Assembly: GCA_018238625.1 (NCBI GenBank)
Contig: JABCSY010000037.1
Span: 1-35,481 of the forward strand
DNA: 35,481 nucleotides
Direction of reading: 5' to 3'
Origin: Promethearchaeota archaeon
GTDB lineage: Archaea > Asgardarchaeota > Lokiarchaeia > Sigyniarchaeales > SOKP01
Below are positions 1-35,481 of this stretch, in pieces. Every line of letters begins with the position of its first letter. The first letter of the stretch is position 1. A model generated the notes under the pieces. That model was not told where the DNA came from and searched no databases. It saw only the letters and a program-made list of their open reading frames with translations. The position numbers and the translations under genes are program-made.

Positions 1-158
1 CTAGTATCTAAAACAAAAAGCGATTTTAACACGTCGTCCATTTCGTCATTTTTAAACTCTAACTCGAAAGTATCCGTTCCCTTAACGTTCCCTTCGAGAA
101 TGCAATAAGAGATCCCTGATCTATGAATAATAACTTTCTTTATATTCAATTCTTTCAT
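1..158 (-). CDS. N-terminal fragment of a DUF4139-like protein (runs off the left edge)
   Basis: ATG at 158 opens MKELNIKKVIIHRSGISYCILEGNVKGTDTFELEFKNDEMDDVLKSLFVLDT with no stop to base 1; resembles the 'I.KV..YKSG..YF...G....MDDVLKSL.V.D' N-terminus of DUF4139 proteins. Confidence 0.7.
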   Translation of the reverse strand, partial: MKELNIKKVIIHRSGISYCILEGNVKGTDTFELEFKNDEMDDVLKSLFVLDT

Positions 159-174
159 AAGAATAAGATATAAA

Positions 175-223
175 ATCAGATGATAAAAATATTTGCTAGA
201 TATGAATTGTATCAGATGATAAA
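175..223. promoter_or_regulatory. Two copies of a quasi-palindromic putative operator ATCAGATGATAAA in a divergent intergenic region
   Basis: Exact 13-mer at 175-187 and 211-223; core ATCA-GA-TGAT is an inverted repeat (TATCA-GA-TGATA at 210-221). Confidence 0.5.
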
Positions 224-415
224 TAGTAATATGTATTATAAGATAATTTTTTTTTATCAATCCTAAATCTTCAAGAGAATGTATTCTTCATATGCTGTTT
301 GCTAACATTTAGGTAATCCATTAGTTCTATAACAGTTTTCTTTCCGTCTATTTTAATAAAATATAAAATCTAATTTAATTATTCTCGTTATCAAATCGAT
401 TGAGATAATCCCCCT

Positions 416-1531
416 ATGAATATAAATCAAATACTTAAGGAATATGGTTTAAGTGGTGAACAAGTAAAAATTTTCGAGGATAAATTGTCTATCTTCGATA
501 AGAAAAATCAATTTAAAATTTTCAAGGAATTAATGAATGTATTCCCTCACCCTACTTTAAGAGATGTTGAGAATTATTATCAGGATACAAGTAATAAGTT
601 AGTAGTAAAGGGGATTGATTTTGGAGGAATAGATCAACTTCTTTGCCAAATCTTAAATGGGTTAACCATTAGTACTAGTCCAGAAGAAGCTTTTCCAAAA
701 TTAGTATCATATTTAAACCTTGTCATGAAGTATGAAGAAGAAGAACAAAAGCATACCCATAAAGGAGCAATATACTTTAACATTGGACAATATCTTTTAA
801 AACATGGTCAAATAGAAAATGCTCTTCATTTTATTCATCGAGGTCTAATTGAAGATGATATGAAACATAAAGGCAAAACAAAATATCCCAATGTATGGTC
901 ATATCGAATAATTACCTTAGATAAGAATTTCGATCATTTTTATGTGAAGGATATGATTAAATTTATTGATAAAAAAATATTACGAGGAAATTATTCTTAT
1001 GATGATCTATATAATAATTTCTTGAATAAACCTGAAATTGTTACATCGAATCATATAGGTTGGTTAAATCATATTGCGTTTTTTCACTATTTTTTATACC
1101 ATCTGAAAAATCGTTATAAAAATCCTAACGATCTTTATTACTCGGTTTTAGGGGAGATAACTTCTTCAAATCTAATTGGGGATTTATGTCTTCTTATTGA
1201 ATCTGTATGTAAGTTAGATAATCCCTCATTAAATAAAACGGGAAGAGAAACTTTTAATGATATACACAGAGAAATGCAGAAAAAATATTCTTGGAAAGGT
1301 CCTGGTGTAAACGGAAACAATTTTGTGGGGGCAGCTCTTAATGGCACGCTATCACAGATTTTTGCGAATTCATATCAAGGCTCACATGATCCCCTTCTGA
1401 ATAGTTTCTATTTATCTTGGGGATTAAGAAATAAGGTTAATCATAAAATTGAAACCATTAGAATAAGTGAACTTTTTGAAAAAATTATAAACAAACAATT
1501 TGAATTTTTGCTAGATTTTATTATAAATTAA
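416..1531 (+). CDS. Hypothetical protein with a TPR-like segment and a C-terminal HEPN-like Rx4H motif
   Basis: 371 aa ORF; 'GAIYFNIGQYLLKHGQIENALHFIHRGL' is TPR-like; 'LRNKVNH' near the C-terminus. Confidence 0.6.
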   Translation: MNINQILKEYGLSGEQVKIFEDKLSIFDKKNQFKIFKELMNVFPHPTLRDVENYYQDTSNKLVVKGIDFGGIDQLLCQILNGLTISTSPEEAFPKLVSYLNLVMKYEEEEQKHTHKGAIYFNIGQYLLKHGQIENALHFIHRGLIEDDMKHKGKTKYPNVWSYRIITLDKNFDHFYVKDMIKFIDKKILRGNYSYDDLYNNFLNKPEIVTSNHIGWLNHIAFFHYFLYHLKNRYKNPNDLYYSVLGEITSSNLIGDLCLLIESVCKLDNPSLNKTGRETFNDIHREMQKKYSWKGPGVNGNNFVGAALNGTLSQIFANSYQGSHDPLLNSFYLSWGLRNKVNHKIETIRISELFEKIINKQFEFLLDFIIN

Positions 1532-1993
1532 AATATTAACCGGTTTCTTTTAGGATTATGTAAAATAGGGTATTTTCCAAGGAATTCTTTTACATATTGA
1601 AAATCGTTGGTTTTTGCAAAAATCTTAGCGATTATTTGTTTATTTATCCAATTTAACTCCTTTTCTATAAAATTTTCTTCTTTAGTTTTATGTATTTGAC
1701 ATGAAATTTATTCACATTCTTTTTATTCTGACTAAGTTCTTTCTGGACTTAGCTTAAGATTTATTTAGTACACCTTCTACTAATAGAAGATGATCATCTT
1801 TTATTAAGAGATCCAAACTTTTACAGCTTTTAACTCTATTTTGGAAGTACATATAAATGGAAGCCAATCAACTACCCGCAACCATGAAGCTGTACAAATC
1901 AATTCTTTCTTCACAGATTTAAGAAATTATTGGAGAAGATTATATTTTTAAAGACTATTTAGACTACATTTAAAACAGAAATTCGATTATAAA

Positions 1994-3862
1994 TTGTTAG
2001 TAACTGAGAAAAAACAAAAAAAATTGAGTTATTCTAATTTGGAAGGAAGAGAGATAAATAACGAGCTTATAGTTATAAAGAAAAAAGGAAAAGGTCATGC
2101 AGGGGATGTTTATAAAGCACGACTGCAGATCGATACTGATTATGGTTCCAAAGGGGAAGAAGTAGCTGTTAAGAGATATAACGCTTGGGTATTAGAAGAA
2201 CCGGATCAGGCATCTCGAATTGATGCAGAATTACAAGCTAGTATCAGAATTAATTCAGAAAATGTAGTAAAATCTCATAAATTATTAAACTGGGATGGAA
2301 ACTTAATATTAGTAATGGAATATCTTCGTGGTAGAACCCTTTCACAATTTATTGAGCAAGAAGAAGAGATTTCATTTGTAAAAATTATCGAAATTATCAA
2401 TCAAATTCTGGTAGGATTGGATGAAATACATAAAAATAATTTAATTCATCGAGATATTAAACCTGATAATATAATGGTAACCGATAACCGTGTAGTTATT
2501 ATGGATTTAGGTGTGATCAAGGATTTCAATGCTTCAACATCCATAACTGGGAGTAATTTTTTGGGAACGATCAAGTATGCTGCCCCTGAGTATCTCTTTG
2601 ATGAAAAGTATAATCAAGGTATTGATTTATTCTCTTTGGGAATGATCTTGTATGAGTTAATTTTTACGGAACCATTAATAACGACAAAATATTGGACTAT
2701 GAACATCGTAGAGCATTATTTCTATAAATTTAGTGGTCCTTCTGAGTATGTTAAACATTATTCTGAATTTCCTGAAAGATTTAATAATAAGGAAAAAATT
2801 TTTCTATGGTTTACCTTATTAAGTTTATTAGAGAATAAAAATTTAAGAATTGAACTAAAGTACCTTTTAAATGCAGTAAAAGCAAGAATTTGGGAAAATC
2901 CACTTAATTGGAAAATTATAACTTCACAATTAATTCGAAACCAAAAAAAGACACTTAGATTAATAGAATATTATGTAATCAAGGATTTTGAGAAATTAAT
3001 TGGCAACATTATTCCAGCTTATAAAACAGGAGAAGAGCAGGATATATACTTTATATCCAATAAAGGGTATATTAAGAGTTTAAAGCTAAGAAAGGGGCGA
3101 CTTAAGACTTTACCTGAATCAATTGGATTTTTAGAAAAATTAGAGGACTTAGATCTCGTTGGTAATAAAATAAATCAATTACCTAAATCTTTCATAAAAT
3201 TAAAGTCTCTAAGCTATTTAAACCTCTTTAATAGCTTTTTGGAGTCATTACCTGAAGAATTTAATCAATTATCAAATCTCATAGAACTTAGATTAGATAT
3301 AAACGAAAGTAATAAATTTCCTTCTGTAATAACAGAATTGACTTCACTCAAAAAACTATTTCTTTGGGCTTTTAAATCTAGTTTTATATTACCTCCTTCT
3401 TTTTTAAATTTGCAAAATTTAGAGGAATTAGTGCTTATTGAAGATATAAAACTACCTGAAAACATAGGGGATTTAAAATCACTAAGAAAACTGGTAATTT
3501 CAGGTCCAACATCAATTCCATTAAGTGTATGGAATCTTGAAAATCTTTCAGAATTAGTTTTACATGGAGAGATTGTTGAAACCTTACCAGCCGAAATAAA
3601 TAATTTGAAAAAGCTCAAAATATTAGATTTAAATGGAAATTCATTACTTAGTACGATTCCAGTTGAAATAGGAGAATTGGAAGAACTAAATATTTTAAAG
3701 TTTCATGATACAGGAATTAAGGACCTTCCAGCAGAAATCTTAAATCTAAGAAAACTTAAAGAAGTTCATGGAACAACCGAATTTGTATATAGATCCAAAA
3801 TTTCCAGAAAATTACAAGAAAACAATGTAGATGTCTATACATTTAAGTATAGTGCATTATGA
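1994..3862 (+). CDS. Hanks-type Ser/Thr protein kinase fused to C-terminal leucine-rich repeats
   Basis: GKGHAG loop, VAVK, HRDIKPDN, DLG, GTIKYAAPE, DLFSLG; roughly ten LxxLxLxxNxLxxLP-type repeats; TTG start. Confidence 0.93.
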   Translation: MLVTEKKQKKLSYSNLEGREINNELIVIKKKGKGHAGDVYKARLQIDTDYGSKGEEVAVKRYNAWVLEEPDQASRIDAELQASIRINSENVVKSHKLLNWDGNLILVMEYLRGRTLSQFIEQEEEISFVKIIEIINQILVGLDEIHKNNLIHRDIKPDNIMVTDNRVVIMDLGVIKDFNASTSITGSNFLGTIKYAAPEYLFDEKYNQGIDLFSLGMILYELIFTEPLITTKYWTMNIVEHYFYKFSGPSEYVKHYSEFPERFNNKEKIFLWFTLLSLLENKNLRIELKYLLNAVKARIWENPLNWKIITSQLIRNQKKTLRLIEYYVIKDFEKLIGNIIPAYKTGEEQDIYFISNKGYIKSLKLRKGRLKTLPESIGFLEKLEDLDLVGNKINQLPKSFIKLKSLSYLNLFNSFLESLPEEFNQLSNLIELRLDINESNKFPSVITELTSLKKLFLWAFKSSFILPPSFLNLQNLEELVLIEDIKLPENIGDLKSLRKLVISGPTSIPLSVWNLENLSELVLHGEIVETLPAEINNLKKLKILDLNGNSLLSTIPVEIGELEELNILKFHDTGIKDLPAEILNLRKLKEVHGTTEFVYRSKISRKLQENNVDVYTFKYSAL

Positions 3863-3976
3863 AAAATTTTTCCATTTTAGGATTTTTGGTGTAGAGAGAT
3901 TCACTACCTGCCTTCCTTTATTTCTCTAATATTTCCGATTAAAAATAGATATTATCTAATAATTTAAAGAAAAATT

Positions 3977-4468
3977 TCACAGACCTTCTTTAATAATTTC
4001 TAAAGTATCTTCTTCAATGGTTTTCTTTGGTCGTTCTTTAATCATGCCTAAAAATCCGTTATTTCTATTAAAGAAATAGAACGTTGGAATTGCTTTTAAG
4101 TCAAATTTAGGGTTTACCGCCTCTGGTGGAGAACGTATTTTATGCCATATGGTTTCGCCTGGTTTATGTAAAGCGTTAACCATTATCCCGTATAAAATAT
4201 GGAAAGTCACATCTTTACTTTTCATCAATTTTACAATTTTAATCATGCGTGGTACGTTTCTGTTACAATCTGGACACCAATCAGCGCCTAATGCGACAAT
4301 CTTTAATGATTCTTGCTTACTTTTCAAGAAATCCTTAATTTCTTCTAATACATCTGTTTTCGGTTCGTAGGTTTTATAGTTATATGCGATTTTATCTCCA
4401 AATTCTTTTAAGTACTCATCGGGAGACATTGTAGGAGATACAAGATCGTTCCATTTTAAATCATACAT
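3977..4468 (-). CDS. Thioredoxin-family protein
   Basis: WCPDC active site; cis-Pro motif AIPTF. Confidence 0.88.
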   Translation of the reverse strand: MYDLKWNDLVSPTMSPDEYLKEFGDKIAYNYKTYEPKTDVLEEIKDFLKSKQESLKIVALGADWCPDCNRNVPRMIKIVKLMKSKDVTFHILYGIMVNALHKPGETIWHKIRSPPEAVNPKFDLKAIPTFYFFNRNNGFLGMIKERPKKTIEEDTLEIIKEGL

Positions 4469-4658
4469 ATTTATTAGAACAGTTTCTTTTTTTTAAAAAA
4501 TTGTTTTATAATCCATAATTTTTTGCTTGAAAAAGCTAAAATTCCTTAATTTGATATTCTTTATTGCTATAATGCTTTAAGCCTTCATAAAGGTTAAATT
4601 AAATAATCTTAATATATATATAGATTAACTTAGATATATTATCGAAAGAATCCAATAA

Positions 4659-5069
4659 ATGGTGATTTACATATCTAGTGAAAGTATAACGAAAAAAGAA
4701 GTCAAAAAGTATCTATATATTAGCTTATTTTACATTTTATTTATGCCTTTTCTTATTGTTCTAATCCCTTTGCTACTATCTTCATTGCCCGCAAGAATAC
4801 CCTCCGATATAATATTTACTATTGAAGTCCCCCTTATTATGTGGATCTTCATTATCTTGACGCAAGGCATTGTATCATTAGTGTTCTATTTTGTTAATTA
4901 CGAGATAATGTATGGGATGTGGAGAAAGAAAAAGAGAAAAGAGAAAATTGAGAACCGAAATCTTAGGATAGGAAAAAGAATACAATTGCTAATTATTATA
5001 CCTGGCGTGTGCGTACATGTGATATTTTTATTTTTCACCTTCTATCTTCTATCTTTAGCTCTTTCTTAA
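4659..5069 (+). CDS. Hypothetical membrane protein (about 3 TM helices)
   Basis: 136 aa ORF with three hydrophobic stretches and a basic loop. Confidence 0.7.
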   Translation: MVIYISSESITKKEVKKYLYISLFYILFMPFLIVLIPLLLSSLPARIPSDIIFTIEVPLIMWIFIILTQGIVSLVFYFVNYEIMYGMWRKKKRKEKIENRNLRIGKRIQLLIIIPGVCVHVIFLFFTFYLLSLALS

Positions 5070-5071
5070 CA

Positions 5072-5108
5072 TTTAGTATCTTCGAACACGATACTAAACT
5101 TTTTTTTT
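5072..5108 (+). terminator. Hairpin followed by a T-tract, terminator-like
   Basis: TTTAGTATC (5072-5080) pairs with GATACTAAA (5090-5098), followed by a T9 run, 3 nt after the stop codon at 5069. Confidence 0.55.
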
Positions 5109-5188
5109 CTCATTTTTTTACTCTTGGTCTTCAAAGCTTTACGCAAGTATTTTGACACATGCGTTCCAACTAATTATTAAACCTTTTT

Positions 5189-7501
5189 TTATTTAGCATC
5201 AAGTAGTTTGTTTAAGAGAAAAAGGGCGCCCGCCTTATCCAGTGGATCGTTGTTGTTTCCACATTTAGGACTCATAATGCATGCTGGACATCCATTCTCA
5301 GTTTTACAGCTACAGCTCTCAATTAATTTCAATGCTAAATGAAGTAAATCTATTAAATGAAGGTATAATTGTTCAGATATGCCTATCCCTCCCCTATATG
5401 CATCGTAAATGTATATTACTGGTTGTTGCTTCACGGGATCGAAATCGATAGAGACTCCACCCAAATCCCATCGAGAAATCTGGGCTAATGCTGGTGCCAT
5501 AGCTATCATAGCGTGTTCAATTGCGTGAATGGTGCCACCTAGGTCGAAACCTTCCAGTTCTAACTCTTTTTGAAATTCGAAAGGGATCGTAAACCAAACT
5601 GCTTGAGTCTCAAACTCAATAATAGGGATGTTTTCTAGCGGATGTCGCGAAATAATTTCCTGTGATATCGTATCTATAACTTTATAAGAATAGTACTCGT
5701 GCTCAACTTTTACCCTGCCGTAAAGTTTTTCAATGTCTTTATTGGGGCCTGTTTTTTTTTGAGCCTGAATTTCGAGTGGCGTTATTTCAGTGTGTTTGAG
5801 CGATTGAGTGTAAAACTCAACGTCAACTCTTAAAATCCTTACTATTTTTTGTTCGAGATCTAAGTCTTCCACTACGTAAGATTCAGCTTCATAGAGGTAC
5901 ACGGCCCCAGGATGTAAGTCCCGAAACACGTAACTTTCATCTTCTACCGTTAAAAGTTCGTCTTTACCAGTTCTTCTGAGAATTACTCTATAACTCTTGC
6001 TAGAAAGAGCGTTTAATCCATACTTCTCGTTAGGGTAAAACTCCCCCCTCCAATAGTATTTGTCTCCTCTTTTCATCAACAACTTATCTGAAATTAAATC
6101 TTCAATATAAGTTTCGAATAATTCTTTTTCTTCTATGCCAAATTTTTTATATTCGTCGATATTTAGGGGAATCTCTTTAGCTGCGCAACAGAGGTGGTTC
6201 TTTATGATGTATTTATTTTTTAGCGTTATAAGAATTTCTTCTTTAATTTTTCCAAATAATTGATCCGGATTATGAACATAAAATAAATCCAAGGGGTTTT
6301 GCATAGGTACGAAAGTTGAAATTGATAATTCAGAGCCCCTACCGGAGCGACCTATTTGCTGTTTAAAGCTCGAAAGAGTGCCAGGGAAACCAGAGCAAAT
6401 AGTGGCATCCAGAGAGCCTATATCTATACCTAACTCCAGAGCATTTGTGGAACTAATGCCTAAAATTCTTTTGTTCTTAAAGTTTTCTTCTATTTCTCTT
6501 CTTTTAGTTTTACTAATACCTGCTCTATAACTATATATCTTGTTCTTTAGCAAAGGTAAAGTTTTCCTCGCCCAAATCGCTTGTAATTCTGCCATCTTTC
6601 TTGAAAGAGTGAACGTTAAAGTTTGAATCCCGTTCTTATATTTTAAGTGGGTAGTAAATAAATTCTTGGTTTCTTGATGTGCAGAGTTATACTTTCCTGA
6701 GACTTTATCGTAAGGTAAATCCCATAAAATAACTTTTTTAGCCCCTGATGGAGAATCGTCCTTGTCAATAACAACGAACTCTTCGCCAATTAACTTTTCA
6801 CAAAATTCTTTTGGTTTATTGATAGTAGCACTTGACAATATCCAAATTGGTTTAACATCGAAAGTATCGAGAATGCGTTTTAAACGTCTCAAAAGTAAAG
6901 CGTAATTCGACCCAAAAATCCCTCTATATATATGAATTTCGTCTAATATAATATATTTCAAGTTATTACAAACCCGACGCCAATTTTGCTTAAACCACGG
7001 TAAATAGAAATGCAATCCATAAGGGTTTGTGATTATTATATTGGCATTTGTTAATACTTGTCTTTTTTCATTTGGGGCGGTATCACCGTCGTAAACGCCA
7101 ATTCGATATTGTTTTATATTTGTATCTGCTAAAATTTTTTTTAAATTTATATACTGGTCTCTAGCTAATGCTTTTGTAGGGAAAAGGTATAGCGCCGTGG
7201 ATTTCTCGTTATTTAATAGAGAATCTAATACGGGCAAGTTGTAACACAGAGATTTTCCTGAAGCTGTAGAAGTTACAACAACTGTATTCTTTCCTTTCCT
7301 GATAGAATTAATAGCATCTGCCTGGTGGCGCCATAATTTTATATTATTGGTATTTAACCACCGCTCCAATCTCTTCCTTAATGGCTTGTCCAAATCCTCA
7401 AAACGAGCCCTCAATTCTGGAATGTGTTCAATGTGAGATATCTGACCACTATAAAAATCTTGAGATTTGATAAACTTTAGAAAATCTTCAAAATCAACCA
7501 T
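5189..7501 (-). CDS. SF2 DEAD/DEAH helicase with C-terminal DUF1998 Cys cluster (Hrq1/YprA/SftH family)
   Basis: TASGKS, PTKALARDQ, DEIH, SAT, TNALELGIDIG, QQIGRSGR, IYDAYRGGIG, CSC..NGCPAC. Confidence 0.93.
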   Translation of the reverse strand: MVDFEDFLKFIKSQDFYSGQISHIEHIPELRARFEDLDKPLRKRLERWLNTNNIKLWRHQADAINSIRKGKNTVVVTSTASGKSLCYNLPVLDSLLNNEKSTALYLFPTKALARDQYINLKKILADTNIKQYRIGVYDGDTAPNEKRQVLTNANIIITNPYGLHFYLPWFKQNWRRVCNNLKYIILDEIHIYRGIFGSNYALLLRRLKRILDTFDVKPIWILSSATINKPKEFCEKLIGEEFVVIDKDDSPSGAKKVILWDLPYDKVSGKYNSAHQETKNLFTTHLKYKNGIQTLTFTLSRKMAELQAIWARKTLPLLKNKIYSYRAGISKTKRREIEENFKNKRILGISSTNALELGIDIGSLDATICSGFPGTLSSFKQQIGRSGRGSELSISTFVPMQNPLDLFYVHNPDQLFGKIKEEILITLKNKYIIKNHLCCAAKEIPLNIDEYKKFGIEEKELFETYIEDLISDKLLMKRGDKYYWRGEFYPNEKYGLNALSSKSYRVILRRTGKDELLTVEDESYVFRDLHPGAVYLYEAESYVVEDLDLEQKIVRILRVDVEFYTQSLKHTEITPLEIQAQKKTGPNKDIEKLYGRVKVEHEYYSYKVIDTISQEIISRHPLENIPIIEFETQAVWFTIPFEFQKELELEGFDLGGTIHAIEHAMIAMAPALAQISRWDLGGVSIDFDPVKQQPVIYIYDAYRGGIGISEQLYLHLIDLLHLALKLIESCSCKTENGCPACIMSPKCGNNNDPLDKAGALFLLNKLLDAK

Positions 7502-7699
7502 AGGTTAGTTCAAGAGAATTAATGAAATATATTAATTAAAAATTTCAAAAGATAATTGGTTTTATAATTTACATGTTATTAAATTCCATAATAATGCACA
7601 CAAAACAGTATTTTTTTTTAACCACTAAAATATAAAAATAATTATCCTTTATTGTGATCAAAAGAATTCTGAATAAACGAATTATATTTCTTTTGAAAA

Positions 7700-8719
7700 A
7701 TGTCTGATTCTAGTTGGGATAAAGTAGAATTTCAAGATTTTATAAATAAGTATAGCAAGAAAATTATCGTCGATAGCGCGCCTGTTATACTTTATACGAA
7801 GAAGGATAAGGAACACGAGGCGCTTAACTCGTTGATAGCGTTCTTTTTTATAACGGGAGGGTTGTTTATTTTTATTGCTTTATCAATTATTTTTAAGTTT
7901 GCAGAGTTTAGTTTAGTTATATTTATCACGGTAATCGTCGTCGCAACTGCCGTTGATATTGCTTTAATTATTATTTACCTCCGCTCTCACGTACAGATCA
8001 AACCTATAGAGAATTGGATGGAAGTTTATAAAGGAAGAACTCAAGGTGATATAGTTTTTTATTGTTTTGCTTATTATCCCGTGTTTTCAGGAAAATGCCA
8101 CCCAAATAGAGCAAAAAATTTATTATACAAATTATTTCAAGAAGAACTATTAAATAGTAAGGTAGACATCGCCCAAATTGAAGTTTATTTACGGCTTTAC
8201 TTAAACGATCCAGATAAATATGAAGTAATTGGCTATTATTTCCAATACGCTGAGGGGACTCCATTCAAAAGCGAAAAGATTGATAGAAATTCATGGAAAT
8301 TTTTCCCATACGATAAAACTAAAGACAAGAATTTTCTAGCGATTGCTAATTGGGACCATCAATTTGAATGGCGTGACGATTTAGAATTAGATTACGACAA
8401 ACTACATAATTATGCTCCTTGGATTATCCAAAAATGGGACGATTTTAGCTTAAAACCCCTAACTAAGGCTTTTAAAAACGAATTTAGATGGGATTTAAGA
8501 GGGATAGAATCCGTTCCTAAGTTAAAACCCTGGGAGCCTAACTTTGAAACTACTACTTACGATAATTTTAGAGCGTATAAAGATTTACAGCTAATGAACG
8601 ATGCTATTGAAAGAGTTATTGGTAAGGATATAAAAATAGAAAAGATAAAAGATATTAAGAAATATATATTAGAATTTAAAGCCTACATAAAAGATTTAGC
8701 TAAAGATACTTTAAAATAA
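7700..8719 (+). CDS. Hypothetical protein with two N-proximal TM helices
   Basis: 339 aa ORF; hydrophobic segments around aa 45-95. Confidence 0.8.
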   Translation: MSDSSWDKVEFQDFINKYSKKIIVDSAPVILYTKKDKEHEALNSLIAFFFITGGLFIFIALSIIFKFAEFSLVIFITVIVVATAVDIALIIIYLRSHVQIKPIENWMEVYKGRTQGDIVFYCFAYYPVFSGKCHPNRAKNLLYKLFQEELLNSKVDIAQIEVYLRLYLNDPDKYEVIGYYFQYAEGTPFKSEKIDRNSWKFFPYDKTKDKNFLAIANWDHQFEWRDDLELDYDKLHNYAPWIIQKWDDFSLKPLTKAFKNEFRWDLRGIESVPKLKPWEPNFETTTYDNFRAYKDLQLMNDAIERVIGKDIKIEKIKDIKKYILEFKAYIKDLAKDTLK

Positions 8720-8947
8720 ATAATTTGTTGTTTTCCTTATTTTCTTCTTCATTATTTCCGTCTTTATTACTTATCGCGTTTTTTTGAAGGGCCAATTACG
8801 GTCATCGATTTAACATTGTTAATAAATGAGATATCTTTAATACGTGTTATTTTCCATTGATGTGAATTCTACCATATTCTTTTAATTTAATTTTTTAAAA
8901 ATGAATTTTCAACATTCATTCTTAATAAAACATTTAAATAAAGAAGA

Positions 8948-9664
8948 ATGGTTTTAGATAATATTATCATGGAAATTTGGCAATTATTTCTCATGTTGAC
9001 TTTTCAATTAATAGCAGGTTTCATGGCTATAATCCTCGCTATATTCATTTATAAACGCAATCCAAACTATAAGGGTAATTTATATTTAGGTTTAGGTTTT
9101 ATTTTTTATTCACTTTATCCATTCGGGTGTTTTTTCTTTGAAATAGGTATCAATGAATTTATTGTTCTTCTCTCACTTCAAATTTCCTTAATTGGTTCGA
9201 TCATTGGGACCATGTTCTTCGTACTATCAATGATGATCTTTTGTAAAAGCACAAAAGTTTTGGAAAAGAGCAAAATGAAATTGTTATATTTTTTAGTTTC
9301 GCTCTTGATTTGTATCTATATATGTTGGCCAAGTTCAATTATTTTTATCAGTTTAAATCCCACTTTGACCGAGCGTAGTATTCTTTTAATGATTTTAATT
9401 ACGATTTATATTGTATTTTCAACTGGTGGTACAATCCTACGATTAACAAAAGCGATTAAGATGATGAAAGAAAGCAATCCACACATGACCAAAAATCTTA
9501 AAAATTTTCGTCTTGCCTTGATAATATCATTTGGGATTCTAATCTTTTCTGTCATTGAAAATCTAACTCAAGAACATTTTTACAACATTTTTAATTACCT
9601 ATTCCTCTTATTGACTTACATTCTTATCAGTCAACCGTTATTGAAGCAAAAAAGGGAAACTTAA
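8948..9664 (+). CDS. Multi-pass (about 7 TM) membrane protein, possibly a stand-alone sensor domain
   Basis: About seven hydrophobic helices; 'KRNPNYKGNLY' first loop resembles HisKA_7TM-type N-termini; no cytoplasmic output domain. Confidence 0.7.
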   Translation: MVLDNIIMEIWQLFLMLTFQLIAGFMAIILAIFIYKRNPNYKGNLYLGLGFIFYSLYPFGCFFFEIGINEFIVLLSLQISLIGSIIGTMFFVLSMMIFCKSTKVLEKSKMKLLYFLVSLLICIYICWPSSIIFISLNPTLTERSILLMILITIYIVFSTGGTILRLTKAIKMMKESNPHMTKNLKNFRLALIISFGILIFSVIENLTQEHFYNIFNYLFLLLTYILISQPLLKQKRET

Positions 9665-9987
9665 TTTCCTTTTTTTAATATCTTTTTAAACTTAAAAATA
9701 GTTAGTCCTTTTGTGTGTTTACGTATTGTTTCTGCGGCTCTATTATCAAGCCAATTGATGCAGTTCATTAACGAATTTCCTTCAGAATCGATAAGGAACC
9801 GTACAATTCATCTGACAATCTAAAATTATTCCTAAAATATCCTCGGAATTTATAATATTTTTTTGAATTAAATTGGCTGTAGTTTTTATAAAAGATTTCC
9901 AATAATCTCCCGGATCTTGCTCTACCCAACCTTGTTTTGGATAATAAGGGGGTAATCTGCTCTAGTTTGATACAGGAGATTTAATTT
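9661..9987 (-). pseudogene. Frameshifted, truncated FGGY-family sugar kinase (xylulokinase-like) fragment
   Basis: Minus strand reads KLNLLYQTRADYP/YYPKQGWVEQDPGDYWKSFIK...DILGIILDCQMNCTVP/IDSEGNSLMNCINWLDNRA...; frameshifts near 9947 and 9793; no start, C-terminal three quarters missing. Confidence 0.85.
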
Positions 9988-10115
9988 GTTTAAAATTGTT
10001 TAAATATACAAGGATTATGTAATGAATATATATGTAAATTTTATAAGTATTTAGAACATAATCATTATATTCCAACTACAACTATATAATAAAAAAAGTA
10101 AAAAGAGAAATTATA

Positions 10116-11588
10116 TTGGAATCATTACAAACAATTAAAATTCTTAAAATCGAAACAAACAAAATCTTTTACGATAAAAAGACTGAGATTTTATCCATCT
10201 ACATTTTTGATTTTATCTTTATTGGAAATTACAAAAAGACTACAAAGATTAGTAAAATTTTAGATGATATCTACAAATCGCTAGGAGATACACAGTTAAA
10301 CCGAGAAGACGTTTCTTTCGTTGATTTCGTAACATTTACCACTATATCTGAGAAAACTAAATTAAAAAATTTAAATTTAATCTCCAAAAAAGAAAAAGAG
10401 AAAAAAAAAGAAGAAAAGAAAGAAGAAGCTGTTAAGAAGGACGATATAAGCGTTAAATACTTGAAAAGTTTAGATGAGAAAGAATTAGGCAGAGATGTTG
10501 CGAAACAATTTCAAGTTGAGGAAAAAAAAGAACGCTCGACGATTGCTCCCAAAGCTAAAAAGAAATCTAGAGCAAAAGAAGCAGAACCTGTAATGTATAA
10601 ATTTGCTGAGGAAGCCGAAGAGGAGGATGTGATTTTAGAGGAGCCTCAAACATTTGACGATGATGCATCATCAGAATTAGAAATGATAAAATCTGCTCCC
10701 CCTCCCCCTCCCCTACCGAAACTTTCACGGGCACCTTCATCAGCACCACCTGGCGCTGGTGCACCGATACCAGTTAGTGCACCTAAAGATCTTAGAGATG
10801 AATTGGGAGGTCTTGGAGAAGCCCCCGATTCAGAATCGCTCGCCCCTTCAAGGAGGTTAGATATAGCCCCAGCAGAGCCAAAAACAACCGTTTATGAAAT
10901 TAATATGGGGCTTCAATATTATTCTGTTATGATGGAAAAAACTAGCTATCTGTTTTACGTTTATTTCTCTCATAAGGAATTGAAAATCATTGACGAGGAA
11001 GGAAAGACCGTTTTCGAAACTTCATTTAGAATAGAGACAACTAAAAAAGAACCGCCGATAGTGGATTTAAAAGTTGAGGGAGAGGGATTTGAAGTTCACC
11101 CCTTACACGGTAAAGTAGAAATTAAAAAAAAAGCAATAAACCCTCCGGTAATGATCTTCTCGGTACTTCCCACAAAAAAGAAAAATAGAACTAAAAAAGA
11201 TAAAAAAGAGAGCGAAAGACGGTATTTACACGTGTATATCGAATACGAGAAAGAAACCATAAATCATTCCGTATTATCTATAATCGTTCAACCGAAACAC
11301 TTTCACCTAGATATTGGTCCGATTCATTTAGATATAAGTAAAAAAGCGGCTATGATAGTTTCTCTTTTTTCCGTAATAATCTCCTTAGGATCTTTGATTT
11401 ATACTATTTTTTCTATAGATCCCTCTTCAACTTTAACTAGTATTATAGGTAATTTTGCTCCGGGATTAGGTTCGATTATCTTTATAGGGATATTTCTTTT
11501 CACTCTTTTTAAAGAAGGCCTGTATCCGCTTAAAGAGAAGGTTAGTTATTTCCTTAATTTCGACAAAACAGGAATGTTAATAAAATAG
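10116..11588 (+). CDS. Hypothetical protein with a charged and Pro-rich disordered linker, a beta-rich domain and two C-terminal TM helices
   Basis: 490 aa; KKEKEKKKEEKKEE run, acidic stretch, SAPPPPPLPKLSRAPSSAPPGAGAPIP; two hydrophobic C-terminal helices. Confidence 0.8.
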   Translation: MESLQTIKILKIETNKIFYDKKTEILSIYIFDFIFIGNYKKTTKISKILDDIYKSLGDTQLNREDVSFVDFVTFTTISEKTKLKNLNLISKKEKEKKKEEKKEEAVKKDDISVKYLKSLDEKELGRDVAKQFQVEEKKERSTIAPKAKKKSRAKEAEPVMYKFAEEAEEEDVILEEPQTFDDDASSELEMIKSAPPPPPLPKLSRAPSSAPPGAGAPIPVSAPKDLRDELGGLGEAPDSESLAPSRRLDIAPAEPKTTVYEINMGLQYYSVMMEKTSYLFYVYFSHKELKIIDEEGKTVFETSFRIETTKKEPPIVDLKVEGEGFEVHPLHGKVEIKKKAINPPVMIFSVLPTKKKNRTKKDKKESERRYLHVYIEYEKETINHSVLSIIVQPKHFHLDIGPIHLDISKKAAMIVSLFSVIISLGSLIYTIFSIDPSSTLTSIIGNFAPGLGSIIFIGIFLFTLFKEGLYPLKEKVSYFLNFDKTGMLIK

Positions 11589-11600
11589 TACTTCTATAGC

Positions 11601-12506
11601 TTATTGATTTTTTTTATTTTTTTTTATATATTCCCAAAAATCTTTCTTTAGCTCACTTAGTTCCTTTTCTCTTAATTTTATAAAATATAGAGGTCTTCTA
11701 ACAATTTCGGGATAACCTTTAATCTCCAATATCTTAATTAAACCTGCTTTTTCAGCATTACCAGCCATATATTCGCTCATTATACTAATGTAATTTGATT
11801 CGCTTACTGCTGAAATAATGGAATCGTTATCGTTTATTTCAAGTTTGATTTTTAGCCTTTTATAATTTGGAAATTGGCGTTTAAAAACATTCCTCATCCC
11901 AGAACCCTCTTCTCGCCACACAAACGGATATTTAATGAGATCAGTAAAATTTATCACATTATTCCCGATTTCTAATAGTTCATGGTTAGGAGAACAGATA
12001 AATTTAAATTCATCCTCTCCAATTTTGATGGAGTCAAAATCGTTTTCGTTGTAGTTTATAAAACTACCAATACCAGCAAAATCTGCCAACCCTTTAGCTA
12101 CATTTTCAATTGATTTTTGTGAGTTACTAATTTTTACTTTAAAATTTACGTTAGGATTCTTATTTCGGAATTTCGCGATATATCTCGGTAAGATATGAGA
12201 GCCTGGAATCGTTGATGCTGAAATCACGATATCTTCAAATTTATGTTTACTGTACTTTATTAATTCCTCTTCGCAAGAATCGTATAGCTTAACAATCTTT
12301 TGTGAATAATCTAACAAAACTCTTCCAGCTTCAGTTAATTCAAACTTCTTAGTCGTCCTATCTATTAAAACGACTCCAAAAACTTTTTCCAATAGCGAAA
12401 TTTGATGAGATAACGTACTTTGAGAAATTGGAATGTCTTTTACTAATTCTGAGAAACTTTTATATTTGGTTAGTTTAACAAAGTTTCTTAGATATTCAAT
12501 ATTCAT
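11601..12506 (-). CDS. LysR-family transcriptional regulator (CysL-like substrate domain)
   Basis: N-terminal HTH 'ISQSTLSHQISLLEKVFGVVLIDRT...LTEAG'; ASTIPG..LP; REEGSGMR. Confidence 0.92.
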   Translation of the reverse strand: MNIEYLRNFVKLTKYKSFSELVKDIPISQSTLSHQISLLEKVFGVVLIDRTTKKFELTEAGRVLLDYSQKIVKLYDSCEEELIKYSKHKFEDIVISASTIPGSHILPRYIAKFRNKNPNVNFKVKISNSQKSIENVAKGLADFAGIGSFINYNENDFDSIKIGEDEFKFICSPNHELLEIGNNVINFTDLIKYPFVWREEGSGMRNVFKRQFPNYKRLKIKLEINDNDSIISAVSESNYISIMSEYMAGNAEKAGLIKILEIKGYPEIVRRPLYFIKLREKELSELKKDFWEYIKKNKKNQ

Positions 12507-12589
12507 GCTTTTACCGCGCTTTTTTTAATCTTAGTTTAAGGAGATTACAAATATTTTCTACTATATAAAACTTAATTATGATTAATTAA

Positions 12590-12610
12590 TTTATCGATAT
12601 TATGAATAAA
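12590..12610. promoter_or_regulatory. Putative LysR box (T-N11-A within an inverted repeat)
   Basis: TTTAT-CGATATTATGA-ATAAA between the divergent lysR and dsrE genes. Confidence 0.5.
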
Positions 12611-12694
12611 TCATTACGAAAAGATTAATAAATCTTTTTTAATTTCCTACACCATAATTAATCATCTTAACATAATTAAAAAGGTTTAACATAA

Positions 12695-13054
12695 GTGACT
12701 GAAAACAAAAAGACTTTTACGATTGTAATTGGAAGTGGGGCCTATACATCTGAAAGACCTTATACCATGTTACGATTTGCCTATACCTCATTATTAGAAG
12801 AACATAAAATCAACATCTTTTTAGTCGAAGATGGTATCTTTGTAGGCATGAAAAACCAAAACCCATCCACGTATGATAATGTCGGGAAATGGATGGCCGA
12901 TGTTATTGAAGAGGGGGCTAAAGTGTTAGCGTGCGGAGTGTGTATGAAAGCAAGGGGTTTACGCGACGAAGAATTAATGGCGGGGATATCAAAAACATCA
13001 ATGAAAGGGTTCGTTGATATGTGCGTGGAAGCGGATAACGTTTTGTTCAGTTAA
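12695..13054 (+). CDS. DsrE/TusD-family sulfur relay protein
   Basis: 'IFLVEDGIF' and 'LACGVCMKARG' motifs; GTG start. Confidence 0.88.
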   Translation: MTENKKTFTIVIGSGAYTSERPYTMLRFAYTSLLEEHKINIFLVEDGIFVGMKNQNPSTYDNVGKWMADVIEEGAKVLACGVCMKARGLRDEELMAGISKTSMKGFVDMCVEADNVLFS

Positions 13055-13076
13055 AACTAAATGGTGAATTATAGAA

Positions 13077-13304
13077 ATGAGCAATAATTATAAGCTAAAA
13101 TTAGACGGGTTGGTCTGTCCATTACCAGTTGCCAGGACTAAAAAAAAATTAAATGAAATGCAAAGCGGAGAAATTTTGGAAGTTTCTGGAGATTTTGGTG
13201 AATCGGGAGAGAATATAAAGCGATATGTAGAAACTCATGGCGACACAGTTTTGGAGTTTAAGATCGAAGGAGAAGATTACAACATAAAAATTGAGAAGGC
13301 GTAA
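13077..13304 (+). CDS. tusA: TusA/SirA-family sulfur carrier
   Basis: 'LDGLVCPLPVARTKKKL...GEILEV' (CPxP motif); 75 aa; SD GGTGA. Confidence 0.88.
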   Translation: MSNNYKLKLDGLVCPLPVARTKKKLNEMQSGEILEVSGDFGESGENIKRYVETHGDTVLEFKIEGEDYNIKIEKA

Positions 13305-13594
13305 AATAACTTTGTCGATCCGATATAAAAAAGAATATAAATTCTTTTTGTAATATATCTCTATGAAGAAAAATTCAATTTCAACATATTTTCTTATAGT
13401 TCTTTTTATTCTTGTAGGAATTTATTTATCCTCAATAACTTATATCACACCAATTTCTCTGTTTGCTATACGCACGGGTCATGGACTCCTCATAGCTGGA
13501 ATTACTATAATTTTAGGAAAACTTCTAGGTATTTATAGAAAAAGAAAGACTTTTTCCTCTGTTGAATTATTACTTTCTGGAGATTTTGGTGAAT
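13183..13594 (+). repeat. 21-nt exact direct repeat shared by tusA and the downstream gene
   Basis: TTTCTGGAGATTTTGGTGAAT at 13183-13203 and 13574-13594; both copies encode SGDFGE. Confidence 0.8.
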
Positions 13595-14175
13595 TCTATT
13601 TCCCACCATGGATTTTTAAAAAGAAGAAGAACGCAATTTTTATTAGCACTGATGTAAAATCTTCGATTTCAACGATTTTCGGTTCAGTAGTGGCTTGTAT
13701 CTTAGTAAGTTACATTTTCATCCCAAGCTTCGATGATTTTATTAATGGAATAATTGAAATTAGCTTCGGCACTATTTTAATGCTTTTAGTTTCAATCTAT
13801 TTATTAGGCTTAGTATTTATATCGTTTAGTCTATTCTCAATTATTCGACGAGTTATTAGAGTTATAGATAAAGAAACACATATTATTAGGATTTATAGAA
13901 GCATAAAGCTCGATAAAAAGAACCAGGATGATGATAAAAAAGAACTGCAGATCCCTATCTCTAACTTAAAAAATAGCGAGATTGAGCCTAGAGGATATTA
14001 TCAATATTTAGTACCTTTAGAGGGCATTAAAGGAGAACTTAAATTGATTAATCACTGGATTTATAATGAAAAATACATCCTTATCCAAAGCAGGGACGAA
14101 AATTTTATCACAAATTTAAATTCCGGGATTAGGAAGTTCTTAGGCTTTCAAACCAGTAGTTTTTCTGAAAAATAA
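13363..14175 (+). CDS. Hypothetical membrane protein (about 4 TM helices)
   Basis: 270 aa ORF; four hydrophobic segments and a soluble C-terminus. Confidence 0.75.
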   Translation: MKKNSISTYFLIVLFILVGIYLSSITYITPISLFAIRTGHGLLIAGITIILGKLLGIYRKRKTFSSVELLLSGDFGEFYFPPWIFKKKKNAIFISTDVKSSISTIFGSVVACILVSYIFIPSFDDFINGIIEISFGTILMLLVSIYLLGLVFISFSLFSIIRRVIRVIDKETHIIRIYRSIKLDKKNQDDDKKELQIPISNLKNSEIEPRGYYQYLVPLEGIKGELKLINHWIYNEKYILIQSRDENFITNLNSGIRKFLGFQTSSFSEK

Positions 14176-14216
14176 ACAATAACAAAAAAAAAGAAGTAAA
14201 TTAATAGTAATAAGTT

Positions 14217-15407
14217 TTATTTCTTAAGTCTTGCAGAAACCCAATCGTAATAGCCTTTATCTTCCATAACTTTTGGGATTTCGGCGAAAAATTGAGCGGT
14301 AATCTCTTTTACGTTTTTAGCGGCAATTGGGTGGAACATCATGGCGAGATCTAAGCCTACAAGAGTTAGAGAAAGAGCATTAATGATTTCCCAAATAGGT
14401 CCTCTGTATTTTCTTAAACCCCATTGAGGCATTCGCTTCTCGCTCATCCAAGCTTCACGAGCGCCCCATGCATTTGTTGTACCTCCGCTTATTGGGTATG
14501 CTAAATCAGTTTCCCCTAGCAAACCGGCTATTCGCATTCGCTGGTAAATGCTAAACGAGTATTCCATTCCGTACCCTAAGGTGGCGCAAGTTGGGTCCAT
14601 AACTATGCGATTCTTTGGCAATCCTAGTTCTAAAGCGTCTTTATTCATCTTAATCTGATTGTTTAAGTCTAAGCTCGTCCAGAGCAAACAGTTGTGGTCG
14701 TATTTAACTGCTAAGGGAATTACATCTTCCCAGGTCGCCTTATCTGCAGCTGAAAGCATTAAAACTTCGCTTTCTGCCACAGCGGCAGTAGCTTTAAACA
14801 TTTCAACGTCTTTTTCTTTATTTCCTGAACAGCCTATTATGACTGGAACATCGACAGCTTGTAATATATCTTCTAGGTATTTTACTGATTGTGAAACTGG
14901 TGCGTCTCCCATACCGGGATCAATTTCTAACGAGTGGAAAGTAATGCTTTCAGCGCCGAATTTATCAACGGCAAATTTTGCCCATTCGGCTGGATCTGCT
15001 AAAACTTCTCCATACGCTTCTTTAATCGGTTTAGGTAACATCATTTTGGAGCCCATGTCGAATACATCGTACGTAACTAAAGGTGGATGAGGGTTTCTTT
15101 TGTCTAGACCAAGAAAATTGTAAAAAGGTGGAACTTTTTCTCCGCCTATTGTTGCTTTCTTTCCGTTAGAGCGTACAAATTCGATCGTTTCAATTTGTCC
15201 GGGAAATTCTAGATCAAGAGAGAATTTAGTTGGCGTCCATTCTGCTTTTCCAATTCCGGGTAGGACTGCTTGAGCCGCAGCTGAAACTATTCCGGGGAGC
15301 ATCTGAAACTCTAAGTAATCTGCAAATAATTCTACGTCTTGCAATTCAATTTCTTCAGTTTCTTTCATCAATTTTGCTAATTTTTTACTAATATCATCAA
15401 ACGAAAT
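14217..15407 (-). CDS. cdhD: Acetyl-CoA decarbonylase/synthase delta subunit (corrinoid Fe-S protein small subunit)
   Basis: TIGGE..PPF, DPAEWAK.AVDKFGA, GCSGNKEKD, VMDPT..LGYGMEY, NAWGAREAW, MMFHP. Frame open to ATT at 15407 behind GTGAT; the alternative TTG/ATG start is at 15371/15368. Confidence 0.93.
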   Translation of the reverse strand: MSFDDISKKLAKLMKETEEIELQDVELFADYLEFQMLPGIVSAAAQAVLPGIGKAEWTPTKFSLDLEFPGQIETIEFVRSNGKKATIGGEKVPPFYNFLGLDKRNPHPPLVTYDVFDMGSKMMLPKPIKEAYGEVLADPAEWAKFAVDKFGAESITFHSLEIDPGMGDAPVSQSVKYLEDILQAVDVPVIIGCSGNKEKDVEMFKATAAVAESEVLMLSAADKATWEDVIPLAVKYDHNCLLWTSLDLNNQIKMNKDALELGLPKNRIVMDPTCATLGYGMEYSFSIYQRMRIAGLLGETDLAYPISGGTTNAWGAREAWMSEKRMPQWGLRKYRGPIWEIINALSLTLVGLDLAMMFHPIAAKNVKEITAQFFAEIPKVMEDKGYYDWVSARLKK

Positions 15408-15771
15408 TTTGTATCACTTTACCTTATTTTTATTAATTTTTTGAATTTTGAATTAAATTTAAAAGTTTGGATTGAAATTGATCAAGGATCGCCCAAAACA
15501 TTGTTTTTGCGCTTTTTAGACCAAAAGTGCAAGGTAAAATTATCGAAAACCAACATTCTTTAAATACTACTTGTGTAGGAATTTCATCACAACCGCCGAA
15601 CCAGTTTTAAGCGTTTATTATTACCGAATTGGCGATCTGGTAGAGTCAGGAGCTTATGATTTTCAATTTGGGCAAGTGATAGATTTTTTAATGAAAATTT
15701 CCTTGTTGAAGGGCAGAGACTACTTTAAGATAAGATTAATAGAGAGAAATTGTCCGAATCAATATGTGAAA

Positions 15772-15785
15772 CTCCAATATTGGAG
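15772..15785. promoter_or_regulatory. Perfect 14-bp palindrome, putative operator
   Basis: CTCCAATATTGGAG, just upstream of a TATA-like TTATATTTAAA and about 45 nt before the 15828 gene. Confidence 0.45.
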
Positions 15786-15827
15786 AAGAAGCGTTATATT
15801 TAAAAGAATAATAAACATTGTTCTTAA

Positions 15828-16298
15828 TTGACAAAAATGAATGAAAAAAATGATGAAAAATTACCAAACGAAAATGGTCAAAAACCTTCGAAACCTAAAT
15901 GGTGGAAACCGTTATGGATATTGACCGCTATTTCGATGGTCGGTTCGGGAGTTTTTACTTATTTTGTCTTACATGGAGAATTGATACTTATTATTATTCT
16001 TGAAATTATATTTTCATTAGTCTTGGGTTTTGCCTATTATATCCGCGTAAGACCATCAATAAAAGTTAATAAATTGGTCTACATTTTTTTTGGAATAACT
16101 CCAATCGGATTTGGATTTTCCATGTTATATGCTTTAATTTGTGGAATAACTAATTTTGGTCAATTTATAGTGAGTTTCAAACCTTTTGGTTCTTGGTTAC
16201 AATTGTGTATTATAATAGGGCTCTTCACTATTGGTGGTTTTATTGGTAATTGGTTTGGTAAAAAAAGAGATTATAGACTTCCTTTTAGCCTATATTAA
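15828..16298 (+). CDS. Hypothetical 4-TM membrane protein
   Basis: 156 aa with four hydrophobic helices; alternative ATG at 15837. Confidence 0.8.
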   Translation: MTKMNEKNDEKLPNENGQKPSKPKWWKPLWILTAISMVGSGVFTYFVLHGELILIIILEIIFSLVLGFAYYIRVRPSIKVNKLVYIFFGITPIGFGFSMLYALICGITNFGQFIVSFKPFGSWLQLCIIIGLFTIGGFIGNWFGKKRDYRLPFSLY

Positions 16299-16420
16299 AA
16301 TTCTAATAAATTTTTACTAAATTTTGCTAAAAGAATTAAAAATGTCTAATTATAAATAATTGATTTGTCTTATGTATCAAATACAATAAAGTAATGAATT
16401 TATTATTTAACTGATTATTT

Positions 16421-17656
16421 ATGAAGAAAAAAACAATTTCAATCATAGTACTAATTACTATAGTTGTTGTTAGCGTTCCATCGTATTTTTGGATAACAAG
16501 TATGCTCAATAATCTGGGAAACACTAATCAAGCTCCAATTATTGATAGTTATTTTCCGTTGCTAAACCCTCGCATCAACGAAACAGAAACTCAAGAGTTT
16601 AACGTTACCGCTCACGATCCCGATGGTGATTTCCTAACTTTTGGTTGGTACCTTAATGGAACTAATGTCGGAGGGAATTTAACAGCTTACATATTCGATG
16701 CTAACTCTAATCCTAATGGGACTTATACCGTAAAAATAAACATAACAGATGGGTATTATACTGTTGATCGAGTTTGGATATTAATAGTGAGCAACCAGTC
16801 TATTTCAGAAACATTAATTATTGACCACAGACACGCTCATTTGGAAGATTTAAAATCTATACCAATTAGCTGGATAAACGAAACTAAAAAAAACCTTAAT
16901 ATTGCTTATGGTCATACATCTCACGGTAGTCAATTAACCTCAGGAATGGCTAATTTAGACGCTTTTATGGGCGGCACTAATACTTATATATTTGGAGCAG
17001 ATGGGGGCGGAGATGACACTAAACTTGAGTTTTACGATTATAACGGTGGTTTTGGAGGGACATTAACGAGTACTACAGCCAACGACCTTGGAAACCCCAA
17101 TGACGACGCTTGGGCTTCAGCTACGGAAGAATATTTGGATAATCCTGCTAATCCTGGAACAAATGTTATAATGTGGTCTTGGTGTAATATTGGAGGTCAT
17201 AATATATCTAGATACATATTTCATATGGAAAATTTGATTTCTGCCTACTCTGCGGGTGGTTCAAAAGGAAGGACTTCAGAAACCGAGGTTAAATTTGTCT
17301 TCATGACGGGTCACGTAGATGGTGGGGGAATAGGTGGTACTAATAATCTACAAAATGAAATCATTCGAAATCACTGTATAACATACAATAGAACTCTGTA
17401 CGATTTTGCTGATATTGAAAGTTACGACCCAGACGATAATTACTTTTTAGATTTAAATGTTGATGATGGTTGTTATTATACTGGAGGCAATTGGGCGTTA
17501 GAATGGCAAGCCACTCATAATGGCGTCAATACAGAACCAGATGGAGGAGATTGGTACTCGTGTAGTTCTGCTCACTCTCAGCCTTTAAATGCAAACTTAA
17601 AAGCTTACGCTTCATGGTACTTGTTTGCTAGGTTAGCCGGTTGGAATGGAAATTGA
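16421..17656 (+). CDS. Secreted or membrane-anchored protein with an Ig/PKD-like domain and a putative SGNH-like hydrolase domain
   Basis: N-terminal signal anchor; 'FNVTAHDPDGD.LTFGWYLNG...GTYTV..NITDG'; HTSHGSQL, MWSWC, FMTGH, LYDFADIES, SAHS motifs; several NxS/T sequons. Confidence 0.75.
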   Translation: MKKKTISIIVLITIVVVSVPSYFWITSMLNNLGNTNQAPIIDSYFPLLNPRINETETQEFNVTAHDPDGDFLTFGWYLNGTNVGGNLTAYIFDANSNPNGTYTVKINITDGYYTVDRVWILIVSNQSISETLIIDHRHAHLEDLKSIPISWINETKKNLNIAYGHTSHGSQLTSGMANLDAFMGGTNTYIFGADGGGDDTKLEFYDYNGGFGGTLTSTTANDLGNPNDDAWASATEEYLDNPANPGTNVIMWSWCNIGGHNISRYIFHMENLISAYSAGGSKGRTSETEVKFVFMTGHVDGGGIGGTNNLQNEIIRNHCITYNRTLYDFADIESYDPDDNYFLDLNVDDGCYYTGGNWALEWQATHNGVNTEPDGGDWYSCSSAHSQPLNANLKAYASWYLFARLAGWNGN

Positions 17657-17803
17657 TAATCTTTAGTTTTTTTTTTTACTTTTTTTTAATCTAATTTTGT
17701 GGAGATCGTAAGGGTTAGATCTTGCCATGATGTTTCACCCCAAATTTTTCCACGCGGCAAACACCAAATTGAAAAAAGTAACGGGAAAATTTAACTTTAA
17801 ATA

Positions 17804-18193
17804 TTATACCTTCCCATTCAATCTCATCGCAAAAGTTTTAAGAAAAGACAAAACTCGGGGTGGATCTGCTCGAGGCATGGCAAATGATACAAGTACGCCT
17901 CCTTGAAAAGGAGTGAATATTACATGCCCCATCCCATTATTGGCAGTTCCAACAATTCCTTCAGTAGTAGTTTCAACAACCGAAAATTCTACATCGTTTA
18001 AAACAAACGAGCGGTCTCCTTTAATAACGTTCAATATCATGTTCGTTTGATTATTTAGGTCCCAATTATCTGTCTGAAAAACTACCTTTCCCGAATCAGA
18101 CACAACTGCGAACCCAGCAATTTTCATGTTAGCCTCAAATGTAGTAATTCCCAATTCGTCAATTATTTTTTTTATTTCATCCATATTAAACAC
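17804..18193 (-). CDS. Asgard-type profilin (actin regulator)
   Basis: 129 aa; 'GFAVVSDSGKVVFQTDNWDL', 'EFSVVETTTEGIVGT..GMGHVI', 'GVLVSF..P' match the Lokiarchaeal profilin pattern (QTENWD, GxGH). Confidence 0.85.
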   Translation of the reverse strand: MFNMDEIKKIIDELGITTFEANMKIAGFAVVSDSGKVVFQTDNWDLNNQTNMILNVIKGDRSFVLNDVEFSVVETTTEGIVGTANNGMGHVIFTPFQGGVLVSFAMPRADPPRVLSFLKTFAMRLNGKV

Positions 18194-18293
18194 TTATGGT
18201 TTATTTTGTTGTATGTTATTATTCTAAATCAATGCTATTCCTCAAAATCATCGTAGTACTACTGATAAATATATCTAACTTTTTAACTAAAAG

Positions 18294-18812
18294 TTAAATT
18301 TTCTTTATTATTTTTTTTTTCCCTCTGTACAAGATTATTCCAAACACAAGAATTAACGAGATAATTAGAAAGCTAAAGTTATAGCCTGAAATATTTGGAA
18401 GATAATATCGAGTTAGGCTGTCCAAATTACATCGTAAATAAAAGGTGTCGGGACCGTTCTCGATTAAAATAATTTGGATGTAATAAATTTTTGACGCTGG
18501 CGCGGTGTAATTGATGTAAGGGTTATCGTCTAGGCTATAATTTATCGCAACATCGAAAATTCTTGGGTTAAGACTTTTATCAGGGTTTATAAATGATTCA
18601 GTGGGACGCATATCAAATATAAATAGCGTAAAATTTCCATCCCCCGTGTGAGTTACGTTAATTTCAATAGTTTGACTAGTGTTTAAATGAGTTAGGAAAT
18701 ATACAGAAATTCCATCGTTAATGTTATCTATGTGCTCGAATCCAGAAACATTAGATGGCGGTATTAAAATGAATAAAGTAAAAAGGGTAAAAGCGAGAAA
18801 TTTACGTTTCAT
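18294..18812 (-). CDS. Surface protein with a signal peptide and a Loki-CTERM-like C-terminal anchor
   Basis: MKRK plus hydrophobic N-terminus; C-terminal 'ISGYN' + TM helix + KKKIIKK. Confidence 0.75.
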   Translation of the reverse strand: MKRKFLAFTLFTLFILIPPSNVSGFEHIDNINDGISVYFLTHLNTSQTIEINVTHTGDGNFTLFIFDMRPTESFINPDKSLNPRIFDVAINYSLDDNPYINYTAPASKIYYIQIILIENGPDTFYLRCNLDSLTRYYLPNISGYNFSFLIISLILVFGIILYRGKKKIIKKI

Positions 18813-19023
18813 AATTCCGTATTCATATTAGTTTTAAGTTTGATATAACGTTATTATTAACTTAAGGTTTATTGAATTATAAATCTAAGTCGTATTGTCA
18901 ATTGTTATTTAAAACATTGAATAATTATAAATTGCCAATACATTTTTCTTAATCGAAATTTTTTTCAATAAAGGTTTAATTAATTTATAAATATAGGTTC
19001 AAAATTATAAAACAACTGCAGGC

Positions 19024-19914
19024 ATGCTCAAAATGGATAAAATAATTTTAGAAAACTTGGATTTTGAAAAGCAACATGGATTAGGGAACGACTATATTTT
19101 AATAAATAACCTCAAGTGGGGTATCCTTGATGTTAAAAAAGCAGATTTAGCTAAAAAATTGTGCAAACATCATTATTCAATCGGGGCTGATGGGGTTTTA
19201 TTTGTTTGCCATCCAAAAAACACGGAAGTTAGAATAAAAATCTTTAACCCTGACGGTTCCCAAGCAGAAATGTGTGGCAATGGCGTTCGATGCTTTGCTA
19301 AATATGTTTACGAGAACGACATTTACAAAAAAGACGAAATTGATATTGAAACTCTAAAAGGAATTGTAATTGCAAAACTCAATGTAATTGACGGCAAAGT
19401 TAAATCCGTAAAAATCGATATGGGGGCTCCTACTCTAGATTGTGAACAAATCCCAGTTGATTTAGAAGATCCTGTAAAACAGTGCGTTAACGAATCTATA
19501 ATAGCTTTAGATAAAATTTTTAAATTCACAGCGGTTTCAATGGGCAACCCTCACGCTATCATATTTACAAAAGAGAATTTAAGCGATGACGAGCTAAATA
19601 GATACGGAGCGTCTATAGAATCTAACAAACTATTTCCAAAAAAAACAAATGTAGAATTTGTAAAAATTCTTTCTAAAGAGGAAGCAATCCTAAGAGTTTT
19701 TGAAAGGGGCGTTGGTATTACTAACTCGTGTGGGACGGGTTCTTGCGCTGCTGTGGTTGCTGGAACTATTTTGGGATTGTTTGACGAAGATATTCCAATT
19801 ACGATCCACAACGATGGGGGCGATTTGATAATAACCTATAATGGAAAAACGGTTTTTATGGAAGGTCCAGCAGAAAAAGTTTTTGAAGGGACAATCGATA
19901 GAATTGAATTTTAG
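19024..19914 (+). CDS. dapF: Diaminopimelate epimerase
   Basis: HGLGNDY, GADG, NPDGSQAEMCGNGVRC, SMGNPH, NVEF, ERGVG.TNSCGTG. Confidence 0.97.
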   Translation: MLKMDKIILENLDFEKQHGLGNDYILINNLKWGILDVKKADLAKKLCKHHYSIGADGVLFVCHPKNTEVRIKIFNPDGSQAEMCGNGVRCFAKYVYENDIYKKDEIDIETLKGIVIAKLNVIDGKVKSVKIDMGAPTLDCEQIPVDLEDPVKQCVNESIIALDKIFKFTAVSMGNPHAIIFTKENLSDDELNRYGASIESNKLFPKKTNVEFVKILSKEEAILRVFERGVGITNSCGTGSCAAVVAGTILGLFDEDIPITIHNDGGDLIITYNGKTVFMEGPAEKVFEGTIDRIEF

Positions 19915-19987
19915 CCAAAAAAAAACAATACTACAAAGGTTTTTTTTCAATAAACAAATCTTTAATTAAATTAGAGGTAGTTCAAGA

Positions 19988-21301
19988 TTGAAATATGCTG
20001 ATTGGTTAAATACGAGAGGTTTAGAATATCGCAACGATGTGTTATATTTTGCCGGTATGAATACTTTAGATATCGTTGAAAAGTACGGCACTCCTATTTA
20101 TGTAATTAACGAACAAATGGTTCGTGAACGTTATAAGAAGTTAAAAAAATTTGTAAATTCCGAATATAAAAAAAATCAAATACATTTTGCTGTTAAAGCT
20201 AATTCTACTTTATCGTTTTTAAGAGTGCTCAATTCCGAAGGAGCTTCTTTCGATTGTACATCACAAGGAGAGATATTTACTTGTTTTAAAGCAGGAATTT
20301 CTTCAGAAAAAATAATTTACACCGGAAATATGTTTACTGAAGACGATTTTGAATTCGCCGTTAAAAACGATGTTTTGGTTAATTTAGACAGTTTAAGCCA
20401 ATTAAAACGGTTAGCTGATATTTATGAAAAGCTTGGAAAGGAAAAATTAACGATTTCTTTTAGAATTAATCCCGAATTTGGAGCTGGAGAACACATTCAT
20501 ACCATTACTGCGGGTAAAGATGTAAAGTTTGGCATATTAGAAGGACAAGCAATTGAAGCGTACAGAAAAGCAAAAGAATTTGGCTTTGAGAATTTTGGCA
20601 TCCACCAACATATTGGTTCTGGAATAATTAACGCTTACGATTACGAGAAACCAACTGAAAAATACCTTAATATCGTTAAAACAATAGCTAAAACCCTCGA
20701 AATTAAATTTGAATTTATCGATTTTGGAGGAGGGTTGGGGATTCCTTATCAACCAAAGGAAAAACCGTTAGATTTGAATGTTTACAGCAAAATTGTTATA
20801 AAACCTTTTTTAGAGTTATTAAAATCGGAGGATATAGGCGAACCAGAGTTTAAAATTGAACCGGGACGATATTTATCTGCAGAATCGAGTATTATTTTAA
20901 CGCAAATAAATACAATTAAAAACAATGGGTATAAACTATTTGCCGGAGTTGACGCGGGGTTTAACACTTTATTAAGACCAATTTTGTATGATTCATATCA
21001 CCATATTATACCATGTAATAAAAAGGGTAAAGAAAAATCGTTAACCTACGATGTTGTGGGACCGATATGCGAATCTGGAGATATTCTTGGTAAGAATAGG
21101 GAATTACCAGAATTGAACGAGAAAGAGTTTCTTGCTATACTGGATGCAGGTGCCTATGGCTTCACTATGAGCAGCACATATAATTCCAGACCAAGAACTG
21201 CTGAAATTTTAATCAAAGATGGCCATATTCATAAAATTAGAGAAGCAGAAGCATATGATGATTTATTAAAGAAACAAATTATTCCCGATCATTTGAAATA
21301 A
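19988..21301 (+). CDS. lysA: Diaminopimelate decarboxylase
   Basis: FAVKAN, HQHIGSG, DFGGG, EPGRYL, GPICESGD, GAYGFTMSSTYNSRPR; SD GAGGT with TTG start. Confidence 0.97.
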   Translation: MKYADWLNTRGLEYRNDVLYFAGMNTLDIVEKYGTPIYVINEQMVRERYKKLKKFVNSEYKKNQIHFAVKANSTLSFLRVLNSEGASFDCTSQGEIFTCFKAGISSEKIIYTGNMFTEDDFEFAVKNDVLVNLDSLSQLKRLADIYEKLGKEKLTISFRINPEFGAGEHIHTITAGKDVKFGILEGQAIEAYRKAKEFGFENFGIHQHIGSGIINAYDYEKPTEKYLNIVKTIAKTLEIKFEFIDFGGGLGIPYQPKEKPLDLNVYSKIVIKPFLELLKSEDIGEPEFKIEPGRYLSAESSIILTQINTIKNNGYKLFAGVDAGFNTLLRPILYDSYHHIIPCNKKGKEKSLTYDVVGPICESGDILGKNRELPELNEKEFLAILDAGAYGFTMSSTYNSRPRTAEILIKDGHIHKIREAEAYDDLLKKQIIPDHLK

Positions 21302-21413
21302 GAAATCGCAACAGTTATATTTCATATAAAAGAATAAAAATTTTAGTGATTTATATTATCACGAGATAAAATTATAAAAAAGGAACGTTTAAGGATTGGA
21401 TACCCTTTAGACG

Positions 21414-21484
21414 TTCTAAATGAAGAGTTGGCATTATGAAACCTGTGAATTCAGGTTAATGATAATACTGATCTGCTCTGAGAA
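21414..21484 (+). ncRNA. Box C/D 2'-O-methylation guide sRNA
   Basis: C box ATGAAGA 21420-26; D' ATGA 21436-39; stem AACCTG/CAGGTT 21440-57; C' ATGATAA 21459-65; guide TACTGATCTGCT 21466-77; D box CTGA 21478-81; T-run afterwards; TATA-like TTATAAA at 21372. Confidence 0.75.
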
Positions 21485-21541
21485 TTTTTATAATTTTATC
21501 TTACTTTTTAATATACTATTGATGTATAAAAAAGATTTTAA

Positions 21542-22363
21542 TTACAAACCTAATACTTCGTTTGTAGTATATATTTTGTTTTCTTTTGCTTGTACAATAA
21601 ACTTAATCGCTTTTATGGCGCCTGTTGCGAAGCACGACCTACTATGGGCTTGATGCTTGAATTCAATTCTCTCTCCAGGTCCTGCGTACAGAATAATGTG
21701 ATCACCTATAATATCTCCCGCTCGAATTGAGTGGAAGCCTATTTCATTACGACCGCCAATTTGCCGTTTATTAAATCCCTTATCCCGTCCAAATTTTGCT
21801 ATATCATCAATTTTAACTCCAAGAGATTCACTAACAATTTGTCCAATTTTAAGAGCTGTGCCACTAGGGGAATCTGCTTTACGGTGGTGATGACTTTCAA
21901 TAATCTCAATGTCCCATTCGTTTAAGTACTTCGTCAAAATTTCTGCCATTTTGAATAAAATGTTTACGCCCGTTGCCATATTGGGTGAAATCACTGCTGG
22001 AGCCTTCTTTGTTTTTACAAGCTTTTCGAATTCATCGAGAAAATCTTGAGTCATTGCTGTTGTTCCAATTACGCATTTAATTCCGTTTTCAACGCAGATT
22101 TTGCAATTTTTTTCAGTTGCATTTGCCACGGTAAAATCTACGGCGACATCTGGCTTAGTTTCGGCAATAACTTTTTGAAGATAATTAACATCACTGATTT
22201 TGATTTTGTTCCTATCTTTTACGGCTAAGAGCCCTCCTAATTCTTCGCCTATATTATTTACATCGCAAGCGGCAACTACTTCAATTTCGTCATCTTTTAA
22301 AGCTAATTCACTAATGAGTTTCCCCATTATACCCGTAGGACCTAAAATTAGTAATTTTATCAT
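21542..22363 (-). CDS. dapB: 4-hydroxy-tetrahydrodipicolinate reductase
   Basis: GPTGIMG, VDFT, VIGTT, SPNMATG, EIIESHHHRKADSPSGTA, HSIRAGDIIGDH. Confidence 0.97.
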   Translation of the reverse strand: MIKLLILGPTGIMGKLISELALKDDEIEVVAACDVNNIGEELGGLLAVKDRNKIKISDVNYLQKVIAETKPDVAVDFTVANATEKNCKICVENGIKCVIGTTAMTQDFLDEFEKLVKTKKAPAVISPNMATGVNILFKMAEILTKYLNEWDIEIIESHHHRKADSPSGTALKIGQIVSESLGVKIDDIAKFGRDKGFNKRQIGGRNEIGFHSIRAGDIIGDHIILYAGPGERIEFKHQAHSRSCFATGAIKAIKFIVQAKENKIYTTNEVLGL

Positions 22364-22389
22364 TATATTCTACCTTAAATCAAGCTAAT

Positions 22390-23289
22390 CTAAATTAAAT
22401 TTAAATTTTTTAGTACTATTTTAATTTTTTCTTGATTGTCAACTAACGGAGGTGTTAGTGGCAACCTCATCCTTTTATTCATTATCCCCATTAATTCTGC
22501 AGCGTACTTTACTGGACTGGGGTTAGTTTCAATAAATAATACTTTAAAAAGATCGTATAGTTCGAACTGTTTTGCTTTAGCTTTTTCCCAATTACCCTTA
22601 AACATTGTATTTGTAAATTCCACAAGCTTAGCGGGTATAATATTTGATGCTACGCTTACGACGCCTTTACCACCTAGAGCCATTATGTGGAACGTCATTC
22701 CATCGTCACCGCTAAGAACTATGAAATCTTCTGGCGTTGTTTTTACTATCTTGGTAATTTGATCTATATTTCCACTAGCACATTTGATTCCAACAATATT
22801 GTCTTTAGAGTAAGCTAATTTGGATACGGTTTCGGGTTCTAAATTTCGTCCTGTGCGACTAGGTACATTATATAATATTATCGGTAAAGATACAGAATCG
22901 GCTATTGCTGAGAAATGATCTATTAAAGAATGTTGGACTGGTTTATTATAATATGGAACAACAACTAAACATCCATCAGCCCCTGCTTTTTCGGCGTATT
23001 GGCAGAGTGATATTGACTCTTGAGTAGAATTACTTCCTGTCCCTGCTAATACAAAGGGGTCTTTTCCGCTTTTTTTTGCTTCGTCAACCGTGATTTCTAT
23101 TGCGGAATGGTGCTCTTTATGAGACAGCGTTGCCGATTCGCCAGTAGTACCCATGGTTAAAGGTTGACAGCCGTTATCGATCTGAAATCTAAGAAATTCG
23201 CGATACTTTCCTTCGTCTATAGAAAAATCCTCATTAAAGGGCGTTATCATCGCAGTAATTACATTTTGCAATTTATCGAGCTTAGTCAT
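22390..23289 (-). CDS. dapA: 4-hydroxy-tetrahydrodipicolinate synthase
   Basis: GTTGES, AGTGSNST, PYYNKP, LYNVPSRTG, GIK, SGDD, ETNPSPVK. Confidence 0.97.
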   Translation of the reverse strand: MTKLDKLQNVITAMITPFNEDFSIDEGKYREFLRFQIDNGCQPLTMGTTGESATLSHKEHHSAIEITVDEAKKSGKDPFVLAGTGSNSTQESISLCQYAEKAGADGCLVVVPYYNKPVQHSLIDHFSAIADSVSLPIILYNVPSRTGRNLEPETVSKLAYSKDNIVGIKCASGNIDQITKIVKTTPEDFIVLSGDDGMTFHIMALGGKGVVSVASNIIPAKLVEFTNTMFKGNWEKAKAKQFELYDLFKVLFIETNPSPVKYAAELMGIMNKRMRLPLTPPLVDNQEKIKIVLKNLNLI

Positions 23290-23546
23290 TATGGATCACA
23301 TCAATTTTTCTTTTGTTTGTTTACTTGTACTATTAAACTTTTAAAACTATTTAAATAAAAAACATGATTAAAAAATAATTTGAGGTTTCCTTTAAAAGGA
23401 TTATTGCTAAACACATCATAAACATAGCTGTAAATCATTGTCGTCTTATTTTTTATCCATTATAGAATAGGTTTTAAGTATTAGAAAAAAATTAAATAGG
23501 AAGTTAATTATGATTTTGTCATAAAATCTAAAATTCTATCGCAAAT

Positions 23547-24557
23547 ATGAAATTAGATTATTTAGATAAATTTTCTGGAACTTTATTAGGCGTAAGCATT
23601 GGAGATACTTTAGGTCGCCCATTTGAAGGAATGTTACGGGAGAGAATTTATTCCCATTTTAATGATTTCAAAGAATTTATCAACAACAACAAAAAACTAT
23701 TTAATTCGTATACTGACGACACACAATTAACGCTACACACAGCAGAAGCACTTATTCAAGGATCTGGATTCAATACAAATAATTTTATTAGAGAATATGT
23801 TAGATGGCTTGAAGACCCTCCAATAGGTCCTGGATTTGGATGCATTTCCTCTATTCAAAAATTAAAATACGGAATTTCATGGAAAAAAGCGGCTTCAAAT
23901 TCGGGAGGTAATGGTACCGCAATGAGAGTCTCTCCAATTGGATTGTTTTACTGCAAGGATATAAAAAATTTAGAAAAATCGGCTTTAAAATCTAGCATAA
24001 TCACTCATTCTCACCCAGCAGCTTCAGCAGGTGCCATAGTCATAGCAAGAGCGATAGCTTTTTTAATTGATAAAAAACCAGAGACTGGTTTTTCAATCGA
24101 CGAGTTCTTTGAAACGATTATATTATCAATTTCAAACTCTCAAGAAAAAATATGGGAAGAATTTATAGAAATTTTGAACAAAGTAAAGCAAAATTTAAGC
24201 ATCTCAATCGAAGCAGGGTTAACGAAATTCTCCCAAGTTGGGGTCAAATCACCTTATTTTATCGAAGAATACTTGGGTAAGGCATTTGTTCATCCTTATA
24301 CTCTAAGTACTGTTGCTTGCGCCATATTCGTTTTCTTAAAAAAATTAAACTCTTTTGAAGATTGCATTTTTCAATTAGCTACAGCAGGAGGAGATAGCGA
24401 CACTGTCGGAGCTATCGGTGGAAGCTTAGCAGGTGCGTATTTTGGATTAAAAAATATTCCCGACGATTTAATAAATCTTGTAAAAAATCATAAAAATATC
24501 CTAAAAGTTAGTGAACAATTACATCTTAAATTCAAAGAGAAATACAAAATGATCTAA
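23547..24557 (+). CDS. ADP-ribosylglycohydrolase (DraG/ARH family)
   Basis: GDTLG..FE, YTDDTQL, GNGTAMRVSP, ITH, GGDSDTVGAIGGSLAGA. Confidence 0.93.
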   Translation: MKLDYLDKFSGTLLGVSIGDTLGRPFEGMLRERIYSHFNDFKEFINNNKKLFNSYTDDTQLTLHTAEALIQGSGFNTNNFIREYVRWLEDPPIGPGFGCISSIQKLKYGISWKKAASNSGGNGTAMRVSPIGLFYCKDIKNLEKSALKSSIITHSHPAASAGAIVIARAIAFLIDKKPETGFSIDEFFETIILSISNSQEKIWEEFIEILNKVKQNLSISIEAGLTKFSQVGVKSPYFIEEYLGKAFVHPYTLSTVACAIFVFLKKLNSFEDCIFQLATAGGDSDTVGAIGGSLAGAYFGLKNIPDDLINLVKNHKNILKVSEQLHLKFKEKYKMI

Positions 24558-25129
24558 TCAAAATCGTCTAAGAAATCATTCAATTTTTTCAAGCACGCAT
24601 CGCAATAATTTGGCGGTTTTTTATCTGTATCGTCTATGGTATTTGAACATCGCATTACACATAGATTATCACAATGTTCTAATCCAAAAGTGTGTCCAAG
24701 CTCGTGAATTGCTTCCTTTAACACCCTTAACTCAAATTGAGCTAAATTTTCTGATCTCTCATAAAAATCTTCCCTTAAACGAGTAACTGAAATCAAAGCG
24801 CGTCCAAACTTGTTTTTATCCATATCAGCAGTACCAAATATAAAATTCTTTTTGTTTTTTTTTAATAATTTCGAAGAAATATCTGCATCCATAACACCTA
24901 AGATACGATAGTAATTTCTATTATTAACATGCTTGATTAACCTTTTTTTAACCTTTGAGGCGTCGTATTGTTCTTTATAAAATTCAAATTCCAATAATGG
25001 AAGTTTATCGGAAAGGATTTTTATTTTAATATTATATTCTCTAAAGAACCTTTTCATATTCTTTTGAAGAACAATTAAAATCCTCGGATCAACATCTCCA
25101 ATTCTTTGTAGATAAATTATTTTCTTCAT
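24554..25129 (-). CDS. amzA: Archaemetzincin zinc protease (peptidase M54)
   Basis: HELGHTFGLEHC...CVM....D.K....C..C. Confidence 0.9.
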   Translation of the reverse strand: MKKIIYLQRIGDVDPRILIVLQKNMKRFFREYNIKIKILSDKLPLLEFEFYKEQYDASKVKKRLIKHVNNRNYYRILGVMDADISSKLLKKNKKNFIFGTADMDKNKFGRALISVTRLREDFYERSENLAQFELRVLKEAIHELGHTFGLEHCDNLCVMRCSNTIDDTDKKPPNYCDACLKKLNDFLDDFD

Positions 25130-25355
25130 TTTTTAACATATTAGAATAGATTAGCTAAGAAATTATTCTTAGCTAAAAAAATATTATGCGTTTTTATTTA
25201 TTTGATATAATATAATCTAATGACATATCGATCGTTGGTGAATTGCAATAAAAAAATTAAAAATCGAAAGAATATTTTAATCTTTATTATTAACATATAT
25301 TAATTAAATTTTTCATTATTAATATATAAAAATCGATTTACCCCTCGTACTTGAT

Positions 25356-25429
25356 GGGAGGGTGGTCTAGCTTGGTATGATTCCTGGTTTGGGACCAGGT
25401 GGCCGGGGGTTCAAATCCCCCCTCTCCCA
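25356..25429 (+). tRNA. tRNA-Pro (anticodon TGG), intronless, CCA not encoded
   Basis: Acceptor stem GGGAGGG/CTCTCCC; anticodon stem CCTGG/CCAGG with loop TTTGGGA; T arm GGGGG-TTCAAAT-CCCCC; TATA-like TATATAAA about 30 nt upstream. Confidence 0.97.
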
Positions 25430-25517
25430 TTTTAACACTCATTCTTTCATGATTTATGTTAGTTCAATTTTAAATTCCAAAAATAAAATAATAACTTGAA
25501 CTTTTATAGAAAAAGGA

Positions 25518-25820
25518 TTAAATTTCTGCGTACTCTTCGATATCTATTGATTCCTCTGAATTAAAGTAAATTTCAGGAATTAAGTCTTGAATTGTCGAAA
25601 CGAACGATATCATTATTGCCGGATTTTCAGAAGTTATCTTGTAATACTTATGAAATCTCCAAATCTTTTTATAAGTGAGTTGATCTTGAAAGAATTGAAA
25701 AATCTGCTCAATATCACCTTTAAAATCTGCATGCCTTTGCACCCAAGCGTAAATCTCGTTTATATTTCTTCTTTTATTCTGCCTAATTTTTAACTTTATA
25801 ATCATCTTAATGCTTAACAA
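25518..25820 (-). CDS. Small hypothetical protein
   Basis: 100 aa ORF (likely ATG start at 25805) co-oriented downstream of the polyferredoxin gene. Confidence 0.7.
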   Translation of the reverse strand: MLSIKMIIKLKIRQNKRRNINEIYAWVQRHADFKGDIEQIFQFFQDQLTYKKIWRFHKYYKITSENPAIMISFVSTIQDLIPEIYFNSEESIDIEEYAEI

Positions 25821-25938
25821 CTTATTTCTGTTTTAAAACTGCTAGATATAACATATTTTTGATTTAAATTATTAAAACAAATAGAAATTTTTAGGCGAAA
25901 ATCCTTTAGAATTTAGAAAAGAAAATAATTAGCTATCA

Positions 25939-27009
25939 TTATCCTAAAACCTTTTTTAATTCTTTTGTAATCCTATCAACTTTTTTATCCTTTATCCAAT
26001 AACGAATTTTGCTCGATTTTAGAAATTCTTGGACTTTGTTATTCAACTCGTTTAATTTCTTCTTATCTTCCTTAGTGAGCTGAGGTACTTGTTCTTTTAT
26101 TTCCTTTTTTATTTTTTCGATGTGTTCTTCAACAGTTGGTATTTGAACTTGCTCCTTACCTTCGACGATTGCCTTTCTAAGGATTTCTTTAATATTATTA
26201 ACCCAACCTTGTATCCAAGGATAAGTACCTTGCTTTCTTGGATCGGTTATTCGTATGCTTTTCCTATTAACAACGATCAAATCGTCAGGGCAAGAATTTT
26301 CGCACGCTCCGCAATAAAAGCACTGGTCTTCGTTACAAGCGATTTTTCCGTACTTTACGACGTCTTCAGCGCTCTCAGGGATAAAAAAAGATTCTACGGG
26401 GCATATATTGACGCAAGCTTTACAACCTTGAGGGTCGCATTTATGAAGCATATTTTTTTTAATAATAACTTCCCCCTCAATGGGAGTGTCGATAGAAAAA
26501 CATTGATCTGGGCACTCTTTTGAAATTTTAAAAAAATCTTGGATGTGATTCCTATCTCTAACGGCCAAGCATAATTGACAAATTTCATTATCTTTATCCT
26601 CGGTACACTTTTTAAAATCGATCGTATAGAATTTGTCTATGGCAGGGAATTCGTCTAAGGAAATCTGTCCTTCAGGTTCAATATTTTCGTGAAATGCGTT
26701 GGTAGGGCAAACCACGACACACAGCATGCAATAACAACATTTATCGTAATCAATAAAGAGTTTAGGGTTAGAATCATCTAAAATATTTTGGGCAATTTCT
26801 GGAATTGGTCCTAGCTCTATAGCATCAACGGGGCAAACGAGTTTGCATAAACTACATCCAATACATTTTTTGATGTCATAAGTTAATACTTTCTTAACAT
26901 CCTTATATTTCCAATTTAGTACTAATTGATCTATAGCAATATCGAACGTTTTCTCGATTTCTTCTTCTTTATCCCCATCTAATTTTTCTTTTGCTGAAGA
27001 TTCAGTAAT
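25939..27009 (-). CDS. Polyferredoxin, FwdF-like 4Fe-4S protein
   Basis: Frame open upstream of the track's ATG (26727), adding CIGCSLCKLVCP and completing CCYCMLCVVVCP; further motifs CDPQGCKACVNICP and CFYCGACENSCP; proposed ATT start at 27009 behind GGAG. Confidence 0.85.
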   Translation of the reverse strand: MTESSAKEKLDGDKEEEIEKTFDIAIDQLVLNWKYKDVKKVLTYDIKKCIGCSLCKLVCPVDAIELGPIPEIAQNILDDSNPKLFIDYDKCCYCMLCVVVCPTNAFHENIEPEGQISLDEFPAIDKFYTIDFKKCTEDKDNEICQLCLAVRDRNHIQDFFKISKECPDQCFSIDTPIEGEVIIKKNMLHKCDPQGCKACVNICPVESFFIPESAEDVVKYGKIACNEDQCFYCGACENSCPDDLIVVNRKSIRITDPRKQGTYPWIQGWVNNIKEILRKAIVEGKEQVQIPTVEEHIEKIKKEIKEQVPQLTKEDKKKLNELNNKVQEFLKSSKIRYWIKDKKVDRITKELKKVLG

Positions 27010-27201
27010 TTTAATTCTCCCGAGAACTTTGTTAATATTATTCTAATTATCTTAAATCGCGTTAATTAATTAATTTTAGCTCTATTAGAGAGATATTATT
27101 AATCTTTATTTACGATTTTTAATCAAATTAATAAGTTTTAAAGATGTTTTGGCTTGTTTTTTGACAATACTAATGTATTGTACCTATTAATTTATGATAT
27201 T

Positions 27202-28350
27202 TTAAGCCAATGGAATCAAAATAACAAAATTACTACCCTTTTTATAGTCTCCTTGAACTTTATCTTGAACCCAAATATGTCCATTATACTTTTCGATTAT
27301 TTTTTTAACCAATGATAATCCCAACCCCATTCCGGTGCTTCTTCTATCTTTTATATATGAGGTTACAAAAATTTTTTCTTTTACTTCATCATTAATTCCT
27401 CTCCCATTATCAATAAATTCTAATTTAAGATAATTTATGCCATTTTTTTGATATTCAGATATCTTAATTAAAATTTCTACTGATGGATTCTCATTATGTT
27501 TTACAGCATTTATTAAAATATTTTCAAATATAACAGTTAAGAGTTCGTTTGCTTTAACGTAATATTCTTTACTTGAGGATTCAATTTTCGCATAAATTTG
27601 TCTATCTTGAAAACTTTTATTTATATATTCTATTGCTTTTTCTAAAACATCATAAACTTCTATTAATTTTACAGAAAACTGAGATTCTTCAATCTCAGAA
27701 AGTTTCCTCACATTTAAGATTAGTCTCGCACCTCTTTTAACCTGTTTTTCAAATATTCCTATCAATTCGTCTAAATTTTCTATTTCTTTTAGCTCTTTTT
27801 GAGATAAAAATTCAATAGATAATTGAACATTTTGAAGTATATTATTCATATCGTGAGTAAAAAGATCTTTATAAAAATTCGCCCGATTATAAGCTTCTCG
27901 ATATTTTTTTTCTGATTTTTTTAATTCTTTAGTCCTTTCTGCTACTTTTTGTTCTAATTCGATATTAAAATTTTTCAAGCGCCTTTCGGATTCTTTTAGA
28001 CTTATTTCTTTCTTTGAGATTTGCTCGCTTAATATGGAAACTGAAATACCGATAATTATAAGAAATAATGCTCGAACCCAAATATCTAATTGGAATATAT
28101 GCAAAATATCCAATTCAAGAAAAACAGGAAGGAGTATTAATAATCCAGCAAAAAAAATAGGTACAATTATACCTCTTTTTTTCCACCAAAGAGTTGCTAA
28201 AATAATTGGAATATAAAAAAAATGGGAAAAAAGAGTATGAATTTTAAGTATGGTATAAAAATAGTATGCTAAATAACAAGAAATAGAAATAAGGATAATT
28301 AAAACAAAGAGTTTTGATTTCTCTTCCCGAATTTTTATTGTAAATTTAAT
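27202..28350 (-). CDS. Membrane-bound sensor histidine kinase
   Basis: H box FTHDMNNIL, N box ENILINAVKH, DNGRGI, GMGLGL; frame extends past 28113 through additional TM helices (…SHFFYIPIILATLWWKKRG…) to a candidate ATT at 28350. Confidence 0.88.
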   Translation of the reverse strand: MKFTIKIREEKSKLFVLIILISISCYLAYYFYTILKIHTLFSHFFYIPIILATLWWKKRGIIVPIFFAGLLILLPVFLELDILHIFQLDIWVRALFLIIIGISVSILSEQISKKEISLKESERRLKNFNIELEQKVAERTKELKKSEKKYREAYNRANFYKDLFTHDMNNILQNVQLSIEFLSQKELKEIENLDELIGIFEKQVKRGARLILNVRKLSEIEESQFSVKLIEVYDVLEKAIEYINKSFQDRQIYAKIESSSKEYYVKANELLTVIFENILINAVKHNENPSVEILIKISEYQKNGINYLKLEFIDNGRGINDEVKEKIFVTSYIKDRRSTGMGLGLSLVKKIIEKYNGHIWVQDKVQGDYKKGSNFVILIPLA

Positions 28351-28710
28351 ATCTCTCTCATCTCAATCATTTTAATAAAATAACAAAACACCATTTAGCA
28401 CAGCGAATTCTATTATTTCTATTTATTTTTTTAATGTTTTGTCAAATTAAAAATCACTCTATTCTGATTTAAGTTTTTATGTTTTCACATGGATACCATC
28501 ATTGATTAGCTAAAAAACACAAAGTAATATAGGAATATTTTAGTAACACATCATATTTCAACGGTAATTGTTCTTAAATTAATAATTTTTAATTGGTTCT
28601 ATTACTATTATTGCTTAAAAAGTAAGGACAATTAACAGAATTGATCACAATAAATGAACCTACGAAAAATGAGATATGCTTTTTCCATCGAAACAGTAAT
28701 TTCTAATATT

Positions 28711-30249
28711 TTAAGCTAATAGAATTAAAACAACAAAATTGCTTCCTTTTGTATAGTCGCCTTGAATTTTGTCTTCGACCCAAATTTTTCCATAATATTT
28801 TTCTATTATTTTTTTCACGAGAGATAAACCTAACCCCATTCCAGGGGCTTTTTTATTTATTTTCGTTATTCTCAGAAAAATCTTTTCTTTCATTATATCA
28901 CGAATTCCTATCCCATTATCAATAAATTCTAATTTAAGAAATGTAATGCCATTTTCTTGATATTTAGATATCTTGATTAAAATTTCTACTGATGGATTCT
29001 TATTGTGTATTACTGCATTTATTAAAATATTTTCAAATACTTCAGGTAAAAGTTCATTTGCTTTAATATAAAATTCTTTACTATTGGAGTCAATTTTAAT
29101 ATTAATTCTTCTATCTTGAAAACTTTTATTTATATATTCTATAGTCTTTTCTAAAACTTCATAAACTTCTATTGATTTTATAGATATTTCGATTTCTTCA
29201 ATTTTAGTAATATACGTTACATTTGAAATTAGTTTTTTACCTCTCCCAACCTGTATTATAGCAGTGCTTAATAATTCCTCTATTTCTTTTCTTTTTTCTG
29301 GCTCTTTTTGATATAAAGATAAAAGTTCTATAGATAATAGAATATTTTGAAGGATATTATTCATATCGTGAGCTAAAAGATCTTTGTATAAATTCGCACG
29401 ATTAAAAGCTTCATGATATTTTTCTTCTGATTTTCGCAATTCTTCCTCTGCTTGTTTCCGTTCGGTAATGTTTATTCCCATTCCTCCAAGATAAGGTATA
29501 TTACCAATCATTATAAGTAGCCCCGTAAAATAATAAGGGTTTTTTTTTCCGCTCTTAGATATGAAATCTGCTTCTGCGGTAGAATTACCTTCAATAAAAA
29601 CTTCATGAATTCTCTCAGTCATAATTTTCTTATCTTCTCCCTTAAAGAAATCAAGCATACTCATTCTTAATATCTCTTCAGATGAATACTCGGAAACTTC
29701 TTCAAAATTTTTATTCCATCTTAGAAATTTGCCTTTTTCATTAAAAAAATAAAAGATTCCCGGTAAACTATCAATTATTGATTCAGAAAAGGTCTTGGCT
29801 TTCCTTAATTCTTCCTCTGCTTGTTTTCGTTCGATATTATTGCGAGAACATTCCTTTAATTGTTCTTCCGCTTGTTTATACTTTGAAATATTTTTTATAT
29901 GAGCTATAACTAAATCTGGTGGAATAAAAATACTTTTTATAAATAGAAAACTTTTTTCACTTCTAGAATTTAAATTATATTGAATTTCTCTCACAATATT
30001 AACATGATCAGTTCCACATCGATTTAGTTCCTCTAAAATTTCTGGTTGATCTTTATACATTTTAGATGCTTTAATTCCCAAGGAATCTTTAATTTCTCCT
30101 TTAGTAATTTCTTCAGCAGCAATATTATAATCAATTAAAATCAAATTATTTTGTACTTTTTGCCATATATATGAAGGAATAGGAATTTCTTTAAAAAGAG
30201 CTTTAAATTTTTTTTCTAAAGGAGATACTCTATTTTCATTAGTATCCAA
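28711..30249 (-). CDS. Cytoplasmic PAS-domain histidine kinase
   Basis: Two PAS-like domains with repeated ERKQAEEELRK linkers; LAHDMNNIL, DNGIGI, GMGLGL. Confidence 0.93.
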   Translation of the reverse strand: MDTNENRVSPLEKKFKALFKEIPIPSYIWQKVQNNLILIDYNIAAEEITKGEIKDSLGIKASKMYKDQPEILEELNRCGTDHVNIVREIQYNLNSRSEKSFLFIKSIFIPPDLVIAHIKNISKYKQAEEQLKECSRNNIERKQAEEELRKAKTFSESIIDSLPGIFYFFNEKGKFLRWNKNFEEVSEYSSEEILRMSMLDFFKGEDKKIMTERIHEVFIEGNSTAEADFISKSGKKNPYYFTGLLIMIGNIPYLGGMGINITERKQAEEELRKSEEKYHEAFNRANLYKDLLAHDMNNILQNILLSIELLSLYQKEPEKRKEIEELLSTAIIQVGRGKKLISNVTYITKIEEIEISIKSIEVYEVLEKTIEYINKSFQDRRINIKIDSNSKEFYIKANELLPEVFENILINAVIHNKNPSVEILIKISKYQENGITFLKLEFIDNGIGIRDIMKEKIFLRITKINKKAPGMGLGLSLVKKIIEKYYGKIWVEDKIQGDYTKGSNFVVLILLA

Positions 30250-30633
30250 ATTAAATCATTTAATTTTTTATTATCAATTAATAATTTCTAAATAGGTTTA
30301 ACCAAACAAAATATTAATTACATTTCTAATATTAATATATTTTGATCAATTTCATTAATTTTTCTATATTAAATTTAAATAAAAGAGAAAATAAGATAAA
30401 AAATATGTTTGATTCGGATAATTATTTTATGTTCATATTCAATATTTAATAGCTTTAAGAATCTAATTGTTTAGATTACTACTTACCTTGATTTATTCTT
30501 TTTTTTAAACTCTTAACAATCTAGAACTTCTATAATCTTTATGCTAACATTCTCGATATCGATATTTATCTACTCATTTCAAATTGCGCTAACTAATTCA
30601 TTTTAGCTCTTAAATAAAATCATTAAAATGAAG

Positions 30634-31134
30634 TTATGAAAAATAAGACTGGCTTTCTCTATCGAAACCATATACGTATTCAATAGGCATGCCATCGGGT
30701 TGCTGTTCGGGTGGAATGTACACAATTCTTAAATTAGGAATAAATGTGCCAATTCCATTTTTTGCGAGGATAATTGCCGGATGGTCGGCTTCCCTAAAAA
30801 TTTTCTCACTAATACTAAGAGTAATTGCTCTACATTGCCGTTCATCAATAACTCCTAACGAATGTATATATTCGTGCAGTAAGATGTGATACATGTATGC
30901 CCAGACGATTTCGTAAGGTTGGGAATCCAAAATGATTTTTAAGGGAGATTTGTTCATAACGATTTCCGTTCCAGGATGAAAATGTATCCCACCTATAAAA
31001 CCTCCACGGAGCATTCCCATTTCGACCAATCCTAAGCTTAATCCAGCCCGATGACGGCCTAATATTTTCCTTACGTCCTTCTTAACGCTCTCAAATATTT
31101 CGGGTATTTCTTTCTTTAATTCGCTTAGGTTCAA
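30634..31134 (-). CDS. Small HExxH zinc metallopeptidase-like protein
   Basis: LLHEYIHSLG..DE; SD AAGGTGG with TTG start. Confidence 0.8.
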   Translation of the reverse strand: MNLSELKKEIPEIFESVKKDVRKILGRHRAGLSLGLVEMGMLRGGFIGGIHFHPGTEIVMNKSPLKIILDSQPYEIVWAYMYHILLHEYIHSLGVIDERQCRAITLSISEKIFREADHPAIILAKNGIGTFIPNLRIVYIPPEQQPDGMPIEYVYGFDRESQSYFS

Positions 31135-31202
31135 TATACCACCTTATAGATTTCTTAATATAGATTCAAATGAATTGTAAAAAAATCATAAAATGAACGA
31201 TT

Positions 31203-31997
31203 TTAAAAGTCAAAAAACCAATCGTCGTCATCTTCCCATAGAAAATCCATGAACGACGATAAGTCCTTTAACAGATTTGTTACATCTAATTTATGTGTTG
31301 CGCGCTTGAAAGGGTCTAAGTCTGAAAAAAAGAGATCTTCCATGAGGTTATCTATATTAATCCTTTGACGGAATTGAGCCGGATTATAAAATAATGTATA
31401 AAAAATTTCTCTTTCTAAATTTTCTAATTCAGGTCGCTTTTTTAAAAAGTCCTCTTGATAAGTATCGTTAATTATGTTTTTTAGCTCCACAATATAACAT
31501 TCTTTATTTTGTAATAATTTCCTTCTTTCTAGTTCGAATGCTCTAATTTTCTGTTCAATATCCTTGATCTGTGCGCCTAAAAATCTGATCTTTTTATTTG
31601 GAGATTTAATGTTCTCATATTTAATATCACATCCGATATCTTTTAGATTAACAGATTTGGCGTCGTTTTTAATCTCAGCCATACTATACTGGATTTTGTA
31701 ATAATCTGGAGAAATATTAATCCTGATCGAGAGATTACTTTTTATTCGATATTTGCCACCGCGTTTTTCTTCACCGAACTTTTCAACTACATTGTTAGTG
31801 CTTAAGAGTTCTAACTGACTATGTACTGCTTGCCTTGAGATACCTAAAATTTTGGCTAATTCTGATGGAGAGTGGGGAACTTTTGCCAATTTTGACAATA
31901 TAATTCTTCTAGTGGGATTTCCTAGCATCTCTAATAAGCTATCTAAACTAATGAATTGTTTGGTCCGACTATCTTTTTCCACTTCCATTTTTACCAT
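31203..31997 (-). CDS. ArsR-type winged-helix regulator with a coiled coil (candidate heat-shock repressor)
   Basis: LGNPTRRIIL..L...PHSPSELAKILGISRQAVHSQLELL; downstream of hsp20-cdc48. Confidence 0.85.
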   Translation of the reverse strand: MVKMEVEKDSRTKQFISLDSLLEMLGNPTRRIILSKLAKVPHSPSELAKILGISRQAVHSQLELLSTNNVVEKFGEEKRGGKYRIKSNLSIRINISPDYYKIQYSMAEIKNDAKSVNLKDIGCDIKYENIKSPNKKIRFLGAQIKDIEQKIRAFELERRKLLQNKECYIVELKNIINDTYQEDFLKKRPELENLEREIFYTLFYNPAQFRQRINIDNLMEDLFFSDLDPFKRATHKLDVTNLLKDLSSFMDFLWEDDDDWFFDF

Positions 31998-32022
31998 CCT
32001 TTTAATCTATTAGTTTAAATTT

Positions 32023-34335
32023 TTATTTATACAGTTCTTCAGGAGCTTTTGAATGTTGATCGTGAATTTTTTTGGCTCTATCTGCTCCTTTAAGGATTTT
32101 TTCAAGTGCCTCACCGAAATCTGCTTTTGATATTACTACTTCATTAACTAATTGAGATCGAATTTGTTCAATTTTCTTTTCTAATTCTTTTACGTCTTTA
32201 TTACTAGCTTTTTCTGATTGTAATTGTTCTAGTTGGATATTATAATCCTGTATTTCCTTTTTCTTCTCGTTAAAAGCGGGAATAGTTCTTCTGATTGTCA
32301 ATAACGTCGCTTCTTCACAAAGGGCTTGGATATCGGCACCAGTATAGCCCTCGAAGCCCTCAACCAAGCTCTTGATATTAACATCGCTTGCTAGTGGTTT
32401 ATTTTTAAGATGAATTTCAAATATAGCTTTACGTGATTCTAAATCTGGCATAGAAACTTCAATATGTCTTCCAAACCTTCCAGAACGTAATAACGCGGGG
32501 TCAAGCATGTCAGGTCGATTTGTCGCAGCGAGTAAAATAACGTTTTTTAGATCTTCTAAACCGTCCATTTCAGTTAATAGTTGGGAAATAACTTGATCAG
32601 TTACCTCTGAACTTGCAGATCTCCCTCTGACCCCTGCAATTGCATCGATCTCGTCAAAAAATATAATGCACGGAGACGCTGATCTCGCTTTTCTAAAAGT
32701 TTCTCTCACTGCCTTTGAACTTTCACCAACCCATTTAGATAAAAATTCTGGACCTTTCACTGAGATAAAATTTACTTCGGTTTCATGAGCTAAAGCTCTT
32801 GCTAATAGAGTTTTTCCAGTACCGGGGGGTCCAAACAATAAAATTCCACTTGGCGGTTTTGAAGATAAATGTTGATATAATTCAGGGTACTTCAATGGCC
32901 ATTCAATAATTTCTCTTAATTGTAATTTTGCATCTTCTAAGCCTCCAACATCTTCCCAAGTTTCTGTGGGTTGAGAAATAATTACTTCTCTTAGGGCCGA
33001 AGGTTCGATGTTATTTAGAGCCGAAGTAAAGTTTTCCATTTCTATCTTAATTGAATTTAAAACGTCAAAAGGAATTGGCTTGTCTAAGTCTATTTTTGGA
33101 AGGATTTCTCTAATAGATAACATCGCCGCTTCTTTAGCTAACGCTTCAATATCTGCACCTACAAAACCGTGAGTTTTTTCTGAAATAATTCTAAGATCCA
33201 CGTCGTCATCTAACGGCATACCACGCGTGTGAATTTGTAATATTTCATATCGACCGTGCGTATCAGGTACGCCAATCTCAATTTCTTTGTCAAATCTACC
33301 GGGTCTTCTCAGTGCAATATCAATATCGTTTACTCGATTTGTTGCTCCAATGACGATAATTTCACCTCTGCCTTCTAAACCATCTAGTAGAGAGAGTAAT
33401 TGAGCCACTACCCTCCTTTCGACCTCTCCAGTGACCTCCCCTCTTTTTGGGGCTATCGAATCTAATTCATCGATAAATATTATTGAAGGTGCGTTATTTT
33501 TAGCGTCGTCAAAAATGTTCCTAAGGTTTTGTTCGCTCTGTCCATAAAACTTACTCATAATTTCAGGACCGCTAATTGTAATAAAATGAGCGTCAGTCTC
33601 GAAAGCTACCGCCCTTGCTAACAAAGTTTTGCCCGTTCCCGGAGGACCGTGGAGCAAGACTCCCTTAGGAGGATCAATCCCTATTCTTTTAAACAATTCA
33701 GGATGTCTCATTGGTAATTCGATCATTTCACGAATTCTCTGAATTTCCTCTTCTAATCCTCCAATATCCTCATAGCTTACTCTTGATTGTTCTCTTTCTA
33801 CAAGTTCTCTATGTGTTTTTTCGCTTAATTTAATTTTTGTTCGAAGGTGAATTCTGACCGCAATAGCTTTTGGTTCAAAATCTACGATTATTAGGTCGTA
33901 CTTTTTACCATAGCTCCAAAAGCTTATAACATCATCTTTAGTTATTACTCTATTTTCTAATAACGCATTTAGTCGTTGTCTAATTACAATTGGCTCCGTT
34001 AGACTTGCGAATACTACTTTGTCTGCTAAAACCGCTTCAATTTTACGGATCTCTACGTAGTCATCAATTGTTACTTCTATATTCCTTCTTAAAGAAGAGT
34101 CGAGCCTTAGAATTCCAGTTCCTTTATCTTCGAGTTTACCGGGGTATAATAATGCGGCTGTCCTTGATGTTGTTAAGGGGGAATATATCTCAATCGCATC
34201 ACCATTTTTTAAGTCTAACTTGCTGGCTATATCAGGGTCAATTCTTATTCTACCTTTGCCAGAATCTTCTTTGAATGCGTCTTTTACTCTTAACCTATTT
34301 TCTTTTCCTTCATAACCACTCGAAATCCCACTCAT
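32023..34335 (-). CDS. cdc48: CDC48/p97/VAT AAA+ ATPase
   Basis: N domain plus two AAA modules (GPPGTGKT twice, IDELD and FDEID, RRPGRFD and RSGRF). Confidence 0.97.
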
Positions 34336-34339
34336 CTTT

Positions 34340-34969
34340 TTATACCTGTTTGTTTATTTCTCGCATAATAATAGATACAATCCCGTTGTTGATATCTACA
34401 ACATGATCCTTCATAGTGGATTCAAACGGCAATTGTAGCTCCTTTTCAAAATTTTGGAAATTACTTTCAGTCAATATTTTCAGATTTCTTCCATCCTCGC
34501 TTAAACTTAAAACAATATGGCCGTTTTCTATTCCTGGAAGTTCTATAACAATTTCAGCGTAATCATCATACACATTTATTTCGTAATACGGTTCTTTTTC
34601 CAAAATGTCTTCTCGTTCAAAATCCGGTTTTAATGAAAGTGTACCTACATCCATTGCTTGGTTTTTTTCCGGTTTTATTAACGTTTTAAATTGCGGGTAT
34701 GACGAAAGGTTCAATCTCTTAAAATATTCTTGAAGTTTTTTCTCGTCAAAATCGCCTTCGATTTTTATCTCTGGTTTTTCCATTCCAGATTCAAAATGAT
34801 ATGTGACCTTAAATCCTTCTACTTTTTTATTTTGGAGATTTAGGTTTGGATCAAAATTAGATTCAGGCAAAAATAAAAAATCCACGTTAAAAACTCCTTT
34901 ATCTATTTTAAGTAATTTTTTAATCCGTTCTAAAAAATCATAATAATCATCATCAAACTCGTCTGACAA
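34340..34969 (-). CDS. Hsp20/alpha-crystallin-like small heat-shock protein
   Basis: 'EP..EI.......IVIELPGIE...I.L...L.LP........NNGI' C-terminal domain; SD GAGGTGA with TTG start. Confidence 0.8.
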
Positions 34970-34997
34970 AAATTTTCACCTCAAAACAACACTTTCT

Positions 34998-35034
34998 TGT
35001 AAACCTTTAATTGACATAAGTCAATTTAGACTTA
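34998..35034. promoter_or_regulatory. Overlapping inverted repeats, candidate operator of the hsp20-cdc48 operon
   Basis: TGTAAA-N7-TTGACA (34998-35016), AATTGAC-N4-GTCAATT (35009-35026), TAAGTC-N6-GACTTA (35017-35034). Confidence 0.6.
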
Positions 35035-35171
35035 AAAATCTATTGATGATACTTAATAATACTTAAATAATAAAAAAATTAAAATTTCTACCGTTTTTGG
35101 ACTCGAACCATTACCCCAACTTAAACTATTTATTGGATCATTTTAATCTTTTAAATAAAAAGAAGGATTAT

Positions 35172-35481
35172 CTATTCTATTAGAGAAATCAATTGAGATT
35201 TGTAAATTTTTTTAAATATTAGACCAATTAGATCTTCAAACGACTCTACGACACCTATTCCATCTATTGCGATAGTTTTATTGATTTTAAAGCTCTTATA
35301 TTTAAAATAATTAATATTTTCTAAAAACTCATGAGTATCAAATGTATCCGGTAAATCCTGTTTGTTAAACGCGAGGATTTTGGGCATTTTAATGAAATGA
35401 TCTCCGAAATAATTACATAATTCGTTCCAAGACGTTAAATTTCTGTAATAAACTTTTTGCTCTGAGTCCGCTACAAAAATA
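35172..35481 (-). CDS. C-terminal part of a small GTPase (MglA/Arf-like); starts outside the window
   Basis: Frame open from the right edge: IFVADS...N..SWNEL...PKILAFNKQDL (G4) ...TIAIDGIGVVESF (G5). Confidence 0.85.
   Translation of the reverse strand, partial: IFVADSEQKVYYRNLTSWNELCNYFGDHFIKMPKILAFNKQDLPDTFDTHEFLENINYFKYKSFKINKTIAIDGIGVVESFEDLIGLIFKKIYKSQLISLIE

Follow-up and report, generated by a model that had tools for sequence, protein, structure and literature searches.

The window, i.e., the whole stretch of 35,481 nt that we analysed, carries a compact RNA-like element on the + strand between lysA and the convergent dapB gene (Table 1). A first-pass annotation, made from the letters alone, had proposed that this intergenic region hides a box C/D guide sRNA. 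The position between two convergent genes was confirmed by protein profiles, since TIGR01048 matched lysA and TIGR00036 matched dapB. On re-reading the sequence we found every element of the annotation in its stated place, i.e., four boxes, two spacers, an internal stem of 6 bp and a T-run. Together they span positions 21420-21489, and the core from the C box to the D box is 62 nt long. The annotation had also described a canonical k-turn at the C' and D' boxes, and this geometry holds on paper. The GA of the D' box AUGA lies directly 5' of the stem AACCUG/CAGGUU, while the opposite strand is made of the stem, the 3-nt AAU and a GA.

Table 1. Genes, boxes, guides and helices of the lysA-dapB region, in window coordinates.
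Feature	Position	Strand	Remarks
lysA	19988-21301	+	same strand as the sRNA; TIGR01048, 430.7 bits
P1, 5' strand	21363-21379	+	17-18 bp long-range helix closing the whole unit; RNAalifold; partner 21486-21502
P2 hairpin	21383-21417	+	covarying stem, near-invariant top YUGGAUACCC; alifold core 21387-21394 / 21405-21412
C box AUGAAGA	21420-21426	+	
D' spacer GUUGGCAUU	21427-21435	+	9 nt, doubtful guide
D' box AUGA	21436-21439	+	
P3 hairpin between D' and C'	21440-21457	+	6-bp stem AACCUG 21440-21445 / CAGGUU 21452-21457
C' box AUGAUAA	21459-21465	+	(A)UGAUAA counted from 21458, AAU directly 3' of the stem
D guide UACUGAUCUGCU	21466-21477	+	12-nt C'-D spacer; core ACUGAUCUGC at positions 2-11, counted from the D box
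D box CUGA	21478-21481	+	
T5 run	21485-21489	+	
P1, 3' strand	21486-21502	+	U-rich, overlapping the T-runs; reverse complement of 21363-21379
dapB	21542-22363	-	convergent; TIGR00036, 257.8 bits

The layout of the boxes is unique in the genome. A strict regular expression describing it matched the 4.29-Mb genome once, at this locus, and the reversed genome not at all. A looser expression gave six matches in the genome against two in the control, and only the match at this locus had a guide that pairs with rRNA. We also searched the whole genome (G000) for a single-guide C/D pattern and obtained 188 matches against 79 in the control. Complementarity to rRNA was present in five of the former and two of the latter, and one of the five is no more than the antisense strand of the 16S gene. 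By these crude scans, the element is apparently the only dual-box C/D RNA of the genome. Since the genome thus seems to be very poor in canonical C/D sRNAs, the element is probably under strong selection.

In a scan of Rfam, the weak matches were nearly all to box C/D families (snoZ105 with 14.9 bits, SNORD60 with 14.4, sR44 with 11 and an E-value of 0.69, and sR2 with 8), but no C/D family reached its gathering threshold: they scored 8-15 bits against thresholds of 42-45. A lysine riboswitch or another known cis element was discarded as a candidate, as neither gave an Rfam match. The only match above threshold in the window was a tRNA gene (25356-25429, + strand; RF00005, 60.4 bits), which ARAGORN classed as tRNA-Pro(UGG). 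The same program found 12-19 tRNAs in the genome, many of them with introns. One intron-containing tRNA-Ala is encoded just downstream of the 16S gene (G000:C22:44588-44690, - strand).

Conservation of the element in Promethearchaeia

Within the genus, blastn identified the element in 20 of 24 genomes; in the 16 genomes from other genera it gave no match (E < 0.01). A covariance model built from 20 sequences (R1) reached much further and matched 107 of the 151 genomes of the order, i.e., 105 of the 131 genomes of the same family, the one genome of a second family and none of the 18 genomes of two others. With a broader covariance model (R2), we matched 18 of 25 genomes of the family and obtained a single weak match in 26 other families of the phylum. 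The relatives are MAGs of Promethearchaeota or Promethearchaeia, i.e., of the Asgard/Loki lineage. The proximity to dapB recurs: in 17 of the 39 dapB loci, the R1 match lies just past the dapB stop codon, on the opposite strand.

We compared 40 distinct homologues, of which 37 could be parsed. The annotation had made its reading dependent on the conservation of the boxes in relatives, and this conservation is strong. The UGA is invariant in both the C and the C' boxes, and 36 of the 37 sequences have CTGA as their D box. The C box most often reads ATGAAGA (24/37) and rarely the canonical ATGATGA (3/37); similarly, the C' box is ATGATAA in 23 homologues and ATGATGA in two. The D' box is ATGA in 34/37, and the G.A dinucleotides of all four boxes are conserved. 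Spacer lengths are equally stable, with 12 nt before the D box and 9 nt before the D' box, each in 34 of the 37 homologues. The core of the D guide, ACUGAUCUGC, is found without any change in 30/37, whereas positions 1 and 12 of the guide vary freely (T23/A10/C3/G1 and T21/G7/A6/C3, respectively). Such a pattern is what one would expect of a C/D guide that forms a duplex of no more than about 10 bp. Archaeal guides are described as being 10-12 nt long and as following the N+5 rule (PMC7994747), and the substrate channel is described as limiting the guide duplex to 10 bp (PMC8817022).

The internal stem (P3) is conserved as a structure. In alignment A2, which was fitted to the covariance model, 91.4% of its cells are paired and all six pairs change on both sides; none of 500 shuffles equalled this. 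In alignment A1, a MAFFT alignment of congeners, 95.4% of the cells are paired. The covarying 6-bp stem brings the C' and D' boxes, which are able to form a second G.A motif, together into a k-turn-type motif. Considering both the unique match of the strict layout, against none in the control, and the conservation with covariation in more than 100 genomes, we conclude that the sRNA is not a product of chance. All the tests made at the level of sequence supported the assignment of the lysA-dapB element to the box C/D guide sRNAs, with a D guide that addresses helix 34 of the 16S. A full-text literature search returned no paper on box C/D sRNAs of Asgard archaea. This is a genuine, conserved and previously undescribed family of box C/D sRNAs of Promethearchaeia, and its scaffold is unusual.

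Helices flanking the C/D core

The core is part of a conserved unit of around 140 nt that the annotation had not described, and in which RNAalifold predicted three helices (P1, P2 and P3) from 26 sequences of 10 genera. Several pairs of P1, the helix that closes the unit, switch between A-U and G-C by changes on both sides, and one genus has retained the complementarity with a P1 sequence that is unrelated and contains GC. In the 16 pairs of P1 we counted 15 cells with G.U or U.G and none with A.C or C.A, an asymmetry that points to a helix of the + strand RNA rather than to a DNA repeat. The stem of P2 covaries strongly, e.g., pair 41-66 of alignment A4 is GC in 11 cases, UA in six, AU in four and GU in two, and its top contains GGAUACCC, which is invariant in this alignment. 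The P1 motif has 40 loose matches in the genome, with one inverted pair, and the P2 motif in its context occurs once. We considered P1 as a repeat family or as a signal shared between sRNAs, and rejected both ideas because it is unique in the genome. The P2 loop was also considered as an element pairing with rRNA. Its best matches, 8/10 in the 16S and 9/10 with two G.U pairs in the 23S, were not convincing.

The gap between the D box and P1 is 2-6 nt and that between P2 and the C box 2-3 nt; this spacing places the C/D motif at a three-way junction. The scaffold made by P1 and P2 thus elaborates the C/D fold. A conserved terminal stem beside the C and D boxes is absent: the adjacent flanks are neither conserved nor complementary, and P2 is inserted on the 5' side. 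Many archaeal sRNAs do without a terminal stem. The sRNA would be made as part of the 140-nt unit or would stay within it, and P1 and P2 may stand in for the terminal stem that is usual in such RNAs, or serve as a signal for processing. Contigs of three metatranscriptomes from the same study gave no match over positions 21300-21560, which speaks neither for nor against expression. The literature on k-turns knows the concept of the k-junction. If P1 and P2 are retained, they may constitute a k-junction-like scaffold where the terminal stem would otherwise be; they may equally be cut off in processing.

Some genomes encode more than one copy of the element. A second, partial copy is found around 1.4 kb downstream in G016 (L003:1510-1581 and L003:2969-3040) and in G020 (L004:606-675 and L004:1967-2038). 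These partial copies extend from just before the D' box to the end of P1, are 95-100% identical, and lack the C box and P2. Between the two copies of G016, on the opposite strand, lies a 372-aa gene with Cys-rich 4Fe-4S-like motifs (L003:1738-2856), and the partial copy follows a short degenerate repeat of the 3' end of the sRNA. Three copies occur within 5 kb in G064 (L066:1501-1572, L066:1110-1187 and G064:C10:324802-324856); in the one most similar to the copy of the window the D box is mutated to CUAA, and CUGA is retained in another that has diverged further. Two copies each were found in G059, G065 and G148.

The D guide and its predicted target in 16S rRNA

The first-pass annotation had predicted that the D guide pairs with helix 34 of the 16S rRNA over at least 10 nt, and that the nucleotide selected at D+5 is the first G of CAGGUC. 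Positions 1154-1166 of the organism's own 16S gene (contig C22) read GGCAGGTCAGTAT, and all 13 of them pair with (A)UACUGAUCUGCU, by 11 Watson-Crick and two G.U pairs. The 12-nt guide itself pairs with positions 1154-1165, and its fifth nucleotide from the D box, C21473, lies opposite G1158. The N+5 rule thus selects G1158, which is the predicted first G of CAGGUC, and the pair at this position is a Watson-Crick C-G. By alignment with the 16S of E. coli, G1158 corresponds to E. coli position 1197, in helix 34. This alignment was anchored on three primer sites (515, 907 and 1392); the E. coli copy that we used (L143, NZ_CP091773.1 484152-485668) is 25 nt short before the 515 site, a constant offset for which we corrected.

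The helix-34 site is the single best match of the D guide in the organism's 16S and in the 23S of a congener (G016), which we used because no 23S is assembled in the genome of the window. Among 2000 shuffled 12-nt guides, 24 reached 12/12 pairs with at least 10 Watson-Crick pairs, i.e., about 1% by this test taken alone. The target site is identical in the eight congener 16S genes that cover it, out of ten loci examined, of which one is truncated and one, a divergent copy, matched no probe; the site is also present in the Rfam consensus of the archaeal SSU. The genome G014 has a second, divergent 16S gene adjoining a 23S gene (L031, G014:C263:2265-3749), which could not be matched with any of the three 16S probes, even with six mismatches allowed. 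This genome may be a mixed bin. In most genomes, the core of the D guide keeps its G.U wobble beside the target nucleotide. Two observations, independent of each other, speak for the helix-34 target, namely a change of the guide in G073 and modules in other families. In G073, the wobble U is replaced by a C, giving a Watson-Crick pair with G1159; in this genome, as in G080 and G105, the 16S gene is not assembled.

We searched 400 genomes of the phylum with a 22-letter module pattern composed of a C'-type box, one base, the guide core with Y at the wobble position, one base and CUGA. The pattern was present in 95 genomes, including 87 of the 134 of the family and the one genome of the second family of the same order, and the reversed pattern was present in none of the 400. 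It was also found in two families of other classes, in 5/6 and 1/1 of their genomes. There, the core is ACUGACCUGC, which forms Watson-Crick pairs throughout with the 10 nt of 16S that the D-guide core addresses and selects the same nucleotide at N+5. In these families the module seems to occupy the C-D' half of another C/D-like RNA. The loci concerned are L198-L202, e.g., L200 (G215:C180, ~21856-21877), and L228 (G160:C275:35586-35607). The order in the other families is guide, CUGA, short hairpin, a second C-like box (AUGAGGA or AUGAUGA), a second spacer of 12-13 nt and a degenerate D box. The second spacers had no clear match in the rRNAs that were compared. At least three Asgard lineages thus seem to address one and the same nucleotide of the 16S.

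The genome encodes fibrillarin (265.7 bits) and Nop5 (208.7 bits) in adjacent positions on contig C121, and L7Ae on contig C136. In the mechanism that we propose, L7Ae would bind the two G.A motifs of the sRNA, and Nop5 and fibrillarin would assemble there. The D guide would form a duplex of about 10 bp with the 16S rRNA, and fibrillarin would then 2'-O-methylate G1158 on the A-site/mRNA-channel face of helix 34. The most probable role of the sRNA is to guide 2'-O-methylation at G1158 of the 16S (E. coli 1197), and an Asgard box C/D sRNA gene whose D guide directs this methylation in helix 34 is, in our judgement, the likely explanation of the locus and the best one.

In the other half of the sRNA, the D' spacer has 22 different sequences among the 37 homologues. 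Its best match in rRNA is the 530 loop, with 10/10 pairs of which three are G.U, and 451 of 2000 shuffles equalled it. The N+5 nucleotide of this candidate would be C471 (E. coli 518), and a mutation of the D' guide in G015 hits precisely the N+5 pair. Helix 18 of other archaea is described as a hot spot of methylation (PMC4644070). We rejected 16S positions 1077-1083 as a target of the D' guide (seven Watson-Crick pairs), because this site varies between AAC, ACC and AGC among congeners with the guide unchanged. The 5' half of the sRNA, i.e., the C box, the 9-nt spacer and the D' box, is probably only structural and its D' guide not functional.

Alternative explanations

The real target of the D guide, or an additional one, might be tRNA-Ala, in which the core would pair with D-arm positions 7-16 and the N+5 nucleotide would be G10. 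The tRNA-Ala(CGC) on contig C164 pairs with the core over 10/10 positions (nine Watson-Crick and one G.U), and the same D arm is found in the tRNA-Ala with an intron that follows the 16S gene. This arm, GTAGATCAGT, is kept in 13 of the 26 tRNA-Ala genes of the family, most variants, including the commonest, still pair through G.U, and at the two positions that differ between tRNA-Ala and 16S the guide has a G and a U, which are able to pair with both. However, 7 of the 26 D arms would need three G.U pairs in 10 bp, the one of G105 has two mismatches, and the pairing with tRNA-Ala ends at 10 nt where the organism's own 16S gives 13. The C in the guide of G073 is Watson-Crick to the 16S but would face A11 of the tRNA-Ala of this genome as a C.A pair, and the modules of the two other families carry the same C. 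These observations favour the helix-34 target and leave tRNA-Ala unlikely. A 2'-O-methyl at G10 is not known as a modification of tRNA. One may also accept the binding of helix 34, or of another partner, and doubt the methylation, in which case the sRNA would be a folding chaperone or an orphan C/D-like RNA with its main function in P1 and P2. The P2 loop is indeed as invariant as the guide, the architecture is atypical in having no adjacent terminal stem and a D' spacer of 9 nt, and conserved guide-target pairs incapable of methylation are described in Pyrobaculum (PMC6009581). We nevertheless find this quite improbable, given the Watson-Crick C-G pair at N+5, the canonical distance of 12 nt between C' and D and the conservation of the four G.A dinucleotides; the P2 loop has no good complement in rRNA.

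The remaining explanations dispense with a guide RNA altogether. The unit lies 62 nt past the lysA stop codon, on the same strand, ends in T-runs and, as mentioned above, recurs just beyond the dapB stop codon in relatives (17/39 loci), as one could expect of a cis-acting 3' element, i.e., a terminator or stabiliser, of lysA or dapB. Its 17-bp flanking inverted repeat and the extra or partial copies of a few genomes could alternatively be those of a MITE-like remnant with terminal inverted repeats, and sRNA elements of this MITE-like kind, with an inverted repeat on either side, are reported from Pyrobaculum calidifontis (PMC6009581). Yet, a terminator leaves the invariant C/D boxes and the 10-nt block complementary to the 16S unexplained, and the P1 of one genus is quite different and GC-containing but still complementary. 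As for a mobile element, the excess of G.U over A.C in P1 indicates an RNA helix and not DNA repeats, and there is usually one copy per genome. The single inverted pair of P1 motifs and the unique P2 motif show that the element is not a multicopy MITE like that of P. calidifontis. We therefore hold a cis-acting element or a MITE-like remnant to be very unlikely. Finally, the ATG of the C box opens a 77-codon frame (21420-21653) that is present in the mechanical list of open reading frames, and to a real gene here we give practically no credence. The frame runs antisense into dapB, and conservation tracks the boxes and stems instead of the codons. Loop insertions of 1, 2, 5 and 14 nt occur inside it in the homologues, and such differences in loop length exclude it.

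Comparison with archaeal and eukaryotic guide RNAs

The box C/D guide sRNA that we propose has the order C-D'-C'-D in common with the archaeal sR families of Pyrococcus, Sulfolobus and Pyrobaculum, together with the 12-nt guide upstream of the D box, its complementarity to rRNA and the Watson-Crick pair at N+5. Like for other archaeal box C/D sRNAs, the genes for L7Ae, Nop5 and fibrillarin are present and the gene lies near the 3' ends of protein genes. It departs from them in its non-canonical C box (AUGAAGA against the archaeal RUGAUGA) and in its D' spacer, which has 9 nt where archaeal sRNAs have about 12 nt on both sides; its D spacer has 12 nt. The link between D' and C' is a covarying k-turn stem of at least 6 bp, whereas archaeal sRNAs have a k-loop linker of 3-9 nt. 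Unlike in the sR families, the core lies inside the P1 helix, 3' of P2. The MITE-like sRNA elements of P. calidifontis likewise have a C/D sRNA-like core with flanking inverted repeats (Lui et al. 2018, PMC6009581). These are described as present in 15 copies per genome (PMC6009581), whereas the Asgard sRNA is mostly found in one copy, in synteny with dapB across genera, and its flanks, unlike theirs, behave as a helix of the + strand RNA.

A nucleotide of helix 34 is 2'-O-methylated in eukaryotes. It is described as Gm1428 in yeast, Gm1490 in human and Gm1431 in Arabidopsis, guided respectively by snR56, U25 and snoR19 (PMC2794176, PMC8817022, PMC3511168). Equivalents are also described in Dictyostelium (Gm1506), Neurospora and Plasmodium; the site is in the decoding centre, and the corresponding clan CL00049 (RF00054/RF01188) has been traced to LECA (PMC2794176, PMC8817022, PMC3511168, PMC2780460, PMC2656528). 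Table 2 of a plant-centred review gives no P. abyssi or E. coli counterpart for Gm1490/Gm1428 (PMC11542601). SNORD25, snR56 and AtsnoR19 guide the methylation of a helix-34 G, and G1158, the predicted target of our sRNA, lies in the same conserved strand. Many snoRNAs also resemble the Asgard sRNA in that one guide is productive and a stem lies between D' and C'. In the Neurospora counterpart, the guide is described as lying upstream of D' (PMC2780460), whereas in the Asgard sRNA it lies upstream of D.

The first-pass annotation had equated the target with Gm1428/Gm1490. The part of this claim that concerns helix 34 is borne out by the alignment, which gives E. coli 1197, while the register at the level of the single nucleotide is a probable one, taken from a count along the yeast 18S sequence. 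By this count, G1428 would fall on the first G of CAGGUC, the nucleotide that is G1158 in the Asgard 16S; the count also fits G1572, G1575 and C1639. It is thus quite likely that G1158 and yeast G1428 are the same nucleotide, and G1158 is probably the counterpart of the pan-eukaryotic Gm1428 (yeast) or Gm1490 (human). Put in more general terms, the predicted target looks like a position at, or next to, one that is methylated with its own guide RNA in all eukaryotes studied. Neither RF00054 nor RF01188 was among the Rfam matches up to E = 10, and when the antisense of the 16S target was scanned against Rfam, the SSU model alone was reported. Common descent of these guides cannot be demonstrated because they have only 10 nt in common, which are dictated by the target and would be the same under descent and under convergence.

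The rRNA methylation sites that archaeal sRNAs are known to have in common with the snoRNAs of eukaryotes are very few. One clear shared case, sR12/SNORD43, and a few weak ones are described by Hoeppner and Poole, with homology not demonstrable (PMC3511168). It is conceivable, if rather doubtful, that the methylation of the helix-34 G and a dedicated C/D guide for it predate eukaryotes and survive in several Asgard lineages, so that the sRNA and the modules of the two other families would be archaeal counterparts, possibly true orthologues, of the SNORD25/snR56 clan. If this is true, the sRNA would already be snoRNA-like, with a single guide that works, a k-turn on the internal stem, and a three-way, k-junction-like scaffold made by a long closing helix and an extra hairpin. 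The guide is kept across the whole Promethearchaeia family, with modules in two more, and the existence of snoRNA-target pairs before eukaryogenesis is now testable.
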